64,000 bases of DNA from Eubacteriales bacterium (GTDB lineage Bacteria; Bacillota; Clostridia; Oscillospirales; CAG-272): NCBI GenBank assembly GCA_045659245.1, contig JAZOWN010000066.1, positions 2,213-66,212 of the forward strand. The letters are read 5' to 3'. The notes under the pieces are model-generated. The model saw only the letters and a program-made list of their open reading frames with translations. It did no database searches and had not been told where the DNA came from. This document shows positions 1 to 64,000 of the stretch, piece by piece. Numbering within the stretch: the stretch's first letter is position 1; every line of letters begins with the position of its first letter. The position numbers were made by a program, and so were the translations under genes.

Positions 1-140
1 TCGGTGAGCACGCCGCCGTTTACATAAAGAGCATCCTCCCCGACAGAATGAAAATAAAGCTTGTGCTCATTGATGCGTACCGTGTCGGCAAAAGCATCTC
101 GGAGATAAAATATTTCGTTGACTGCGAGAAGACCTCTCAC
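1..140 (-). CDS. partial CDS, 5' portion only (continues past window start); product not recognised
   Basis: Minus-strand frame open from candidate GTG (138-140) to position 1. The GGAGG box at 163-167 is rather far upstream, so the start is uncertain. Confidence 0.3.
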   Translation of the reverse strand, partial: MRGLLAVNEIFYLRDAFADTVRINEHKLYFHSVGEDALYVNGGVLT

Positions 141-198
141 ATTGATAAATGGGTATATTCTCCTCCCAATTCGAGTAAAATCATAGAAACCTTATTTT

Positions 199-236
199 AA
201 CAAAAAACAAAAAGCGAACGGCATGCCGTTCGCTTT
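199..236 (-). terminator. Rho-independent terminator downstream of queT
   Basis: Perfect palindrome AAAGCGAACGGCATGCCGTTCGCTTT (211-236), followed on the minus strand by a T-rich run (forward A-run 201-210). Confidence 0.75.
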
Positions 237-253
237 TTCTTATTCATTCTTTA

Positions 254-748
254 TTATTTAAGCTTGAAAATTCTGTTTTCATGTTTCTTCAAAGAGAAAT
301 ACAGTCCCGTACCAAGCACGCATACCGAGATCAGCTCACCGATACCAACAGTCAGCATCATAAACGGTATTGCTTCCTCTACACCGTAGCCGTAGGCAAG
401 CACAAACGGAACGATAAGCGCGTTTGCCGCCACGGGGGGCAAGGTAGCGACTATCGGGTGCTTCCTCAAAAAATACGTACCAAGCGCACCTATGAGCGTT
501 GCTATCGGTCCTACGACAATATCAAGCCATACAGCACCCGTCAAGAGGTTTGAAATAAGGCAACCGAGATAAAGACCGGGAATTGCCGCAGGTGTAAAGA
601 TGGGCAATATACAGAGCATCTCCGACACTCTTACCTGAATAACCCCCGAATCAAGTCCGAATAGCTTTGCCACGTAGGTAAGCACGACGTAAAGAGCGGC
701 GATTATAGCGCCTTGGCATAGGAATACTGTTTTTGCGTTGCGTTTCAT
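254..748 (-). CDS. queT: QueT-family queuosine-precursor transporter (ECF S component)
   Basis: Hydrophobic ~164-aa protein starting MKRNAKTVFLCQGAIIAALYVV. The ATG at 746-748 follows GGAG. The longer tracked ORF (to 883) would run through the riboswitch and promoter. A preQ1 riboswitch lies directly upstream. Confidence 0.6.
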   Translation of the reverse strand: MKRNAKTVFLCQGAIIAALYVVLTYVAKLFGLDSGVIQVRVSEMLCILPIFTPAAIPGLYLGCLISNLLTGAVWLDIVVGPIATLIGALGTYFLRKHPIVATLPPVAANALIVPFVLAYGYGVEEAIPFMMLTVGIGELISVCVLGTGLYFSLKKHENRIFKLK

Positions 749-755
749 GTTTATT

Positions 756-798
756 CTCCGTAGTTTTGTTTTTCGTGAGGATGGTTTCGAACTCACGT
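756..798 (-). promoter_or_regulatory. preQ1-I riboswitch candidate
   Basis: Minus strand reads CGUGAG-UUCGAAACCAUC-CUCACG-AAAAACAAAACUA-CGGAG. This gives a 5-6 bp P1, a 12-nt loop and an A-rich tail ending in ACUA just before the SD, like the B. subtilis queC aptamer. Confidence 0.65.
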
Positions 799-805
799 AA
801 GGTAC

Positions 806-834
806 ATTGTACCACAAGGGACAAAAAAAGTCAA
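806..834 (-). promoter_or_regulatory. sigma-A type promoter for the riboswitch-queT unit
   Basis: Minus strand TTGACT (834-829), 17-nt spacer, TACAAT (811-806). Confidence 0.6.
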
Positions 835-840
835 TATATA

Positions 841-2094
841 TTACTTTATTATTTGGCAGTAGGTATAAAGTGAACCGAGGCAAACGAGCGATACTCCGTC
901 GCGGAGCGCCTTTTTCTTTGCGGCGGAAAAAGCTTCGCTGACACCGTCATATGCAAAGCATTCTACTCCGTTTTTGCGAAGAACGTCTGCGTACTCATTA
1001 GCATCAAGTGCGCGTGGATTATCGGGCGTCATAACAAAGGCAACCGAAGCTATCTCCGAAAGTCTTGAGGCGATATATTCGTAATCCTTATCCTTAAGCA
1101 CACCCGTGAGCACGTAGACCTTACCGTTAAAATAATGCTTAATGCTCTTTACGGCGCTGTCTATTCCCTCGGGGTTATGCGCGCCGTCAAAAATTATGAG
1201 CGGCTCTTTTTCAATGATTTCAAATCTCGCCTGCCAGCGCGCCGACAAAAGTCCGTCTCGCACAGCACAGTCGGAAATATCAAGTCCGCCGTCTCGCAGA
1301 ATATCTACTGCGGTAAGCACGGATGAGGCGTTTCTCGGCTGATAAAGTCCGAGAAGATGTATTTTCATGTCACTCCAAGTGCCAAAGTCAAAGCTTGTTC
1401 CATGAAGTGTTGCTTCTTTGATTTTGAGCTTACTATAATCTGTGCGGTAGCACTTACTTCCCTCTTTTTGAGCGGTATCGCTTATTACAGCATATACGGA
1501 CTCCCCCTCACCGCCAAAAAGCACGGGGCGAGTGTCCTTGATTATGCCTGCTTTCTCTGCGGCTATCTTTTCCACCGTATCGCCGAGGAATGCCGTATGG
1601 TCAAGGGCAATTCCCGTAATGACCGAAAGCAGAGGTTCTCTTATTATGTTCGTTGAATCAAGTCTGCCACCCATTCCCGCCTCAAGCACAACAACGTCGC
1701 ACCCGTTACGCTTGAAATACTCAAACGCCACGGCGGTTATAAGCTCAAACTCCGTAGGCTTATCCGTCATGTTTTCAGCTATGGGGCGCACGTAGGTAGT
1801 TATCTCTGCAAGCTCACCGTCGGAGATCGGCTCGCCATTTATACACATTCTCTCGTTAAAAATGCGGATATAGGGAGAGGTATAAAGTCCTGTTTTATAT
1901 CCCGCCTTACAAAGTATACTTGAAAGCATTGAGCAGAATGAGCCCTTGCCGTTAGTGCCTGCGACGTGGATAAATTTAAGTCCCTGCTCGGGGTGACCGA
2001 GTCTATCGCAAAGCTCGCCTATTCTCTCAAGTCCCGGCTTGCAGAAGCACCAGCTTATGCTGTGTATATATTCAAGTGATTCTTCGTAATTCAT
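841..2094 (-). CDS. folC: bifunctional folylpolyglutamate synthase / dihydrofolate synthase
   Basis: 417 aa with HVAGTNGKGS P-loop and a Mur-ligase-like layout. The start overlaps the folT stop (ATGA). Confidence 0.9.
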   Translation of the reverse strand: MNYEESLEYIHSISWCFCKPGLERIGELCDRLGHPEQGLKFIHVAGTNGKGSFCSMLSSILCKAGYKTGLYTSPYIRIFNERMCINGEPISDGELAEITTYVRPIAENMTDKPTEFELITAVAFEYFKRNGCDVVVLEAGMGGRLDSTNIIREPLLSVITGIALDHTAFLGDTVEKIAAEKAGIIKDTRPVLFGGEGESVYAVISDTAQKEGSKCYRTDYSKLKIKEATLHGTSFDFGTWSDMKIHLLGLYQPRNASSVLTAVDILRDGGLDISDCAVRDGLLSARWQARFEIIEKEPLIIFDGAHNPEGIDSAVKSIKHYFNGKVYVLTGVLKDKDYEYIASRLSEIASVAFVMTPDNPRALDANEYADVLRKNGVECFAYDGVSEAFSAAKKKALRDGVSLVCLGSLYTYCQIIK

Positions 2095-2639
2095 AAGCTT
2101 TCTCCCATGGTGTAGTCCACAGCGCGCCTAAACGACGCTCTGTCAAACAAAAGGCAAATAATAAAAATTTCCACAGATGCTATAACGAGATACAGAGGTA
2201 TTCTCCAAAGCACCAATATTCCGTAAAACTGATAAAGACCAATGCTCTTTACTATAATCGAGCCCGTGATGTGCGCAAGAGCACCCGACAGTATTATCTG
2301 TCTCCTACCCTTTTTCCTTACTATAAATCTTGCAACGATGCCAGACACCGCGCCGATCAGCGCCGCGCCTGCCGTAACTATGAGGTTGGGCGGATAAGTC
2401 TGCGGAGACAAAAGATAGCTCACAAGGTCGGAAGCCGCGCCAACGATAGCGCCGACTATCGGTCCGTAAAGAATACCCGAAACGATTATCGGCAGGTTTT
2501 CAAAGGTTATTCTGAAAAGTCCACCGCCGAAATTGAGATAAGTCTTACAGAAAATACCTATCACGACGCTCATGGCAACAAGCATTGCCGCTATGGTCAT
2601 TCCCTTTATGCTTCTGAAAAGCTTAGTTTTATTTTTCAT
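2091..2639 (-). CDS. folT: folate-family ECF transporter S component
   Basis: Multi-TM protein starting MKNKTKLFRSIKGMTIAAMLVAMSVV. The ATG at 2637-2639 follows GGAGG. It is coupled to folC and preceded by a THF riboswitch. Confidence 0.8.
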   Translation of the reverse strand: MKNKTKLFRSIKGMTIAAMLVAMSVVIGIFCKTYLNFGGGLFRITFENLPIIVSGILYGPIVGAIVGAASDLVSYLLSPQTYPPNLIVTAGAALIGAVSGIVARFIVRKKGRRQIILSGALAHITGSIIVKSIGLYQFYGILVLWRIPLYLVIASVEIFIICLLFDRASFRRAVDYTMGESL

Positions 2640-2640
2640 G

Positions 2641-2690
2641 AAAAAAACGCCTCCTTTTCCTCGACTCATAGGTTCGGGATAAAGAAGGCG
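2641..2690 (-). terminator. riboswitch expression-platform terminator that includes the folT SD
   Basis: Minus strand CGCCUUCUUU (2690-2681) pairs with AAAGGAGGCG (2657-2648): 10 bp with one G-U. A U7 run follows directly, ending 1 nt before the ATG. The GGAGG SD sits in the 3' arm. Confidence 0.65.
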
Positions 2691-2723
2691 CGCGTTGCCA
2701 TAAGGACTACCCTTTTACCGTAT

Positions 2724-2822
2724 GAAGCGGGATGCAGACTACGAGCCGCAAATCAAATGATTTTTCGTCCCATGGACAACTCCCCGTCCCACAGGCACTT
2801 CACGCTCGTGATCTTACTCTTC
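2724..2822 (-). promoter_or_regulatory. THF (folT-motif) riboswitch
   Basis: Minus strand GAAGAGUAAG...GAGCGUG...GGGACG...GGACGAAA...GCGGCUCGUAG..UGCAUCCCGCUUC. These blocks match the conserved AGAGUAG / GCGU / GGGA / ACGAA / UGCAUCCGCU blocks of the E. siraeum THF aptamer, with a closing P1 GAAG/CUUC. Confidence 0.75.
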
Positions 2823-2837
2823 TACAATTACGTATTT

Positions 2838-2865
2838 ATTATAGCACTTTTTCGCCGTTTGTCAA
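2838..2865 (-). promoter_or_regulatory. promoter of the THF riboswitch-folT-folC unit
   Basis: Minus strand TTGACA (2865-2860), 16-nt spacer, TGC-TATAAT extended -10 (2843-2838). Confidence 0.65.
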
Positions 2866-2885
2866 TAACTTTAAGGAAAAATCTC

Positions 2886-2914
2886 TTGACTTGTCTATTT
2901 CGATATGCTATAAT
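2886..2914 (+). promoter_or_regulatory. divergent promoter for the esterase gene
   Basis: TTGACT (2886-2891), 17-nt spacer, TGC-TATAAT (2909-2914). RBS AGGAGA at 2934-2939. Confidence 0.65.
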
Positions 2915-2947
2915 ACAAACTAAATAAGTCTTTCAGGAGAAAGTGGT

Positions 2948-3781
2948 ATGTTATATCAAAAATTCAATCTTTGGGATGAATATCCCGAAGCAACTCTTAC
3001 AGCTTACGTTTGCGAGCAGGATATAAAGATAGCTCCCCGTCCCGCAATAGTTATCTGTCCCGGCGGCGGCTACACCTTTCTTTCCCCCCGCGAGGCAGAG
3101 CCCATCGTCAGAAAATTCTTCGGCATGGGTATGAATGCCTATCTGCTCAACTATTCCGTCAAGGAAAGAGCAAAAGACTATGCACCTCTTATTCAGGCTG
3201 CAAAGGCAATAAAGCTCGTTCGTGAGCGCGCGGCAATTGACAACACCGATCCTACAAAAATATTTATTTTGGGCTTTTCCGCAGGCGGACATCTTGCGGC
3301 AAGCGCAGGTACACTTTGGAATTTGCCCATAGTGCGCGATGCGCTCGGTATTACAGCAGGAGAAGCGCCCGAGGGCATTATCCGCCCCGACGGAATGATC
3401 CTCTGCTACCCCGTTATTACCGTTGGCAAATATACTCACAAGAATACTGCAACATACATATGCGGACGCTCCAACATTTCAGAGCTTACGGAAGACGATA
3501 TTAAGAAATTCTCTATGAATCTTAACGTGGATTCCACGACTCCCCCTACCTTCCTCTGGCACACCGTCGCAGACGAGCTGGTTCCCATACAGAACTCAGT
3601 ATTGTTTGTTTCCGCGCTCGTAGAGGCAGGCGTTCCCTTTGAAGCCCATATCTTCCCATACGGCCATCACGGACTTTCCCTTGCGAGCAGCGAGACGGCT
3701 GACGGACATGAGTCGTATTTGGAGCATCATACCGAAATTTGGCCCGAGCTTGGCATTAAGTGGAGCAAAGAGTGCTTTTGA
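2948..3781 (+). CDS. alpha/beta hydrolase, acetyl-esterase/lipase-like
   Basis: 277 aa with GFSAGGHLAA nucleophile elbow, an upstream PGGGY oxyanion-type motif and a C-terminal HGL histidine. Confidence 0.7.
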   Translation: MLYQKFNLWDEYPEATLTAYVCEQDIKIAPRPAIVICPGGGYTFLSPREAEPIVRKFFGMGMNAYLLNYSVKERAKDYAPLIQAAKAIKLVRERAAIDNTDPTKIFILGFSAGGHLAASAGTLWNLPIVRDALGITAGEAPEGIIRPDGMILCYPVITVGKYTHKNTATYICGRSNISELTEDDIKKFSMNLNVDSTTPPTFLWHTVADELVPIQNSVLFVSALVEAGVPFEAHIFPYGHHGLSLASSETADGHESYLEHHTEIWPELGIKWSKECF

Positions 3782-3798
3782 CCCGTAAAATATAATAA

Positions 3799-3850
3799 CC
3801 GCCCTGCGGCTTACCTCTGCTTTCGCAGACTGCCGCAGGGCGGTTTTCTT
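3799..3850. terminator. bidirectional terminator between convergent genes
   Basis: CCGCCCTGCGGC (3799-3810) pairs with GCCGCAGGGCGG (3832-3843). T-run on the plus side and a T-rich run on the minus side. Confidence 0.7.
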
Positions 3851-3909
3851 ATGTTAAGCTTTCAATGCTTACGACCAGCTCATGGTCGTAGGCTTTTCTT
3901 CCTCAATAA

Positions 3910-4758
3910 TTAACTGCGTGCCGCGTTAGAAAAAGTCTTACCCGCGCGCAAATCATTTCCGAGAAGCTCGGAAACGGTGACTACCTCGTAGCCCTCCTCG
4001 TGAAGGCGCTCGAGAATCACGACGGTTGCATCGTATGTACTTTCATAAATATCGTGCATAAGAATTATGCTTCCGTCCTGCACATTTTCCATCACGTTAT
4101 CGACAATTTGCTCGACCTTTTCTTTTTGTACTGCGGCAGAATCTCCGGAAGAATACTTATACTTCCAATCCTCCGAGTCAACGTCCCACATGATCACGGA
4201 ATATTGTGAATTCTTAACCTGAGTCTGGGTTATCCGTCCGCCTACCGGACGCATAAGCCTTACGTTATACCCCTTAGCCTGTGAGCGTATCGCAGAGGCG
4301 GTCAAGGAAAGCTCCGACTTATATACCGAATCGTTGCAGGTATCGTAATAATAATCGTGCGTATACGCATGTATTCCTATCTCGTTTCCGTGATTTGCCG
4401 CGTACTGCATGGCATCTCCGCCTGCATACTCACTTCCGTCAACTCGGTTACCGACCACAAAAAAGGTTGCATGATAGCCGTATTTATCAAGCTCATTGAC
4501 TATTTTTGCCGTTCTCGTCACGTGAGGGCCGTCGTCGTAGGTAATAGCGACTCGCTTTGAATATTTGCCGTCAGTCTTTTTGTTCTCAGTCGTCTCTGAG
4601 GTATTCGTCTGAACGCCGCTGCCGATTATCGGAACAAAAGCGTCATTATCATTTCTGTTTGGTCGCCTCTTGCTTCCTCCGTCGTCACATCCTCCGAGAA
4701 CCGTTACAAGGCAAAGCAGAACACATATGCATACGGTAAATATACTTCTTTTCTTCAT
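3910..4758 (-). CDS. polysaccharide deacetylase (NodB-family) lipoprotein
   Basis: Signal peptide with lipobox LGGC, then a NodB domain with TYDDGP and HAYTH motifs. Confidence 0.8.
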   Translation of the reverse strand: MKKRSIFTVCICVLLCLVTVLGGCDDGGSKRRPNRNDNDAFVPIIGSGVQTNTSETTENKKTDGKYSKRVAITYDDGPHVTRTAKIVNELDKYGYHATFFVVGNRVDGSEYAGGDAMQYAANHGNEIGIHAYTHDYYYDTCNDSVYKSELSLTASAIRSQAKGYNVRLMRPVGGRITQTQVKNSQYSVIMWDVDSEDWKYKYSSGDSAAVQKEKVEQIVDNVMENVQDGSIILMHDIYESTYDATVVILERLHEEGYEVVTVSELLGNDLRAGKTFSNAARS

Positions 4759-4772
4759 ACCGTGCGCTGTCC

Positions 4773-5699
4773 TTAAAAATCCTGCTCCATAAGGCGCTTG
4801 TTGAATTCCTCTGCCGTGTTATATCCCATTTTCTTTTGTCTGTTATTCATAGCGGCAATTTCAAGAACCACTGCAAGGTTTCTACCGGGATGCACGGGAA
4901 TGGTGATAGACGGAACGTCAATACCCAAAATGTTTTCGTGCTGCTCGTCAAGGCCAAATCGGTCGTACATCTTTTCGGGATCCCACTGTTCAAGATTTAT
5001 GACAAGGCCAATTCTCTCAGTCGCCTTTACAGCTCCCATACCAAACAGTCTGCGGACATCAACTATTCCTATTCCGCGAAGCTCGATATAGTAGCGGATA
5101 AGCTCGGGGGCACTTCCGACGAGCGTTCTTGCGGAAACGCGCTTTATCTCGACCGCGTCGTCAGCAATAAGTCGGTGTCCTCTCTTTACAAGCTCGATCG
5201 CCGTTTCGCTCTTTCCTATTCCGCTGTCTCCGAGTATAAGCATACCCTCGCCGTAAACCTCGACCAAAACTCCGTGGCGGGTAATTCTCGGTGCAAGGCT
5301 TGTATTGAGGTTAGCTATCAGGGATGCGAGAAATTCACTCGTTCTCGTAGACGTACCCATGAGCGGAACGCCGTATTCCTTTGCCTTCTGCAGCAGCTCA
5401 TCGCATGGCAAAATATTTGACGTAAGTATAATAAGCACGGGCTTTTGTTTAAGATATGAATCGAGCGCGCTCATACGCTTATCTGACGAAAGCTCTGAAA
5501 GATATTGCTTCTCCACACGTCCTATTACCTGTATTCTCATAGGGTCGAACATCTCAACGAAGCCTGCGAGCGCAAGTCCTGGACGGTCAACCTCAGTACT
5601 TGATATTTGTATCTCCGCTGCAGACGTAGGCATATACAATTCCTCAAGCTGAAATTCTTTAACCAACGACTCAAGGGATATACTGTATTTTGACTTCAT
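4773..5699 (-). CDS. hprK: HPr kinase/phosphorylase
   Basis: 308 aa with GDSGIGKSE Walker A and typical length and order of HprK motifs. Confidence 0.9.
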   Translation of the reverse strand: MKSKYSISLESLVKEFQLEELYMPTSAAEIQISSTEVDRPGLALAGFVEMFDPMRIQVIGRVEKQYLSELSSDKRMSALDSYLKQKPVLIILTSNILPCDELLQKAKEYGVPLMGTSTRTSEFLASLIANLNTSLAPRITRHGVLVEVYGEGMLILGDSGIGKSETAIELVKRGHRLIADDAVEIKRVSARTLVGSAPELIRYYIELRGIGIVDVRRLFGMGAVKATERIGLVINLEQWDPEKMYDRFGLDEQHENILGIDVPSITIPVHPGRNLAVVLEIAAMNNRQKKMGYNTAEEFNKRLMEQDF

Positions 5700-5830
5700 A
5701 TCAACACCTCCGAAAAAAATCCGCGTGCATTACAGCGCACCGTACACACTACGTTTAATTATACCATATATTTGACAAAATTGGAAGAGCTTTTTATAAA
5801 TTTATATACGCACTTTTCTGAGCCCTTTCG

Positions 5831-5867
5831 GAAAAAGGAAAAGAGCCGTCCCTTTATGGGACGGCTC
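5831..5867 (-). terminator. rplS terminator
   Basis: Minus strand GAGCCGTCCC-ATAAA-GGGACGGCTC followed by TTTTCCTTTTT. Confidence 0.75.
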
Positions 5868-5874
5868 AAAGCAC

Positions 5875-6216
5875 TTAGATCTTTTCCTTAACCTTAGATG
5901 CCTTACCAACTCTGTCGCGCAAGTAGTAGAGCTTTGCTCTTCTTACCTTACCCTGACGGATGATGTCCACCTTCTCAACGTTGGGAGAGTGGATCGGGAA
6001 GGTCTTTTCAACGCCGCAGCCGTAAGAAACACGTCTTACAGTGAACGTCTCGGAGATTCCGCCGCCGTGCTTAGCGATAACGGTTCCCTCAAACATCTGA
6101 ATTCTCTCGCGAGAACCCTCCTTGATCTTGTTGTGAACACGGATAGTGTCACCAACGTTGATTACCGGAACCTCGGTCTTCAACTGCTCGTTTGTAAAAG
6201 CCTGAAGCATGTTCAT
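5875..6216 (-). CDS. rplS: 50S ribosomal protein L19
   Basis: 113 aa, [13 protein letters not shown]...[17 protein letters not shown], a clear L19 sequence. Confidence 0.95.
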
Positions 6217-6305
6217 CGTTCAGTCCTCCTAATAAATAATATCCAGACGTTCATGCAGAGCTTCGCAGCGGACCGCCTTTAAGCTGTGTTTTGCACACAG
6301 CGAGA
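6217..6305 (-). promoter_or_regulatory. structured rplS 5' leader (possible L19 autoregulatory leader)
   Basis: ~90-nt leader between the promoter and the RBS, with hairpin GCTGTGT-GCAAA-ACACAGC. Assignment to the Firmicute L19 leader family is by position only. Confidence 0.3.
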
Positions 6306-6308
6306 TAT

Positions 6309-6337
6309 ATTATATCATAACGTTTGCAATTTTGCAA
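6309..6337 (-). promoter_or_regulatory. rplS promoter
   Basis: Minus strand TTGCAA (6337-6332), 17-nt spacer, TATAAT (6314-6309). Confidence 0.6.
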
Positions 6338-6346
6338 TACCTTTTT

Positions 6347-7789
6347 TTAAATTTCTTGGTTTTTTTTGCGTTTTTTTGCTATTTTTCCAAATAATTTTGA
6401 GGCAGTTACTACTATTTCCCTGCCGTTAAAGACAAGCATAAAGGCTACAAGCGCTATTTCAAAATAGATCCAATAATTAAATCCTGCAATAAGGATTACA
6501 GTCTGTATGACCAAAATCGCCGTGTTTATCGCAACCCGTATGCTGTGCATATTGAATTTCAAATAATTTCGCGTATCTATAACGCGAATGAGGTAAACCG
6601 CAAAGTAGCTTATAGCAGTAGCAACAGCCGCACCCATAGCGCCCCTCGTCGGTATAAGAATAAAATTCAGAATGATGTTTATTATCGCACCTGCCATCGA
6701 GGTAAGCATTGACATTACGCTCTTTTTCTCAACGAAATAAACGCTGCCGAGAAAGGTCACGAGCGCTGAAAACGTCATGGCTATAACAAGCACGGGAACG
6801 TATTTATACGAGCTGTAATAGGAGTCCGCAAGCAAAATGCGAGTAAGGATCGTAGCCCCCGCTATGAGCGCAGAAGCACCCATAAATATAACTCCCATAT
6901 AGTTTTTAAACACCTCGCCGAAGAAATCCGCTCTCTCCTTTTCGTCCGCATCCTTTACGACTGAGAACTGCCATGCCTCGATAAACACTCCGCAAATGAG
7001 CAAAAGAAGTGTCGGGAGCTTATATGCCGCGGCATAAAGTCCGTTTTCTGCGGTTCCTTTGTATGCCGTAACGATATATCTGTCACTCGCAGAGGTAACG
7101 AACCACATGATGGTCGTAGGAATATACGGAATACTGAATTTAAGCATTTTGCGTACAGTATTCCTTTTTATACTTTTCGGAGAAAGGTATCTGTATAGCC
7201 TTGCCACAAAGAATATCATTACTGTCATAACAAGGTCGGATATTACAACGGAAAGCACGTAGCCGAGCGTTCCCATATCAAATCCAAGTAAGAACAAGAG
7301 ATTCAGCGCAATGGTAAGCGCGGTATTTATGATACCCTGAACGGCAAAAAGCGTAGTCTTCCCTATGGCGCGAAGAAAGTTCGCCGCCGCAAGGTGGAGA
7401 TTTGCGCATATAACGTAAGCTGCTATCAAAAAAACATAACCGTCAAATACGTTAAAAAATCGCAACAGCTGCACGAGTGCAAGCGTTGCAGCGCCTCCGA
7501 TGATGAGCACCGCAACAGCAGAGCTGAATATTTCCTTTCGTGCAAGAGCGCCGTCGTCCTCTCCGCCTCCCGTATCGAGCACGAAGCGGAATATGGCGTC
7601 GCATATACCGACCGCCGCAAGCGGCATCAAGAGGTTAGCCGTTTGCGTAAGAACGTCCGCAACACCAAATTCAGCGGTAGACAGAACGGCGGTATATAAC
7701 GGCATTAATAGGAAGACAAGCACCTTTGATGCAAAGGTGCCTGCTCCTAAAATTACCGTGTTAGAAAGTAATCTTCTATTTCTTCCCAT
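6347..7789 (-). CDS. MOP-superfamily oligosaccharide/polysaccharide flippase (Wzx/MurJ-like)
   Basis: 480 aa, about 14 predicted TM segments, N-terminus LSNTVILGAGTFASKVLVFLLMPLYT typical of the polysaccharide biosynthesis protein family. Confidence 0.7.
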   Translation of the reverse strand: MGRNRRLLSNTVILGAGTFASKVLVFLLMPLYTAVLSTAEFGVADVLTQTANLLMPLAAVGICDAIFRFVLDTGGGEDDGALARKEIFSSAVAVLIIGGAATLALVQLLRFFNVFDGYVFLIAAYVICANLHLAAANFLRAIGKTTLFAVQGIINTALTIALNLLFLLGFDMGTLGYVLSVVISDLVMTVMIFFVARLYRYLSPKSIKRNTVRKMLKFSIPYIPTTIMWFVTSASDRYIVTAYKGTAENGLYAAAYKLPTLLLLICGVFIEAWQFSVVKDADEKERADFFGEVFKNYMGVIFMGASALIAGATILTRILLADSYYSSYKYVPVLVIAMTFSALVTFLGSVYFVEKKSVMSMLTSMAGAIINIILNFILIPTRGAMGAAVATAISYFAVYLIRVIDTRNYLKFNMHSIRVAINTAILVIQTVILIAGFNYWIYFEIALVAFMLVFNGREIVVTASKLFGKIAKKRKKNQEI

Positions 7790-7795
7790 GGACGG

Positions 7796-8527
7796 TTAAT
7801 CGCAATTTTCGCAGTTGTGATATACGTTCATTACGTCATCGTCGTCCTCGAGCTTCTCAATGAGAAGTCCCATGAACTTAATATCGTCCTCGCTGTCGAG
7901 AGTTACGTAATTGGACGCGATCTTGGTCTTTTCAGCGGAAAGGAGCTCATAGCCTGCTGCTTCAAGCGCCTCCTTGACCGCATAAACGTCGTCCGGCTCG
8001 GTATAGATCTCAAAGACCTCTCCCTCTGCCGCAAAGTCCTCAGCACCTGCCTCAAGTGCTGTTTCCATAAGCTTATCCTCGTCAATATCTCCGTCCTCGT
8101 TACCGATAACGATAAGTCCCTTTTCGGAGAACAGATAGCCAACGCAGCCCGACTGTCCCATATTACCGTGGTACTTGGAGAAGTACGCTCTTACGTTGCC
8201 CGCAGTTCTGTTGCGGTTGTCCGTCGTTGCCTCTACGATAACGGCAATTCCCGCAGGACCGTAGCCCTCGTAAACTACCTCCTCGTAGTTTTCTCCCGTG
8301 TTACCGAGAGCCTTCTTTATGGTTCTCTCAATATTATCGTTAGGAACGTTATTTGCCTTTGCCTTAAGAATAAGGTCGCGAAGCTTGGAGTTAGATGCGG
8401 GATCTCCGCCCCCCTCCTTTACAGCAATAGTTATTTCCTTACCGATCTTCGTAAATACCTTCGCCTTTTGCGCATCGGTCTTTTCTTTTTTGTGCTTGAT
8501 ATTCGCCCATTTGCTATGTCCTGACAT
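7796..8527 (-). CDS. yebC: YebC/PmpR family DNA-binding transcriptional regulator
   Basis: MSGHSKWANIKHKK N-terminus, 243 aa. Confidence 0.9.
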   Translation of the reverse strand: MSGHSKWANIKHKKEKTDAQKAKVFTKIGKEITIAVKEGGGDPASNSKLRDLILKAKANNVPNDNIERTIKKALGNTGENYEEVVYEGYGPAGIAVIVEATTDNRNRTAGNVRAYFSKYHGNMGQSGCVGYLFSEKGLIVIGNEDGDIDEDKLMETALEAGAEDFAAEGEVFEIYTEPDDVYAVKEALEAAGYELLSAEKTKIASNYVTLDSEDDIKFMGLLIEKLEDDDDVMNVYHNCENCD

Positions 8528-8560
8528 TTTCTTTACCTCATTTTATATATACAATATTTA

Positions 8561-10270
8561 TTAAACCTTTTGTGTCTTTGCAAGACAGATAAGTCCGAAT
8601 GCGTTTCCAAGAACGGTATTTGCCGCACGGGTAATCGCGATACGGGTGCTCTTTACGTCCGAGTCGTCCGCACCGAGAATAGTGCAGTTATGATAGAAGC
8701 GGTTGAACGCGCCCGCAACGTCGAGAATGTATCTCGTTATGACAGACGGCTCGTAGGTATCTATCGCGTCACGCACCGTTTCCTCAAATCTGGAGAGCGT
8801 CTTGAGAAGCTCGACCTCCTCGGGTGCGCTTATTTTAAGCTCGCTCTTTGCTTCTCCCTCTGTCTTTGCAAGAACGGAGCAGGTACGCGCATAGGTATAC
8901 TGAACGTAAGGACCTGTGTTGCCCTCAAAATTGAGCGCGTCGTCCATTACGAAGTTTATATCTCTGATTCGGTTATTGGAGAGGTAGTAGAATACTACTG
9001 CGCCGACTCCGATCTGTTCCGCTATTTTCTCTTTACCCTCAAGGTTCGGATTCTTTTCGTTCATTATATCCGCGATCTTTTCAATAGCAAGCGCAAAGAG
9101 GTCGCGTAAAAGAATTACGTTACCCGTTCTCGTTGCAAGCTTTTCGCCGTTTATGCTTACGGTTCCGTAGGGCACGTGTACGAGCTTATCATACCAGTCG
9201 TAGCCCATAAGCTCAACGACCTTGAACCACTGTGCGAAGTGCAAGGACTGGCCTGCGCTCGTAACGTATATCGCCTTATCGAAATCATAGGTATTCTTTC
9301 TGTAAACAGCCGCCGCTATATCTCTTGTGGGATAAAGCGTCGAGCCGTCACGCTTAAGTATAAGGCAAGGCGGCATACCGTATTCCTCAAGGTCAACGAT
9401 AGATGCGCCGTCGTCGATCTTCATAAGTCCCATGTCGCGAAGCTTTTGTACCTCGGCGGGCATCTTATCCGTATAGAACGACTCACCCTTATAGCTGTCA
9501 AACTCGATTCCGAGCTGCGCGTAGGTCTTTTTATATTCGGCAAGGCTTATCTCAACGAACCACTGCCAGAGCGCAATGTTTTCCTCGTCACCCTCCTCGA
9601 GCTTATGGAACTCTGCTCTTGCCGCATCGTTAAGAGAAGCGTCAGCCTCTGCTGCCTCGTGGGACTTAACGTAGAGCTCAACAAGCTTGTCTATTCCACC
9701 CTCTTCTATAAGCTCCTTATTACCCCAGCTGCGGTAAGCAACGATAAGCTTTCCGAACTGCGTTCCCCAGTCGCCAAGATAGTTTATGCCGACGCACTTA
9801 TATCCAGCAAACTCGTGAAGCATCTTAAGCGAATGACCGATAACGGTCGTTCCGAGGTGTCCTATATGGAAGGGCTTTGCCACGTTGGGTGACGAATAGT
9901 CAAGCACAACGGTCCTTCCCTTACCTATATCGGGAGCGCCATATTTCTCACCCTTCTCGTCAACCTCGCTTACTACCTTTTTGGCAAGCGCGCCTCCGTC
10001 AAGGAATATATTGAAATATCCGTTTACAGCCTCCGCACGCTCTACGCAGGGCGCAGAAAAGTCCTCGGCAATAAGCGCGGCGATCTTTACGGGCGCCATA
10101 CGCAAGGTCTTGCTCATCTTAAAGCACGGCAGAGCAAGGTCACCCATCTTGGAGTCGGGCGGGTATTCAAGCATTCCCGCAACGTCACACTCCGTAAGCT
10201 CTATCTGCGGATTTATCGACCGTAGCTTATCAACAATATTTTTAGCAATTGCACTCTTTATTTGAAGCAT
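8561..10270 (-). CDS. argS: arginine--tRNA ligase
   Basis: 569 aa with class I HIGH-type motif (PFHIGHLGTT) and typical ArgS N- and C-terminal domains. Confidence 0.9.
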   Translation of the reverse strand: MLQIKSAIAKNIVDKLRSINPQIELTECDVAGMLEYPPDSKMGDLALPCFKMSKTLRMAPVKIAALIAEDFSAPCVERAEAVNGYFNIFLDGGALAKKVVSEVDEKGEKYGAPDIGKGRTVVLDYSSPNVAKPFHIGHLGTTVIGHSLKMLHEFAGYKCVGINYLGDWGTQFGKLIVAYRSWGNKELIEEGGIDKLVELYVKSHEAAEADASLNDAARAEFHKLEEGDEENIALWQWFVEISLAEYKKTYAQLGIEFDSYKGESFYTDKMPAEVQKLRDMGLMKIDDGASIVDLEEYGMPPCLILKRDGSTLYPTRDIAAAVYRKNTYDFDKAIYVTSAGQSLHFAQWFKVVELMGYDWYDKLVHVPYGTVSINGEKLATRTGNVILLRDLFALAIEKIADIMNEKNPNLEGKEKIAEQIGVGAVVFYYLSNNRIRDINFVMDDALNFEGNTGPYVQYTYARTCSVLAKTEGEAKSELKISAPEEVELLKTLSRFEETVRDAIDTYEPSVITRYILDVAGAFNRFYHNCTILGADDSDVKSTRIAITRAANTVLGNAFGLICLAKTQKV

Positions 10271-10361
10271 CTATCAAATCTCCTTCGCTGACTAATCACA
10301 AATAATAATTATACTACTAAACCTCTCTTTTTTCAAGAGGTTAATTTCTTTTTTATTAAAT

Positions 10362-10838
10362 TCACACCGTCACGTCGCAAAGCACGGCACCTGTAAAGCG
10401 CAAGATGTCCTCGCGCGACAAAAGAAGCTGTATTCCTCTGACTCCCGCGCTCACGGTAAGCTCATCGACATTCTCCGCAGACGCGTCAAAATACGTCGGG
10501 AATTTCTTCTTCATACCTATCGGCGAGCAGCCGCCGCGTATGTATCCCGTTGTTCCGAGCAGCTCCTTGACTGCAAGCGGCTCTATTTTCTTGCTTCTTG
10601 TGGCTACCGCCGCGCGTTTAAGATCTATCTCCTTATGGCAGGGCACGCAGAAAACGTATACGTTTCCCTTATCCGAGCGAGTAACGATAGTTTTAAACAC
10701 TTTTTCATAGGGCAAGCCGATACAGTCTGCTATATGCGTACCCGACAGGTCGTTTTCGTCCACCTCGTATTCACACGGAGTATACTTTATCTTAGCCGCG
10801 TCAAGCTGCCGCATTGCATTGGTTTTATTCATCTTCAC
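10362..10838 (-). CDS. ybaK: Cys-tRNA(Pro)/Cys-tRNA(Cys) deacylase YbaK
   Basis: 158 aa starting NKTNAMRQLDAAKIKY, with a YbaK/ProX editing-domain pattern. Start overlaps the recN stop. Confidence 0.75.
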   Translation of the reverse strand: MKMNKTNAMRQLDAAKIKYTPCEYEVDENDLSGTHIADCIGLPYEKVFKTIVTRSDKGNVYVFCVPCHKEIDLKRAAVATRSKKIEPLAVKELLGTTGYIRGGCSPIGMKKKFPTYFDASAENVDELTVSAGVRGIQLLLSREDILRFTGAVLCDVTV

Positions 10839-12511
10839 GGGTAGGTCTCTCCCTCTCTTATCATTTCCTCGGCAGCCTCCCTTACGGTCTCGGTAATTTC
10901 AATTCCGCCGAGTATTCTTGATATCTCCTCTATTCTTCCCTCTCTGTCAAGAAGCGTAAGCGAGGTGCTTACTCTCTCTCCGTCGTCGGTCTTGAAGATA
11001 CGCAAGTGATTGTGTGCAAGAGAAGCTATCTGTGCCGAGTGAGTAACACAAAGCACCTGTGACGTGCCTGCTATCTCCTTAAGCTTAATACCGACCTTGC
11101 GTGATGTCTTGCCCGAAATACCCGTGTCTATCTCATCGAATATTACGGTTTTTAGTCCATCACACTCGTTAAGCACGTTTTTAAGCGAGAGCATAATTCT
11201 TGCAAGCTCACCGCCCGAAGCGATCTTCTCCATAGGCATAAGCGGCTCACCTGCATTGGTTGCTATCAAGAACTCAACTCTGTCGCGTCCCGTGGAATTA
11301 AAATCGTCCGTAGGCGTAACGCTCACCTCAAAGCGCACCTTGGGCATATCAAGAAACGTCAAGGTCTCGCATACGCGCTTGCTAAGCCTCCTTGCTCCCT
11401 CTCTGCGTGCAGCCGTAAGAGTAGCGGCAAGCTTGTTGGCGCGCTCAACAGCTCCGTTCAGCTCGTCCTCAAGCTCCTCGAGAAGCTCGTCCGAGTTTTC
11501 GATTCCGGAAAGTCTTTGTGCAGCAGATGCTCGAAAATCGAGGATCTCCTCGACCGTACTGCCGTATTTGCGCTTGAGCTTTGATATGGCATTAAGTCTG
11601 CTCTGCGCCTTATCAAGGCTTGATACTACGTCCACCTCACCAAAATCGTTTATATCCCTTGCGCACTCTGCGATATCCTCAAGCTCGTAGGAAACGTCCC
11701 AAAGTCTTTTTGCGATTTCCGTCGCTCCGCTGACCGCGTCACTCACCGATTCAAGCGCCTCTGCCGCCCTCGTTACAAGGTATGCCGCGCCGTGCATTTT
11801 CTCAGATCCCGTTATTGCCTTATCCGCCAAGGCGCACGCGCGGCTTATCTTCTCCGCACTCTGAAGCTTCTTTACAAGCTCCTCAAGCGCTTCCTCCTCG
11901 CCTCTTTTCAACTTAACGACATCTATATCATTTATTTGGAATTTCAGCATCTCGCCAAGACGAGCGCGCTCCATAGCGTCGTTTTTGATCTCGGCTATAC
12001 GCGCACGAATGGACGTAATGCGTCTGTATTCCTCGGTATACTCGGAGAGTCTTTCTCCGTTAACAGAAAAATTATCAAGCAGTCTTACGTGGTTTTTTTG
12101 CTCCATGAGCTGTTGGTTGTCGTTCTGTCCATGAATACCGATGAGCATTCCGCCGATCTCGCGAAGCATAGAAGCAGTAACGCCTCTGCCGTTTATACGA
12201 GCGGCAGACGAGCTCTGCGTGAGTGTCCTTGCGAGCATGACCGTTCCGTCCTCGCATTCGATCCCAAGCTCGTTCATCTTACATTGGACAGCCTCGCCAA
12301 CGTCCGTAAACACAGCGCTTACGCTCGCTCTCTGCTCTCCCGTGCGTATAAGCTCCTTGTCAGCCTTTGCGCCGAGCAACAGAGATATACTGTCAATTAT
12401 TATGGATTTTCCTGCGCCCGTCTCACCCGAAAGCACCGTCATTCCCGAAGAAAATTCGACGTCAAGCGACTTTACGACCGCAATGTTTTCAATATGAAGT
12501 GAGTTTACCAT
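10835..12511 (-). CDS. recN: DNA repair protein RecN
   Basis: 558 aa with N-terminal GETGAGKS Walker A, a long coiled coil and a C-terminal SGGE signature plus Walker B. Confidence 0.95.
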   Translation of the reverse strand: MVNSLHIENIAVVKSLDVEFSSGMTVLSGETGAGKSIIIDSISLLLGAKADKELIRTGEQRASVSAVFTDVGEAVQCKMNELGIECEDGTVMLARTLTQSSSAARINGRGVTASMLREIGGMLIGIHGQNDNQQLMEQKNHVRLLDNFSVNGERLSEYTEEYRRITSIRARIAEIKNDAMERARLGEMLKFQINDIDVVKLKRGEEEALEELVKKLQSAEKISRACALADKAITGSEKMHGAAYLVTRAAEALESVSDAVSGATEIAKRLWDVSYELEDIAECARDINDFGEVDVVSSLDKAQSRLNAISKLKRKYGSTVEEILDFRASAAQRLSGIENSDELLEELEDELNGAVERANKLAATLTAARREGARRLSKRVCETLTFLDMPKVRFEVSVTPTDDFNSTGRDRVEFLIATNAGEPLMPMEKIASGGELARIMLSLKNVLNECDGLKTVIFDEIDTGISGKTSRKVGIKLKEIAGTSQVLCVTHSAQIASLAHNHLRIFKTDDGERVSTSLTLLDREGRIEEISRILGGIEITETVREAAEEMIREGETYP

Positions 12512-12515
12512 GCAC

Positions 12516-12962
12516 TCAACGTCCCTTCATAAGCTCGCGCAGCTGCCAGCAAAGCTCCTCAGCACCCGCTTCCGTGTCGGTGACTATAATGATGGTATCG
12601 TCACCCGCTACACAGCCGAGTATGGTTTTATACTGCAACGAATCAACGCCTGATGCAATTGCCTGCGCCATTCCTGGATAGGTCTTGATAACGACGTTAT
12701 TCATAGCGTATCTTACGTCAACTATCGACTGAACGATAGAATTATTGAGATTCATGTTGACGTAAAAATTATTTGTTCCGTATTTATATCCGCCCTTAGA
12801 GGACATATTCTTGGTAAGCTTTAGCTCGCGCAGATCTCGCGAGACCGTCGCCTGCGTGACCTTAAACCCCTCCGCGCGGAGAAGCTCGGTTATTTCCTCT
12901 TGCGTATGAACCTCGTTTTTAGACAGAATATCAAGTATTCTCGCCTGTCTTTCACCTTTCAT
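12516..12962 (-). CDS. argR: arginine repressor
   Basis: 148 aa, RQARILDIL...TQATVSRDL winged helix plus a C-terminal GTIAGDDT-like oligomerisation domain. Conserved position beside recN. Confidence 0.85.
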   Translation of the reverse strand: MKGERQARILDILSKNEVHTQEEITELLRAEGFKVTQATVSRDLRELKLTKNMSSKGGYKYGTNNFYVNMNLNNSIVQSIVDVRYAMNNVVIKTYPGMAQAIASGVDSLQYKTILGCVAGDDTIIIVTDTEAGAEELCWQLRELMKGR

Positions 12963-12972
12963 TTTGCTCTCC

Positions 12973-13842
12973 TTAAAGAAGCTTTTTAAGTCTTATTTTA
13001 GAACAAAAGCCCTCGTCCTTTACACGAAGAAGCTTTGCTTCGGTCTTTGCTCTCGTTATTACCGCCGTATCGCCGTGATACATCTCGAATGTTGCCTTAC
13101 CGTCAACCGTCAGGTGAAGCATTTTTTCGCGAACGCAAATATTCTTTACGCGAAGCTCTGCCTTGTCGGGAAAAACGAGAGGTCTTGCCAAAAGTGAGTG
13201 GGGGCACACCGGAGTGACGCATATACATGAAAGTCTCGGATCAACGATAGGACCTCCCGCGGAAAGCGAATATGCCGTTGAGCCCGTGGGAGTAGCGATC
13301 ACAAGACCGTCCGCACGATAGGTGCTTACAAGCTCCTTGCCGTCCGACAGCTCAAGGTCGATTATACGTGCGGTCGAGCCGTTTGCGATAACCGCCTCGT
13401 TAAGGGCAAGCGCCGAAAATCTGTTTGCTCCGTTTGATGACACTATCTTAACGGACAGCATCGCTCTCTTGTCAAGCACGTATTTTCCGTTAAAAACGTT
13501 ATCAAGAAGGTCGAGCTCATCCATCTCAAGCTCGGTCATGTATCCAACGCGTCCCATGTTTATTCCAAGCACGGGAATGTCGCAAAGAGACGCGCGTCTT
13601 ACAGCGTCGAGCATAGAGCCGTCGCCGCCTATCACTATCACCAGCTCCGCCGAGGAATATATCTCGTCAAGGGGAGCGTATGTATAAACGCTTTTATGCA
13701 AGTGAGCGCGCATAACTCTATCCTTGTAAATTTCGGGGATAAATATTTGGTCAGCACGATCTCCGATAACGTCAGCGACACGGCTTGCCGACTCAAGCTT
13801 TTCGGTAATATTAAAATTAGTTATAAGAGCAATTTTTTTCAT
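12973..13842 (-). CDS. nadK: NAD(+) kinase
   Basis: 289 aa with the GGDGSML motif and conserved synteny. Confidence 0.9.
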   Translation of the reverse strand: MKKIALITNFNITEKLESASRVADVIGDRADQIFIPEIYKDRVMRAHLHKSVYTYAPLDEIYSSAELVIVIGGDGSMLDAVRRASLCDIPVLGINMGRVGYMTELEMDELDLLDNVFNGKYVLDKRAMLSVKIVSSNGANRFSALALNEAVIANGSTARIIDLELSDGKELVSTYRADGLVIATPTGSTAYSLSAGGPIVDPRLSCICVTPVCPHSLLARPLVFPDKAELRVKNICVREKMLHLTVDGKATFEMYHGDTAVITRAKTEAKLLRVKDEGFCSKIRLKKLL

Positions 13843-13862
13843 GCTTTAGCTCCCTCTTTGCG

Positions 13863-14645
13863 CTACTGCGCAGTAATTCTTTTGATTGTTTTATCGTCTA
13901 CGCGCGGCTTTACACACTCGCGCTTGACAAAATATGCAAGGTATTCCTTATTTCCGTCACCGCCCTCAATGGGGGAACGAATAAGTCCTATGCAGTCAAA
14001 GCCGTGCTCGACAGCAAAGCTTATGACTCTTTTTGCAGCAAGATATCTGTAAGCGCCGCTGCTGACGACTCCGTTTTTGCCGAGAGCAGAGCGCCCAGCC
14101 TCAAACTGCGGCTTGATCAGACTTACAAAAATCCCGTTGTCCTTTAACACGGAAAAAATTCCTTCGATAACGTAGGTCTGCGAGATAAACGACAGGTCAG
14201 CAACCGCAATATCGCAAAGACCCTCGGTTATATCGGGGGTAAGCTCTCTTGCGTTAAACTGCTCAATGCTTCTTACCCGACTGTCCGAAAGAAGCGTCGG
14301 GTGAAGCTGTCCGACTCCCGCGTCAATAGCAAAGACCTCTTTCGCGCCTCTGGACAAAAGGCAGTCCGTAAAGCCGCCCGTTGAAGCGCCCACGTCCACC
14401 GCCTTCATTCGGTTTACGTTGATACGAAACGCATCAAGCGCCGCCTCAAGCTTCATACCGCCTCGGCTGACGTATTTGAAAAGCTGTTCTATCTCGACCT
14501 CATGAGAAACAACCTCATTTATGAGCGCAGATGCCTTTTTAACGGCAACGCCGTCGATCCTTATCGCACCTGCGGCAATAAGGTCCTGTGCCTTCTTTCG
14601 GCTTTCGGTATGCCCGAACGTTGCAAGATAAACGTCCGCCCTCAT
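13863..14645 (-). CDS. tlyA: TlyA-family rRNA (cytidine-2'-O)-methyltransferase
   Basis: S4-like N-terminus (RADVYL...SR..A..LI..G) followed by an FtsJ-type methyltransferase domain (VDVGASTGGFTD). Confidence 0.85.
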   Translation of the reverse strand: MRADVYLATFGHTESRKKAQDLIAAGAIRIDGVAVKKASALINEVVSHEVEIEQLFKYVSRGGMKLEAALDAFRINVNRMKAVDVGASTGGFTDCLLSRGAKEVFAIDAGVGQLHPTLLSDSRVRSIEQFNARELTPDITEGLCDIAVADLSFISQTYVIEGIFSVLKDNGIFVSLIKPQFEAGRSALGKNGVVSSGAYRYLAAKRVISFAVEHGFDCIGLIRSPIEGGDGNKEYLAYFVKRECVKPRVDDKTIKRITAQ

Positions 14646-15133
14646 ATCGTCGCCAACGGTATATTCATAACAAACTTCATTATAATAGCAACTGCCAAAC
14701 CGAGCGCCGCGCCCGCATAGACCTGAGCGTGCGTATGTCCGACAAGCTCCTTAAGTCCCGCGTTTATTTCATTTGCGTCCTCGGAGAAGAGCTTATGGGT
14801 TATGCGCTTAAGAATTATATTCTGCTGTCCCGTCTGATATCTTACTCCGCTTGCGTCAGTCATAACTATTCCCGCAAGATCGAACGTAGCCGCAAACACA
14901 GCAGAGTCAAGTCCCTCTTTGATACCCGTTGCCATGCAAAGTCCCAATACGCTTGAGGAGTGGGAGCTGGGCATGCCGCCCGTCGAAAAGAAGATCTTAA
15001 AAATGTTTTCTCCCCTTTTGGTGAAAAGCCCGATAATGACCTTGATAAGCTGCGCCAAAAACCAGGATATGAGCGCGCTCAAAAACACGTAATTAGTAAA
15101 TAACTGTTTGAAATGTTCCCAAAACTGTACCAT
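14642..15133 (-). CDS. divergent PAP2-family membrane protein (DUF212-type)
   Basis: 163 aa membrane protein with GGMPSSHSS and VGHT motifs. Confidence 0.7.
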   Translation of the reverse strand: MVQFWEHFKQLFTNYVFLSALISWFLAQLIKVIIGLFTKRGENIFKIFFSTGGMPSSHSSSVLGLCMATGIKEGLDSAVFAATFDLAGIVMTDASGVRYQTGQQNIILKRITHKLFSEDANEINAGLKELVGHTHAQVYAGAALGLAVAIIMKFVMNIPLATI

Positions 15134-15159
15134 GTGTCCTCCAAAAGTTGTAAAATTTA

Positions 15160-16062
15160 TTATTTATGTCTTTCAAGCAAATAACATGCAAAATCCGTAA
15201 GAAGCTCCGAGCCCTCGATATCGCTTATCGCGCTTATCGCCCTTTGAGTAAGCTCTCCTGCGAATGCCCTTGCCTCGTCCACCGAATAAAAGGTCAAAAA
15301 CGTCGTCTTATTATTCATCGCGTCAGAGCCTACCGATTTACCAAGCTCCTCCTCGCTGGATACGAGGTCAAGGATATCGTCTATGACCTGAAACGCAAGC
15401 CCGATATTCTTCGCGTATTCGCAGAGCTTTTGCGTTTTAGGCTCTTCCCCGCCGTATCCTGCGGCAAGACACCCAAGCCTTACCGAGCATTCTATAAGTG
15501 CTCCCGTTTTATGGGAATGGAGCCTCAGGAGCGCTTCAAAATCAAGCTCACGGCTCTCACCCATAAGGTCTATTACCTGTCCGCCTATCATTCCGCGCTC
15601 GCCTGCCGCGCTCGACAAAATACGAACAGCCTCGATACGCTCGGACGGTGATAGGCTTTCCGCCTCGGCTATCACACCGAATGCCTTTGTCAGAAGCGCA
15701 TCTCCAGCCAAAAGCGCGTTGGCATATCCGAATTTTTTATGATTTGAGGGCTTCCCACGACGGAAATCGTCGTCGTCCATGCAAGGAAGATCGTCGTGGA
15801 TAAGCGAATACGTGTGGATCATTTCAATGGCACACGCAAGCGGCATTGACTTACTGACGTCTCCACCCAAAAGCTCACAGGCAGAGTTCACAAGAAAAGG
15901 TCTTACCCTTTTTCCGCCGTCAAGCAAGGAATATCTCTCTGCTTCCAGCACCACGCCGTAGTCGTCGTCCTCTCCTGCGGATACCTCGGCAAGCGCCGTC
16001 TCCGTCAGCTTTGCATTTTTGGAAATAGCGTCCTCAAGTCTTTCATACGCATATTTTTCCAT
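15160..16062 (-). CDS. ispA: polyprenyl (farnesyl/geranylgeranyl) diphosphate synthase
   Basis: 300 aa with two Asp-rich motifs (LIHDDLPCMDDDD and VIDDILD). Conserved position next to xseB. Confidence 0.85.
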   Translation of the reverse strand: MEKYAYERLEDAISKNAKLTETALAEVSAGEDDDYGVVLEAERYSLLDGGKRVRPFLVNSACELLGGDVSKSMPLACAIEMIHTYSLIHDDLPCMDDDDFRRGKPSNHKKFGYANALLAGDALLTKAFGVIAEAESLSPSERIEAVRILSSAAGERGMIGGQVIDLMGESRELDFEALLRLHSHKTGALIECSVRLGCLAAGYGGEEPKTQKLCEYAKNIGLAFQVIDDILDLVSSEEELGKSVGSDAMNNKTTFLTFYSVDEARAFAGELTQRAISAISDIEGSELLTDFACYLLERHK

Positions 16063-16066
16063 AAAA

Positions 16067-16327
16067 TTATTCTCCTATACCCGATGCATCGAACGGCGCG
16101 ACAACTATTTCTCCGTCTGCCGTCATTTTAAGCTCATTTATTTTTCTTTGAGCATTCTCAAGCTTTGAGTTGCACTGTCTTACGAGCGCAACGCCCTCCT
16201 CGTAAAGAGCCAAAGACTCCTCAAGGCTTACGTTCTCTCGCGACATAAGCGCGACCACATCTTCAAGACGCTTCATAGCCGTCTCAAGATCGTATTTCTC
16301 TATATTTTTAGTTTTTTCCGACATCAT
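16067..16327 (-). CDS. xseB: exodeoxyribonuclease VII small subunit
   Basis: Short helical protein (LEDVVALMSRENVSLEESLALYEEG). Start placed at the ATG pair after GGAGG, overlapping the end of xseA. Confidence 0.85.
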   Translation of the reverse strand: MMSEKTKNIEKYDLETAMKRLEDVVALMSRENVSLEESLALYEEGVALVRQCNSKLENAQRKINELKMTADGEIVVAPFDASGIGE

Positions 16328-17534
16328 TTTCCTCCGTTTTGCATTCAACTCTCGCTAAAATACTTCCGTCTCTGACGCGCACGGATATGCCGTCGCCCGA
16401 CTTAACGTCGCTTACCGAGCTTACGATATTTCCATTTTCATCGAGCGTCATACTGTATCCGCGCCTTATTACGGACATTGGATTTACGCTTTCAAGTCTG
16501 CCCACAGCCGCGCCAAGCATAAGTCTTTTGCTCTCGATGGCATTCGACATATTCGCAGAAAGCAGCTCACTTGCTCTATTTAATCTCATACCCATGCTTT
16601 CAAGGCGAGCACTCGGCGAGCGTGCATCAAGCTGTAAGGAATATTCATTGATCCTTTTCGCATAGCCTGCGAGAATTCGGTCGATCGCACCCTCAAGCTT
16701 GTCCTCTTTGTCGACAAGCCCCTCCATAAGGGAGAACTTATCGGGAACAGACGTTTCTGCCGCCGCCGACGGCGTGGGCGCACGAAGATCTGCCGCGTAG
16801 TCACAAAGCGTGGTATCCGTTTCATGTCCGACCGCCGAAATTATCGGCACGGGGCACGCCGCTACCGCTCTTACGAGCGCTTCGTCATTAAATGCAAACA
16901 AGTCCTCTGCAGAGCCCCCTCCACGTCCTATTATTATGACGTCGCACTCACCCGTAGCTATCAAAAGCTCAAGTGAGGCACAAAGGCTCTTAGGTGCCTC
17001 AACGCCCTGCACAAGAGCAGGACTTATCAAAAGCTCTGCTGAGGGAAAGCGTCTTCCCGTAACGTTTATTATATCGCGTATCGCCGCGCCCGTAGGCGAG
17101 GTAACGACGCCTATTCTTTTTGGGTACGTCGGCAGCGGTCTCTTTTTCTCGGGTGCGAAAACCCCTTCAGCTTCAAGCCTTGCTTTGAGAAGCAAGAACT
17201 GCCTATACATCTCGCCTATCCCACCGTCGGTCATGGCGCTGACGTAGATCTGGTATTTTCCGCTCGCCTCATATACGGAGACCTTGCCGTAGACTACGAC
17301 GGTCATACCGCTTTTAGGGGCAAAGGCAAGTCTGTCTGCGGCGCTTCTGAACATTATCGCCGATATTTCCGAGCGCTCGTCCTTAAGCGTAAAATACAGG
17401 TGTCCTGACGTATGCCTCTTGAAATTCGATATTTCTCCGCGTATCGCAACACTTGAGAGAAAATCGTCGTTATCCATCATAAGCTTGATGTAGCCGTTGA
17501 GCTGTGTTACGCTAAGCGCTTCTCTTTCATTCAT
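16308..17534 (-). CDS. xseA: exodeoxyribonuclease VII large subunit
   Basis: 408 aa with an OB-fold N-terminus (VRGEISNFKRHTSGHLYFTLKD) and the catalytic core. Confidence 0.9.
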   Translation of the reverse strand: MNEREALSVTQLNGYIKLMMDNDDFLSSVAIRGEISNFKRHTSGHLYFTLKDERSEISAIMFRSAADRLAFAPKSGMTVVVYGKVSVYEASGKYQIYVSAMTDGGIGEMYRQFLLLKARLEAEGVFAPEKKRPLPTYPKRIGVVTSPTGAAIRDIINVTGRRFPSAELLISPALVQGVEAPKSLCASLELLIATGECDVIIIGRGGGSAEDLFAFNDEALVRAVAACPVPIISAVGHETDTTLCDYAADLRAPTPSAAAETSVPDKFSLMEGLVDKEDKLEGAIDRILAGYAKRINEYSLQLDARSPSARLESMGMRLNRASELLSANMSNAIESKRLMLGAAVGRLESVNPMSVIRRGYSMTLDENGNIVSSVSDVKSGDGISVRVRDGSILARVECKTEENDVGKN

Positions 17535-18486
17535 GGCTCACCTCAGCTAAATACTGCCGTCTGCAAAGCAGTGCTATTCCCGCCGCATTGTCCGCCGAAA
17601 ACTCGGGGGCGCAAAAATGCGCATCGCACGACGCTGACAGCCGCTCACGCATTATTTTATTTGACATAACTCCCCCTGCAAACACCGTAGGCATATTGCC
17701 GTAAGAAGCCGTTATATCCTCACACATTTTTTGGAGCGTACGCCCGACAAAGTCAAATACGAACGCCGCCACCGCCGTTTTATCTCCCGTCTTTTCATAA
17801 AGCCTTGCGGCGATATTCTCAATACCCGAAAGGCTGCACACTCCGTTCTTGACCGTAACGGGATGACTATACGGCTTGTCGCCAAAGTCTTTCGCAAGCG
17901 CTTCAAGCGCCGCGCCGCACGGGAAAGAAAATCCCATAGCAACTCCCACTCTGTCGATCGCCTGCCCCGCGTTAATATCCGCCGTATTTCCGACAAGCTC
18001 AACGTCAAAGCCTATCTTCGTCGGCTTTGCGATAACCGCCTCGGTCGTTCCGCCCGACACGTGAAAGGCAAGAAATCTTTCTTTTTCGAGCAAGCCGAGC
18101 TGTCCCGAGGAATAACGCGCCGCCATAATATGCCCGCTCTGGTGAGAAAGCTCAAAGACGGGAAGCGAGGACGACGCCGCAAATGCATAAGCCGCGCTCT
18201 TGCCTGAGAGGAAGCAAGGCATATATGAATCCTCTACGTCTCTCGGTCGCACGGACACACCGACCGCCACGGGCGTATATTCGCGCATCACGTCGTCAAG
18301 CCCCGCCATAAGCACGGGGAGATTGCGAACGTGCTCGAAAACCGCCTCAGACTGTCTGAGTCCTCTCTCCCCTGCCTTTACGGGCAAGGGTATCTTGCGG
18401 TTTGCAACTATTCTGCCCTCTCCGTCCGAAACGGCAACAGAGGTGGTATAGTTGCTCGTATCAAATCCTACAAAGCAGGGCTTCAT
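17527..18486 (-). CDS. Kae1/TsaD-like (ASKHA-fold, peptidase M22 family) protein
   Basis: 319 aa, N-terminus FVGFDTSNYTTSVAV and an H-x3-H motif (SHQSGHI) resembling the TsaD metal site. Shorter than canonical TsaD. Confidence 0.5.
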   Translation of the reverse strand: MKPCFVGFDTSNYTTSVAVSDGEGRIVANRKIPLPVKAGERGLRQSEAVFEHVRNLPVLMAGLDDVMREYTPVAVGVSVRPRDVEDSYMPCFLSGKSAAYAFAASSSLPVFELSHQSGHIMAARYSSGQLGLLEKERFLAFHVSGGTTEAVIAKPTKIGFDVELVGNTADINAGQAIDRVGVAMGFSFPCGAALEALAKDFGDKPYSHPVTVKNGVCSLSGIENIAARLYEKTGDKTAVAAFVFDFVGRTLQKMCEDITASYGNMPTVFAGGVMSNKIMRERLSASCDAHFCAPEFSADNAAGIALLCRRQYLAEVSHE

Positions 18487-18893
18487 TTTGCTTCGAGTGC
18501 GTTTTTAACGGAATTGAGAATGCCGTTTACAAACGGACGAGCCTTTTCGTCGTCAAACTTCTTCGTAAGCTCGACCGCCTCATTTATGGAAACTCTGTAT
18601 GGAATATCCTCGTAAAGCATCTCGTATACGCAAAGACGAAGGATCGAGCGCGACATCTTGGACATACGCTCCGTCTTCCAGCCCTTGGAATGCTCGCCGA
18701 TAAGCGCGTCTATCTCTGCAAGGTTATCGTACACGCCGAAGTATCCTCTTGAAATGTATTCGTCCTCAGGGATTTCTCTGTCCTCGACTGCAAGTGCAAA
18801 AACGGCGTTTACGTCCTCGCCCTGATGAAACTCGGTTCCAAACAGCAAGCCTGCCAAAATCTCTCTCGCTTCTTTTCTACTGATAATTGCCAT
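18483..18893 (-). CDS. nusB: transcription antitermination factor NusB
   Basis: 136 aa, RKEAREILAGLLF N-terminus, conserved synteny. Confidence 0.9.
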   Translation of the reverse strand: MAIISRKEAREILAGLLFGTEFHQGEDVNAVFALAVEDREIPEDEYISRGYFGVYDNLAEIDALIGEHSKGWKTERMSKMSRSILRLCVYEMLYEDIPYRVSINEAVELTKKFDDEKARPFVNGILNSVKNALEAK

Positions 18894-19185
18894 AGCTACC
18901 CTTGCCGTAAATCACTTACGGCATCCTTTCGATCCTTTAAAACGTTGAAAATCTCGCACGCACACGCGCACGTGCGTATAATTACCCATATTACATAATA
19001 TTATAAAACGAATTCCGCAAAATGACAAGGTAAAGAATGAATATTTTAATAATTATTCACTTTTTTATTCATTCGCCCGCATTGATTTTATTAATGCACG
19101 AAAAATTTTAACGTCTACGTTATAACGACAATTTTTTCGGCATACGTATGGTAAAATAGTCTCATAAAAGCATCGGAGGTAAAAA

Positions 19186-19536
19186 ATGGCTAAAAACAGT
19201 TGCCAACTAAACGTAAGCAGTACGGACGGAGTGCTGACGGCGAGTCTTTGCGGAGAGCTCGACCATCACGGAGCCGTTGCCGTACGCACATTGATCGACG
19301 GCGAAATACAGCGCAAAAATCCGCAAAAAACGGTACTTGATCTTACCGATCTCGATTTCATGGACAGCTCGGGGCTCGGGCTTATCATGGGAAGATATGC
19401 GCTTATGCAGCGCCTCGGCGGGGAGTTTGCCGTAAAAAATCCCAACGAACGGGTCGTAAAAATATTCAAGCTTGCAGGCCTTGTGCGCATGGTCAAGGTG
19501 GAATGCGATAAAAAAAGAAAGGAGAAGGCACAATGA
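19186..19536 (+). CDS. spoIIAA: anti-sigma F factor antagonist (STAS domain)
   Basis: 116 aa with the phosphorylatable DFMDSSGLG motif. First gene of a three-gene operon with ATGA coupling. Confidence 0.9.
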   Translation: MAKNSCQLNVSSTDGVLTASLCGELDHHGAVAVRTLIDGEIQRKNPQKTVLDLTDLDFMDSSGLGLIMGRYALMQRLGGEFAVKNPNERVVKIFKLAGLVRMVKVECDKKRKEKAQ

Positions 19537-19991
19537 GGCAAAAATCAAACGGCTTTAACACGCCGACTATCAATATAATCAGCATAAAGCTTCCCTCCTT
19601 GTCCGTCAACGAATCGACAGCTCGAGCGGCGGTCGCGGCATTTTGCGCGCAGACAGATCCTCTTGCGACTGAGATCGCCGACATAAAGTGCGCTGTCTCC
19701 GAGGCTGTCACCAACTGTATCGTGCACGGCTACCGCAACAGCGTCGGCATAATCTACATAACTGTAAGGATTTGCGAGGGCGGAATCGTCCGCATAGATA
19801 TTCGCGACAAGGGCTGTGGGATTGAGGACGTAAAGCAGGCGAGACAGCCTCTGTATACGACCGATGCCGAGAACGAGCGAAGCGGCATGGGCTTTACCGT
19901 TATGGAAAGCTTTTGTGATAAAGTGAGGGTAAGTTCAAAATGTGGGAAAGGTACGACGGTAACACTGTACAAGCGCTTGCAGAGGAAATAG
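19533..19991 (+). CDS. spoIIAB: anti-sigma F factor (serine kinase)
   Basis: 152 aa with the VSEAVTNCIVHGY N-box and GMGF G-box of HATPase_c anti-sigma kinases. Confidence 0.9.
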   Translation: MRQKSNGFNTPTINIISIKLPSLSVNESTARAAVAAFCAQTDPLATEIADIKCAVSEAVTNCIVHGYRNSVGIIYITVRICEGGIVRIDIRDKGCGIEDVKQARQPLYTTDAENERSGMGFTVMESFCDKVRVSSKCGKGTTVTLYKRLQRK

Positions 19992-20764
19992 AAGATACGG
20001 ACAAGTCCTCAAAGGCTGTTTCGGATTTTTCGCGCAACAACGAATTACTGATTCTGGCGCGCGACGGCGACGGTGAGAGCGAGATAGCAATGAGGGCGAT
20101 AGGTGTGCTTGTTGAGCTAAACTACGGACTCGTAAAAAAAATCGCGCTCCGCTTTCGCGAGCGGGGCGTGGAGCTTGAGGACCTTATTCAGATCGGAACT
20201 ATCGGTATGATCAAGGCAATAAGAACCTTTGACTCGGAGCGCGGTACCTGCTTTTCGACCTATGCCGTTCCTCTTATATTCGGAGAAATTCGCCGCCACA
20301 TACGCGATGAGTGCCCTATCAAGGTTGGACGGGGAGTGCGGAAACTCGGTGCGGAGCTTTCGATGCACAGAAACAGAATTCTCGCCGAGGAGGGACGTGA
20401 GCCCCACGTTTTTGAGCTTGCCGAGCTTTGCGGTGTTGATCCCGGTGAGGCGGCAATGGCGCTTGATGCCCTACTCCCTCTTGCCTCCCTTTCGGACAGC
20501 GCCTTTGGCGACGAGGACGGCATTGAGCTTGGAGACACATTAGCGGACACGGAGGCTATTCTTGAGGGGGAGCGCTTTATAGACAAGCTTGCGCTTGCCG
20601 AGGCTATCGGGGGCATGCCCGCCACTTGGCAAAGGATCGTCACTCTGCGCTATTACCGCGGATTTACGCAACAGGCTGTCGCCTCAGTCCTTGGGCTTAC
20701 ACAGGTAAAGGTATCAAGAGAGGAAAAAAAGATCCTTGAGTATTTGAAAAAGGAAATGTCGTAA
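19940..20764 (+). CDS. sigF: RNA polymerase sporulation sigma factor F
   Basis: Sigma-70 regions 2-4 (DLIQIGTIGMIKAIRTFD, STYAVPLIFGEIRRHIRD). The only in-frame ATG lies 52 nt inside spoIIAB and no canonical start follows the spoIIAB stop. Confidence 0.85.
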   Translation: MWERYDGNTVQALAEEIEDTDKSSKAVSDFSRNNELLILARDGDGESEIAMRAIGVLVELNYGLVKKIALRFRERGVELEDLIQIGTIGMIKAIRTFDSERGTCFSTYAVPLIFGEIRRHIRDECPIKVGRGVRKLGAELSMHRNRILAEEGREPHVFELAELCGVDPGEAAMALDALLPLASLSDSAFGDEDGIELGDTLADTEAILEGERFIDKLALAEAIGGMPATWQRIVTLRYYRGFTQQAVASVLGLTQVKVSREEKKILEYLKKEMS

Positions 20765-20810
20765 AATGAAATTTGCGGGATATTTCTCAAAAATTTCCGC
20801 AAAAAAAGCC

Positions 20811-20850
20811 GCTTTCGCTATCAAAAAAGATGGCGAAAGTTGCTTTTATA
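20811..20850 (+). terminator. sigF operon terminator candidate
   Basis: CTTTCGC (20812-20818) pairs with GCGAAAG (20833-20839), followed by TTGCTTTTATATT. Confidence 0.45.
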
Positions 20851-20899
20851 TTAGTTTATTTTTTTGTTTTCATTCTGCGCTAAATGAGGCAGTCCTTTT

Positions 20900-23215
20900 T
20901 TATTTGCCGCGTCTGCGACGATAGTACATTATTCCGCCTGCCGTCATAATTGCAAGAGCCACTACGTCTATCGTCACGGAAATGACGATAGCGGTCATTG
21001 ACGAGATGACTGCCGAGGACGGAACGTAAAGTCTTGCGGGAGGTGTGGGCGCTGCGCTTTCATACTTAATAGTTACCCAATTAAGCGCGTAAGCTACGAA
21101 ATAGTACACGTCCGACGAGACGTCATTGATCGCTTTTCCAGCGGTAAACCAAGCTATCTTTGCTCCGCTTGGCGCTTCGACCGCGCGCGCTACGGTATAG
21201 CTTGCCTCTCCCTCACCCGCGGGAGTTGTCAAAAGCGGAATATCTGTAATAAACTCCGATGCGGTAGCCGTGCTCTGGTCAAACACAATTGGGTTTGCTC
21301 CCTTTAACGTCGACTCAAAGCCGCTGATCGAGGAGAGCAGATAAAACACGTCGTTATCGCTGTTTATAACGGGAACAAATTCGTCGGTCATGCTCGTCGT
21401 TTCGATCTGTTCGCCCTCGTCATTTGTGGTCGTTTCGGTAACGCTCACCTCTACGGTCTTGTTCTCAGCTGAGAGTCCGTAAGCCGCAAGAACGGCGCAA
21501 AGATTAGGCATAGAAAGGTTATCGGGAGTTGTGATAAAGGTAAGCTGTCCACCTCTTTCAAGGTATGCGAGAAGCATATCGCGCTCAGCGTCGCTAAAGT
21601 CGCTCGTTGGCATATTTATAAGTATTGCCGCCACGTCCTCGGGGATCTCTCCCGTATTAGGCAAAGCCGCTATTCCCGCAAAGGGATTAGCCGCGCTGTC
21701 AAGACGCAGCTCACCGTGTCCTTCAAGGTAATACCACGTGGGTATTACGTCTGCCGTCAGATAATCTATGACCTCACAGATAACGCTGTCACCGTTAAAA
21801 TACGTTTCCGTACCAAGCTCAAACTTCATCAGCGTTTCCTCGTCGCTACTGTAATTAACCGCAACCTGATAAGTATACGTGCTATACTCCTCGTAGGTAC
21901 ACTCCGAGATGCCGAACGTAGGATTTGCATACTTACAAAGGCTATAATAGCTTACGTACTGCGCACTCTCGCCGCACTTTATAAGCAAGCTGTTTGAGGA
22001 AACCGATTCATATGCAAGCTCGTTTTCGGCGTAAAACGCGGGATCGCTTGAATAGTATATCTTTTCAAGACTGATGTGGGGACTGCAAGCCGCTATTTTT
22101 TTAAGGTACAATTCGTAATTTTCAATTTTCGTGGACTCCAAGAGATATATCGTAACGTCCTTATCGACAGTCTCAAGATAAGCCTTAGCTTCCCCCGAAA
22201 CGGTGCTTCTCTTTGATCCCGAAATATCGTAGGAGAGCGCTGTATCGGGCGCTATTGACGCCGCGACCGTCACACCGAGTGACAGGGCAACGAGCAGCAC
22301 TGCCAAGAAAAGGGATGTCGTCCTCTTTATACTTATAGGCATGGGGCTTACTCGCTTTTCGTATGAGCGCTCGTGCGCGCTCCACGTAAGGAAAACGAAC
22401 AGCACCGCCACAACGAGATAAAACAATATTCCCTCTATTTCAAATATGCCGTACAAAAAGGTCTCGATATGACAAAAGATGGATATAGAGCGAATAAATG
22501 CTTCAAAAAGGCCCGAAAATTTATCCGTAAAAATAAAGTAGCATGCAACCATTATCGCCTCTGCGACGGCAGCTACGGCAACGGAAAGCACAAGTCGGCG
22601 GCTGACATACCAAAGGAGCACTCCCACTTCGAGAATAAATATCAAGAATGCGATCAAGGATGCAAGCGGAGTCGTAGGAACAAGGAACGTCAGAGTTCCC
22701 GAGAAGAACCACAATAGTCCTACCGCATAGCACCATATTCCCGCGCGCAGGCGGCTTTTTGAAATTCTTGCTATAAAGAAGCAGACAGCGAGCCATGCCG
22801 CCCCAAAAAGCACGAGCGAGAGAAAGGACACGTACGACTGTGCATGACCCTGAAGTCCGAACATTCCCGAAAGGAGCGGAAAGAGCGCCGTGAGTGCGGT
22901 AGGTATCATAACTATCGCGAGAGCGGCAAGATACTTACCGAGGATCACGCCGTGCGTGCTTGTGGGAACTATATCGTATTGCGAGTCGGTATTTCCCCTC
23001 TTTTTGTCCGCGAATGCGCCGAGAGCAACGACGGGGATTATAAGCGCCATGACTACGGAGAACATAGAATACGTGGAATTGACCGTTTCAACTGCGTAAG
23101 TAAGATTATAAAGCGAGAAAATTATTGACGAGGCAATAAGCGCAGCACCTATTGCCATATATCCGTAGAGTCTGGAGAAAGCTGATCTGAATTCTCTTTT
23201 AAATACCGCTATCAT
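20900..23215 (-). CDS. ABC-2 type permease fused to a GldG-like extracytoplasmic domain
   Basis: 771 aa: an N-terminal ~280 aa multi-TM permease, a large soluble domain and a C-terminal TM anchor ending in RRRRGK. Overlaps the upstream ATPase gene. Confidence 0.6.
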   Translation of the reverse strand: MIAVFKREFRSAFSRLYGYMAIGAALIASSIIFSLYNLTYAVETVNSTYSMFSVVMALIIPVVALGAFADKKRGNTDSQYDIVPTSTHGVILGKYLAALAIVMIPTALTALFPLLSGMFGLQGHAQSYVSFLSLVLFGAAWLAVCFFIARISKSRLRAGIWCYAVGLLWFFSGTLTFLVPTTPLASLIAFLIFILEVGVLLWYVSRRLVLSVAVAAVAEAIMVACYFIFTDKFSGLFEAFIRSISIFCHIETFLYGIFEIEGILFYLVVAVLFVFLTWSAHERSYEKRVSPMPISIKRTTSLFLAVLLVALSLGVTVAASIAPDTALSYDISGSKRSTVSGEAKAYLETVDKDVTIYLLESTKIENYELYLKKIAACSPHISLEKIYYSSDPAFYAENELAYESVSSNSLLIKCGESAQYVSYYSLCKYANPTFGISECTYEEYSTYTYQVAVNYSSDEETLMKFELGTETYFNGDSVICEVIDYLTADVIPTWYYLEGHGELRLDSAANPFAGIAALPNTGEIPEDVAAILINMPTSDFSDAERDMLLAYLERGGQLTFITTPDNLSMPNLCAVLAAYGLSAENKTVEVSVTETTTNDEGEQIETTSMTDEFVPVINSDNDVFYLLSSISGFESTLKGANPIVFDQSTATASEFITDIPLLTTPAGEGEASYTVARAVEAPSGAKIAWFTAGKAINDVSSDVYYFVAYALNWVTIKYESAAPTPPARLYVPSSAVISSMTAIVISVTIDVVALAIMTAGGIMYYRRRRGK

Positions 23216-24234
23216 CTTTTGTTCCTCCGTGCAAGCTTCTTTCCTTTGCGGACGCTCGAATCGTTCTCTGTCTTCTCCATTCTCTTTACGTCTGCTAAGG
23301 TGAGCGAATAATATACGTCGTCAATAGTAAGCTTGACCTCTTTATAGGAAAGCATTTGAGAGTTCACTGCATTCAAAGCATTAAATACGTTGTCCTTAAT
23401 AAATGCATCGGGATAGTGCTCGATCACGAGCGTGCTTATCTTATTGGCGCTCGTTGACGTCACCTTAACTCCTATCACGTTTTGAACACCCTTGATAGCT
23501 TCGATTATTTTATCCGTTTCTCCCCTTGCGTTTATGTGCATCTCACGGGTAGCATTAATTTTCTTTTCAATTTCCGCAATATTTCCCTCAATTGCTATTG
23601 CTCCGCCGCTAACGACAGCCATCTGCTCGCAAAGCTCCTTGATCTCGGCAGGCTTGTGCGAAAGCAAAATGATAGTCTTTCTCTTTCCAAGCATTTTTAG
23701 AAGCTCAAGAATATCGGCAGCAGTCTTTCCGTCAAGTCCCGAAAACGCATCGTCAACAACAATGCAGTCGGGGTTCCCGATAAGAGCTGCGGCAATAGAA
23801 AGACGGCATCTCTGTGCCTTGCCGAGTGAGAAAAAGGGGCGGTTTGCGTCCTCGTCCAAGCCCAAAAGCTCGAGCGCTTCACTTACCTGTCGGTATTTTT
23901 TATCCGCGGCAACCTCCAAGGCATCTGCTACAAAATCAAGATACTCGTAAGGCGTCGTCATTCCGTCAATATTCAATTCACGCGGCACAAGTCGGATCTT
24001 CTTTCTCGCCTTTAATGCCTGACGTGTGACCGCCTCTCCGTTTATAAGAACGTCGCCCGATTCCTTATCGGCACAGCCGCATATAACATGCGCTATTGCC
24101 GTTCTGTCCGCAGAATGAGCGCACAAAACTCCAAATATGCCTTTTTCACTCACCGTCAGCGAAAGTCCTTTAACAAAGCCGTCACGGTATTCGGCAACGA
24201 GGTCTTTAATTTCTAACAAAGTATATACCTCCAC
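23212..24234 (-). CDS. ABC transporter ATP-binding-like protein with degenerate catalytic motifs
   Basis: 340 aa with ABC fold order conserved, but Walker A reads CAHSADRT, the signature is FSLGKAQR and Walker B is VVDDAF (no catalytic Glu). The H-loop LSHK is retained. Confidence 0.65.
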   Translation of the reverse strand: MEVYTLLEIKDLVAEYRDGFVKGLSLTVSEKGIFGVLCAHSADRTAIAHVICGCADKESGDVLINGEAVTRQALKARKKIRLVPRELNIDGMTTPYEYLDFVADALEVAADKKYRQVSEALELLGLDEDANRPFFSLGKAQRCRLSIAAALIGNPDCIVVDDAFSGLDGKTAADILELLKMLGKRKTIILLSHKPAEIKELCEQMAVVSGGAIAIEGNIAEIEKKINATREMHINARGETDKIIEAIKGVQNVIGVKVTSTSANKISTLVIEHYPDAFIKDNVFNALNAVNSQMLSYKEVKLTIDDVYYSLTLADVKRMEKTENDSSVRKGKKLARRNKR

Positions 24235-24350
24235 GCTTTAATATGACTATATAATACTACACTTCTGTGTCCTCATTTTGAATATTTTTTGACGTTAATA
24301 TGATATTTTTATTTTTAAGTGAAAAATATGCTACTTATTGGCAGTTTTGA

Positions 24351-24379
24351 TTGACAAAGCACAATAATTGTGTTATAAT
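24351..24379 (+). promoter_or_regulatory. hisS promoter
   Basis: TTGACA (24351-24356), 17-nt spacer, TATAAT (24374-24379). The leader is too short for a T-box. Confidence 0.65.
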
Positions 24380-24418
24380 AAAATTTGAATGTAAATGTCT
24401 TTTTGAAAGGATTTTATT

Positions 24419-25720
24419 ATGTGCGCTCAACTTTTATCAACACAACCCTACAAAGGAACCCGTGACTTTTATCCCGACGATATGCGTCTGCGCAATTGGT
24501 TCTTCGGAAAAATCCGTAACTCTCTTGCTCTTGCCGCATTTGAAGAATATAACGGCCCTATGCTCGAATCTCTTGAAATGTATATTGCAAAGAGCGGTGA
24601 GGAGATCGCAAACGAGCAGACCTACAACTTTACGGACAGAGGCGGAAGAAGACTTGCGGTTCGTCCCGAAATGACTCCTACCGTTGCGCGTCTTGTCGCA
24701 GGTAAGATAGGCGAGCTTAACTTCCCCCTTAAGTGGTTCTCTATTCCCAATCTTTATCGCTACGAGCGTCCCCAGCGCGGACGTCTTCGCGAGCACTGGC
24801 AGGTAAACGTTGATATCTTCGGCTGTGACGGCTACGAGGCTGACCTTGAGGTCATCTCCACCGCTATTATGCTTTTGCGCGGATTTGACGCTGACGAGTC
24901 CATGTTCAAGGTACACATCAACAACCGCCGTTTCTTTAACGACGTTATCGCGGCAATCGCGGGAACGGACGCAGAGGGTGCAAGACGTGTTTCCAAGGTC
25001 GTTGACCGCAAGAACAAGGTCACCCGCGAGGCTTACGAAAAGGATATGGCGGAGCTTGGTATTACTGCGGATAAAATAGCTAAGATCGACGCATTATATA
25101 ACATGAGCGTTGAGGAAGCGGCGGCGCTCTGTCCCGACTCTCGCGGCGCTTGCGAACTTCTCGAGCTTTTCTCGGCACTCAAAGCCGCAGGACTTGACAA
25201 GTATTGCGTATTCGACTTTGGCATAATTCGCGGACTTGACTACTACACGGGTACTGTTTTCGAGGTGTTCGACGAGGCTCCCGAAAACAATCGCGCTATG
25301 TTCGGCGGTGGCCGCTACGATAACCTCGTTGGTCTTTTCGTTAAGAATACCAACATAACGGGCGTCGGCTTCGGATTTGGCGACGTTACCCTTGAAAACT
25401 TCCTTGTAACTCACAAGCTTATTCCCGATATTTATAACGAGGGCACAAAGGTGCTCGTTACGCGCTTTGACGACGTTCCCTATGAGAAATACATCGAGAT
25501 CACGGACAAGCTCCGCTCCTGCGGCATAGTTTCCTCAATGTATATTGGCTCAAAGAAGTTCGGCAAGCAGATCGACTACGCCGTTAAGGGTCACTACTCG
25601 CACGTTCTCATAATGGGCGGCAGTGAGCTTGAGGCAGGAATCGTTAAGATAAAGGATCTCGCTACAAGAGAGGAATCGACCGTCGGCATTTCCGATCTCG
25701 GAGAATTTTTCAGCAAATAA
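24419..25720 (+). CDS. hisS: histidine--tRNA ligase
   Basis: 433 aa with KGTRDFYP near the N-terminus, class II motifs (RYERPQRGR, GGGRYD) and an anticodon-binding C-terminus. Confidence 0.9.
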   Translation: MCAQLLSTQPYKGTRDFYPDDMRLRNWFFGKIRNSLALAAFEEYNGPMLESLEMYIAKSGEEIANEQTYNFTDRGGRRLAVRPEMTPTVARLVAGKIGELNFPLKWFSIPNLYRYERPQRGRLREHWQVNVDIFGCDGYEADLEVISTAIMLLRGFDADESMFKVHINNRRFFNDVIAAIAGTDAEGARRVSKVVDRKNKVTREAYEKDMAELGITADKIAKIDALYNMSVEEAAALCPDSRGACELLELFSALKAAGLDKYCVFDFGIIRGLDYYTGTVFEVFDEAPENNRAMFGGGRYDNLVGLFVKNTNITGVGFGFGDVTLENFLVTHKLIPDIYNEGTKVLVTRFDDVPYEKYIEITDKLRSCGIVSSMYIGSKKFGKQIDYAVKGHYSHVLIMGGSELEAGIVKIKDLATREESTVGISDLGEFFSK

Positions 25721-25732
25721 TCGAGGACTATT

Positions 25733-26272
25733 ATGATATACATGTTTATTGCGGAGGGCTTTGAGGAGATCGAGGCGCTCTGTCCGCTCGATCTTATGCG
25801 CAGAGCGGGACTCACGGTCAAGACCGTCGGTGTAGGCGGAGCTTCCGTTACGGGTGCTCACGGCATCACCGTAAACACCGATCTTACCGACAAGGACACG
25901 CTTGACGAAAACGCCGAGATGATATTTCTCCCAGGAGGTATGCCCGGCACGCTAAATCTTGCGGCAAGTGAGGTTGTTAAAAAAGCAATACTTGACGCAC
26001 ACAAGAATGGCTCTTATATTGCCGCTATATGTGCTGCTCCCTCTATTCTCGGAGACATGGGCTTGCTCCATGGCAAGACTGCCGTATGCTATCCCGGATT
26101 TGAAGAAAGGCTGACGGGCGCTACCGTTTCTTACGACAAGGTAGTGCTTGACGGAAAAATCCTCACGGCGCGCGGTATGGGCGCGGCACTCGAGATGGGA
26201 CTTAAAATAGTTGAGATTTTCTGCGGCAAGAGCGCCGCTGACGACCTACGCCATGCTGTCATTGCCGACTGA
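25733..26272 (+). CDS. DJ-1/PfpI (ThiJ) family protein
   Basis: 179 aa with the AAICAAPSILG nucleophile-elbow cysteine. Confidence 0.8.
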   Translation: MIYMFIAEGFEEIEALCPLDLMRRAGLTVKTVGVGGASVTGAHGITVNTDLTDKDTLDENAEMIFLPGGMPGTLNLAASEVVKKAILDAHKNGSYIAAICAAPSILGDMGLLHGKTAVCYPGFEERLTGATVSYDKVVLDGKILTARGMGAALEMGLKIVEIFCGKSAADDLRHAVIAD

Positions 26273-26900
26273 CAAAAGCAGCAAGGCGGAAGCAAGACGC
26301 CTCTTACTTGACTTGCGCAAGCAAATAGGTGAGGATGCTCACGCCGATAAAAGCGAGAAAATATGCACAAATGCCGAAAGGCTTATTGACGAGATAGGCG
26401 CGAAAACCGTTCTCTCGTTTTTCCCCGTTCGCGGCGAGCCCGATATCCTTCCGCTTGCAAAACGGCTTTTGGAAAAAGGAATTACGGTTGCTTTTCCGAT
26501 TTCTCACAAAGAGGACGTGCGACTTGAGTTTCGTGCGATAAGCGCACTTGATGACTTAAAGCTCGGCACGTATAAAATATGTGAGCCCATCGAAAGCACT
26601 CAAACGCTTTCGGTATTTGAGAACGACACCGTTTGTCTTGTCCCTGCTTTGTCCTTTGACATGCGCGGCATGAGACTCGGCTATGGAATGGGATACTACG
26701 ACAGATTTCTGCAAGGCTTCGGTGGCATTTCCTTAGGAATTGCCTTTTCGGACCTTTTAGTCCGTGAGCTTCCTGCCGATGCCACAGATATCCCCGTTTC
26801 AAAAATAATTACGGAAGGAGGGGTGGTTGTACCCGATGAACTTCGATTCAAAAAAGAAAACGCCGTCGGGCACCAAAGCGCCCCGACCTCAAAGGAATAA
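26253..26900 (+). CDS. 5-formyltetrahydrofolate cyclo-ligase
   Basis: GYGMGYYDRFL motif and FPVRGEPD. Start placed at the internal ATG (MLSLPTDKSS) and is uncertain. Confidence 0.8.
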   Translation: MLSLPTDKSSKAEARRLLLDLRKQIGEDAHADKSEKICTNAERLIDEIGAKTVLSFFPVRGEPDILPLAKRLLEKGITVAFPISHKEDVRLEFRAISALDDLKLGTYKICEPIESTQTLSVFENDTVCLVPALSFDMRGMRLGYGMGYYDRFLQGFGGISLGIAFSDLLVRELPADATDIPVSKIITEGGVVVPDELRFKKENAVGHQSAPTSKE

Positions 26901-27846
26901 AGAAAAGAAAAAAGAAAAGAAAAAGGGCGACGCCATCGTGCTTCAGCCTACCGTGGTAGTGCTTGCAACCTACGTTCTTCTGCTTCTCTCAAAGGTCATT
27001 GATATGACGCTTCTCAACAGAGAGAACGAGTATTTCAGCGTCGTTATTCTTCAAATGATGATATTCCTGCTCCCCGGTGCTATATGGGCGCGCCTTTGGG
27101 GCGACGGATACATCAAGCGTCTGAGAATTAATGCTTTTCGTCCGGGTGCAATCCCCTTGATAATCGCAGCCGCATATATGATGATCTCGGGCGGTCTGCT
27201 TGTCAGCGTGCTTTTCGGCGGGCTTGACAGTCTTTCAAATGGCTTTACTCTATACGATACGTTCGTTTCCAAGGATAACGGCACCGTTCCAACAAAGCTC
27301 TATCTTATTTTAGCATACGCAATTATTCCCGCTATCTGCGAGGAGTTTGTTTTCCGCGGAATACTTTGCCATGAATACGAGCGCGGCGGAGTTATGCGAG
27401 CTATAATCTTCTCCTCTATTTTCTTCGGAATGCTTCATTTCGATATAGTAAATCTTCCCGTTTATATTTTTGCGGGAGCAGTACTCGCGATGACGCTCTA
27501 TGCGACTCGCTCACTGTTCGGCCCTATGATAGTCCACTTCCTTTACAATCTGTTCGGACTTTTCGGTCAGCCATATATGAGCTCGCTCTATAACCTTACG
27601 GGCAGTACGAAATTTTTTGTATTTTTAGTTACCACGGTATTTCTCATTTCAGCCGCGATCTTCTGCAAGGAAGCGGCAAGGCTCTACAAGTCTTACCTTT
27701 ACCGCGGACTTAATGCCGACTACCGAAAGCCCGTGATCAAGGATTCCGCAGAATTCCGCGACTCGTATCTCGACGTCGTTAAATCCCCCTCTGCTATCGC
27801 CTGTGCGGCGCTTTACATAATCGCTCTTATAATTTCGTGGTTATGA
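26827..27846 (+). CDS. CPBP-family intramembrane glutamic endopeptidase (CAAX protease-like)
   Basis: Multi-TM protein with EEFVFRG and FGMLH motifs and a Lys-rich N-terminal tail. Overlaps the preceding gene. Confidence 0.8.
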   Translation: MYPMNFDSKKKTPSGTKAPRPQRNKEKKKEKKKGDAIVLQPTVVVLATYVLLLLSKVIDMTLLNRENEYFSVVILQMMIFLLPGAIWARLWGDGYIKRLRINAFRPGAIPLIIAAAYMMISGGLLVSVLFGGLDSLSNGFTLYDTFVSKDNGTVPTKLYLILAYAIIPAICEEFVFRGILCHEYERGGVMRAIIFSSIFFGMLHFDIVNLPVYIFAGAVLAMTLYATRSLFGPMIVHFLYNLFGLFGQPYMSSLYNLTGSTKFFVFLVTTVFLISAAIFCKEAARLYKSYLYRGLNADYRKPVIKDSAEFRDSYLDVVKSPSAIACAALYIIALIISWL

Positions 27847-27864
27847 CTTTTCGGAGGTTTTCTC

Positions 27865-28215
27865 ATGCACGATAAATACACAAAAAAAGGCGCGATCGCT
27901 ATAAGTCGCGCCTTTTCTATATTGTTGCCGCTCTGTCTTTTTTCAATTCTGCTTGCGGGAATTATTATTTCTTTAGCAAACGACGTCTACGCATTCGTAA
28001 AGCCCAACACCGATATTTCCGTCACGGTTTCCTCTCCCATATCCGACACCGAGCTTTCAAAGCTATTGCAAAAAAACGGAGTAATTAAAAACCCCACAGT
28101 TTTTAAGCTATATCTGCGCTCAAAGGGGCTTTCCCCAAGAGCTTCGGAAATAACGGGCGAATGGGTGCTCAACAGCAATATGAGCTACCGAGAAATAGTT
28201 TCGGAAATTTTTTGA
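27865..28215 (+). CDS. membrane-anchored MltG/YceG N-terminal-domain-only protein
   Basis: 116 aa: a TM helix, then a segment resembling the LysM-like N-domain of MltG (ELSKLLQKNGVIKNPTVFKLYL...MSYREIV). The ORF ends before any catalytic domain. Confidence 0.4.
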   Translation: MHDKYTKKGAIAISRAFSILLPLCLFSILLAGIIISLANDVYAFVKPNTDISVTVSSPISDTELSKLLQKNGVIKNPTVFKLYLRSKGLSPRASEITGEWVLNSNMSYREIVSEIF

Positions 28216-28291
28216 ATTATTTATTTTGGTTGAATAAAATGCACATATCCGAGGAATACTTAATTATCAAGTATTTTTAAGGAGCATTTTT

Positions 28292-28894
28292 ATGAATAAA
28301 GGTATTACCGTTATCGTTTGCATCTGTGCGCTTATTTTAGTCATCGGTCTTTTCCCCGTCCACGGTGAGGCGGAAATTTATGAAGACGTTTTGCGCTTGC
28401 ACGTCGTTGCCAACTCGGATAGTGAGGCTGACCAAGCGCTGAAGCTTGCCGTGCGCGACAAGATAATTTTAATGAGCTCACAGCTTGGCGAGGGGGCTCA
28501 TAGCATTGAGGACGCGGAAAGCATCATTTCCGCTAATATTGACGCCATACGCGAGTGTGCTCAAGCGGAGGTGTATGCGAATGGGTATGACTATCCCGCC
28601 GAGGTACGGCTCGTCCGTGAGGAATATCCTACCAAGACCTACGCCTCACTCTGCTTCCCGTCGGGAGAATATCTGTCCTTGCAGGTGCTAATCGGCGAGG
28701 CGGCGGGACAAAATTGGTGGTGCGTGCTGTTCCCACCTCTTTGCCTTAACGCGGCAAGCAGCACAAATGACGATGCATTTATTTCCGTAGGTCTTACCCC
28801 CGACCAGTATAAGATAATAACAAATACAAATGAGCCTGTTTACGAAGCGCGATTCAAGCTCCTTGAGGTAATTGAGGACGCAGTAAATAAATAA
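28292..28894 (+). CDS. spoIIR: stage II sporulation protein R
   Basis: 200 aa, signal/anchor followed by LRLHVVANSDSEADQALKLAVRD and NWWCVLFPPLC motifs. Confidence 0.9.
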   Translation: MNKGITVIVCICALILVIGLFPVHGEAEIYEDVLRLHVVANSDSEADQALKLAVRDKIILMSSQLGEGAHSIEDAESIISANIDAIRECAQAEVYANGYDYPAEVRLVREEYPTKTYASLCFPSGEYLSLQVLIGEAAGQNWWCVLFPPLCLNAASSTNDDAFISVGLTPDQYKIITNTNEPVYEARFKLLEVIEDAVNK

Positions 28895-28937
28895 AAAATG
28901 CGTTTGATACTCAAAAAGTATCAAACGCATTTTTTTA
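28893..28937. terminator. bidirectional terminator (spoIIR / convergent operon)
   Basis: AATGCGTTTGATAC (28897-28910) pairs with GTATCAAACGCATT (28918-28931), flanked by an A-run and a T-run. Confidence 0.8.
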
Positions 28938-29414
28938 ATTGGTTTCGTAGGATATCGCACTTACCGCTCCGTCTGCAAAAAGAACAGACACGGTAAAATC
29001 ACCCTTTTTGTAATCGATCTGCTTTGCCGTTTCATTATCGGCGTCCCCCAAAAGCGCCTTTGCCTCGTCTATCTCCATACCGATATAAACGCCCTCAGTA
29101 GTCGCTACTATGTCGTCACGGAAAGAGATAGCGTCTATCACGTTACCGTTCTTGCTCTCAAGAACGTATATATCAAGCGAGGGATAGGAATAAAGCACCT
29201 GCGCGCCAAGTCCGCCGCAGTCGCCGATCTCGTAGCTGTCGATAGGCTCGCCGAGCGCGTCTATTATTTCGTCGGCATCTGCTCCCATAACTATCTTTAC
29301 GTTCTTATATTCAACGTAAAGCTCTTCCTTGTCGGTCTTGTTACCGTTACATGCCGCAAGAAGCACCATTGCAAGCACAACTGTAACTACCAAGATCACT
29401 TTGAGTTTTTTCAT
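28935..29414 (-). CDS. lipoprotein of unknown function (last gene of the O-acylation operon)
   Basis: Signal peptide with lipobox LLAAC. 159 aa, no recognised domain. Confidence 0.5.
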   Translation of the reverse strand: MKKLKVILVVTVVLAMVLLAACNGNKTDKEELYVEYKNVKIVMGADADEIIDALGEPIDSYEIGDCGGLGAQVLYSYPSLDIYVLESKNGNVIDAISFRDDIVATTEGVYIGMEIDEAKALLGDADNETAKQIDYKKGDFTVSVLFADGAVSAISYETN

Positions 29415-29425
29415 AGTAACACCTC

Positions 29426-30451
29426 TTATGAATTTCTTTCCTGCTTATATCTTTCGAGTCTGTTCGACCATGCGTTCTTTTCCGCCTCGGTATGCGTAAG
29501 GTCCTTCATTCCGTGGCTGTTGGCAAGAATATTACCGAAATATTCCGTCATTTTCTCCGCACCGTATACGTTCAGGTGTACGCCCCTATCGTACGTATCC
29601 GTAGAAAAATCAATGCCGATCTCATCAACCTCGTCAATGAAATTGTAGTAGGCGAGTCCCTTTTCGTCAGCATATTCCACTATCTGCGCGTCCCACTCGT
29701 CGTACCACCAATACGCAAACGTATTCGTGGGCGCTTTGATAAGAACAAGCTCCGCGCCGTTTTCCTCACACATCACTCGCATTCTCTCAAGGTAGTCCAT
29801 TGAGGTCTGCGGCAGCTCGTATTCGTCTATTTTAAGCGGTCTACCCTCGGTAGGCTCATTCGTCATTGGGACTACTCCCTTTTGCATCAAATATCCACTG
29901 TGCGACGCCGCCTCGGGCGCGCTGAACAGATATCTAAAATCGTCAGCCTCAAGCTCCGTTATGCGCGAATGGAAGCGAAGAAGCGGAAAAACGTAATCGA
30001 GAAGCTTTTCGTCCTCTGTCATTGATGCATTTATCGCATCAAGCTTGTGCTTTGACCAACGCATATCGTCTAGCGTCATACGGTTATACGACTCGCTTTG
30101 CGGCTCTCCGTATTTGAGCGCAAGCACGTTAAAAACAACCACCGACGGCTTTTCATATTCAAAGGTTTCCTCAAGCAGATAATACGAATGCCATATAAGC
30201 TGCTGCGCACTTCCTCGGATATACGAGGAGATTCCGTATTTTTCCCACAGCACAGCGGGAACGAAGCTCTCGTAAACCTCACAGTCACCGACAAAAATAA
30301 CGTCGTGGCCGCCCGCCTCCGCGTAGTACTCTCCAACGAGTCTGCCCTCGGGGTTATCTATATATTTCAGCTGGACAAGCGGTTGCAGGAGTGCAAGTAT
30401 CAAAATGATAGCAATCGCCGCTACTGCAATGCTTATAATTCTTTTCTTCAT
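29426..30451 (-). CDS. membrane-anchored SGNH/DltD-like acyltransferase/esterase
   Basis: N-terminal TM anchor, block-I-like VIFVGDCEV where GDS/GSSE is expected, and a C-terminal DRGVHLN. Sits downstream of the MBOAT gene. Confidence 0.5.
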   Translation of the reverse strand: MKKRIISIAVAAIAIILILALLQPLVQLKYIDNPEGRLVGEYYAEAGGHDVIFVGDCEVYESFVPAVLWEKYGISSYIRGSAQQLIWHSYYLLEETFEYEKPSVVVFNVLALKYGEPQSESYNRMTLDDMRWSKHKLDAINASMTEDEKLLDYVFPLLRFHSRITELEADDFRYLFSAPEAASHSGYLMQKGVVPMTNEPTEGRPLKIDEYELPQTSMDYLERMRVMCEENGAELVLIKAPTNTFAYWWYDEWDAQIVEYADEKGLAYYNFIDEVDEIGIDFSTDTYDRGVHLNVYGAEKMTEYFGNILANSHGMKDLTHTEAEKNAWSNRLERYKQERNS

Positions 30452-30474
30452 TTAATTAGTTATCCTTAAAGCAG

Positions 30475-32064
30475 TTAAAACTGATTGTAAATAAACTGGT
30501 TTGCGTCGTATCCGAAGCCATACGTTCCGAGCATAACCGTCACAAGCAAAAGAGATGCGCAAATTGCCGCAGATGCGACGGGGCGCTCGTAAAGCCACTC
30601 GCGTACGCTTCCCTTTGCCTCGGCACGGCTTACGAAGAAGACGAGCACAACGGAAAGAAGCACGACACAAATATCCGCCGGAGTAAGTCCAAGCTTAAAT
30701 ATTCCGCCACTAAACAGTTCGCAGAAGCCCGAGAACGTAAACATACTTCCCCACATAAGGAAGGTAAGCCCTACGTTTCGGTAGCAGTCGAGAGACCTTA
30801 TAAGTCCCATTAGCAAAAACGTTCTTACGGACATAAAATATCCGTAAAACTTGGACTCTGTAAGACGCGGAAATTTAGCATGGAACTTGCCGTAAATCGG
30901 CTCGAGATTTTCGGAAACCACTATGATAAGGAAATTAAGCATTCCCCATACTATAAAATTCCAACCCGCGCCGTGCCAAACGCCCGTAACGAACCACGTA
31001 ACGGCGCTTGCTATATATGCTACCGTCTTGCTTGCCGCGACTCTGCCGAATTTTCCCGCAAGTCGCTTGTTAAGCTTCATCATAGGCTTGGTTACCGCCA
31101 AGGGGGTGAATATGTAGTCCTTAAACCACGTACCCATGGTGATATGCCAACGGCGCCAATACTCTTTGGTTGATTTCGACGAGAACGGTCTGTCGAAGTT
31201 TTCGGGAAGCTTTATTCCCATGGCCTCGGCAATACCTATCGTAATATCAATTCCGCCCGTAAAGTCTGCGTATATCTGTATCGAATACAGAATTATAAGC
31301 AAGCCGACGTAAGCCCCCTTGTAATTCTCGGGGGCATCGAGCATCGTGTTCATCGCAACGAGAACTCTGTCCGCGATGACAAGCTTTTTAAAATATCCCC
31401 AAAGTATTCTTTGAAGTCCAAAGGTAAACGTCTTACCGTTAAATCTATGGGGTGCGGTAAGCTGTGCTCCTATCTCCGAAAAACGGGAGATAGGTCCTTG
31501 GACAAGCTGCGGGAAGAACGACACGAAAAGCGCAAGCTTTGCAATATTCTTTTCGGGCTGTACCTTCGCGCGGTAAACGTCGATAAGGTATCCCATCGTC
31601 TGGAAGGTATAAAACGATATACCCATGGGAAGCAGAAGATTGGGGATCGTAAATCCCTCTCCGCCAAAAAGTCCTATGATCGAGTTTACGTTATTGACGG
31701 CGAACGCCGTGTATTTAAGCACGGCAAGCACGCCGAAGTTAAGCACGAGTCCGATTATAAGTATACGAAGTCTGTCCTTTTTCTTTCGCGCTCTGTACGC
31801 CTTGCGCGTTTCCTTATCAAGGCTTTCCTTGTTTTCCTCGACGTAAATATCCTCTTTCGTTTTGACTCGGTGCATAAGCACGGAGATAAAGTACGCCGAC
31901 ACCGTCGTAAACAGTATAAATACGAGATATTCAAGTCCCGCGAATGCGTAAAAAACGTAGCTTCCGACAAGAAGCGTTATCCATTGCCATTTTCCGCGAG
32001 TGAGAAAATACGCTAAAAACAGCACGCACAAAAATGCGATAAAGGAATAAGAGGTAAAAAGCAT
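30475..32064 (-). CDS. MBOAT-family O-acyltransferase (DltB/AlgI-like)
   Basis: 529 aa multi-TM protein with the conserved EYWRRWHITMGTWFKDYIF histidine block. Confidence 0.85.
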   Translation of the reverse strand: MLFTSYSFIAFLCVLFLAYFLTRGKWQWITLLVGSYVFYAFAGLEYLVFILFTTVSAYFISVLMHRVKTKEDIYVEENKESLDKETRKAYRARKKKDRLRILIIGLVLNFGVLAVLKYTAFAVNNVNSIIGLFGGEGFTIPNLLLPMGISFYTFQTMGYLIDVYRAKVQPEKNIAKLALFVSFFPQLVQGPISRFSEIGAQLTAPHRFNGKTFTFGLQRILWGYFKKLVIADRVLVAMNTMLDAPENYKGAYVGLLIILYSIQIYADFTGGIDITIGIAEAMGIKLPENFDRPFSSKSTKEYWRRWHITMGTWFKDYIFTPLAVTKPMMKLNKRLAGKFGRVAASKTVAYIASAVTWFVTGVWHGAGWNFIVWGMLNFLIIVVSENLEPIYGKFHAKFPRLTESKFYGYFMSVRTFLLMGLIRSLDCYRNVGLTFLMWGSMFTFSGFCELFSGGIFKLGLTPADICVVLLSVVLVFFVSRAEAKGSVREWLYERPVASAAICASLLLVTVMLGTYGFGYDANQFIYNQF

Positions 32065-32072
32065 ACTCCCTT

Positions 32073-32300
32073 TTATTCCTCGTCAAGCTTGGTTATAAGC
32101 GCCCAAAGCGCCTCTGCCGAGTTGAAGTTTTCGGGGATTATCTCCTCTGCGGGGACGGTCACACCGAACTCCGTATCAATTGCCGCAACAAGAGATACAA
32201 TATCAAGAGAATCAAGTATTCCGTCGTCAATAAGCGACTCCTCGGACGCAAAATCAACGTCGGGATGCAGGTCGGTAAGTATTTCAATTACCTTTTCCAT
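32073..32300 (-). CDS. acyl/D-alanyl carrier protein (DltC-like)
   Basis: 75 aa with a GILDSLDIV phosphopantetheine-attachment motif. Confidence 0.8.
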   Translation of the reverse strand: MEKVIEILTDLHPDVDFASEESLIDDGILDSLDIVSLVAAIDTEFGVTVPAEEIIPENFNSAEALWALITKLDEE

Positions 32301-32332
32301 TTCGTTTTTCCTTTCAAAATGCCAAATATATG

Positions 32333-33832
32333 TCAGTTTTCTTCTGCCATTGACAGAAGCTGTGTTCTGTTTATCTTGCCGTTATCTGTAAGCGGAATTG
32401 CATCAAGCTTACGCGTAAGTGACGGAAGCATGTATCTCGGGAGCATCTCTGCGAGAGCCTTGCTTATCTGTGTCTCCTCAAGCTCGCCTACGTAAAAGAG
32501 CGCGATCGCCTTTTTTTCCTTTGCGTAAACGCACACAGCGCGCGCAACGCCGTCATTTTTCATAGCCGCGCTTTCTATCTCGCCAAGCTCTATTCGGTGC
32601 CCCATGTGCTTTATTTGATTATCCTTGCGGCAAACGAACACAAGCTCGCCGTACTCGTTATAGCGCCCTATGTCGCCCGTTCGGTATATTATCTCCCTAT
32701 ACGCTCGTGCCAAGGGATTTACGACAAACGCCTCGTCCGTTCTCTCAGGATTGTTGTAATATCCCATCGTAACGCACGTTCCTCTAATACAGATCTCTCC
32801 CTCGTCAGCACGCCTATTTTCAGCGTCAAGAAGAATTATCTCGGTATTGTCAAACGGTCTGCCGACGGGGATCGGCTCGTCCTTTGAAAGCTCTCGCAGA
32901 GCCTGCCAATAGCAGGACATACCCGTCGCCTCGGTAGGCCCGTAGAGGTTAAAAAATCTCGCATTTGGCAATGCAGCGCGCCAAAGATCGTACTGCTTGC
33001 GCGGAAAGACCTCGCTGCCAAAGGCTACCGTGGTAAGATATTTGGGGGTATGTGCTTCAAGCGCACCAAGCGAGGAGATCTGCACAAGCGCGGAGACCAC
33101 CCAACAAACGGTATTGATCTTATACGTATCAAGGTACTCAACGAGCTTAACGGGAAACGAGAATAACATTCTCGGCACGAAATAAGTCGTAGCTCCCATT
33201 TTAAGCGTGGGCATAAGCTCCTTGAGAGGCGCGTCAAAATAAAGAGGTGTTTGATTTGCAAAGACCGTATTCTCGTCAAAGCCGAGCGCATCGGTCAAGG
33301 ACTCCGTGTAATCAATTACGGAACGGTGGCATGCAACGACTCCTTTGGGCATTCCCGTAGAGCCTGAGGTGAACACAACGTAAATAGGATCGGTGTCACA
33401 CTGACGGCAGCGAATATCCGCAAGAGCTCTTACGTCTATGGGCGTATCGCAAACGTCGTCGTAAAGCAGCGTATATTCAAGCCCCAGCGCCTCTGCCGCC
33501 TTGAAATTGCGCTTGTCCGCGATTATTGCGCGAGGCTTTAGGTTTTCTATGATCGAGTCAATTCTCGCGCGGGGCATCTTTTCGTCAAGGCAGGCATAAA
33601 AGCAGCCTGCGTATATAACGCCCCAAAAGGCGGTAACCGTCCTCGGATGCTTGTCCATTAGAATAACGACACTCTCACCGTAAAGTCCGAGAGCGGCAAG
33701 CTTTGAGCCTATTGCGCGCGACTCGGAATATACCTCGCCAAAGGTCATATCCTCCTTGCCAGTAGAAAACGCAAGCTTGTCGGGAACTCGCACTGCCGTA
33801 TTCTCGAGATATTCAAGTATGTTTTTTTGCAT
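32333..33832 (-). CDS. AMP-dependent amino-acid--carrier-protein ligase (DltA-like adenylation enzyme)
   Basis: 499 aa with the adenylation motifs VVFTSGSTGMPKGV, YGPTE, YRTGD and GKINR. Confidence 0.8.
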   Translation of the reverse strand: MQKNILEYLENTAVRVPDKLAFSTGKEDMTFGEVYSESRAIGSKLAALGLYGESVVILMDKHPRTVTAFWGVIYAGCFYACLDEKMPRARIDSIIENLKPRAIIADKRNFKAAEALGLEYTLLYDDVCDTPIDVRALADIRCRQCDTDPIYVVFTSGSTGMPKGVVACHRSVIDYTESLTDALGFDENTVFANQTPLYFDAPLKELMPTLKMGATTYFVPRMLFSFPVKLVEYLDTYKINTVCWVVSALVQISSLGALEAHTPKYLTTVAFGSEVFPRKQYDLWRAALPNARFFNLYGPTEATGMSCYWQALRELSKDEPIPVGRPFDNTEIILLDAENRRADEGEICIRGTCVTMGYYNNPERTDEAFVVNPLARAYREIIYRTGDIGRYNEYGELVFVCRKDNQIKHMGHRIELGEIESAAMKNDGVARAVCVYAKEKKAIALFYVGELEETQISKALAEMLPRYMLPSLTRKLDAIPLTDNGKINRTQLLSMAEEN

Positions 33833-33841
33833 AAGATCTCC

Positions 33842-34849
33842 TTAATAGAGGCTCTTCGTTGCCGTCTTGGGATAATCCTTGTCATCGAAGGCATAAAATC
33901 CCGTGCCACTCTTGTTCGGCTTATAATTATCGATTTCCCCACGAGTTCTTAACCAACCGTTAGCCGTTCCATCAGAAAAAGTTCCTCCAAGACGTGTAGC
34001 ATCGTAAAAATACCAGCTTGGATTACTTGAGATTCCTATGTTCACCATGCACCAAAAATGCGTATTGATACCATCAATCGTGCATTTGGAATTATCTTGC
34101 TGAATATCCTCATGCTCTATTCCAAGTCTTACAAAAAACGCTTTTGAGAGAGAAAAATACGAATAACAATCGCCCTTTTCATTCTGGAGCGTTCGCGTTG
34201 CTTCCTCTATCCAATCATTCCGCCAATTTTCGCGGTTATTCGTTACTCCCGGGGTGTTAGATTGTGCTTGTACCTGTGTGCCTTTGTTAAGGGAACTATT
34301 CACGTATGCGTAAACCGCTTCTACCTTTTCCTTGGTCGTAGGAAGCTTGTCTATTCCAAGCTCCGCTATTTTTTGGTCTATAATCGCCATAAGCGTCGAA
34401 TAGGAATATTCCTTTTTCGTTACGTGAACCGTAACGGTCTTTTGAGTTTTCTTCCCCGACGAATCGGTCGCGGAAAAAGTCAACGAGTAAATTCCCTCCT
34501 TGTCGAGGTTAACGTTCGACTCAATTTGGGGTGTAAGCGTTCCGTCTTCATCGTCGATAGCCTGAACGTACTTCCTCCAGCTTATGTTCTCGCCCGCGTA
34601 AACGTATATGGTATCTCCTCCGCCGACGAGCGAAATAACGGGAGAGCTGTTGGAGCTTCCGCCGACCCCGCCAGAGCCACCCTTACCGGAAGAGCCCGAT
34701 GCCGACGCAACGTCAACGATTACTGTAACAGTCGTAGCAACAAGAGCGAGAGCCAAGGCTACAACCGTAATTTTTACTGCTAAAATAACTGTTTTTATAA
34801 GCTTTGAGCGTTGCTTTGCGAACGCTTTAAGATCATCTCTGTATGACAA
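33842..34849 (-). CDS. membrane-anchored Ig-like (DUF5011-type) plus transglutaminase-like cysteine protease domain protein
   Basis: TM anchor, Gly/Ser linker, an Ig-like segment (LTPQIESNVNLDKEGIYSLTFSATDSSGK) and a C/H/D core (GDCYSY...HFWCMV...YDAT). The tracked ATG (34897) lies inside the promoter, so the start is placed at TTG 34849 after AAGGGGA. Confidence 0.55.
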   Translation of the reverse strand: MSYRDDLKAFAKQRSKLIKTVILAVKITVVALALALVATTVTVIVDVASASGSSGKGGSGGVGGSSNSSPVISLVGGGDTIYVYAGENISWRKYVQAIDDEDGTLTPQIESNVNLDKEGIYSLTFSATDSSGKKTQKTVTVHVTKKEYSYSTLMAIIDQKIAELGIDKLPTTKEKVEAVYAYVNSSLNKGTQVQAQSNTPGVTNNRENWRNDWIEEATRTLQNEKGDCYSYFSLSKAFFVRLGIEHEDIQQDNSKCTIDGINTHFWCMVNIGISSNPSWYFYDATRLGGTFSDGTANGWLRTRGEIDNYKPNKSGTGFYAFDDKDYPKTATKSLY

Positions 34850-34885
34850 AATACAATCCCCTTCAAGAAAAAGATATACACAATT

Positions 34886-34914
34886 ATTATACACCAAGAC
34901 ACTGTTTTTGTCAA
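34886..34914 (-). promoter_or_regulatory. promoter of the six-gene surface-acylation operon
   Basis: Minus strand TTGACA (34914-34909), 17-nt spacer, TATAAT (34891-34886). Confidence 0.7.
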
Positions 34915-34949
34915 TGGAAATAAACGTGAATTTTATATATTTTTAATCA

Positions 34950-35004
34950 CTAAAAAAGCCAAAAAACGCTTATGCTACCATTTTAAAATAGCAAAAGCGT
35001 TTTT
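34950..35004 (-). terminator. native spoVT terminator
   Basis: 15-bp stem AAAACGCTTATGCTA / TAGCAAAAGCGTTTT (34963-35003, one mismatch), followed on the minus strand by TTTTTTGGCTTTTTT. Confidence 0.75.
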
Positions 35005-35038
35005 CCTTTTTCTCTGAATTTTCTCTAAAAAAATATGC

Positions 35039-35509
35039 CTAAGCCTCGGTGTGTCTGCCGAGAAAGCCTGCGGCTGTTTGAATGAGCTTGGCTTCCGCAT
35101 CAACCCCAAATACATTATCCCTTTGAGGTTTATCAGCTTCGCTGTCGGATACTGATGCAACACAGCCGATAACGTCTCCCTCGCTTATAATGGGCATAGC
35201 ACATCTTACAAAATGATTTTTGGAGTCGGCAATAACGGGAAGCTTGTCCGTACCCTCTCGCCAACTGTAAAAACCCCTGCCCTCAATAATTTTTTCGATC
35301 TCCTCGGATAAGTTCTTATCGGTATATTCCTTTTTGGAAACACCCGCGCTTGCAATGACCGCATCTCTGTCACTGATTATGACGGAAAGGTTGCAGGTCT
35401 TGTAAAGCGTTTCTGCGTACTTTGATGCGAAGCTTGACAACTCGCCTATGGGAGAGTATTTTTTGAATATGACCTCTCCCTCTCTGTCGGTATATATTTC
35501 AAGCGGGTC
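35039..35509 (-). pseudogene. spoVT: spoVT 3' fragment (about codon 32 to stop) detached from its 5' end by insertion
   Basis: 156 aa DPLEIYTDREGEVIFKKYSPIGELSSFASKYAETLY...PIISEGDVIGCVA...IQTAAGFLGRHTEA. These align by eye with B. subtilis SpoVT from D32 to the C-terminus. The AbrB-type first ~31 codons are missing here. Confidence 0.8.
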
Positions 35510-37270
35510 AACCACGCTGACAACATTGACGCGAAAAACCTTGTCGTGCTGCTTATTCGCACGCTGGACTACCTTGATTTCATAGAAATCTTCGGTTTTT
35601 TCGATATTTTCCGCGTCCTGATCAAAATTTACGGGTATCTCGCTTTCTGTATCGCCAATATTTGCGATCGTTCCGGTTCGGAGTAGCTCGTCCACCTCGG
35701 CTCTTAGCTTGACCTCGATATGATCCTCAAAAACAACCATATGGCTGATAATCAGGTTAATGTCGTTTTTGTCAAGATGATCCTTTTCGAGAATCTCGTT
35801 GAAAACGTCGATGACGGTCTTGGCTACACGGTTGACACGAATCATCGTATTGGTTGTGTCAGATGCCAGCTCAAGCTGATGATGCAACCCCTCAATGTGA
35901 TTCTCGGACTTTTCGATCTCAACGTCGTAAGCCTCTACCGTAACCGAATTTTCCCCGGATTTTGCCGCCGCCTTTGCGCGTTGCTTGACGAGTGAACGCA
36001 AAACCTCGCGCTCTTCTTCAATCTCTTCCATCAGCGCAGCAATTGCATTCTTTCCGGAATCCATGTGCTTCGGTTCGTTCTTGATGACCTCCTCCAGTAT
36101 CTTAATCATAGAGGCAGAGTTATCACGGACCTTTCGGATATACTCCTTTAGCACCTCATCAAGAAAATCAACGTCAACCTTATGGGTTGTGCATCCGCTC
36201 TTCAAGCCGCGTCTGTGATAGTTACCACAGATATAGGAACGGCTCAGGTTCTCTCGGTTTCTGGCAAACATCGGTGCGCCGCAATCACCGCAAACAAGAA
36301 ATCCAGAATAGTTATTTTCGTTTTTCTTGATGCCGCGGTAGTGCGCCTTTGCCCTTAGCTTCAACTGCTCCTGCACCGTCGTAAACGTGCGATAATCCAC
36401 AATGGGCGTGTGGAAATTCTCGAACACAATCTGCTCACTTTCGTGAACAGGAACCATCGGTCCATTGATGGTCTTGCGCTGATACTTTCTCGAGCGAAGC
36501 GTTCCGATATAAAAATCGTTTTTCAGAATCTCTCCCACCGTCTGGATGCTCCAAACATCCTTGACCACTGCGTGATACTCATCTCCCATCGCCTCCTTTC
36601 GAGCCTTTTCTCGCATTCTGGCTGTGGGGATTTTTTGCGCGGTTAGGTGTTCGGCAATCTTCTTGTAGCCCCAACCGTTTATGTAGAGGCGGAAAATCTC
36701 GCGAACCACCTCGGCGGCGGGCTCGTCAACCTCGTAGATCATCTTCTTGGTGTTCTTCATTACGTAGCCATAAGGTACGGAACAAATCCACTCTCCGCGC
36801 TGCTGACGGCTCGCAATAACTGCCGAGACCTTTTCACTGGCATCGGTTACGGGCATTTCGTTGAACATGAAGAACATCTTCGTCTTCATAAGATCGCCCT
36901 TCTTCATAGAGTTCGTGTCAAGCGAATCTCCAATCGAAATAATGCGAAGCCCAAGCTCCATAAAATCCTCAAACTCGGACATGCCCTTGCTGAGTCTTCT
37001 TGAAAAACGGCTCAGATCCTTTACGATTAAAATATCATACTCACCGTTTATCAGCTTTGGTCTCAGCTCTCCGTGATAACACGGACGCTTTTCAAAGCTG
37101 TATCCCGACTTATCGCGGTCTTCAAAGTAATCAACCGTACTCGTGGGAAAGTGAAGCTTGCAATACTCGTCAATGATTGCCTTCTGGTTTTCAATACTCG
37201 TATTCGTTCCGTTTCGCTCTTCATCGACCGAAATACGGGTATAAGCGGCAATTTTGTATCTTTCCACCAT
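35039..37270 (-). CDS. large serine recombinase (resolvase + recombinase + zinc-ribbon + DUF4368-like regions), reading in frame into the spoVT 3' fragment
   Basis: N-terminus AAYTRISVDEE...DRDKSGYSFEKRP...VKDLSRFSR (catalytic Ser/Arg pattern), Cys-rich zinc ribbon (CGDCGAP...CGNYHRRG), coiled coil, and DINLIISHMVVFEDHIEVKL. No stop codon before the junction at about 35510. Confidence 0.85.
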   Translation of the reverse strand: MVERYKIAAYTRISVDEERNGTNTSIENQKAIIDEYCKLHFPTSTVDYFEDRDKSGYSFEKRPCYHGELRPKLINGEYDILIVKDLSRFSRRLSKGMSEFEDFMELGLRIISIGDSLDTNSMKKGDLMKTKMFFMFNEMPVTDASEKVSAVIASRQQRGEWICSVPYGYVMKNTKKMIYEVDEPAAEVVREIFRLYINGWGYKKIAEHLTAQKIPTARMREKARKEAMGDEYHAVVKDVWSIQTVGEILKNDFYIGTLRSRKYQRKTINGPMVPVHESEQIVFENFHTPIVDYRTFTTVQEQLKLRAKAHYRGIKKNENNYSGFLVCGDCGAPMFARNRENLSRSYICGNYHRRGLKSGCTTHKVDVDFLDEVLKEYIRKVRDNSASMIKILEEVIKNEPKHMDSGKNAIAALMEEIEEEREVLRSLVKQRAKAAAKSGENSVTVEAYDVEIEKSENHIEGLHHQLELASDTTNTMIRVNRVAKTVIDVFNEILEKDHLDKNDINLIISHMVVFEDHIEVKLRAEVDELLRTGTIANIGDTESEIPVNFDQDAENIEKTEDFYEIKVVQRANKQHDKVFRVNVVSVVDPLEIYTDREGEVIFKKYSPIGELSSFASKYAETLYKTCNLSVIISDRDAVIASAGVSKKEYTDKNLSEEIEKIIEGRGFYSWREGTDKLPVIADSKNHFVRCAMPIISEGDVIGCVASVSDSEADKPQRDNVFGVDAEAKLIQTAAGFLGRHTEA

Positions 37271-37300
37271 ATTAAATGCTCCTTTCTTTTTTCAAACAAC

Positions 37301-37329
37301 ATTGTAACATATTTTCATTTCGAAGTCAA
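37301..37329 (-). promoter_or_regulatory. recombinase promoter
   Basis: Minus strand TTGACT (37329-37324), 17-nt spacer, TACAAT (37306-37301). The palindrome ACAATATTGT at 37349-37358 lies just upstream. Confidence 0.6.
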
Positions 37330-37358
37330 TATGACAGAAAGAAAATTTACAATATTGT

Positions 37359-37595
37359 CTATCCATCCGCCACTGCCTCCTGTCTTGCTTGAAGCAGATG
37401 ATTGTGAGAAAGAAGATTTTGGGTAAGAGTAGCCAGATCGCCGTTGCCGGATTCAAAAACCACAACCTTGTAGTCTTTGACTTTATATTGGCTGAAGATT
37501 GGTTTCAAGCTTTCGCGAAGCGCATCGTCACGTGACTCACTGCGAGTGAGCCATATAGACACATATTTCTTTTCATCATAAACGTTCATTTCCAT
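37359..37595 (-). CDS. small hypothetical protein upstream of the recombinase (possible directionality factor)
   Basis: 78 aa from the ATG after AAGGGGTG (MEMNVYDEKKYVSIWLTRSE...). No recognised domain. The functional role is suggested by position only. Confidence 0.4.
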   Translation of the reverse strand: MEMNVYDEKKYVSIWLTRSESRDDALRESLKPIFSQYKVKDYKVVVFESGNGDLATLTQNLLSHNHLLQARQEAVADG

Positions 37596-37692
37596 ATAAC
37601 TCACCCCTTTCACTGAATTATTGACAATGATATGATTTTGTATTCAGATAATACTTATAGTAAAAACATTGGTTTTCGTTTATTCAAGCATT

Positions 37693-37721
37693 ATTATATC
37701 ATATAATATATTTTTTGTCAT
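37693..37721 (-). promoter_or_regulatory. promoter candidate for the 78-aa gene / recombinase unit
   Basis: Minus strand ATGACA (37721-37716), 17-nt spacer, TATAAT (37698-37693), in a very AT-rich context. Confidence 0.35.
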
Positions 37722-37777
37722 CGGCGCAGGTATGCCGAGAATGTGCAATATAAATTTCAAATATTTTATAACGCTGA

Positions 37778-38110
37778 TCAACCGCAACGTGCGTCCTTTT
37801 TAAAAGTGCTAATAATACTTTCCATCACACTCAAATCTCTTCCTTTCATTGTGAGGCATAGTCTTTCAAGCAATTCTACTTGTTCATCAGTTAAAAACTT
37901 CATTCCAAGCCTATACCCATCCATAACGTGTATTCCGCCTCCACCACCTTGAGTCGTATAAATTGGATACGAGCATTCGAGAACTTTAATATCATACCTT
38001 ATTGTTCTCTCACTTACGCAAAATTCGTTGCTAAGACTTTTTACAGTATCATGTCTACGAATACATAATCTTTCAAGAATTTTCATTCTTCTCTCTGCTG
38101 TATCTCTCAT
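37778..38110 (-). CDS. HTH_11 (YafY N-terminal-like) transcriptional regulator without a WYL domain
   Basis: 110 aa: ILERLCIRRHDTVKSLSNEFCVSERTIRYDIKVLE...PIYTTQGGGGGIHV. Same architecture as the protein at 63175-63540. Confidence 0.6.
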   Translation of the reverse strand: MRDTAERRMKILERLCIRRHDTVKSLSNEFCVSERTIRYDIKVLECSYPIYTTQGGGGGIHVMDGYRLGMKFLTDEQVELLERLCLTMKGRDLSVMESIISTFKKDARCG

Positions 38111-38133
38111 ACACTCCTATCCTCCTTTCAACA

Positions 38134-38195
38134 AATCAAAAAAAGGACGCCGATAAAAAGATACCCAAAATTGAGTACCTATTTATCGGCGTCCT
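38134..38195 (-). terminator. strong terminator after the zinc-ribbon gene
   Basis: 14-bp perfect stem AGGACGCCGATAAA / TTTATCGGCGTCCT (38144-38195), followed on the minus strand by T7. Confidence 0.75.
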
Positions 38196-38312
38196 CTCGT
38201 GTATGTCCGGTTTAAACGTCTCGATTTGTCGTGTATGACCTGATAAGGATTTACATAGGCTCTGTTTCAACCCGACCTTACCGTCGTTACACCATTCAGT
38301 TTTTTTGCTTGA

Positions 38313-38516
38313 TTAAAAGATTGTTACCTGCTCCACAGGCGCGTAAATGTCAACTTGCGTGTGCCGTCTTCCCATTTGTTTCGATACGATAGCGCATCGG
38401 CATCTTGGACATTCGTATTTTGTAATACCCTCGTTATTCATAAATCCAATGAGCTTTTGCGAACAGTTACTACAATAAATCTCCGCAGGTTTCCAATCGT
38501 TATTTACTCGCTTCAT
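38313..38516 (-). CDS. small zinc-ribbon protein
   Basis: 67 aa with CSNC...CPRC cysteine pairs. Confidence 0.5.
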   Translation of the reverse strand: MKRVNNDWKPAEIYCSNCSQKLIGFMNNEGITKYECPRCRCAIVSKQMGRRHTQVDIYAPVEQVTIF

Positions 38517-38532
38517 ATTTCCTCCCGAAAGG

Positions 38533-39129
38533 TCAATACATCTTTATACAACTGACAAGCACACCCTGTATATCACACTCTTTCACTATTATATCTTTCA
38601 TGGTTTTATTTTCAGGGTGGAGTATTATTTTACTTCCGTCTTTGAAAAATCGTTTTAGCGTTGTTTCTCCGTCTACAAGAGCCACGATTATATCTCCATC
38701 ATTGGCGTAGTTTTGTTTCTTGACTACAATAAGATCACCTTTTCTTATTCCTATATCTATCATACTGTCACCGTATGTGCGAAGCATAAACATCTCACCC
38801 TCGCCAAACAGCTCAGTTGGGAAGGCGTATGTTTCCTCTATCTCCTCAACGCCTATATTTGGCGCTCCGCAAGCGACAGAACCTACGAGGGGTATCATAG
38901 TAGTCCCACCGTGCTTTAGATTTGACGGTATTTCTATATTGCCGAGATTGGTACGTGTAATGCGTCCTGCGTTCTCAAGGGCGTTTACATATCGGAATAC
39001 GGAGCTTAACGTCGTCATTCCCGTTTCGTGCATTATCTGACGGTAGCTTGGAGACTTTCCTTTTTCCATTTGATACGTTGTTATATAACGCTCCACTTTT
39101 TCAAGCATATCCTGGTTTAATGTTCTCAT
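38533..39129 (-). CDS. LexA-like S24 peptidase repressor
   Basis: 198 aa from the ATG after GGAGAG. Winged HTH (SPSYRQIMHETGMTTLSSVFRYVNALE), VACGAP cleavage-site region, GDSM serine and VVKK lysine. Confidence 0.8.
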   Translation of the reverse strand: MRTLNQDMLEKVERYITTYQMEKGKSPSYRQIMHETGMTTLSSVFRYVNALENAGRITRTNLGNIEIPSNLKHGGTTMIPLVGSVACGAPNIGVEEIEETYAFPTELFGEGEMFMLRTYGDSMIDIGIRKGDLIVVKKQNYANDGDIIVALVDGETTLKRFFKDGSKIILHPENKTMKDIIVKECDIQGVLVSCIKMY

Positions 39130-39147
39130 AAAATGCTCTCCTTTCAC

Positions 39148-39170
39148 AAAGAGAACTTTGCGTTCTCTTT
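39148..39170 (-). promoter_or_regulatory. operator palindrome in the lexA-like leader
   Basis: AAAGAGAAC-N5-GTTCTCTTT: perfect 9-bp inverted repeat with a GAAC/GTTC core, between the -10 and the RBS. Confidence 0.6.
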
Positions 39171-39183
39171 AAGCGGTGAGCAT

Positions 39184-39212
39184 ATTATAGCATCTTTCTA
39201 TACTAATGTCAA
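39184..39212 (-). promoter_or_regulatory. lexA-like gene promoter
   Basis: Minus strand TTGACA (39212-39207), 17-nt spacer, TATAAT (39189-39184). Confidence 0.65.
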
Positions 39213-39242
39213 AAAACACTGCACAATGAACTGTGCAGTGTT
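39209..39242 (-). terminator. terminator of the WYL regulator gene
   Basis: AACACTGCACA / TGTGCAGTGTT stem (39215-39242) followed on the minus strand by T6. Overlaps the next -35. Confidence 0.7.
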
Positions 39243-39250
39243 TTAGAATT

Positions 39251-40234
39251 TTAAATATATGCTTTTGATATCTCTTTAACAAAATCCTCGAACTGTTCTC
39301 TTACAGTATTGGGAGTTAATATTTTTACCTTTCCTCTTGTACCCGCAAGCCATGAGAAGAACGTGGGACTTATCTGAATTTCAACGTTACTTTTGAGGCT
39401 ATCGTCTGATGCCCTTTGAATCTTGATGTCCTCTCCAAACTTATCGTATATATCGTCCAGCATATCTCGTTCAAACTGAAGCTCTATATATTTCAGTTCG
39501 CCGCCAAACATAGAAAATACTTGCTTACGGTATTTTTCTACGCTGAAGTTCGACAATTCGGGACGAGGCGTAACGGGCGTTATTTCTACCCTTACGTTCT
39601 CGATCCTATCCATACGATAATTTGTGATTCCGTCATGATTATCGTGGTAACATACAAGATAATAGTTATCTCTGTTCCAAACCATAACCAAGGGATTTAC
39701 TATGTAACGAGCTCCGTCTTTGCGATACACTCTTTGCTTATTCTCATCAAGTGAAAAATACTTGAAGGATATTTGCATACCTTCTTTAATAGCTTTTTCT
39801 ATTGCATCAATATTATATATTATCTGACTGTTGCTTCGCTTGGGCATATCAAAGAATATAATATTTGATGAAATATCTTCGGCTTGATATTTTCCTACGA
39901 GTCCTGACAAGTTTTCAGCAATAACGCTCTTTTGCCCTACTGTGAGCTTTGAAGCTGCGAGTGCGTTTGCGAACATAGAAAGCTCTGCCGTGGCAAATTT
40001 GCGGTCAACAACGTAATAGCAATTCTGTATGCGTTTGTATGACAGCACCTCATAACCGTATTCATTAAGCAGGTTAATATCGTCATACAACGTATTTCGA
40101 GATACCTCGATTCCGCTTTGAGCGAGCATTTCCATTATTTCACTCGTGCTTAATACGTGTTCCTCGTCCGTATATCTGCAAAGGAGATCGTAGAGGACAA
40201 GTAATCTTATTTTTTGCTCTCTGTTAGTTGGCAT
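39251..40234 (-). CDS. HTH-WYL domain transcriptional regulator (BrxR/CapW/YafY-like architecture)
   Basis: 327 aa: N-terminal wHTH (STSEIMEMLAQSGIEVSRNTLYDDINLL), central WYL core (WNRDNYYLVCYHDNHDGITNYRMDRIENV) and a C-terminal extension. Confidence 0.75.
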   Translation of the reverse strand: MPTNREQKIRLLVLYDLLCRYTDEEHVLSTSEIMEMLAQSGIEVSRNTLYDDINLLNEYGYEVLSYKRIQNCYYVVDRKFATAELSMFANALAASKLTVGQKSVIAENLSGLVGKYQAEDISSNIIFFDMPKRSNSQIIYNIDAIEKAIKEGMQISFKYFSLDENKQRVYRKDGARYIVNPLVMVWNRDNYYLVCYHDNHDGITNYRMDRIENVRVEITPVTPRPELSNFSVEKYRKQVFSMFGGELKYIELQFERDMLDDIYDKFGEDIKIQRASDDSLKSNVEIQISPTFFSWLAGTRGKVKILTPNTVREQFEDFVKEISKAYI

Positions 40235-40328
40235 ACATACACTCCATATATTATAAAGATTTACTGTTTAAGCATTTTGTGAGTGTCGAAGTACTTATTG
40301 TCATTTTTTGTATTTTGTATATAAAATC

Positions 40329-40357
40329 ATTTTACCACACCGGTTTCTAAAAGTCAA
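40329..40357 (-). promoter_or_regulatory. WYL regulator promoter
   Basis: Minus strand TTGACT (40357-40352), 17-nt spacer, TGG-TAAAAT (40334-40329). Confidence 0.55.
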
Positions 40358-40390
40358 GTGTTAGGTTGTTGTTTTACTTTTTACTTATTG

Positions 40391-41449
40391 TTACTCTTGT
40401 TTTAAATTAGCATATATGTAATCATCCAAGCCCTTATACTTCGCATCCCAGACGTAAGTTCCAAACTTGAAGTCCATACTGTCGAGAAGTTCCATGAGAG
40501 AGAGAAAACCGTTTCGAACGTTTGGATTTGTCAGCATATCCATATCAAATGCTGTTTTTATCTCGTGCAGTCCCCTGCTCTTCAGTATCTCAAGAGTTTT
40601 CCTCAAATGAGAAAGCGTGTTGACACCCGGAACGGAAATGACTGTCAAGCCTGTAAGTACGTGAACGACGTCTGCCTTCAGCGGTCCTTCTGTAAGTACG
40701 GCAAAATCCTTAATCTCGCCGACTACGTGAACCCAGCCTTCTGCCTTACATCCGTCTTTTCGCTCCGAGCTTGATACCCATCTGTACTTTCTGTTATCCG
40801 TCTCATCACGCCTTACTTGAAGCCCCTGTATATTTCCGTCAGCATCACGAACAGGTATGAGTATTCCGCGTTTACCTGAAACAAACGTCCACACATCTTG
40901 ATCGTTTTTGTAAAATCCCGGAACACCTGCGAGATAGTGACCTTCCATAAGTAACTGTTTTGCAAGTATATTCATGCCTACTATCGGCGTGGTTTTGTAT
41001 CCAAAGCGCTGTATATCTCTGTCTGTCAACCCTCTGTTTATAAGATTTTCTCTGTGGTCGGGAGCAAGAGAAAGCTTTTGGAGCAATGCAGAATAAGTTT
41101 TGTTCCTCGTTACCACATCGGTCAATGGATATTCCGTAACTGTTTCCACAACAGCCTTATCTTTATACGGATTTGAATATCCGTTTGAAGAAATATGTGC
41201 CTTAACAATTTCTCTTGCCTTTTCGTATGACACGCCCATAATCAAGGAATACAGATCTATTACTCCACCGCTTATGCCGCATTTAGGACAGCGATATACG
41301 TTCTTAATGAGATTTATATTCAAATGCTTATCTCTCGTATTATAATCACAGCACGGACAATGCACATAATATGAGCTTCGTCCGCTTTCGGGATACGGTA
41401 TTCCAATAAGAGGAATAATATCCCACATAGTGTATTCCGGTTTATACAT
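40391..41449 (-). CDS. phage/plasmid primase-like protein (zinc-ribbon + Toprim-like)
   Basis: 352 aa with N-terminal CPCC...CPKCG zinc ribbon (VHCPCCDYNTRDKHLNINL..YRCPKCGISGGVIDLY) and a C-terminal VLTEGPLKADV Toprim-like acidic motif. Confidence 0.6.
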   Translation of the reverse strand: MYKPEYTMWDIIPLIGIPYPESGRSSYYVHCPCCDYNTRDKHLNINLIKNVYRCPKCGISGGVIDLYSLIMGVSYEKAREIVKAHISSNGYSNPYKDKAVVETVTEYPLTDVVTRNKTYSALLQKLSLAPDHRENLINRGLTDRDIQRFGYKTTPIVGMNILAKQLLMEGHYLAGVPGFYKNDQDVWTFVSGKRGILIPVRDADGNIQGLQVRRDETDNRKYRWVSSSERKDGCKAEGWVHVVGEIKDFAVLTEGPLKADVVHVLTGLTVISVPGVNTLSHLRKTLEILKSRGLHEIKTAFDMDMLTNPNVRNGFLSLMELLDSMDFKFGTYVWDAKYKGLDDYIYANLKQE

Positions 41450-41461
41450 ATTTTCCTTTCC

Positions 41462-41492
41462 GGAGAGTGACAGTACGCCACTCTCCTTTTTT
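41462..41492 (+). terminator. plus-oriented hairpin + T-run inside the minus-strand operon (possible antisense insulator)
   Basis: GGAGAGTG (41462-41469) pairs with CACTCTCC (41479-41486), followed by T6 on the plus strand only. On the minus-sense RNA the hairpin abuts the primase RBS. Confidence 0.35.
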
Positions 41493-41493
41493 A

Positions 41494-42195
41494 TTATGCC
41501 ACTACTCTATTCTCAAGAATACATGTGGCTGCTTCTTTAGCCGCAATGTTTTTAGTCTGCCCGTTTGCAAGATGATTTATTGCCGCCATATCTATCTCCA
41601 TAACCTCGCCCAACGTTTTGCCGGAATACTTTGCTAACGGATACATAAAAGCAAGCGCCTTGTTGTATTTCTCACCAGAAGTTATTTCTTTGTCGGTTTG
41701 CTCTTGCTCAGAGGCATTTATTGTATCCTCTATCGCTTTCAAGGTCTCGTTTTTCCTTTCATCATCAAACAAAGAGCCGTCAAACCCGTCCGTCGGTTCT
41801 TCATCCTCGTTACTGTCAAATACAGAATACTGCGAACCGAATCCTGCATAATTCAACGCAAATCCGATAGCCGAGGACTGCGCCCAAAAGGCTCTCTCAC
41901 TATATGCCGTAGCCTCGGATACGTAAGCATCCACTGCATCCTTATAGTTGAAATACACTCTCGCACGAGCCATAAAGTTTTCTTTTAGTGGAGTGACCTG
42001 TACCGCAATTCTTCCCTCGGGATATTTGAGTCTGAACCAAGCTATCTTTATGGGTGTGGGCAGTTTTTTCCAGCTACTCCCCGTAGTAAGATCGGTTCGT
42101 TCCTCTGCAAACACCGACGGATCAAATCCGTGTGTCTGATTGAGTCCCGCAAGTATTTTAAATTGCGCCGCTTTCGCCTTTTCAACGTCTGTCAT
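41494..42195 (-). CDS. hypothetical protein (candidate ssDNA-annealing partner of the YqaJ exonuclease; unproven)
   Basis: 233 aa in the recombination/replication operon. No motif recognised with confidence. Confidence 0.35.
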   Translation of the reverse strand: MTDVEKAKAAQFKILAGLNQTHGFDPSVFAEERTDLTTGSSWKKLPTPIKIAWFRLKYPEGRIAVQVTPLKENFMARARVYFNYKDAVDAYVSEATAYSERAFWAQSSAIGFALNYAGFGSQYSVFDSNEDEEPTDGFDGSLFDDERKNETLKAIEDTINASEQEQTDKEITSGEKYNKALAFMYPLAKYSGKTLGEVMEIDMAAINHLANGQTKNIAAKEAATCILENRVVA

Positions 42196-42659
42196 TTCTT
42201 CTCCTCCGCAGGTATCTTAATAAGGATAAGCGTATCACGGTACTGAAGCCAAACGGGGATAAATCCGTTGATTACATTGATTATCTGCTCCTTATAGGAA
42301 TTTTGAGAGGTTGCTTTAAAATGTCCGAAAACGTTCGCTATACCTTTATAAGAATCTCCCAAAGCTGATTTTGCGGTCTTACGCGCATTGTTTATTGCAT
42401 CGTCCTTACTGTCTTTTACAAGATGCTCCTTTTCAAGACCGCCCAAGTAATCAAACACCTGATTGAAGTGCTTGAGCATCGTTTCAATATTGTCGGTTAC
42501 AGGCGCGGTCATACAATAAATTCGCAGTGACTCTATAACACCTATGCGGTATCTGAGCTCCTGTACTCTTTCAAGATCCGAAAGTGGAAGCATATTTTGC
42601 TTCACAGCCTGCTCAACTATATTCTGTTTTTCTTTGTAAATATCAAGTATTTTTGCCAT
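42192..42659 (-). CDS. hypothetical helical protein
   Basis: 155 aa, translationally coupled (ATGA) to the next gene. No recognised domain. Confidence 0.4.
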   Translation of the reverse strand: MAKILDIYKEKQNIVEQAVKQNMLPLSDLERVQELRYRIGVIESLRIYCMTAPVTDNIETMLKHFNQVFDYLGGLEKEHLVKDSKDDAINNARKTAKSALGDSYKGIANVFGHFKATSQNSYKEQIINVINGFIPVWLQYRDTLILIKIPAEEKK

Positions 42660-42660
42660 A

Positions 42661-44847
42661 TTATATCCTTTCGTTTATGTCCAGCTCCTCAAGGCGTTTT
42701 GCCAAGCAGGTGCCTCGCTTTTCTGTGTCGTTTTTTTGAATTGATATACACAACGCTCTGCGTTCTCCAACAATGGTAACTTTATCTTTTCCACGGGTAA
42801 TTGCGGTGTATATCAGAGGACGGTTAAGCATAGTGTAGTGGGCGCATTGCAAATTGATAATGACAGACTTGTACTCTGATCCTTGGGATTTGTGTATAGT
42901 AGAAGCATATCCAAGGTCAAGCATATCAAGGTCTGACGAGTCATATTCCTTAATTCTTCCGTCTCCGAAATCAACAAGAACGTATGCCTCGTTTTCGACT
43001 GCCGTAATCTTCTTTACGTATCCCACGTCACCGTTGCTAACGTCCTCAAAATTTTTTATTTGCATTACCTTATCACCCTCACGAAAAATTCGCTTTCCAA
43101 GAGTCACCTCAGCTTTTCCTTTTTTGTGAGGATTTATTATATTTTGAATGTGAGTGTTAAGAGCGTTTACACCCGTCTCCGTCTTCTGTCTGAACGGTGA
43201 GAGAAGTACCACGTTATCAATGCCGTGTTTCTCCGTTTCCTTTATGTAGAGGTTGGCAATAAGCCCTGCCGATTCACTCAGATTGGGAGAGTCAATAAAA
43301 CGAAAATCCTCTCCGTACTCAAGATGGAACGTACCGTTTCGTATAAGCTTTGCATTAACTGCGATTCGCCTTCCTGCGTTTTGTCTGAAGACCTTATCAA
43401 GTCTTACAAAAGGAATGCAACACGATGACAGCATCTCACTGAGTACTGCACCCGGTCCTACCGAGGGGAGCTGTCCCGCATCTCCAACCAATACGAGCTG
43501 TGCACCGTCTTTTTCTGACTCCAGTAAGCGACACGCAAGATAAATATCAAGCATTGATACCTCGTCAACAAGTATCAGCTCAGCATCAAGCTCCGATACC
43601 TCTCCAAGATATCCGTCGTCTCCCGCAAAGAGTCCAAGCGCTTTGTGAACGGTATAGGCAACGTGTCCCGTGGATTGCTCAAGTCTGCGAGCTGCACGTC
43701 CCGTGGGAGCGCAACAGCATATAGCTTTGTCTGGATATTTTCGTTTGAATATATCAAGTATCGCTCTCTGTATAAGTGTTTTTCCCGTTCCGGGACCTCC
43801 AGTTATGATGCACAGACCGTTTGTGAGCGCTGTCTTAACGGCAGAACGCTGTTCAGGTGCCAGCTTCAATCCGAGCAGTCCTTCTTCAGCGTCAAGCTCT
43901 GCTTCAATATTCCCATCGAAGCGAACCTTAGTATTCCATAGCTTTGCGTGTATCATATTGGCAAGAGCTTCTTCCTTTTCGGCGGTTTCTGTTCTATATG
44001 CATTGCCAAGATAAGATTTCAGTTTTCCTGTATTCTGAAGCAGATAGGCTCTTTCAACCACCTTTTCCATAGTAAGCTCGGGAGTGTCTAACAGCTTTAT
44101 TGCGGAATTTATAAAATCGTGCTTTTCAAGACAGAGGTGTCCCCTGCTCTCCGCATCCCGAAGAGCATATAACAGCCCCTCGTCTATTCGTTCCGCCGCC
44201 GTCTTACTCATTCCCATGCTCTGCGCTATTTTGTCAGCCGTCTGAAATCCTATCCCCGTAAGCTCACAAAGTCTGTACGGGTGCTTTTGCGCTATCTCCA
44301 TAGCCTTGCTTCCATATTCGGTATATAGCTTTACAGCTCTGTTGGCAGAGATCCCGTGGGGCGTTAAAAACGCCACCACGTCACGCGCTCCACGGTTAGC
44401 AATATACGAATCGCATATTTTTCTAAGCTTACCCTCACTGATACCGTGTATCTCCAATAGTCTTTTCGGATCTTTATCCAACACCTCAAGCGTATCGTCA
44501 CCGAACGTATCGTAGATTCGTTGAGCAATAACGGGACCTATTCCCTTTATCTGCCCAGACGTCAGATACGACACTATGCTGTCTCGATTTGGTATAATTT
44601 TCTCCTCGTAGGACTCAACCTCAAATTGCAGACCGAACTTGGGATTTTTGCTCCATTCCCCCTTCATTTGATATTTCAGATTTTCTGATATGGGAAGGCA
44701 ATAACCCACTGCCTTTATCTGTTCTAAGAGCCGTCCTGTTTTATCCCGTATATTCTCGCAAGGCTTATATACCGCTACCATATACGAGCTTGGCAGTATC
44801 TCCTGCGGACTTGACGGATACAGTAGCTTTTCAAAGGTACAAAGCAT
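42661..44847 (-). CDS. RecD-like SF1 DNA helicase (RecD2-type)
   Basis: Walker A ITGGPGTGKT, Walker B LILVDEVSM, HhH-like N-terminal region and a C-terminal SH3-like plus YASTIHKSQGSE motif. Start placed at the ATG after AAAGGAGA (the tracked start is a TTG inside the previous gene end). Confidence 0.85.
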   Translation of the reverse strand: MLCTFEKLLYPSSPQEILPSSYMVAVYKPCENIRDKTGRLLEQIKAVGYCLPISENLKYQMKGEWSKNPKFGLQFEVESYEEKIIPNRDSIVSYLTSGQIKGIGPVIAQRIYDTFGDDTLEVLDKDPKRLLEIHGISEGKLRKICDSYIANRGARDVVAFLTPHGISANRAVKLYTEYGSKAMEIAQKHPYRLCELTGIGFQTADKIAQSMGMSKTAAERIDEGLLYALRDAESRGHLCLEKHDFINSAIKLLDTPELTMEKVVERAYLLQNTGKLKSYLGNAYRTETAEKEEALANMIHAKLWNTKVRFDGNIEAELDAEEGLLGLKLAPEQRSAVKTALTNGLCIITGGPGTGKTLIQRAILDIFKRKYPDKAICCCAPTGRAARRLEQSTGHVAYTVHKALGLFAGDDGYLGEVSELDAELILVDEVSMLDIYLACRLLESEKDGAQLVLVGDAGQLPSVGPGAVLSEMLSSCCIPFVRLDKVFRQNAGRRIAVNAKLIRNGTFHLEYGEDFRFIDSPNLSESAGLIANLYIKETEKHGIDNVVLLSPFRQKTETGVNALNTHIQNIINPHKKGKAEVTLGKRIFREGDKVMQIKNFEDVSNGDVGYVKKITAVENEAYVLVDFGDGRIKEYDSSDLDMLDLGYASTIHKSQGSEYKSVIINLQCAHYTMLNRPLIYTAITRGKDKVTIVGERRALCISIQKNDTEKRGTCLAKRLEELDINERI

Positions 44848-44864
44848 TTTTCTCCTTTCTGAAC

Positions 44865-45902
44865 TCAAACCGCCTCACGCATTATTTTAAGTTTCCTGCC
44901 CGTCGATGTCTGGACAAGCTCCTGATATATCTCGGGGTATTCCTTTTTAAGTCTTGCCGTATCGGTTCTGTTCTGTGTTTTTGTTACGTAATCAATAAGT
45001 ACTCTGCCATCGGGTGACTCAAACACACCGTGCTCGTGAGAACCCATTGCATCAATTATCCGCACTGAATGTGCTTCAATAGCCTCCTGTATTCTTTTTA
45101 TTTCTTTATTGTGCGCCTCAACTTCATCCTGAAGCGTTAAAATTCTTCTGATTGGCTTTGCGAATTTGCCTGAAAATTCTATTGTAGGAAGACTCGGATC
45201 ACTGACGGGATATATACGTGCCAAGGACTCAAGAGCAAGACCGGGATCAACGTCGTCCATATTGGGTGGCTTGTCCTTCTCCAAACTCCATATCCACTCC
45301 TCAAGCTTACTGAAAATTATCCCTTCCTTTACGCTATCTCTTTCTATGCAGGGATATGCATGATCCTTTTCGGGATTGTTGCCCCACACGGTGGAAAATG
45401 CGCCTATATTAACGTCTGCTACGGCAAGATAATATCTCAGCTGAAGCTCGTAATAAATAGGATATGCTCCCTTTGCCCACTCGTGAGCTTTATGATAACT
45501 ACAGCTTTTACACTCAAGTATGCCTTTTTCACCGTCACTCTTTCTTATATAGCGGCGGTCAAAATCTGCAAGCGCGTACGGAATGTCTGCGTGACGGTAC
45601 ATTATTTTATCGTCAATGACCTTATCGCCTGTTTTTCTTCCGTACCAATGAGCCGCTATGGGTTCAAGAAGATTACCCATTTCAAGCTGTGTCTCATTCA
45701 TTTTCTTGGCAGGACTCATCCTACCTTTCTTTATAAGCCAAAGTTCTTTTGGTGTTATCCACGGTGAAACTCCGAATATTGCCGCAATATCACTGCCGCC
45801 AACGGTATACGGAATATCTCCTCTCGGTCCGTGCATGCGGCATTCGAGCCAACGCTTTCGGGACATTCCCGTGGTATCACACAGCGGTATAGGTGCCGAC
45901 AT
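44865..45902 (-). CDS. YqaJ-like viral recombinase exonuclease (PD-(D/E)XK)
   Basis: TVGGSDIAAIFGVSPWITPKELW N-terminal signature. 345 aa. Confidence 0.75.
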   Translation of the reverse strand: MSAPIPLCDTTGMSRKRWLECRMHGPRGDIPYTVGGSDIAAIFGVSPWITPKELWLIKKGRMSPAKKMNETQLEMGNLLEPIAAHWYGRKTGDKVIDDKIMYRHADIPYALADFDRRYIRKSDGEKGILECKSCSYHKAHEWAKGAYPIYYELQLRYYLAVADVNIGAFSTVWGNNPEKDHAYPCIERDSVKEGIIFSKLEEWIWSLEKDKPPNMDDVDPGLALESLARIYPVSDPSLPTIEFSGKFAKPIRRILTLQDEVEAHNKEIKRIQEAIEAHSVRIIDAMGSHEHGVFESPDGRVLIDYVTKTQNRTDTARLKKEYPEIYQELVQTSTGRKLKIMREAV

Positions 45903-47044
45903 CAGTAATCCACCGGCTTTGCGAGATCGTAATCACGCCAATTCAGCTTCAAAGCGCGAGCCATACTCTCCTCAAGAGCAATAAGCTTACTTTCAGGAGT
46001 CTTGTCGCACTTCAACTGATACGGTATTTCCTGCAAAGCAAAGAAAACGTCGTGAGCAGTAGCCACACCACCGCCATAGGTCATCTCAAACCGCGAAATT
46101 GCTTCAACAGCCTGCTTTTTAGGCATAGCCAGTTTCTTGCAAATACGTGTCATGGCATTTATGGGATAGCTCAGAACTGTTTTCTCAAGCTCTTCGAGAC
46201 GATGAATACCGTCTTCGTATTGAGCAAATAGCTGTTCGAGGGCTTTTTCAAAGTCTGCAACCGTCTTTTTATTGCGATGATCTACATCAATACAACCACC
46301 TATGTTTATCGAATATCCGTTTCCAACCAGCAAAGCCGAAACCTTAGCTGAAGATATTCCTATATCCGATGTTGTAAATCTTACCCCAGGAGTCATACGG
46401 CGAATTATTCCGCCTTTGCCGCGAGACTCAAGCAATCTTGAATATGTGTCAAGAAGGTCATTTCGCTGGTCGGGCAAGCTCCAAGAAGCGCTTGTAATAG
46501 CATGGTCGCTATATCCGCTATTAAACTCATTGCCGGGGAAACGCTCATCAAGCTTTTGCTGTAAAGCGGTCAGAAGCTCCTTTATGGGCAATACCGAATA
46601 GTCTGATTCATCACCGGAATGAATAGCCGAAACCTTTTCGTCACGTATCAGCACCAGTGCGTCTGTTGTCGAAAGATTCAGACAATCGTTCACTACGCGA
46701 GCAAGAAGCGGACGCTCAAGTCTTGGCAGAGATGAGCCATTTATCTTTGCGCGGTCAAGCATAGTTTTGTATGCTGTTGATCGCATAGGATAAACATCGC
46801 CGCCAACGGCTATCGCAAGACCGAGGTTTTTTACCGTATCCTTAACTGCCTCCTCGCTTATCCCGAAAGCAAATCTGTCGGGGTTCAAGTAAAGTTCAGA
46901 TTCCTCATGCAAGGGTTCTACCTGAAGATCCTTTATCTTGCACCGAAACCATTTTGAATTTTCGTTTTGTTCTCTATGAAAGTTCATTATCATAGGGAAC
47001 GAATTGAAGGTTGTGGAATAATTATCCATACATACGTTTTGCAT
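45902..47044 (-). CDS. conserved phage/plasmid protein, possibly DUF932-like
   Basis: 380 aa, first gene after promoter/leader module A. The family assignment is a weak recollection only. Confidence 0.3.
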   Translation of the reverse strand: MQNVCMDNYSTTFNSFPMIMNFHREQNENSKWFRCKIKDLQVEPLHEESELYLNPDRFAFGISEEAVKDTVKNLGLAIAVGGDVYPMRSTAYKTMLDRAKINGSSLPRLERPLLARVVNDCLNLSTTDALVLIRDEKVSAIHSGDESDYSVLPIKELLTALQQKLDERFPGNEFNSGYSDHAITSASWSLPDQRNDLLDTYSRLLESRGKGGIIRRMTPGVRFTTSDIGISSAKVSALLVGNGYSINIGGCIDVDHRNKKTVADFEKALEQLFAQYEDGIHRLEELEKTVLSYPINAMTRICKKLAMPKKQAVEAISRFEMTYGGGVATAHDVFFALQEIPYQLKCDKTPESKLIALEESMARALKLNWRDYDLAKPVDY

Positions 47045-47082
47045 TTTTATGCTCCTTTCTTTTTTGCGGTGTTTCCACTTTA

Positions 47083-47120
47083 ATATATAACAAAAACCGC
47101 CAATCCACAGACTGACGGTT
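47083..47120 (-). terminator. second leader hairpin + U-run of module A
   Basis: Minus strand AACCGTC-N12-GGCGGTT followed by TTTTGTTATAT, about 70 nt upstream of the ATG at 47044. Confidence 0.45.
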
Positions 47121-47144
47121 TATGCTTTTATTTGCCTGTAAACG

Positions 47145-47184
47145 AAAAGTGCCAATATCACCCTTGGGCAATACTGGCACTTTT
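47145..47184 (-). promoter_or_regulatory. conserved leader hairpin of module A
   Basis: Minus-sense AAAAGUGCCAGUAU...AUAUUGGCACUUUU forms 14 bp including one G-U that pairs only in the minus-sense RNA. Its base is shared with the module B hairpin. Confidence 0.55.
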
Positions 47185-47221
47185 AAAATCTGATAAACTT
47201 TAATTATTCTTAGATAATTTT

Positions 47222-47310
47222 GATACTTTACGTAGATATTATACCAAAGAAAATTTACTCCGTCAAGGCTTTGCCTAAAGTTTGCGTACTATTGGCGTAA
47301 TATTGGCGAA
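47222..47310 (-). repeat. promoter/iteron module A (copy 1 of 2)
   Basis: Minus strand: 11-bp tandem repeats CGCCAATATTA / CGCCAATAGTA / CGCAAACTTTA (47308-47276), TTGACG (47266-47261), 17 nt, TGG-TATAAT (47243-47238), 5 nt, box CGTAAAGTATC (47232-47222). Confidence 0.8.
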
Positions 47311-47315
47311 ATACT

Positions 47316-47579
47316 TTAATATGGAACCATATCATTCATGAAACTCCAATTCTCGATGGGCAATTTCACAAAATCAGGATTATTGGCTTTACACACATCC
47401 TCTAATGCTTCGCGAATGCCACAACGGCTGCAAACGTATATATCTGCGCGCCTACTCAGCGCATTACGAAGAAGTGTCGGCGTCATTATGTCACCACACC
47501 TCGGGCAAGGTAAAATTTCTCCTGACTTTTGTCTCATGTAGTAATTTTTCACTATTTCGTTAGTACGTAAAAAACTCAT
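47316..47579 (-). CDS. small zinc-ribbon protein
   Basis: 87 aa with CPRCG...CSRCG. Confidence 0.5.
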   Translation of the reverse strand: MSFLRTNEIVKNYYMRQKSGEILPCPRCGDIMTPTLLRNALSRRADIYVCSRCGIREALEDVCKANNPDFVKLPIENWSFMNDMVPY

Positions 47580-48025
47580 AATTGTTCCTCCACCGATTCT
47601 ATTTGATCCTCAAACTCTTCATAGGTTTCGGGAATAACTCCGTATTCCGCTCTGACGTTACCTAATTCTTCGTCCCAAACTGAAAGATAACATTTTTCTT
47701 TTTTGAGCTTGTCGTTCTCATTAAGCTCTTTATAAAAGATTCGTTTCTCTTCCTCGTCAAATGGCTTCGGCAAGGAATAGCACACGCCAACACCGTCAAA
47801 CTGAAAATATGCGGCTCCGTAACCTATGAGGTCATCGGATTCTTTTTGTGGCTGTTTATCCTCGTCTAATATTTTTTCTCCGTCTTCATTGCGAACATAG
47901 TGCCAACCGCTACGTCTACCGCAACGGTTACACGATTCCCATTCTTCGAAAGTCCTGCAATCAAATTCTACCGTAAGTACTCCGCCACAGCGGGGACACC
48001 TTTCATATGTAATACTTGAGCTCAC
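47576..48025 (-). CDS. zinc-ribbon protein
   Basis: 149 aa with CPRCGG...CNRCG at the N-terminus. Coupled to its neighbours by overlapping start and stop codons. Confidence 0.5.
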   Translation of the reverse strand: MSSSITYERCPRCGGVLTVEFDCRTFEEWESCNRCGRRSGWHYVRNEDGEKILDEDKQPQKESDDLIGYGAAYFQFDGVGVCYSLPKPFDEEEKRIFYKELNENDKLKKEKCYLSVWDEELGNVRAEYGVIPETYEEFEDQIESVEEQL

Positions 48026-48225
48026 GATGCACGCTCCTTCCCTTTTTTATCGAAGTTAAGCTCGTAAACGATCTCACTTATAGCCTTGTCGTCGTCCCAT
48101 TTAGCCGTTGCTGTTTCTCTTGTGGGGCCCGCGCCGTAGTGAACTGAAACTATGCCATTATGTATTTGCATAAGCACGTCTTTTCTTACAGCACAAACCA
48201 CCGCCAAATTACCAAGTTGTTTCAT
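48022..48225 (-). CDS. hypothetical protein
   Basis: 67 aa, overlaps the next start. No recognised domain. Confidence 0.35.
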   Translation of the reverse strand: MKQLGNLAVVCAVRKDVLMQIHNGIVSVHYGAGPTRETATAKWDDDKAISEIVYELNFDKKGKERAS

Positions 48226-48240
48226 ATATGCTCCTTTCTT

Positions 48241-50415
48241 TTATGCAGCTTCCATCAAGTCTGCCATAAGCACGTCCACGAGACGTTGACCTTGAAGCTG
48301 TCCTGTGTTGATAATTATATTCTTTTTGCTGAGCTCCTTGAAATTTTCAAAGCGAAGAATACGGCTGGTCTTAGCAAGCTCACGGTCCTTGTCCGTCATT
48401 CGCTCCTTGATCACCTTCTGCCATTCTCGCAAAAAATCTGACGCATCGGATATGTCCTTTTCCTGCCTATCATACATCGTTCGCTTCTGACGAACCGTAC
48501 CGCAAGGCTCTACCTCAAGCGTATAATATGCCTGCCTGGGACTCTCACTCTTACGCAAGAAGAACACATATGCCTCGTTTCTGTCAATCCTATCCCAATA
48601 CTTGTCAATATTGGCAACACAGTGATGTAACGCACGTCCCTCGGATAATATCTGCTCAATTTTGGTGGGAACGATAATGGTATAGTCGCTGTTTGCATAC
48701 TCATACTTATCCTTGACATCAAGTAGATTGGTTTCTAAGTTAGAAAACTTCGCTCGTATTTCTTTTGCCCGTGTTTCATCGTCTTCTTGATTACAAAGAT
48801 CAACAAGTTCATCGTGACGTTGCTTTAACTTTCGTACACGGTAAACTATCTCATCGTTAATGTCGTATCCAAAACGCTCTGCCATTGACAAATAATCCTG
48901 CCACGTATCAATAACTTCTCGAAGTTTCATAGAGTTATCCGTCATTTGCCTCTTGACGTAGCTCTCGATTTGAAGAACATTCATTCTGTCGCTTATAAAG
49001 TCAAACGTCTTGGGAGTTATGCTATTCTCTAAAAGCCAAAGCAGTGTTTCTTCCGGAATTTCCTTTTTGGTGTCAGTCTCATGTTGCAACCACGTAAGCA
49101 TATCCATATTTCCGTTATACTTCCGCAATTTTCGAAATGCCGTCGGTGTAAGCTTGAGAATTTTTATTATACTTTTTTGAACGTTTTCTTCAGTAACGGG
49201 CAAAAGCTTATTTTTATTCCACGTATACGACTCTATAAGTTCATCGGAAAGTTTAAGCAATCCCACCTTTACCGTTTTTTCCAAAAAAGGGCACGCAGTA
49301 AATGCAGTTAAATATTTTTCCGGATTTATATCCGATATATACTGCATATATTCCTTAAGCCCAGTCGACTTTAGTTCTCCTTTGAATAATGTCGGAAGCG
49401 TTTTTCCATATACCTTACCTGTTTTATTTACCAGATAATATGCAGGAGCATCCGCACTACGTATCCAACGATACTCTACGTTTTTATATGAGCCGTAATA
49501 ATATGCCCTATGGGTACGATCTTTCATATTTCCTATGGTTCTTCGGTATTCAAACACACTTACCTCGGGATTTTTATAGTTATCAAAGGTATATCTTCTG
49601 TATCCCTCGAATTTCCTTATCATATATCCGTCCTTGCATTTCTGTATAAGACACATAATGTATCGATCTGTAAAAAGGCGTTTGAAACGTCCAACGGACT
49701 TAAATACTATTTTCCTATGACAATGTGGACATATACCTTCTGCATTATGATGTGGCGGGCTTACCTTTACCGTGTTTTCGCAATACGTGCAGTAGCCGTC
49801 TCTCACCTTATTTCTTGAATATCTGTAAAAAATATAATTTTCAGGAATACCGACCTTATTCACCCACCTTTTCCAATCCTTGGGCAGAGGTGGCGTGTGC
49901 TTCAAATCCTCATCCCAAGGATCCGATTGCTTTTTGTGTCTTTGCTTCAGCCGTTCATTCATTATCTCACCTTGAGAACGAGATATTAAAGTAACCACGT
50001 CCGTACTTTCATCACCAAAATAACTGCGTACTGTTTTTTGAGTTTCAGGACAACAGTATACTTTAGGCGCATAGAAATATGACGGCCATTTCAAATTTCG
50101 AAATGAGCCTGTCAGCCAATGATTATTTTCGGTATTGTAGGTAAGATAAGTTTTTTCATATTTGTCGAAATAGATCTCGTACAGCGGCTTCTTTACGTTG
50201 GTACGAATATCCTCTGTAATAAAACACGCTAACTTCAGAATACCGTCTTTCACACAACACCGCAGATAAACTGCGGTGTTGTGTGATCGTGTTTCATACT
50301 TACATCCATTCCAACTCCGATGCACGGTAATTTGAGGCTTATCTTCCATCGCCATACGGTACATAGATGGAGTAACTTTCAGCTTTGGCATTTCATGTAA
50401 TTGTTTTTTATTCAC
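48241..50415 (-). CDS. PcfJ-like protein
   Basis: 724 aa. The C-terminal block EGRALHHCVANIDKYWDRIDRNEAYVFFLRK resembles the PcfJ domain. Cys-rich motifs (CTYC...CPHC) lie mid-protein. Adjacent to a PcfK-like gene, as on pCF10. Confidence 0.55.
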   Translation of the reverse strand: MNKKQLHEMPKLKVTPSMYRMAMEDKPQITVHRSWNGCKYETRSHNTAVYLRCCVKDGILKLACFITEDIRTNVKKPLYEIYFDKYEKTYLTYNTENNHWLTGSFRNLKWPSYFYAPKVYCCPETQKTVRSYFGDESTDVVTLISRSQGEIMNERLKQRHKKQSDPWDEDLKHTPPLPKDWKRWVNKVGIPENYIFYRYSRNKVRDGYCTYCENTVKVSPPHHNAEGICPHCHRKIVFKSVGRFKRLFTDRYIMCLIQKCKDGYMIRKFEGYRRYTFDNYKNPEVSVFEYRRTIGNMKDRTHRAYYYGSYKNVEYRWIRSADAPAYYLVNKTGKVYGKTLPTLFKGELKSTGLKEYMQYISDINPEKYLTAFTACPFLEKTVKVGLLKLSDELIESYTWNKNKLLPVTEENVQKSIIKILKLTPTAFRKLRKYNGNMDMLTWLQHETDTKKEIPEETLLWLLENSITPKTFDFISDRMNVLQIESYVKRQMTDNSMKLREVIDTWQDYLSMAERFGYDINDEIVYRVRKLKQRHDELVDLCNQEDDETRAKEIRAKFSNLETNLLDVKDKYEYANSDYTIIVPTKIEQILSEGRALHHCVANIDKYWDRIDRNEAYVFFLRKSESPRQAYYTLEVEPCGTVRQKRTMYDRQEKDISDASDFLREWQKVIKERMTDKDRELAKTSRILRFENFKELSKKNIIINTGQLQGQRLVDVLMADLMEAA

Positions 50416-50416
50416 A

Positions 50417-50959
50417 TCACTGCCCTTGCCTTTCTTTGAAATCTACGTCGTACCATACGTTTGGCTGGATATTCTTGCCATCTACTCGAGTAAGCGCTAT
50501 TCTCTCAATAGATTGACCGCTTGCATCTTCCTTTGCAAATGCAAGAATATCTCCAAGGTGTCCTTTAGCTATTGGATCTTTGCCTCTTACTACTGCGTAA
50601 CCACGGCTGGCAATAGCTCGATTTTTTGAAACGTGACTGCTCCAAATACGTTTTGGGTGGTCAACCATAAACGCAAGTCCGTGAAGAAACAACTGCTCGA
50701 CACTTAACTGCTTTATAATTCGAAGCTCCGTGCTTGCAATCTTACTATCTCTATCGTCCTCGTCTATATCCCCACCTGCCTCAACAATACAATAAACAGA
50801 TTTATTGATATTTCCGTAATAAGTAATACAGTCAAGAGGATTTTCTGCGCTATGAAAACCGTTCTTCGCGCAGTTTGCCTCCACAGTAACATTTTCTCCC
50901 ATAGTAAACTGATACCCTCTGCAAACAAGTCCTTCATCAAATCCTTTGTATGCTATCAT
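50417..50959 (-). CDS. conserved hypothetical phage/plasmid protein
   Basis: 180 aa, N-terminus MIAYKGFDEGLVCRGYQF...NGFHSAENPLDCITYY resembles a widespread uncharacterised family. Confidence 0.4.
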   Translation of the reverse strand: MIAYKGFDEGLVCRGYQFTMGENVTVEANCAKNGFHSAENPLDCITYYGNINKSVYCIVEAGGDIDEDDRDSKIASTELRIIKQLSVEQLFLHGLAFMVDHPKRIWSSHVSKNRAIASRGYAVVRGKDPIAKGHLGDILAFAKEDASGQSIERIALTRVDGKNIQPNVWYDVDFKERQGQ

Positions 50960-51900
50960 GCTGCGAAGTCACCTCCAAGCATTGAGAACAGATCAAGCTG
51001 TCCCTCAGCTTCAAACACCTTGGGCTTTGGCATTTCCTTAGTAGGTTCAGGTTTGTTTTCAGCCACATTATCAAGCTTCTTTTCACCCTTTTTCTCTGTT
51101 TTCTTATTGGTTTTGGACACAGTTTTTCCAAGATACGGCTTGGGAACGAATTTTTCTTCGTTTTCATCCTTATCCTCCGGTGCGTCCATATCAAAGAAAT
51201 ATTCTCTTGCCCATTGATAACAAATTTCATCGGGAACATCGCTACCATAGCCTTCAGCGGTTGGCTTGATGTCATTATCCTTCATTTCCTGAACGACAAA
51301 TTCCTTTGCCTTGCGGGTTATGTAACGGAAACAATTTACCATATTCTTACGGGGATGCATAGCTTGCTTTGCAAGCTCGGTATCCTCACAGAATAACTTT
51401 TGCAACCTTTCGGTAACGCATTCCTTCATATTTCGCCGCGTCAGACGTTCGGTTGCGTCACCAATACGCTTTTTTGATGCGGCAATAAGCGCATCATTGT
51501 CAAGTGATATTGCCTCTTCCCACTCGGCCTTCTCTGCATCGTCCTTGGCTTTCTTTTTTGCCTCCCACTCCGCCTTTCTTTTCGCCTCTGCCTCCTCATG
51601 CTCTTTACGCTTTTGATCCTCGCTTACCGCTTTGGTAGATTGAACAGTAGAATGCTGTTCGGAAGTCTCAGGCATCGTATCCATCATTTCGTCAGGCTTC
51701 ACTTTTGGCTCTATTACAGGCAAACTTGCTTTTTCGCTTTCCGTAGGCTTGGGCTCTTCCTTTTTCTGTTCGATAGATTTGTTTTCCGCAACCTTCGCAG
51801 GTTTGCTAAAGCCTTCCATCATTGCAAAAAAGTCTATTTCTTCTACTTCATCATTTACAGGCATACGCATATCAATATCTGTTTCTGAAAAATATCCCAT
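50956..51900 (-). CDS. PcfK-like protein (family named Cas9 inhibitor AcrIIA9 in public annotation)
   Basis: 314 aa: a charged Lys/Glu-rich centre and a C-terminal block MVNCFRYITRKAKEF...GYGSDVPDEICYQWAREYFFD typical of PcfK-like proteins. Confidence 0.5.
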   Translation of the reverse strand: MGYFSETDIDMRMPVNDEVEEIDFFAMMEGFSKPAKVAENKSIEQKKEEPKPTESEKASLPVIEPKVKPDEMMDTMPETSEQHSTVQSTKAVSEDQKRKEHEEAEAKRKAEWEAKKKAKDDAEKAEWEEAISLDNDALIAASKKRIGDATERLTRRNMKECVTERLQKLFCEDTELAKQAMHPRKNMVNCFRYITRKAKEFVVQEMKDNDIKPTAEGYGSDVPDEICYQWAREYFFDMDAPEDKDENEEKFVPKPYLGKTVSKTNKKTEKKGEKKLDNVAENKPEPTKEMPKPKVFEAEGQLDLFSMLGGDFAA

Positions 51901-51919
51901 TTACTTTCTCCTTTTCTTA

Positions 51920-52192
51920 CTATGCGCATTTTAAACTCTGCGCTACATTCGAATGCGGAATCAGAGAGACGTCATAAACACATCGCTCCGTTTCAAAGCA
52001 TACCTTGGTTTCACTTTGCTGAAGTATTTTTGTCACTTGCGGTGTTCGAATAATCCTACCGCAATAAAGAATAACTGATCTCGCACCTTCCTTTATAGGA
52101 AACACGAGACTGCCGCTGATGTGCATTATACTCTTTGCACTGAGTTTTTTTACATGTAATCCGCCGGAGTTTATATTTTTAAGTTCCAGCAT
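51920..52192 (-). CDS. hypothetical protein
   Basis: 90 aa from the ATG after AAAGGAGAG. No recognised domain. Confidence 0.35.
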   Translation of the reverse strand: MLELKNINSGGLHVKKLSAKSIMHISGSLVFPIKEGARSVILYCGRIIRTPQVTKILQQSETKVCFETERCVYDVSLIPHSNVAQSLKCA

Positions 52193-52251
52193 AATCTTCT
52201 CTCCTTTCACTTTGTATCATTAAAGGGCAACTCTTACAGTTGCCCTCATCT

Positions 52252-54813
52252 TTATACTCTGATATACTTTTTTACAATAGACGTGAGTTTGGTCGGAAGC
52301 TCATCGAGATTTGTAATATCCAAAAATGAGTTTCCGTATATTCTTTCGATATTCCCCTTATCCTCACCAATAGCCGCTACTACGTAAACGAGTCCTCTAC
52401 GCTCATACTCAATTTTGATACCCGTAAGGTCTGCCTCCGCACTTGCTCCGCCATACCTTTCCGCATACGGTTGTCCATCGCATATCTGTATGAGGAGCTT
52501 TATTTCTTCGGAACGTTTTGAAAGCTGCTCGGAAACAAAACGGAGTGCCGCACCGTCACGGTTATTATTCCTTGCGGTAATATCCATAAGACGATATTTA
52601 TCGTCGCTGTCATAAGACTCGAACTCCGCATAAGAGTACAACGCAACAGGCTCTCGATCACCGCGACAGTAATCGGTAGAATGTCCGTAGATCATAATAG
52701 GAATACTGAGTCTCTCGCAAAAATCCTGCAAAATAATAGAAACTGCTCTCGCATAAACACATCTCTCGCTGCTCCACATAGAGCCTGATTCATCAACAAG
52801 CAACGCCACAGCAATTTCCGAACGTTCATCGGGAGCATTCTTTTTATAAAACATCTTACCGTCACTTCTGTGTACCGCAGATGTATCAAGTCTTCGTCCC
52901 ATCATAAGACCGCCAACCTTTCCGCCCCTTCGTTTGTCCTCAATATGCTTTTGCAAAGCTCTTGCGAGTCTCTTAGATATGTCAACAAGCGGCTCGGAGA
53001 TGCTTTCGTATTCTTCCTTTAAGGAATCTGGCACCTCTGATATACGGTGCACCTTAACGTCCACACCCTCGTGAATATCTCCGTAGGATATTTCCCTTGC
53101 CAACTCATTAAGCTCGCTTATACGCTCTTCCTCAAGCTCATTGCACGCCGCGCGCTCTGCCATAGTATCCAGAAGATCCTGAATTTCGGCAGCGGCTCGT
53201 ATATTGTGCAAATGCTCATATTCCTCATCACGCTCAACTGATCCGCCCTCACTGTATTCGGCGCAGTCCTCATCCGATATCTTGTCCTCACCGTCACGGT
53301 CAGGCAGTTTAAGACGATCGTCAGCATCATACGAAGGTTCTTCGCTGTCCGCTTCTTGTGTTTTCTCCGTGTCGTCCGGCTCATCATCAAAGTCATCATC
53401 CGTCTCGTCAGAACTTTCATCGTCTGTTCCATCTTCAACGTCATCGAGAGAGAGCTGTTCTTCGTCAATTTCGGATCTTTCTTCATCACCGTCAACGTCG
53501 CTCTCCTCTTCCTCGGACATTTCTTCATTGCCGATCTCAGGAGTAGGTTCTTCATCAACAGATTCTTCAGACGATTCTTCTGCTTCGCCGTCTGTATCAC
53601 CTGATACCGATTTCTCACCGTCTTCTCCGTCTGTCTCGCCTTCATCAGACTCAATTTCCACATCATCGGATTTTGAAGATTCCTCTGCAACAGAACTCTC
53701 ACTTGCGCAATCCTCTGTTTGAGCTTCAGTTTCGGTTTCATCTTCCCTTTCTGTTTTCTCCGCAATTTCGGATATCGTCTTTTTTCTGTTCTCCATAGTT
53801 ATAAGCATAGGCTTTTCATCATCAGAGGCGCTAACGGGAGAGGTATCTCCCTTACCTGCCATACTGATACCGATCAAAGAGCTGAACGCTTCTTCGATAA
53901 CAGCCGTTGTATCCTTACCTATCTTCGCCATTTCTTTGCTTCGTTCGCAAAATGCCTTCAGATGATCCCAACAGCATATCATTATCTCATTGACAATGCA
54001 AAGCCTGTCTTTATAATCTCTGCTCATTATGGAATAATCTATTTTCGTAAGAAGCTTATATACTGCTTGTACTCGCTCGTCGTCCGAGGACTCTTCACCG
54101 TACTTTATATCTCCGTACAACGCGTAAGATAGCATTATCTGCATAATGCTAAAAAAAGTCAGTCCCTTGTCGCCGTCTTCCTTTTCCTTAAGCTGTGTTA
54201 TAGTTGGAAGCTGTTCCTTAAACTCGACACGCATCTTATCAAGAGCATAACCGAGCGTACCGGGAAAATTGCAAAGCATTCGGTTTTCAACGTAACCGTC
54301 CTCAATGATATTTATAATATTCTTGGCAATCTTCATAAGAGCATCTCTGTTTTCGGGATCGGCTCTTGCGTAATCCCAAAATGCTCCCGCGCTCTCTATA
54401 TACTTTCTATCGGTCAATTCGGGAGAGGTTGGATACCATCTGTATTCCATAAAATTCTCAAAATACCGCTTTGACTCTTTGTAATCGGTATAAAGTACCT
54501 GACCAAGCTCATGGACTACAAGACCGACTATAACATGATACCTATCCGTTCTGCTCTCCTCTTTGGTAACAAGAGGATTGCCTGCGTTTACCATAATAAC
54601 CGTATGGTCCGTCGCAGCTATAAACGGATCCTTCGTGTCCCAGAATATCTTTATTCGCACACGGCGTCTGTACTTATATCTGTTCAACTGAACGGCAACT
54701 ATCTCCTCAAGGTGAGCCACAAAGATACGTGACGTAAAAAAAGTCTCGTCACTTATTGCGCTTCTTTTGGACGCTATTCGTTCCCTTATCTTTTTGTGAT
54801 TTACCCATCCCAT
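52252..54813 (-). CDS. vWA-domain protein with N-terminal metallopeptidase-like region and long acidic tract (CobT/DUF2201-like partner of the AAA ATPase)
   Basis: 853 aa with VVHELGQVLY (HExxH-like, second His replaced by Gln), a D/E/S-rich low-complexity tract of roughly 170-200 aa, and a C-terminal MIDAS VDESGSM vWA domain. Confidence 0.7.
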   Translation of the reverse strand: MGWVNHKKIRERIASKRSAISDETFFTSRIFVAHLEEIVAVQLNRYKYRRRVRIKIFWDTKDPFIAATDHTVIMVNAGNPLVTKEESRTDRYHVIVGLVVHELGQVLYTDYKESKRYFENFMEYRWYPTSPELTDRKYIESAGAFWDYARADPENRDALMKIAKNIINIIEDGYVENRMLCNFPGTLGYALDKMRVEFKEQLPTITQLKEKEDGDKGLTFFSIMQIMLSYALYGDIKYGEESSDDERVQAVYKLLTKIDYSIMSRDYKDRLCIVNEIMICCWDHLKAFCERSKEMAKIGKDTTAVIEEAFSSLIGISMAGKGDTSPVSASDDEKPMLITMENRKKTISEIAEKTEREDETETEAQTEDCASESSVAEESSKSDDVEIESDEGETDGEDGEKSVSGDTDGEAEESSEESVDEEPTPEIGNEEMSEEEESDVDGDEERSEIDEEQLSLDDVEDGTDDESSDETDDDFDDEPDDTEKTQEADSEEPSYDADDRLKLPDRDGEDKISDEDCAEYSEGGSVERDEEYEHLHNIRAAAEIQDLLDTMAERAACNELEEERISELNELAREISYGDIHEGVDVKVHRISEVPDSLKEEYESISEPLVDISKRLARALQKHIEDKRRGGKVGGLMMGRRLDTSAVHRSDGKMFYKKNAPDERSEIAVALLVDESGSMWSSERCVYARAVSIILQDFCERLSIPIMIYGHSTDYCRGDREPVALYSYAEFESYDSDDKYRLMDITARNNNRDGAALRFVSEQLSKRSEEIKLLIQICDGQPYAERYGGASAEADLTGIKIEYERRGLVYVVAAIGEDKGNIERIYGNSFLDITNLDELPTKLTSIVKKYIRV

Positions 54814-54825
54814 AGCTTACTCCTC

Positions 54826-56712
54826 TTATCTTGCAGAAGCAAATCTTCCACCTTTAAGCGTTTTTGGCGCAAACATTGGTTCGAGTATTGTAGAGATCAA
54901 GGATTCTCTCGCTTTTGCATCAGTGGTTGCTTTGCTTACAACCGTTTCAAGAGCTGACTTATGAGGATCCCCCGTCACCTGTGTACTGTTTATCCAATCA
55001 ATGAGTCCTCTCATTCCTACCACTCCGTCGTCGATGTGCTTACTGTCACAGTATTCCTTGATTTGATTTACCACCGTGACCATATTCTCAACCATCTCCT
55101 CGTCATCACATTCAGTTACCTTCATAGCTCGTTTTTTGAGTGTTTCGGCTGACGGTAGCTCCATATCCTTTACTATACTCATTCTGTCGATAAAGGACTG
55201 GTTCATAGCTCTACAGCCCTCATAGTCGAGGTTGGTAGTAACGATAACTACGGTATCGGGGTGACGCTTTATAGTCTCTCCCGTAGGAAGTAATATAGAA
55301 CCGTCCTGCTCCATAAGCGAGTTAAGTCCTACCATAACACCGGGACGGGTTATCATTGACGGCTCACGGATCTCAATGACGTATCCGTTTTTTATAGCCT
55401 GCATAAAACCTGTTTCCACATATTTGAAAGACTGCCCATTTGACCTTTGAGCTACTTCGTGCTTCATAAGCTCGGTTATCTTATCCGACACCTTATTAAG
55501 CACTACCTCCATACAGTCCTGCGGTGAAGCTTTTGCCCTTGACATTCCCGTAAGCATCTCGTATACGCTCTCTGAATCGTATTCGATATCGTCAAGCTCG
55601 GGAAGATTTAAAAGCCGCTTTACGTTCTCATAGGTGATACCGCCCATTGCCTTTACTGACTCAAGCTCTTTATCAAGTGCGGTCATCGCTCTTGAATCAG
55701 ATGAGCCTGTTTCCGGAAACACCTGACCGATAAAATCGAATATTTCCGTACCGTCAGAGCAGGTGTACTCAAAATAAGGAAGTCCAAGTCCTGCCGCAAC
55801 TGCTTTTGCGCCCTCGGTCTTTCCCGTTCCCGCAGGACCTCGAAACATAAAGTTTCTCATCTGCGACGGTTTTCCCGTGGTCTTTGCGGCGTGCTTGCAT
55901 ACGTCCACCACGTCTTCGGGTATTACGTACCAATATGGGAGCTTGGGTATGTGCATCTGCTCCGTAGGCGTAAAGGTTCGCTCGTTAAACCGATATTTAT
56001 TTACGAAATCGGCGTGTTCTACCAATATCTCTTCCTCTGCCGCGCTATCATCCCCGACAAATATTTTGAACTTCCCCACCAACGTATCCGACGGAACGAA
56101 GCTACCTGCCTCTATCTGCACTCTTGAGAGTCGAATAAGGTTACCCGCCTCATCAAGAGTTAGCTTCAAGTGTGCGGAGCAAGTCTCATTCTTTATACGC
56201 CTGTATGCGTTATCGCAAAGTATAGCCATAGCCTCTGTCGCCTTGTCCATATCAGCAAATCCTGCAATATACTGGTCGTAATATTTGGAGTAATTCTGTG
56301 AGAACTCTAAGTCCTTCATAAAGAACGGAAACATTGCCATTATAACGGCAACTCCGTCCTGCCCCTTACTGTTCAACGTATAGTTACTGGGATTTTCCGT
56401 TTCCGCATCATAAACTGACGCAAGAATATTCCCCGTCGTACTGTCATACACGGCAATATGATACCCATTGGGATCCGTATCGACCTTATATTCTGCGATA
56501 CCCTTACCGTCAAGAGTTCCAACAGCACCGAGCGCTCCTCTGTTTACTATGTTGCAAATGGAGTTTATGGCGGTTATAACGCTCATACACAAGGTTGAGC
56601 GTGTACCGTCTCCATATACTGATGTTGTTGAAACTATCTTTTTTGTAAGACCGTCAAACGGTGCAGGTAGATCCTTTGAAAAACTAAACAAATTTGAAAT
56701 GACCGCTGCCAT
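54826..56712 (-). CDS. MoxR/CbbQ-like AAA+ ATPase (AAA_5) with a ~280-aa unknown N-terminal domain
   Basis: 628 aa with Walker A FRGPAGTGKTEGA and a conserved pairing with the downstream vWA gene. Confidence 0.7.
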   Translation of the reverse strand: MAAVISNLFSFSKDLPAPFDGLTKKIVSTTSVYGDGTRSTLCMSVITAINSICNIVNRGALGAVGTLDGKGIAEYKVDTDPNGYHIAVYDSTTGNILASVYDAETENPSNYTLNSKGQDGVAVIMAMFPFFMKDLEFSQNYSKYYDQYIAGFADMDKATEAMAILCDNAYRRIKNETCSAHLKLTLDEAGNLIRLSRVQIEAGSFVPSDTLVGKFKIFVGDDSAAEEEILVEHADFVNKYRFNERTFTPTEQMHIPKLPYWYVIPEDVVDVCKHAAKTTGKPSQMRNFMFRGPAGTGKTEGAKAVAAGLGLPYFEYTCSDGTEIFDFIGQVFPETGSSDSRAMTALDKELESVKAMGGITYENVKRLLNLPELDDIEYDSESVYEMLTGMSRAKASPQDCMEVVLNKVSDKITELMKHEVAQRSNGQSFKYVETGFMQAIKNGYVIEIREPSMITRPGVMVGLNSLMEQDGSILLPTGETIKRHPDTVVIVTTNLDYEGCRAMNQSFIDRMSIVKDMELPSAETLKKRAMKVTECDDEEMVENMVTVVNQIKEYCDSKHIDDGVVGMRGLIDWINSTQVTGDPHKSALETVVSKATTDAKARESLISTILEPMFAPKTLKGGRFASAR

Positions 56713-56714
56713 TT

Positions 56715-57461
56715 TTATTCCCTTTCTGCATTCTTTTGCAATAATTTTATGACTATTCCGTCCTCTGTTGATTCTGCATTTTCTATACCGACCTTGTTAA
56801 GCTCGTCACACACCTCTTTCCAACTCTCGCGAACAGGCAACTCATCTGCGTTCAAACGAACCTCGATTTCATAACGTCCTATCGCTTCGTTTATTAGGTT
56901 GTTTAAAGCAACAACGTTTTCCTCAACCCACTCAAACGCAATGAGACCGTAGTTTTCTTGCTTGGGCGTATCTGGTATTTCGGTATCCGCCGGATCTCCT
57001 TGTTTTTTATCCTGCGCACTCTCAAATGCTATATTCGTAACGGTAACATCCTGATAAGCCACCTCGGCTCTGCGGTATCCCCCTGCTCTATTGAGTCGTA
57101 TATATACCGGGTCACCATCAGCTATGAGTTTTTTTGCACGTGGACTTTCCCAAACCCATTTTGCGTTAGGGTATTCTTTGGACACCATAGCGCTTATCTG
57201 CTGTTGTATAAGTGAAAATTTAATATTCAAAACGTCGTCTTTCGTTCGAGGTGAAGGCAATCCGAGAATGTCAATATCCACTGCCTTTTTATTTGTTTCT
57301 CTGATTTTTATTACAAACAAAATTATGCTTGTTACAAACACACCTAAAATTGCGGGGATAATAACAATCCAAAATCTGAAGATAAACGATACAACAGCAA
57401 TAGTACCAAGGATAATTCTTGCATCTCTGAGCATCTGTTTCTTTGCTATGTTTTCATTCAT
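56715..57461 (-). CDS. membrane protein, unknown function
   Basis: 248 aa from the ATG after AAAGGAGAG, with two N-terminal TM helices. Confidence 0.4.
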   Translation of the reverse strand: MNENIAKKQMLRDARIILGTIAVVSFIFRFWIVIIPAILGVFVTSIILFVIKIRETNKKAVDIDILGLPSPRTKDDVLNIKFSLIQQQISAMVSKEYPNAKWVWESPRAKKLIADGDPVYIRLNRAGGYRRAEVAYQDVTVTNIAFESAQDKKQGDPADTEIPDTPKQENYGLIAFEWVEENVVALNNLINEAIGRYEIEVRLNADELPVRESWKEVCDELNKVGIENAESTEDGIVIKLLQKNAERE

Positions 57462-57462
57462 A

Positions 57463-57840
57463 TCACACTCTCCTTTGGGCATACGTACGAGGGATATATA
57501 TGTGTATCCTATTAAGACCGTTAATATCCGCCACGTTGTTTACTATAACTGCTGCCGCACGGGTTTCGTCATATAACTCACCCGGACGCTCCGCCGTTCT
57601 CGAAAGTGCCTGACCGAATACGGTTTTTCCTCTGTACCCTTGAGTAAGAGTTAAAATGCTTCTGAAATCCTTCGTATTTTCATATACTTGGATCTCGTAC
57701 TGCCTATTAAGTCTGACACCCGATAGAATGGATTCGGTCTCATACGAATTCAGTCTGTTCCCCGTCTTGTTTCTTATAACGCTTTTTAATTTTGTCTGTC
57801 TTTCGTTATCCGATAAGACAGAAAATATTTCATTTTCCAT
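57463..57840 (-). CDS. hypothetical protein
   Basis: 125 aa from the ATG after AAGGAGG (MENEIFSVLSD...). Confidence 0.4.
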   Translation of the reverse strand: MENEIFSVLSDNERQTKLKSVIRNKTGNRLNSYETESILSGVRLNRQYEIQVYENTKDFRSILTLTQGYRGKTVFGQALSRTAERPGELYDETRAAAVIVNNVADINGLNRIHIYIPRTYAQRRV

Positions 57841-57926
57841 TATTATTCCTCCTTGAAAGAAACATAGGACGCACACCACCCAAATTCAGATGATGTGCGC
57901 CCCTTGCGCTATTTACCTTTTGACCG

Positions 57927-58397
57927 TTACGTATCGAAGAATGCTCCGTTGCCAAACGCCTCAAAGCCCTGCCAATTTTCAGATTGCTTTTGTGTCTGCT
58001 TTGCTTCGGACGTTTCTTCTACGTTAGAGCCATTGTCAGAATTTTTGGCTTTTGATGCTCCTCCGCCAGCATAGCTGGCGGACGCAAGATACATAACGTA
58101 GCCCTCCTTTTCCTCTTTTGTGGTCTGATCCTGCCACGCCTCGATTTTCACCTCGCCCTTGAGATTTACCCAAGAGCCCTCCTTAAGCTGCATTCGTTTT
58201 ATCTGCTCGATAAGATCGGGGCGGTCTGTCTTGACCTGAAGGTTTACCCACTTGGTTTTATCGTCGGCTCTGGGATGATACATCTTTTTACCTACGCTAA
58301 ACCGAGCAAGGCTTCCCTTCTCTCCATCATTGAAACGAATTGTGGGGTTGCTGCCGTATCCCTTTGAGATGACGGCGTTTTCCAAAATAAGAAACAT
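57927..58397 (-). CDS. single-stranded DNA-binding-like (OB-fold) protein
   Basis: 156 aa with a beta-rich N-terminal ~110 aa, then a Gly/Ser/Gln-rich tail ending in aromatic/acidic residues (GAFFDT), as in SSB tails. First gene after module B. Confidence 0.45.
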   Translation of the reverse strand: MFLILENAVISKGYGSNPTIRFNDGEKGSLARFSVGKKMYHPRADDKTKWVNLQVKTDRPDLIEQIKRMQLKEGSWVNLKGEVKIEAWQDQTTKEEKEGYVMYLASASYAGGGASKAKNSDNGSNVEETSEAKQTQKQSENWQGFEAFGNGAFFDT

Positions 58398-58469
58398 AAT
58401 TTTTCCTTTCCGCAGTTTTTACTGCAATAAATATATTTTATTTCTCCCGAAATGTTCGGGCTGAAATCT

Positions 58470-58515
58470 AAGAAAACAAAAAGTGCCAATCAGCACATAT
58501 GTGCTAACTGACACT
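58470..58515 (-). terminator. conserved leader hairpin + U-run of module B
   Basis: Minus-sense AGUGUCAGUUAGCACAU/AUGUGCUGAUUGGCACU forms 17 bp (three G-U pairs valid only in the minus sense), followed by UUUUUGUUUUC. Confidence 0.6.
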
Positions 58516-58558
58516 GTGAATTAACTCGGATAAACTTTTATTGCTCAATGGCAAATAA

Positions 58559-58646
58559 GATACTTTACGCTCTTATTATACCAAATCTGAATGTATCCGT
58601 CAATAGCTTTCGCCAATGTCGGCGGAATATTGGCGGAATGTTGGCG
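58559..58646 (-). repeat. promoter/iteron module B (copy 2 of 2)
   Basis: Minus strand: CGCCAACATTC / CGCCAATATTC / CGCCGACATTG (58646-58614), TTGACG (58603-58598), 17 nt, TGG-TATAAT (58580-58575), 5 nt, CGTAAAGTATC (58569-58559). Same spacing as module A. Confidence 0.8.
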
Positions 58647-58653
58647 AAAGCTA

Positions 58654-59091
58654 TTATGTTATATCTAAAGCATAATAATCACATACCGTTTTCCCGCCAT
58701 TATGCTCATACACCTTTGCATTATGCGGAATATATATTGTGACCGTATCTCCAACATTTACCTTATTTCTTCTGATCCGAATAAATATCTTAATTCGAAT
58801 GTCCTCTGCTTTTATGCAAACGTAGCTTACCTTTTTGCGCATCACCGTATATCCTATATCCACACATACACCGCTTAGCACTACGTATCTTCCCGAGAGA
58901 CAATTTCGCAGCATGAATATTCCGCTCACAAGTGATATTACAGCAATTCCCATAAACGGTATTATCAGCGCAACGTCTTCAAGGAAGATAAGTATCAGCA
59001 CAACGCCAATAATAGCAGCTATACCAATAAACATCCTCTCAATTATTATTCTCCTTAATGCTATTGGTATGTCTTTAAATTTTTCTCTCAT
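58654..59091 (-). CDS. membrane protein, unknown function
   Basis: 145 aa from the ATG after GGAGG, two TM helices plus a beta-rich C-terminus. ATGA-coupled to the upstream 68-aa gene. Confidence 0.4.
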   Translation of the reverse strand: MREKFKDIPIALRRIIIERMFIGIAAIIGVVLILIFLEDVALIIPFMGIAVISLVSGIFMLRNCLSGRYVVLSGVCVDIGYTVMRKKVSYVCIKAEDIRIKIFIRIRRNKVNVGDTVTIYIPHNAKVYEHNGGKTVCDYYALDIT

Positions 59092-59294
59092 ATTCCCTCG
59101 CCTCCGAGCAAAACAAGCACTGCTACGCATGCGGATAAAACAAGAACGACAAAAAATCCAAGTATTATAATTCTCAGAGTAAGTGCATTATCCTTTACAC
59201 CGATATTCACTTCATCTGCATCATCGGGCAGTATATCGTCGTAATAACTTCCGAGATCAAATTTTCTTTTTTCTTCTATGGGCGTTTTTTTCAT
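59088..59294 (-). CDS. small single-pass membrane protein
   Basis: 68 aa from the ATG after AGGAGAGG (MKKTPIEEKRKFDLGSYYDD...), with a C-terminal TM helix. Confidence 0.4.
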   Translation of the reverse strand: MKKTPIEEKRKFDLGSYYDDILPDDADEVNIGVKDNALTLRIIILGFFVVLVLSACVAVLVLLGGEGI

Positions 59295-59303
59295 ATCCTC
59301 TCC

Positions 59304-59360
59304 TAAAAAAATAAAGTACCGTAAAAAGCAAAGCAAAAACTCACTTTACCTTTTACGGTA
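59304..59360 (-). terminator. terminator of the DUF4160-DUF2442-XRE-58aa unit
   Basis: 10-bp perfect stem TACCGTAAAA / TTTTACGGTA (59317-59360), followed on the minus strand by CTTTATTTTTTT. Confidence 0.55.
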
Positions 59361-59362
59361 TA

Positions 59363-59391
59363 ATTTTATCATATTTTCTTTTGGTTGTCAC
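59363..59391 (-). promoter_or_regulatory. promoter candidate overlapping the terminator
   Basis: Minus strand GTGACA (59391-59386), 17-nt spacer, TAAAAT (59368-59363). The predicted TSS falls inside the terminator 5' arm. Confidence 0.35.
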
Positions 59392-59428
59392 TCGCGCGGG
59401 TGCGCCGACTTTACGCCTGATTTATGAC

Positions 59429-59605
59429 CTATGATTCCGATATATTCATCTTTTCTTTAAGGTCGCCAAGACTTTTGTCATATTGCTCTCTGGATATTGC
59501 ATTACGCTCAAGAAATAAATCAAGTGTTTTCTTTTGATTTAAAAACAATTGTTTTTTCTTTTCTATTGACGTCAGCTTTTCCCAATCAGCTTGTATCTGT
59601 TCCAT
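59429..59605 (-). CDS. small conserved helical protein (58 aa, below the ORF-track cutoff)
   Basis: My own translation: MEQIQADWEKLTSIEKKKQLFLNQKKTLDLFLERNAISREQYDKSLGDLKEKMNISES. The start lies 2 nt after the XRE gene stop. Confidence 0.45.
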   Translation of the reverse strand: MEQIQADWEKLTSIEKKKQLFLNQKKTLDLFLERNAISREQYDKSLGDLKEKMNISES

Positions 59606-59607
59606 AA

Positions 59608-59814
59608 TTACACCGCCTTGATCTCTATGTCACATCCAAGGGCATAGATTACTTTCATCAAGGTATCCAACTGGGGCATTGCTTTCTTACTTTCTATGCG
59701 CGCGATCACTGATTGCGTAAGATGAGAAGCATCAGCGAGTTCCTTTTGCGTAAGACCTAATTCTTTACGTTTTTCAATTAAAGTATCAATGATTCTCGAA
59801 CACTGTTCAGGCAC
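59608..59814 (-). CDS. XRE-family HTH protein
   Basis: 68 aa: LGLTQKELADASHLTQSVIARIE. Confidence 0.75.
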   Translation of the reverse strand: MPEQCSRIIDTLIEKRKELGLTQKELADASHLTQSVIARIESKKAMPQLDTLMKVIYALGCDIEIKAV

Positions 59815-60106
59815 CTATAGTACCTCCAACCGGAATGCTTTGCTCGTAAAGAGTTTCGGGGGCTATATCAATATCACCGTCATTCCAAACAGGAACACCG
59901 TAATCGATATACACACCTCTGAAAACATCCATATCCGAAAGAGGTGCAAAAGCAGGCATTGACAAAAGAGGTGTAAAATCAAACAATCTTGCTTCACCGG
60001 TATTAAAGCGAAGCCATAATTTGTGATTTTCAAGAGGACGAACACCATTCACTTTAAGCATTGGCGCTACCTCTCCAGCGTAAGCGATACCATCTTTAAT
60101 ATACAT
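59807..60106 (-). CDS. DUF2442 domain protein
   Basis: 99 aa: VRPLENHKLWLRFNTGEARLFDFTPLL...DIAPETLY pattern. Confidence 0.65.
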   Translation of the reverse strand: MYIKDGIAYAGEVAPMLKVNGVRPLENHKLWLRFNTGEARLFDFTPLLSMPAFAPLSDMDVFRGVYIDYGVPVWNDGDIDIAPETLYEQSIPVGGTIGA

Positions 60107-60130
60107 ACTGTTATACTCCTTTCGAAATCA

Positions 60131-60397
60131 TTACTGTAGCGGCTCTATCTTTCCGAATGCAACACCTTGGATTGCTTTATTCCACGCTGCATACAGTTCA
60201 TCCTCATGAATAAGAGCCCATGCTTGAACAAGTCTCAACTGCTTAAGAGGAAGACTTCCCACGATCAACTCCCCGTCGATTCCAACCGAGGCTTCATATT
60301 CTGCAAAATAAACATGGAAATGCGGTTTATAGTGCTGACTATTATCATTATAAATCATCTTGATAACGATATTATAAAATCTACATAATTCGGGCAT
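60131..60397 (-). CDS. DUF4160 domain protein
   Basis: 88 aa: FYNIVIKMIYNDNSQHYKPHFHVYF signature. Confidence 0.65.
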   Translation of the reverse strand: MPELCRFYNIVIKMIYNDNSQHYKPHFHVYFAEYEASVGIDGELIVGSLPLKQLRLVQAWALIHEDELYAAWNKAIQGVAFGKIEPLQ

Positions 60398-60430
60398 CTT
60401 TGCTGTCCTCCATTATTATTTCTTTTTTAT

Positions 60431-60475
60431 ATTATATCATACTTTTTAATATCGGTCAATAGCGAATTCGCTATT
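60431..60475 (-). promoter_or_regulatory. promoter with overlapping 18-bp perfect palindrome operator
   Basis: Minus strand TTGACC (60459-60454), 17-nt spacer, TATAAT (60436-60431). The palindrome AATAGCGAATTCGCTATT (60458-60475) abuts and overlaps the -35. Confidence 0.6.
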
Positions 60476-60509
60476 TATTTCAAATAGCTCTATATCAAAC
60501 GATTATTCC

Positions 60510-60539
60510 CCTCTGCGATTTAAATATAAATCGCAGAGG
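60510..60539. other. isolated perfect 13-bp stem / 4-nt loop hairpin
   Basis: CCTCTGCGATTTA-AATA-TAAATCGCAGAGG. No U-run on either strand. Confidence 0.5.
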
Positions 60540-60693
60540 ACCTGTTATGAAAAAAATGATGCTATATATGTTATTAAATTTTAAAAATAAGCCTCTCACA
60601 AATAAACATTTTTTAAAAATGTTATTTTTTTCAAATTTTTTCTAATCTCGATTGTTATATATTAATGAATACTGTAGAAAGGAGGAAAATAAA

Positions 60694-61101
60694 ATGAAAA
60701 AAGCTATTATTGCAATGCTTGCTGTCATATTGTTGGTTTCTTGTGTAGTACTCCCGGTCAGTGCCGCTGAAACTGAAACAGTTATACAGCCCAGATGGTC
60801 AAATATTGCCAGCATAGATGTTACGCTTACGGTTATTGATGGTGTAGGTCACGCAGATTGTGTAAGTTCCGCACAATTCGGCTCAACATCAATCCAAACT
60901 GATATTTACGTATATGAATATGTTGGAGATGAATGGGTATACATAACAGAAATGCACGACATAAAGTATAAGATTGTCTCTGGTGTGTGCTGTACATTCC
61001 CTGCACGAAGCAACGGCTATTATTGTGCAGTGTATACATTCACGATGGTTAAATCAGGTGTTCCCGAAACCGTAGAAAGAATTGCATACTATAACGTATA
61101 A
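60694..61101 (+). CDS. secreted protein of unknown function
   Basis: 135 aa from the ATG after AAAGGAGG. Signal peptide MKKAIIAMLAVILLVSCVVLPVSA followed by a beta-rich mature part. Confidence 0.5.
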   Translation: MKKAIIAMLAVILLVSCVVLPVSAAETETVIQPRWSNIASIDVTLTVIDGVGHADCVSSAQFGSTSIQTDIYVYEYVGDEWVYITEMHDIKYKIVSGVCCTFPARSNGYYCAVYTFTMVKSGVPETVERIAYYNV

Positions 61102-61133
61102 AAAAAGTGGTGGCTTGATAATCAAGCCACCAC
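61100..61133 (-). terminator. terminator between convergent genes
   Basis: GTGGTGGCTTGAT (61107-61119) pairs with ATCAAGCCACCAC (61121-61133), followed on the minus strand by T7. Confidence 0.7.
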
Positions 61134-61139
61134 ATACCT

Positions 61140-61937
61140 CTACTGTAATATTAGACCTTCAGCTACTTTTATTATTTCATTAATACTAGAAAACTCGCCC
61201 ATTATTCTATACTCATATTGATTGTCTTGCCATACTATAGTGTAGACGCTCGTATTACTTAAATCCTTTGTAATTATTGCATCATAATTATTTATACTGG
61301 TTTTATAAATTTCTTGAGATTCTGAATTAGTCCAATGTAATTCTGAAGTTATAACATTTTGAGAAAGATAAAAAATGCAATTCTCTTCATAAAGAAAACT
61401 AACCACATAATATGTTTCATCTTCAAAATCAACTACCATATCATATTCTCCTGGTAAATATGATAAAGTTGCCTTCTTCGTTATAGTTGTAGGATAAACA
61501 ATACTTTCTGCTGTAGCCTCGTTATTTTCAGAATTTTTTGTTTCTGTCATATTTGCTTCTGTTGTATCCATACTGGGTTCTATAAACTCGTATTTAGGTT
61601 GACTACCGTCATTATCACCAAATCCAATTGCAATATAATCTTCATACCACTCCACCAAAAATGCTTTTATTGCATTCCTTATCTTGGGGATAGACACACA
61701 TGCGGTAAGAGCTATAACAACAGATATAATACAAGCTACAGCAATCCATTTTGTAGCAATTGTTTTTCTTTTGCCGCCTGAAATATATCCTTTTGCAATT
61801 CTATTCATTCTTTTTTGCTGTGAAGGAGTGATCTCAAATCCTGTACCGTCAACATTCAAAAACTCGTCTGCCATTTGATCGCAACTTTTTTCAGCAGCAG
61901 CATACATAAGCAGTTCAAAATTATTGTATGTACTCAC
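61140..61937 (-). CDS. single-pass membrane protein, putative anti-sigma factor (DUF4367-like)
   Basis: 265 aa, overlaps the sigma gene stop. Cytoplasmic N-terminus, TM helix WIAVACIISVVIALTAC and an extracytoplasmic C-terminus. Confidence 0.45.
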   Translation of the reverse strand: MSTYNNFELLMYAAAEKSCDQMADEFLNVDGTGFEITPSQQKRMNRIAKGYISGGKRKTIATKWIAVACIISVVIALTACVSIPKIRNAIKAFLVEWYEDYIAIGFGDNDGSQPKYEFIEPSMDTTEANMTETKNSENNEATAESIVYPTTITKKATLSYLPGEYDMVVDFEDETYYVVSFLYEENCIFYLSQNVITSELHWTNSESQEIYKTSINNYDAIITKDLSNTSVYTIVWQDNQYEYRIMGEFSSINEIIKVAEGLILQ

Positions 61938-62503
61938 TTTACATTCCTCCCTGCCTTCAGCTTCTCTTTTAGGATCTTCTTCGCTCTGAAAATACGACCG
62001 TTAACCGTATTTGTAACAACCCCAAGCATTCTTGCAATGTCAATATTTTTCATATGCATGTTGTATTTTAAAAGAATTGGAATTTTATACATATCATCCA
62101 ATTCATTAATCGCTTTGGCTAGAGCATCTTTATTTTCTTCGGTTACTGAAATATCAAATAACGAACTTTCTTCTGTCGTATTTTCATCACAGATACACTC
62201 TATATCCTCACCGGAGGAAAACATTTCACTTTTACGCTGATTTCTTCTATAAATGTTAATTGCCTTACTTCGTACACATACAAAAATCAAACTAATTGTT
62301 TTCTTGCTTTTATAATCAACAAAATTTTCCGCATGCTCACAGATATATTTCATTACTTCCATAGCTGCATCTTCGGCATCTTGCTTATTATTTAAGATAC
62401 TGTAAGCGACACTCTCCATTTTAGGAAAGTATCTTTGAAATATTTCGTTTACCGCATATCGCTCATCATCCGTTTCGATAATTTGCATTAATTCCAGTAT
62501 CAT
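61934..62503 (-). CDS. ECF-type sigma-70 family RNA polymerase sigma factor
   Basis: 189 aa with region 2 (SILNNKQDAEDAAMEVM) and a region 4 HTH (MKNIDIARMLGVVTNTVNGRIFRAKKIL). Confidence 0.7.
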   Translation of the reverse strand: MILELMQIIETDDERYAVNEIFQRYFPKMESVAYSILNNKQDAEDAAMEVMKYICEHAENFVDYKSKKTISLIFVCVRSKAINIYRRNQRKSEMFSSGEDIECICDENTTEESSLFDISVTEENKDALAKAINELDDMYKIPILLKYNMHMKNIDIARMLGVVTNTVNGRIFRAKKILKEKLKAGRNVK

Positions 62504-62514
62504 ACGAACACCTA

Positions 62515-62877
62515 TCAGTCAGGAAGATTTACTTCGAGCTCTATATGCGCTTCAATTCGTCTCAACTGCTCATCTGATGCTTTCTCTAATTTTCGAGATA
62601 TGCTATTATATATAACATTGGGATCGTGAGCTGTAACATAATCATATAACAACTCATCTGCTGAAATATTTAACGCATTTATAATTTCAATCAATGTTTT
62701 AAAACTTGGATATTTGTATCCCGCTTCTATTTGACTTATAAAATTTCTTTCGACACCGACACAGTTTGCTAATTTTTGCACAGATATTCCCTTTTCTTTT
62801 CTTATAGCTTTAATCCGTATTCCCAGTGCCTTCGGAGTGATATTATTTGCGCGAAGCTCTTTATTTCTTTTTGGCAT
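62515..62877 (-). CDS. XRE-family HTH regulator
   Basis: 120 aa: IKAIRKEKGISVQKLANCVGVERNFISQIEAG. Confidence 0.75.
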   Translation of the reverse strand: MPKRNKELRANNITPKALGIRIKAIRKEKGISVQKLANCVGVERNFISQIEAGYKYPSFKTLIEIINALNISADELLYDYVTAHDPNVIYNSISRKLEKASDEQLRRIEAHIELEVNLPD

Positions 62878-62951
62878 ACTATTCTCCTGTAGTTTTTTTA
62901 TATACTAATAGTATAATACCGCTTTTCAAAATACGCTACAAACTGCAAGAT

Positions 62952-62978
62952 AATATTGTTACTGTCAGTAACAATATT
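62952..62978. promoter_or_regulatory. 27-bp perfect palindrome (operator candidate) upstream of the XRE gene
   Basis: AATATTGTTACTG-T-CAGTAACAATATT: 13-bp arms around one central base. Confidence 0.6.
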
Positions 62979-62994
62979 GTGTTTTATTATTAGC

Positions 62995-63111
62995 ATACCA
63001 TCTTAATTTTATATAAAACTTCAATATATATTGTTTGGTTAAAGATACTTTTCGTACAGCAACCGAAAAAAACATGAATATACATGTTTTTTGGTTGCTT
63101 ATTTTTTTTTT
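62995..63111 (+). ncRNA. candidate small RNA ending at an orphan strong terminator
   Basis: Plus-strand hairpin GCAACCGAAAAAAACATG/CATGTTTTTTGGTTGC (63059-63098) plus a T-rich run (63099-63111) with no plus-strand ORF upstream. A possible promoter CTGTCA-17-TATTAT (62962-62990) overlaps the palindrome. The 5' end is a guess. Confidence 0.3.
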
Positions 63112-63112
63112 G

Positions 63113-63139
63113 AAACCCTGACATATTTTGTCAGGGTTT
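63113..63139. other. second hairpin immediately after the T-run
   Basis: AAACCCTGACA-N5-TGTCAGGGTTT: 11-bp stem with no U-run. Confidence 0.45.
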
Positions 63140-63174
63140 AATGTTAAAATCACGATAGAAAGGAGGTGACGATT

Positions 63175-63540
63175 TTGAGTGCAGGAGACCGCCGTGAACG
63201 TTTATTAAGAATTTTAACTTTAAAAGGACATGCAACCATATCCGAACTCGCCAACGAATTGGAAGTATCCGAAAGAACAATTATGCGCGATATAGAAGTT
63301 ATTAGTTTTGAAAAACCTATTTTTACTGTTATGGGCAAAAATGGGGGAGTTTACATAGATAATTACTATTTATTAAATCAACTACATCTTAAAGCACACG
63401 AGATTGACTTGTTATATAAGATTATTTTCGATATTGAAAATTACTCTTACTGCAGCCTTAATGAGTCGGAACTGAATCTGCTCAAAGAAATCGTCACCAT
63501 ATATTCTAAAAAAACATATAGAAAGGAAAAAACAAAATGA
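63175..63540 (+). CDS. HTH_11 (YafY N-terminal-like) regulator without a WYL domain
   Basis: RLLRILTLKGHATISELANELEVSERTIMRDIEVI...GKNGGVYI. Start placed at TTG 63175, 8 nt after AGGAGG (the tracked GTG lies inside the RBS). The stop overlaps the next ATG (ATGA). Confidence 0.6.
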   Translation: MSAGDRRERLLRILTLKGHATISELANELEVSERTIMRDIEVISFEKPIFTVMGKNGGVYIDNYYLLNQLHLKAHEIDLLYKIIFDIENYSYCSLNESELNLLKEIVTIYSKKTYRKEKTK

Positions 63541-64000
63541 AAAATTCAGAAAAACAATTATTTTTTAATCTTTGCTCTTTCATATCTCCTGACAAGGATA
63601 AAATAGGAGCACTCGTTGAAAACGGGGCTGCGACGCCGGAACTCATTGGGTATCTACTTACCAATCGCATGGGAGGCGTTGCATATGATGTTCTTATGAG
63701 AACAAGATACTTGGGTACAGTAGACAGAGAAATCAAAGGCTCCTTGAAGTGTGCAAGATTCTATTGTGAAAAGTACAATGAGGATTTCTTCGGATGCTTG
63801 AACTATCTGTCCACCCTTCTTGATGCCTGCGGAGCCCCATATGCGCTTCTAAAAGGAGCGTATCTGTGCGGAAAGTATCCTATTGGTTACCGTACTTCAA
63901 ATGATATAGATGTACTGATTAGTCCAGAGGACGTAGGAACGGTATCAGCAAAGCTCAAGCTGGCAGGATTTAAGCAGGGTTACATCAAAAACGGTAAATT
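63537..64000 (+). CDS. nucleotidyltransferase-family protein (NTP_transf_5-like), 5' partial
   Basis: My own translation is open to the window end: MKNSEKQLFFNLCSF...PYALLKGAYLCGKYPIGYRTSNDIDVLISPEDV, which resembles the uncharacterised nucleotidyltransferase family motif R.s.DiDlL. Not in the ORF track because it runs off the window. Confidence 0.55.
   Translation, partial: MKNSEKQLFFNLCSFISPDKDKIGALVENGAATPELIGYLLTNRMGGVAYDVLMRTRYLGTVDREIKGSLKCARFYCEKYNEDFFGCLNYLSTLLDACGAPYALLKGAYLCGKYPIGYRTSNDIDVLISPEDVGTVSAKLKLAGFKQGYIKNGK

Follow-up and report, generated by a model that had tools for sequence, protein, structure and literature searches.

Genetic organization of the element and its two operons

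The window (the whole stretch of 64,000 nt analysed here) comprises a chromosomal part, in which a THF riboswitch (RF01831, 81.9 bits) lies at 2723-2823 on the minus strand, and a part that begins with a large serine recombinase ORF. The recombinase has a C-terminal SpoVT_C domain, and its last 157 amino acids match residues 32-177 of B. subtilis SpoVT (42% identity, E = 3e-31). This match suggests that all of the DNA from about 35.5 kb to past 64 kb belongs to a mobile element which entered spoVT of a Firmicute able to form spores. The element seems to interrupt the gene at about codon 31, in the same manner as skin in sigK and SPbeta in spsM, and since the 5' part of spoVT is absent from the window, it extends past position 64000. 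No virion genes are visible in the examined part of the element, which is termed prophage-like here.

Two operons of the element are relevant here (Table 1), with all their genes on the minus strand. Operon B starts with the gene of a divergent SSB-like protein, to which the NCBIfam SSB models give a match below the cut-off (E = 1.4e-6), and a homologue of which in the related locus L037 shows a weak match to PF00436; it is followed by the genes for an AAA_5 ATPase, a VWA/CobT-like protein, PcfK, DUF7666 and PcfJ. Operon A continues after its first gene with those for a YqaJ exonuclease, a RecD2-type helicase, a DUF3854 protein, a WYL protein and a LexA-like S24 repressor, the last of which (38533-39147) closes the operon and has a 12/12 consensus promoter with extended TG directly upstream (39184-39212, minus strand). 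In addition, another promoter-proximal hairpin is present at 59310-59391 on the minus strand, where GTGACA-17-TGATAAAAT is followed by a stem of ~12 bp (UACCGUAAAAGG..CUUUUUACGGUA) and CUUUAUUUUUUU before a small gene; its counterpart in L002 (1275-1355) has another sequence with the same shape and a U-run. The segment 60000-64000 is low in GC (34%) and encodes an ECF-like sigma factor (61934-62503), a DUF4367 anti-sigma-like membrane protein (61140-61937) and HTH regulators, and related elements (L004) have other genes in its place.

Two homologous promoter-leader cassettes

The cassettes in front of the two operons, module B and module A, align over ~190 nt and share one order of parts: operator-like repeats, a promoter of the form TTGACG-17-TGnTATAAT, a box AGUAUC at about +5 (box 1), a small hairpin (P1), a second box (box 2), a longer hairpin (T1) and a U-run. 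The repeats, three or four in each cassette, are ~10-11 nt long and TTCGCCAAYA-like, and they end just upstream of the -35 hexamer (3 nt short of it in module B); their pattern matches nowhere in the window except at the two cassettes. The first and last copies of the module B array form a 13-nt inverted repeat, in which a compensatory change of C-G to T-A is found in L017. Both promoters score 11/12 plus extended TG and outscore every other minus-strand match in their part of the window, and the promoter is conserved in all homologues. Moreover, a 27-nt pattern spanning -10 and +1 occurs in the window at these two sites only, against 0.00 expected. The stretch CGTAAAGTATC around the inferred start is identical in the two modules, and a 20-nt segment differs between them in sequence, yet folds as P1 in both. 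The box between P1 and T1 reads AAAGTTTATC in both modules.

Table 1. Features of the two cassettes and of the genes belonging to the element
Feature	Position	Strand	Description
Large serine recombinase ORF	35039-37270	-	743 aa; C-terminal SpoVT_C domain
Operon A first gene	45902..47044	-	380-aa protein without assigned family
Operator-like repeats, module A	47268..47311	-	TTCGCCAATA / TTACGCCAATA / GTACGCAAACT / TTAGGCAAAGC
Promoter, module A	47238..47266	-	TTGACG, 17 nt, TGn-TATAAT; start inferred near G47231
Box 1, module A	47227-47222	-	
P1, module A	47219-47202	-	AAUUAU-CUAAGA-AUAAUU
Box 2, module A	47199-47192	-	
T1, module A	47145..47184	-	15-bp core 47181-47148 plus 3 A-U pairs = 18 bp
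U-run 3' of T1, module A	extends to ~47138	-	
T2, module A	47084..47121	-	12-bp hairpin 47121-47094, -19.8 kcal/mol, then UUUUUGUU (U5)
Operon B first gene	57927..58397	-	divergent SSB-like OB-fold protein, 156 aa
Operator-like array, module B	58606..58651	-	direct ~10-11-nt repeats TTCGCCAACA / TTCCGCCAATA / TTCCGCCGACA, inverted copy TTGGCGAAAGC
Promoter, module B	58575..58603	-	TTGACG, 17 nt, TGn-TATAAT; start inferred near G58568
Box 1, module B	58559..58564	-	AGUAUC, ~+5 to +10; family consensus AGUWUC; invariant columns
P1, module B	58541..58554	-	UUGC-CAUUGA-GCAA; small hairpin
Box 2, module B	58529..58536	-	AGUUUAUC; family consensus AGUUUAWC; single-stranded linker
T1, module B	58482..58515	-	15-bp hairpin; loop AUAU; base AGUGUCA/UGGCACU invariant, including U.G wobble
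U-run 3' of T1, module B	58471..58481	-	UUUUGUUUUCU
B-type distal leader	58404..58467	-	P3, P4, RBS GGAAAGGA; ATG at 58397

The first-pass annotation had described hairpins in the minus-sense RNA about 55-60 nt past both promoters, and they are indeed found 54-60 nt downstream of the two near-consensus promoters. Its coordinates for the two T1 hairpins hold, and its stem lengths need correction: the 17 bp given for module B is 15 bp, and the 14 bp given for module A is a core of 15 bp that extends to 18 bp. The minimum free energy of T1 in its context is -22.6 kcal/mol in module B (z = -5.7, with 0 of 200 shuffles equally stable) and -25.8 kcal/mol in module A (z = -5.7). It had also been proposed that G-U pairs suit the minus-sense RNA, and this agrees with three G.U pairs in each stem and with much weaker folds of the opposite strand (-10.9 kcal/mol in B and -16.3 kcal/mol in A). 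U-runs abut both stems (UUUUGUUUUC in B and UUUCGUUUAC in A). The shared hairpin base, the following U-run and the conserved box reported before were all recovered: the base AGUGYCAGU...AUUGGCACU is exactly common to the two modules, and the box AAAGUUUAUC is exact in both (58538-58529 in B and 47201-47192 in A).

The second terminator-like hairpin noted earlier in module A is likewise present as a 12-bp stem, T2 (CCGUCAGUC..GAUUGGCGG). Its middle part GUCAGU..AUUGGC resembles T1, wobble pairs included, which suggests that T2 arose by duplication of T1 in that lineage. T2 also occurs in the homologues of this leader in L018, L024, L032 and L036, and its sequence is unrelated in diverged copies. 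Module B has instead a distal leader with two hairpins, P3 (AUUUC..CCCGA..UCGGG..GAAAU, 58467-58440) and P4 (GCAG..CUGC, 58425-58412), which is conserved across all homologues of the same type and may be a separate translational or autoregulatory site. At L002, L012, L019, L023, L029 and L033 these two hairpins read GGUUUCU..CCCGA..UCGGG..UGAAAUAAAUA and GCAGG..CCUGC, the latter abutting the RBS of the SSB-like gene.

Distribution of the leader among related elements

In total 28 distinct leader versions were collected, 2-3 per element, in three contexts. The B-type leader precedes the SSB-like gene, the A-type leader precedes the gene for the 380-aa protein and bears T2, and the C-type leader, which lies divergent from a gene for a CI-like HTH repressor, has a T2 of another sequence and further hairpins. 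The C-type leaders (L025, L026, L027 and L004:4610-4850) are ~250 nt long and show past T1 and T2 the conserved hairpins GAGCC..GGCUC and CGGGA-AGCC..GGCU-ACCCG, and that of L004 has an ORF of four codons (MKWV) ahead of the first gene. For the SSB-like protein there are only seven homologue clusters, all of whose contigs bear the B-type leader with variable hairpin tops. And when metagenomes were scanned with a pattern that combines box 2 with the base of T1, 11 loci came out, every one of them a true cassette.

A covariance model built from 19 sequences was searched against the window and the related loci retrieved. It gave the two leaders of the window 118 bits (E 1e-23) and 84 bits (E 1e-15), found no third copy in the window, and detected a C-type copy in L004, an element also bearing a B-type copy. 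Diverged copies with 47-62 bits are found in a GenBank faecal phage scaffold, in five IMG/VR loci (two of them on one 28-kb contig), in a Eubacteriales MAG from NCBI and in a gut lineage that is very common, the AAA-ATPase cluster (P0102) of which is listed on 346 contigs. The gene order is conserved around both cassettes, and the proteins of the diverged lineages are 35-60% identical to those of the window. At the position of the operators the diverged lineages have unrelated repeats, for example CCGGYGAAAACAGCG twice in L029. IMG/VR classifies related contigs as viral and GenBank lists such contigs under 'Bacteriophage sp.', and the DNA runs containing window sequence are gut and bovine gut metagenomes. 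There is no near-identical DNA in GenBank phages or PLSDB plasmids, and no close relatives of the AAA protein were found in IMG/VR by peptide patterns. The strict promoter/+1 pattern and the strict hairpin pattern had no match in IMG/VR, where a looser pattern matched later. In the GTDB genomes the strict promoter/+1 pattern gave one match (L001), which was discarded since it has no other cassette features and is about what chance predicts. Furthermore, no leader match was obtained with Rfam 15 at the gathering threshold in the window, where only the THF riboswitch elsewhere was reported, and in E-value mode the best scores for the B- and C-type leaders were 17-25 bits against thresholds of 45-60.

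Covariation and invariant parts of the leader

With the 28 leaders aligned on the model, 97.6% of the cells are in standard pairs, and 9 of the 17 pairs (39 cells) show changes on both sides. None of 500 shuffles reached any of the five measures, and pairing fell to 27-46% when the partners were slid by 1-3 columns. The P1 helix is 97% paired, with changes on both sides at two of its four pairs. Because the alignment was fitted to the model it favours the structure; independent single-sequence folds recover the T1 hairpin in every variant. Alignment of further homologues, which the first-pass annotation had named as one way to test its hairpins, thus supports both P1 and T1.

P1 and the upper part of T1 vary freely with compensation. 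The bottom pairs of T1, namely A-U, G-C, U-A, G-C, U.G and C-G, are unchanged in 27-28 of the 28 leaders, its 3' arm UGGCACU is invariant, and the only change at pair 7 is a compensatory one from A-U to C-G in L004. The box AGUWUC at about +5, present also in the diverged copies, and the box AGUUUAWC between P1 and T1 are invariant or nearly so, as is the start of T1 at position 53-56 of the aligned leader. That the bottom of T1 is fixed while its top and P1 vary argues for sequence-specific recognition beyond pairing.

Terminator anatomy and alternative folds

When an intrinsic terminator is defined as a stable hairpin with a U-rich tract within 0-2 nt on the transcribed strand, T1 of the leader has each of these attributes, and the anatomy is found in all 28 versions (stem of 12-15 bp with -14.6 to -22.6 kcal/mol, and 6-7 U among the 8 nt that follow). 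A terminator d-score was calculated as well, with modern energy parameters, and is indicative only. The stem of 12-15 bp is long beside those of B. subtilis terminators, which measured 9 +/- 2 bp in a survey (PMC10325885). The proposal of a conserved terminator-like RNA structure is therefore borne out by the strand asymmetry, the G.U pairs, the compensatory changes (n = 28) and the 6-7 U per 8 nt, and the leader structure is supported as an RNA-level, conserved one that resembles an intrinsic terminator directly past both promoters.

Folding of nascent prefixes of the 28 variants gave no conserved alternative antiterminator helix; the 5' arm of T1 is mostly unpaired and has no consistent partner, so that T1 should form by default. 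An RNA-only attenuator or riboswitch, including the zipper type of pLS20, is ruled against by the same result, as no mutually exclusive fold is conserved, and relief of termination would then need a factor. Box 1 (AGUAUC/AGUUUC) is a near-repeat of the T1 5' arm AGUGUC (58559-58564 and 58510-58515, minus strand). It could pair at 5 of 6 positions with the T1 3' arm GGCACU, and both are invariant.

There is no terminator-like site between the upstream gene and either promoter, which makes T1 the first stop for transcription reading in from upstream too. Inside the operons, terminator-like sites are not enriched (12 against 9.8 expected), and thus a processive system is not obviously required past the leaders. 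Two metatranscriptome runs share words with the region, with 1-2 low-depth contigs, all outside the leaders.

Possible mode of action

What the sequences show is a conserved leader structure with the anatomy of a terminator, present at 2-3 operons per element, and no switch made of RNA alone; termination at T1 and its relief by a factor are inferred. Our preferred reading, held at a little short of even confidence, is that at every early operon the leader is an attenuator close to the promoter, with expression off by default until a trans factor recognises the leader's invariant parts. Each early operon, for replication or recombination, is headed by the same unit, in which operators precede a near-consensus sigma-A promoter and a leader RNA of ~100 nt. 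T1 would be an intrinsic terminator that forms by default, there being no upstream competitor for its arms, and polymerase coming from the promoter or from the upstream operon would stop at about +95, or at T2 in the A- and C-type leaders. Expression of the operon would then need a trans factor recognising AGUWUC, AGUUUAWC and the T1 base AGUGUC/GGCACU, which would either block the hairpin or render the polymerase resistant to termination, and the purpose may be to keep the replication and recombination genes silent while the element is integrated. The attenuator reading is supported by the second, different terminator directly past T1 in the A- and C-type leaders, by the recurrence of the leader at 2-3 operons per element and by the layout shared with lambda and HK022 that is described below. 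Several points count against it. The 15-bp stem of T1 has the same length as that reported to have made the pLS20 terminator TerR resistant to conAn antitermination (PMC10325885). If the gene of an element-encoded factor lies downstream of T1, basal read-through would be needed at the start. Terminator-like sites are not enriched within the operons. And Pfam, PHROGs, NCBIfam and PDB sequence searches with the scanned proteins of the element turned up nothing recognisable as an antiterminator, be it NusG-like, Q, N or a protein with an RNA-binding antiterminator domain. The first-pass idea of an antitermination target is supported in spirit, on the genomic logic of a repeated operator-promoter-leader unit, second terminators and the absence of an RNA-only fold.

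It is also conceivable, though rather unlikely, that T1 is a constitutive, partly leaky terminator without a dedicated factor, which would insulate the operons from read-in and from promoter leakage under repression, and which a fixed fraction of polymerases would pass once the strong promoters are derepressed. The canonical terminator anatomy in 28 of 28 copies, the failure to recognise an antiterminator gene in the proteins scanned, the lack of a terminator between the upstream genes and the cassettes, and the insulator terminators documented in Tn916 (PMC11658703) all agree with such a role. However, a generic terminator requires pairing and not sequence identity, whereas here six bottom pairs, the U.G wobble included, and two single-stranded boxes are fixed in spite of a protein identity of 35-60%; and a tandem of T1 and T2 would leave the A- and C-type operons very little expression.

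In lambdoid phages, antitermination sites follow the early promoters, as in OL-PL-nutL and OR-PR-nutR of lambda and in putL and putR of HK022. The leader shares with them an RNA site repeated past each early promoter, shared operators, and operons for recombination and replication; its box and hairpin resemble boxA-boxB of lambda and its two stem-loops resemble HK022 put, while the C-type copy divergent from the CI-like repressor gene in relatives corresponds to the layout of lambda PL/PR-nut or HK022 put. It differs from them in its long hairpin (12-15 bp), in the conservation of the base instead of the loop, in the U-run that follows and in the Firmicute host, and with this long hairpin, conserved base and U-run it itself resembles a terminator. 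We give little credence to a nut/put-like antitermination module of Clostridial prophage-like elements, in which the hairpin with the invariant base would serve both as the default stop and as the loading site of the antiterminator, the factor being a protein of the element or the host that would license passage through T1, T2 and the rest of the operon. No match to an N-like family was found in the scanned proteins of the element, which is weak evidence, as N proteins are small and divergent.

It is doubtful that P1, box 2 and T1 together form a cis-acting processive antitermination RNA in the style of HK022 put, Bacillus EAR, Tn916 canT or conAn2, which would bind to the polymerase as it transcribes and take it through T2 and later terminators, with the U-run as a loading pause. 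A put-like layout is indeed seen in the two stem-loops that come right after every early promoter, are present 2-3 times per element and have conserved sequence at defined places, and the T2 terminators immediately downstream in the A- and C-type leaders could be what such an RNA has to overcome; but B-type leaders have no T2, and T1 itself is an excellent terminator by every sequence criterion. Elements of this kind are not known to be followed by a U-run. The Rfam library is expected to include EAR, and no Rfam model matches the leader, though this is weak evidence.

The chance is slight that the RNA of ~95 nt which ends at T1 is a product in its own right, a leader-derived sRNA from 2-3 loci acting by trans base-pairing or protein titration. 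The leader does look like an sRNA gene, with its strong promoter, its conserved boxes outside the stems and a terminator whose base is conserved, but a duplex scan of the 5' part of the leader against the minus-strand transcripts of the element was no better than with shuffled queries, and since no further promoter is evident for the operons downstream, they must in any case be reached by read-through. Highly improbable is conservation at the DNA level, with T1 as a protein-binding inverted repeat or operator (its 3' arm TTGGCAC is similar to the half-site GTGCCAA or CGCCAA of the upstream operators in inverted form), as an overlapping antisense promoter (the complement of the 5' arm and box 2 is -35-/-10-like, CTGACA-N-TAAACT, plus strand 58508-58536, 9/12) or as a single-strand DNA hairpin that serves replication or transfer, since diverged lineages keep the base of T1 unchanged and have unrelated repeats in place of the operators, the spacer of the putative antisense promoter ranges from 14 to 17 nt with the -10-like hexamer lost in diverged copies, the conserved G.U pairs and compensatory changes suit one transcribed strand only, and the fixed distance between T1 and the promoter suits a transcript. 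On these grounds an extra operator and an antisense promoter in T1/box 2 were both rejected. A sigma-54 -24/-12 reading of TGGCAC was rejected as well, for a correctly spaced GC element is missing.

Comparison with known systems

The attenuator reading has its nearest counterparts in mobile elements of Firmicutes, where antitermination by conAn of pLS20 (PMC8191782) and canT of Tn916 (PMC11658703) has been described, together with the zipper-type leader attenuator cATT of pLS20, which uses an RNA-only antiterminator fold (PMC13401043). In such elements, terminators at the starts of long operons are overcome by element-encoded antitermination, which limits spurious expression (PMC8191782, PMC11658703, PMC13401043). 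The RNAs of conAn, canT and cATT measure 300-450 nt and occur once per element, whereas the leader here is ~100 nt and occurs 2-3 times per element, and it has no conserved alternative fold.

The PR'-qut-tR' region of lambda (Q, 6S RNA) is similar in its strong promoter, conserved initial transcribed sequence, promoter-proximal terminator and short RNA, and the initial transcribed sequence of the leader keeps, as there, the A and the T at positions 2 and 6, respectively, of a -10-like hexamer (nAGTWT); a sigma-dependent pause would be speculation. Unlike in the Q/qut system, the spacer between -35 and -10 (the Q-binding region) is not conserved between modules A and B, and no Q-family protein was found in the Pfam and PHROGs scans of the element proteins. 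In HutP, PyrR, TRAP, LicT/SacY-RAT and LoaP systems, too, a leader terminator is set by a protein reading short motifs beside or inside the terminator. The leader described here differs from these in that it has neither UAG or GAG repeats nor a RAT hairpin that overlaps its terminator, no Rfam model matches it, and the scans of the element's proteins gave no domain of this kind. The leader would work most like the promoter-proximal termination/antitermination of lambdoid phages and Firmicutes conjugative elements. It was not assigned to any known family, given that there is no Rfam match, no alternative fold, no Q region or Q protein, and no N-like or RNA-binding antiterminator among the proteins searched.

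Significance for gut prophage-like elements

Lambdoid phages and several conjugative elements found in Gram-positive bacteria silence costly genes until induction through promoter-proximal termination and antitermination. To our knowledge, almost nothing comparable has been described in prophage-like elements of gut Clostridia. The leader is short, sharply defined, present in 2-3 copies per element, backed by covariation, absent from Rfam and found in a very common gut Eubacteriales lineage, and it is therefore a tractable entry point. An RNA of ~100 nt with an invariant 7-bp stem base could be used as bait for the factor and as a reporter for the induction of uncultured elements. Even if T1 were only a leaky insulator, the leader would still be a well-defined addition to the RNA-family catalogue and would allow better annotation of operons and prophages in metagenomes. 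Judging from the sequence comparisons, this uncatalogued leader motif recurs across a widespread family of prophage-like elements, where it probably gates the expression of their early genes.
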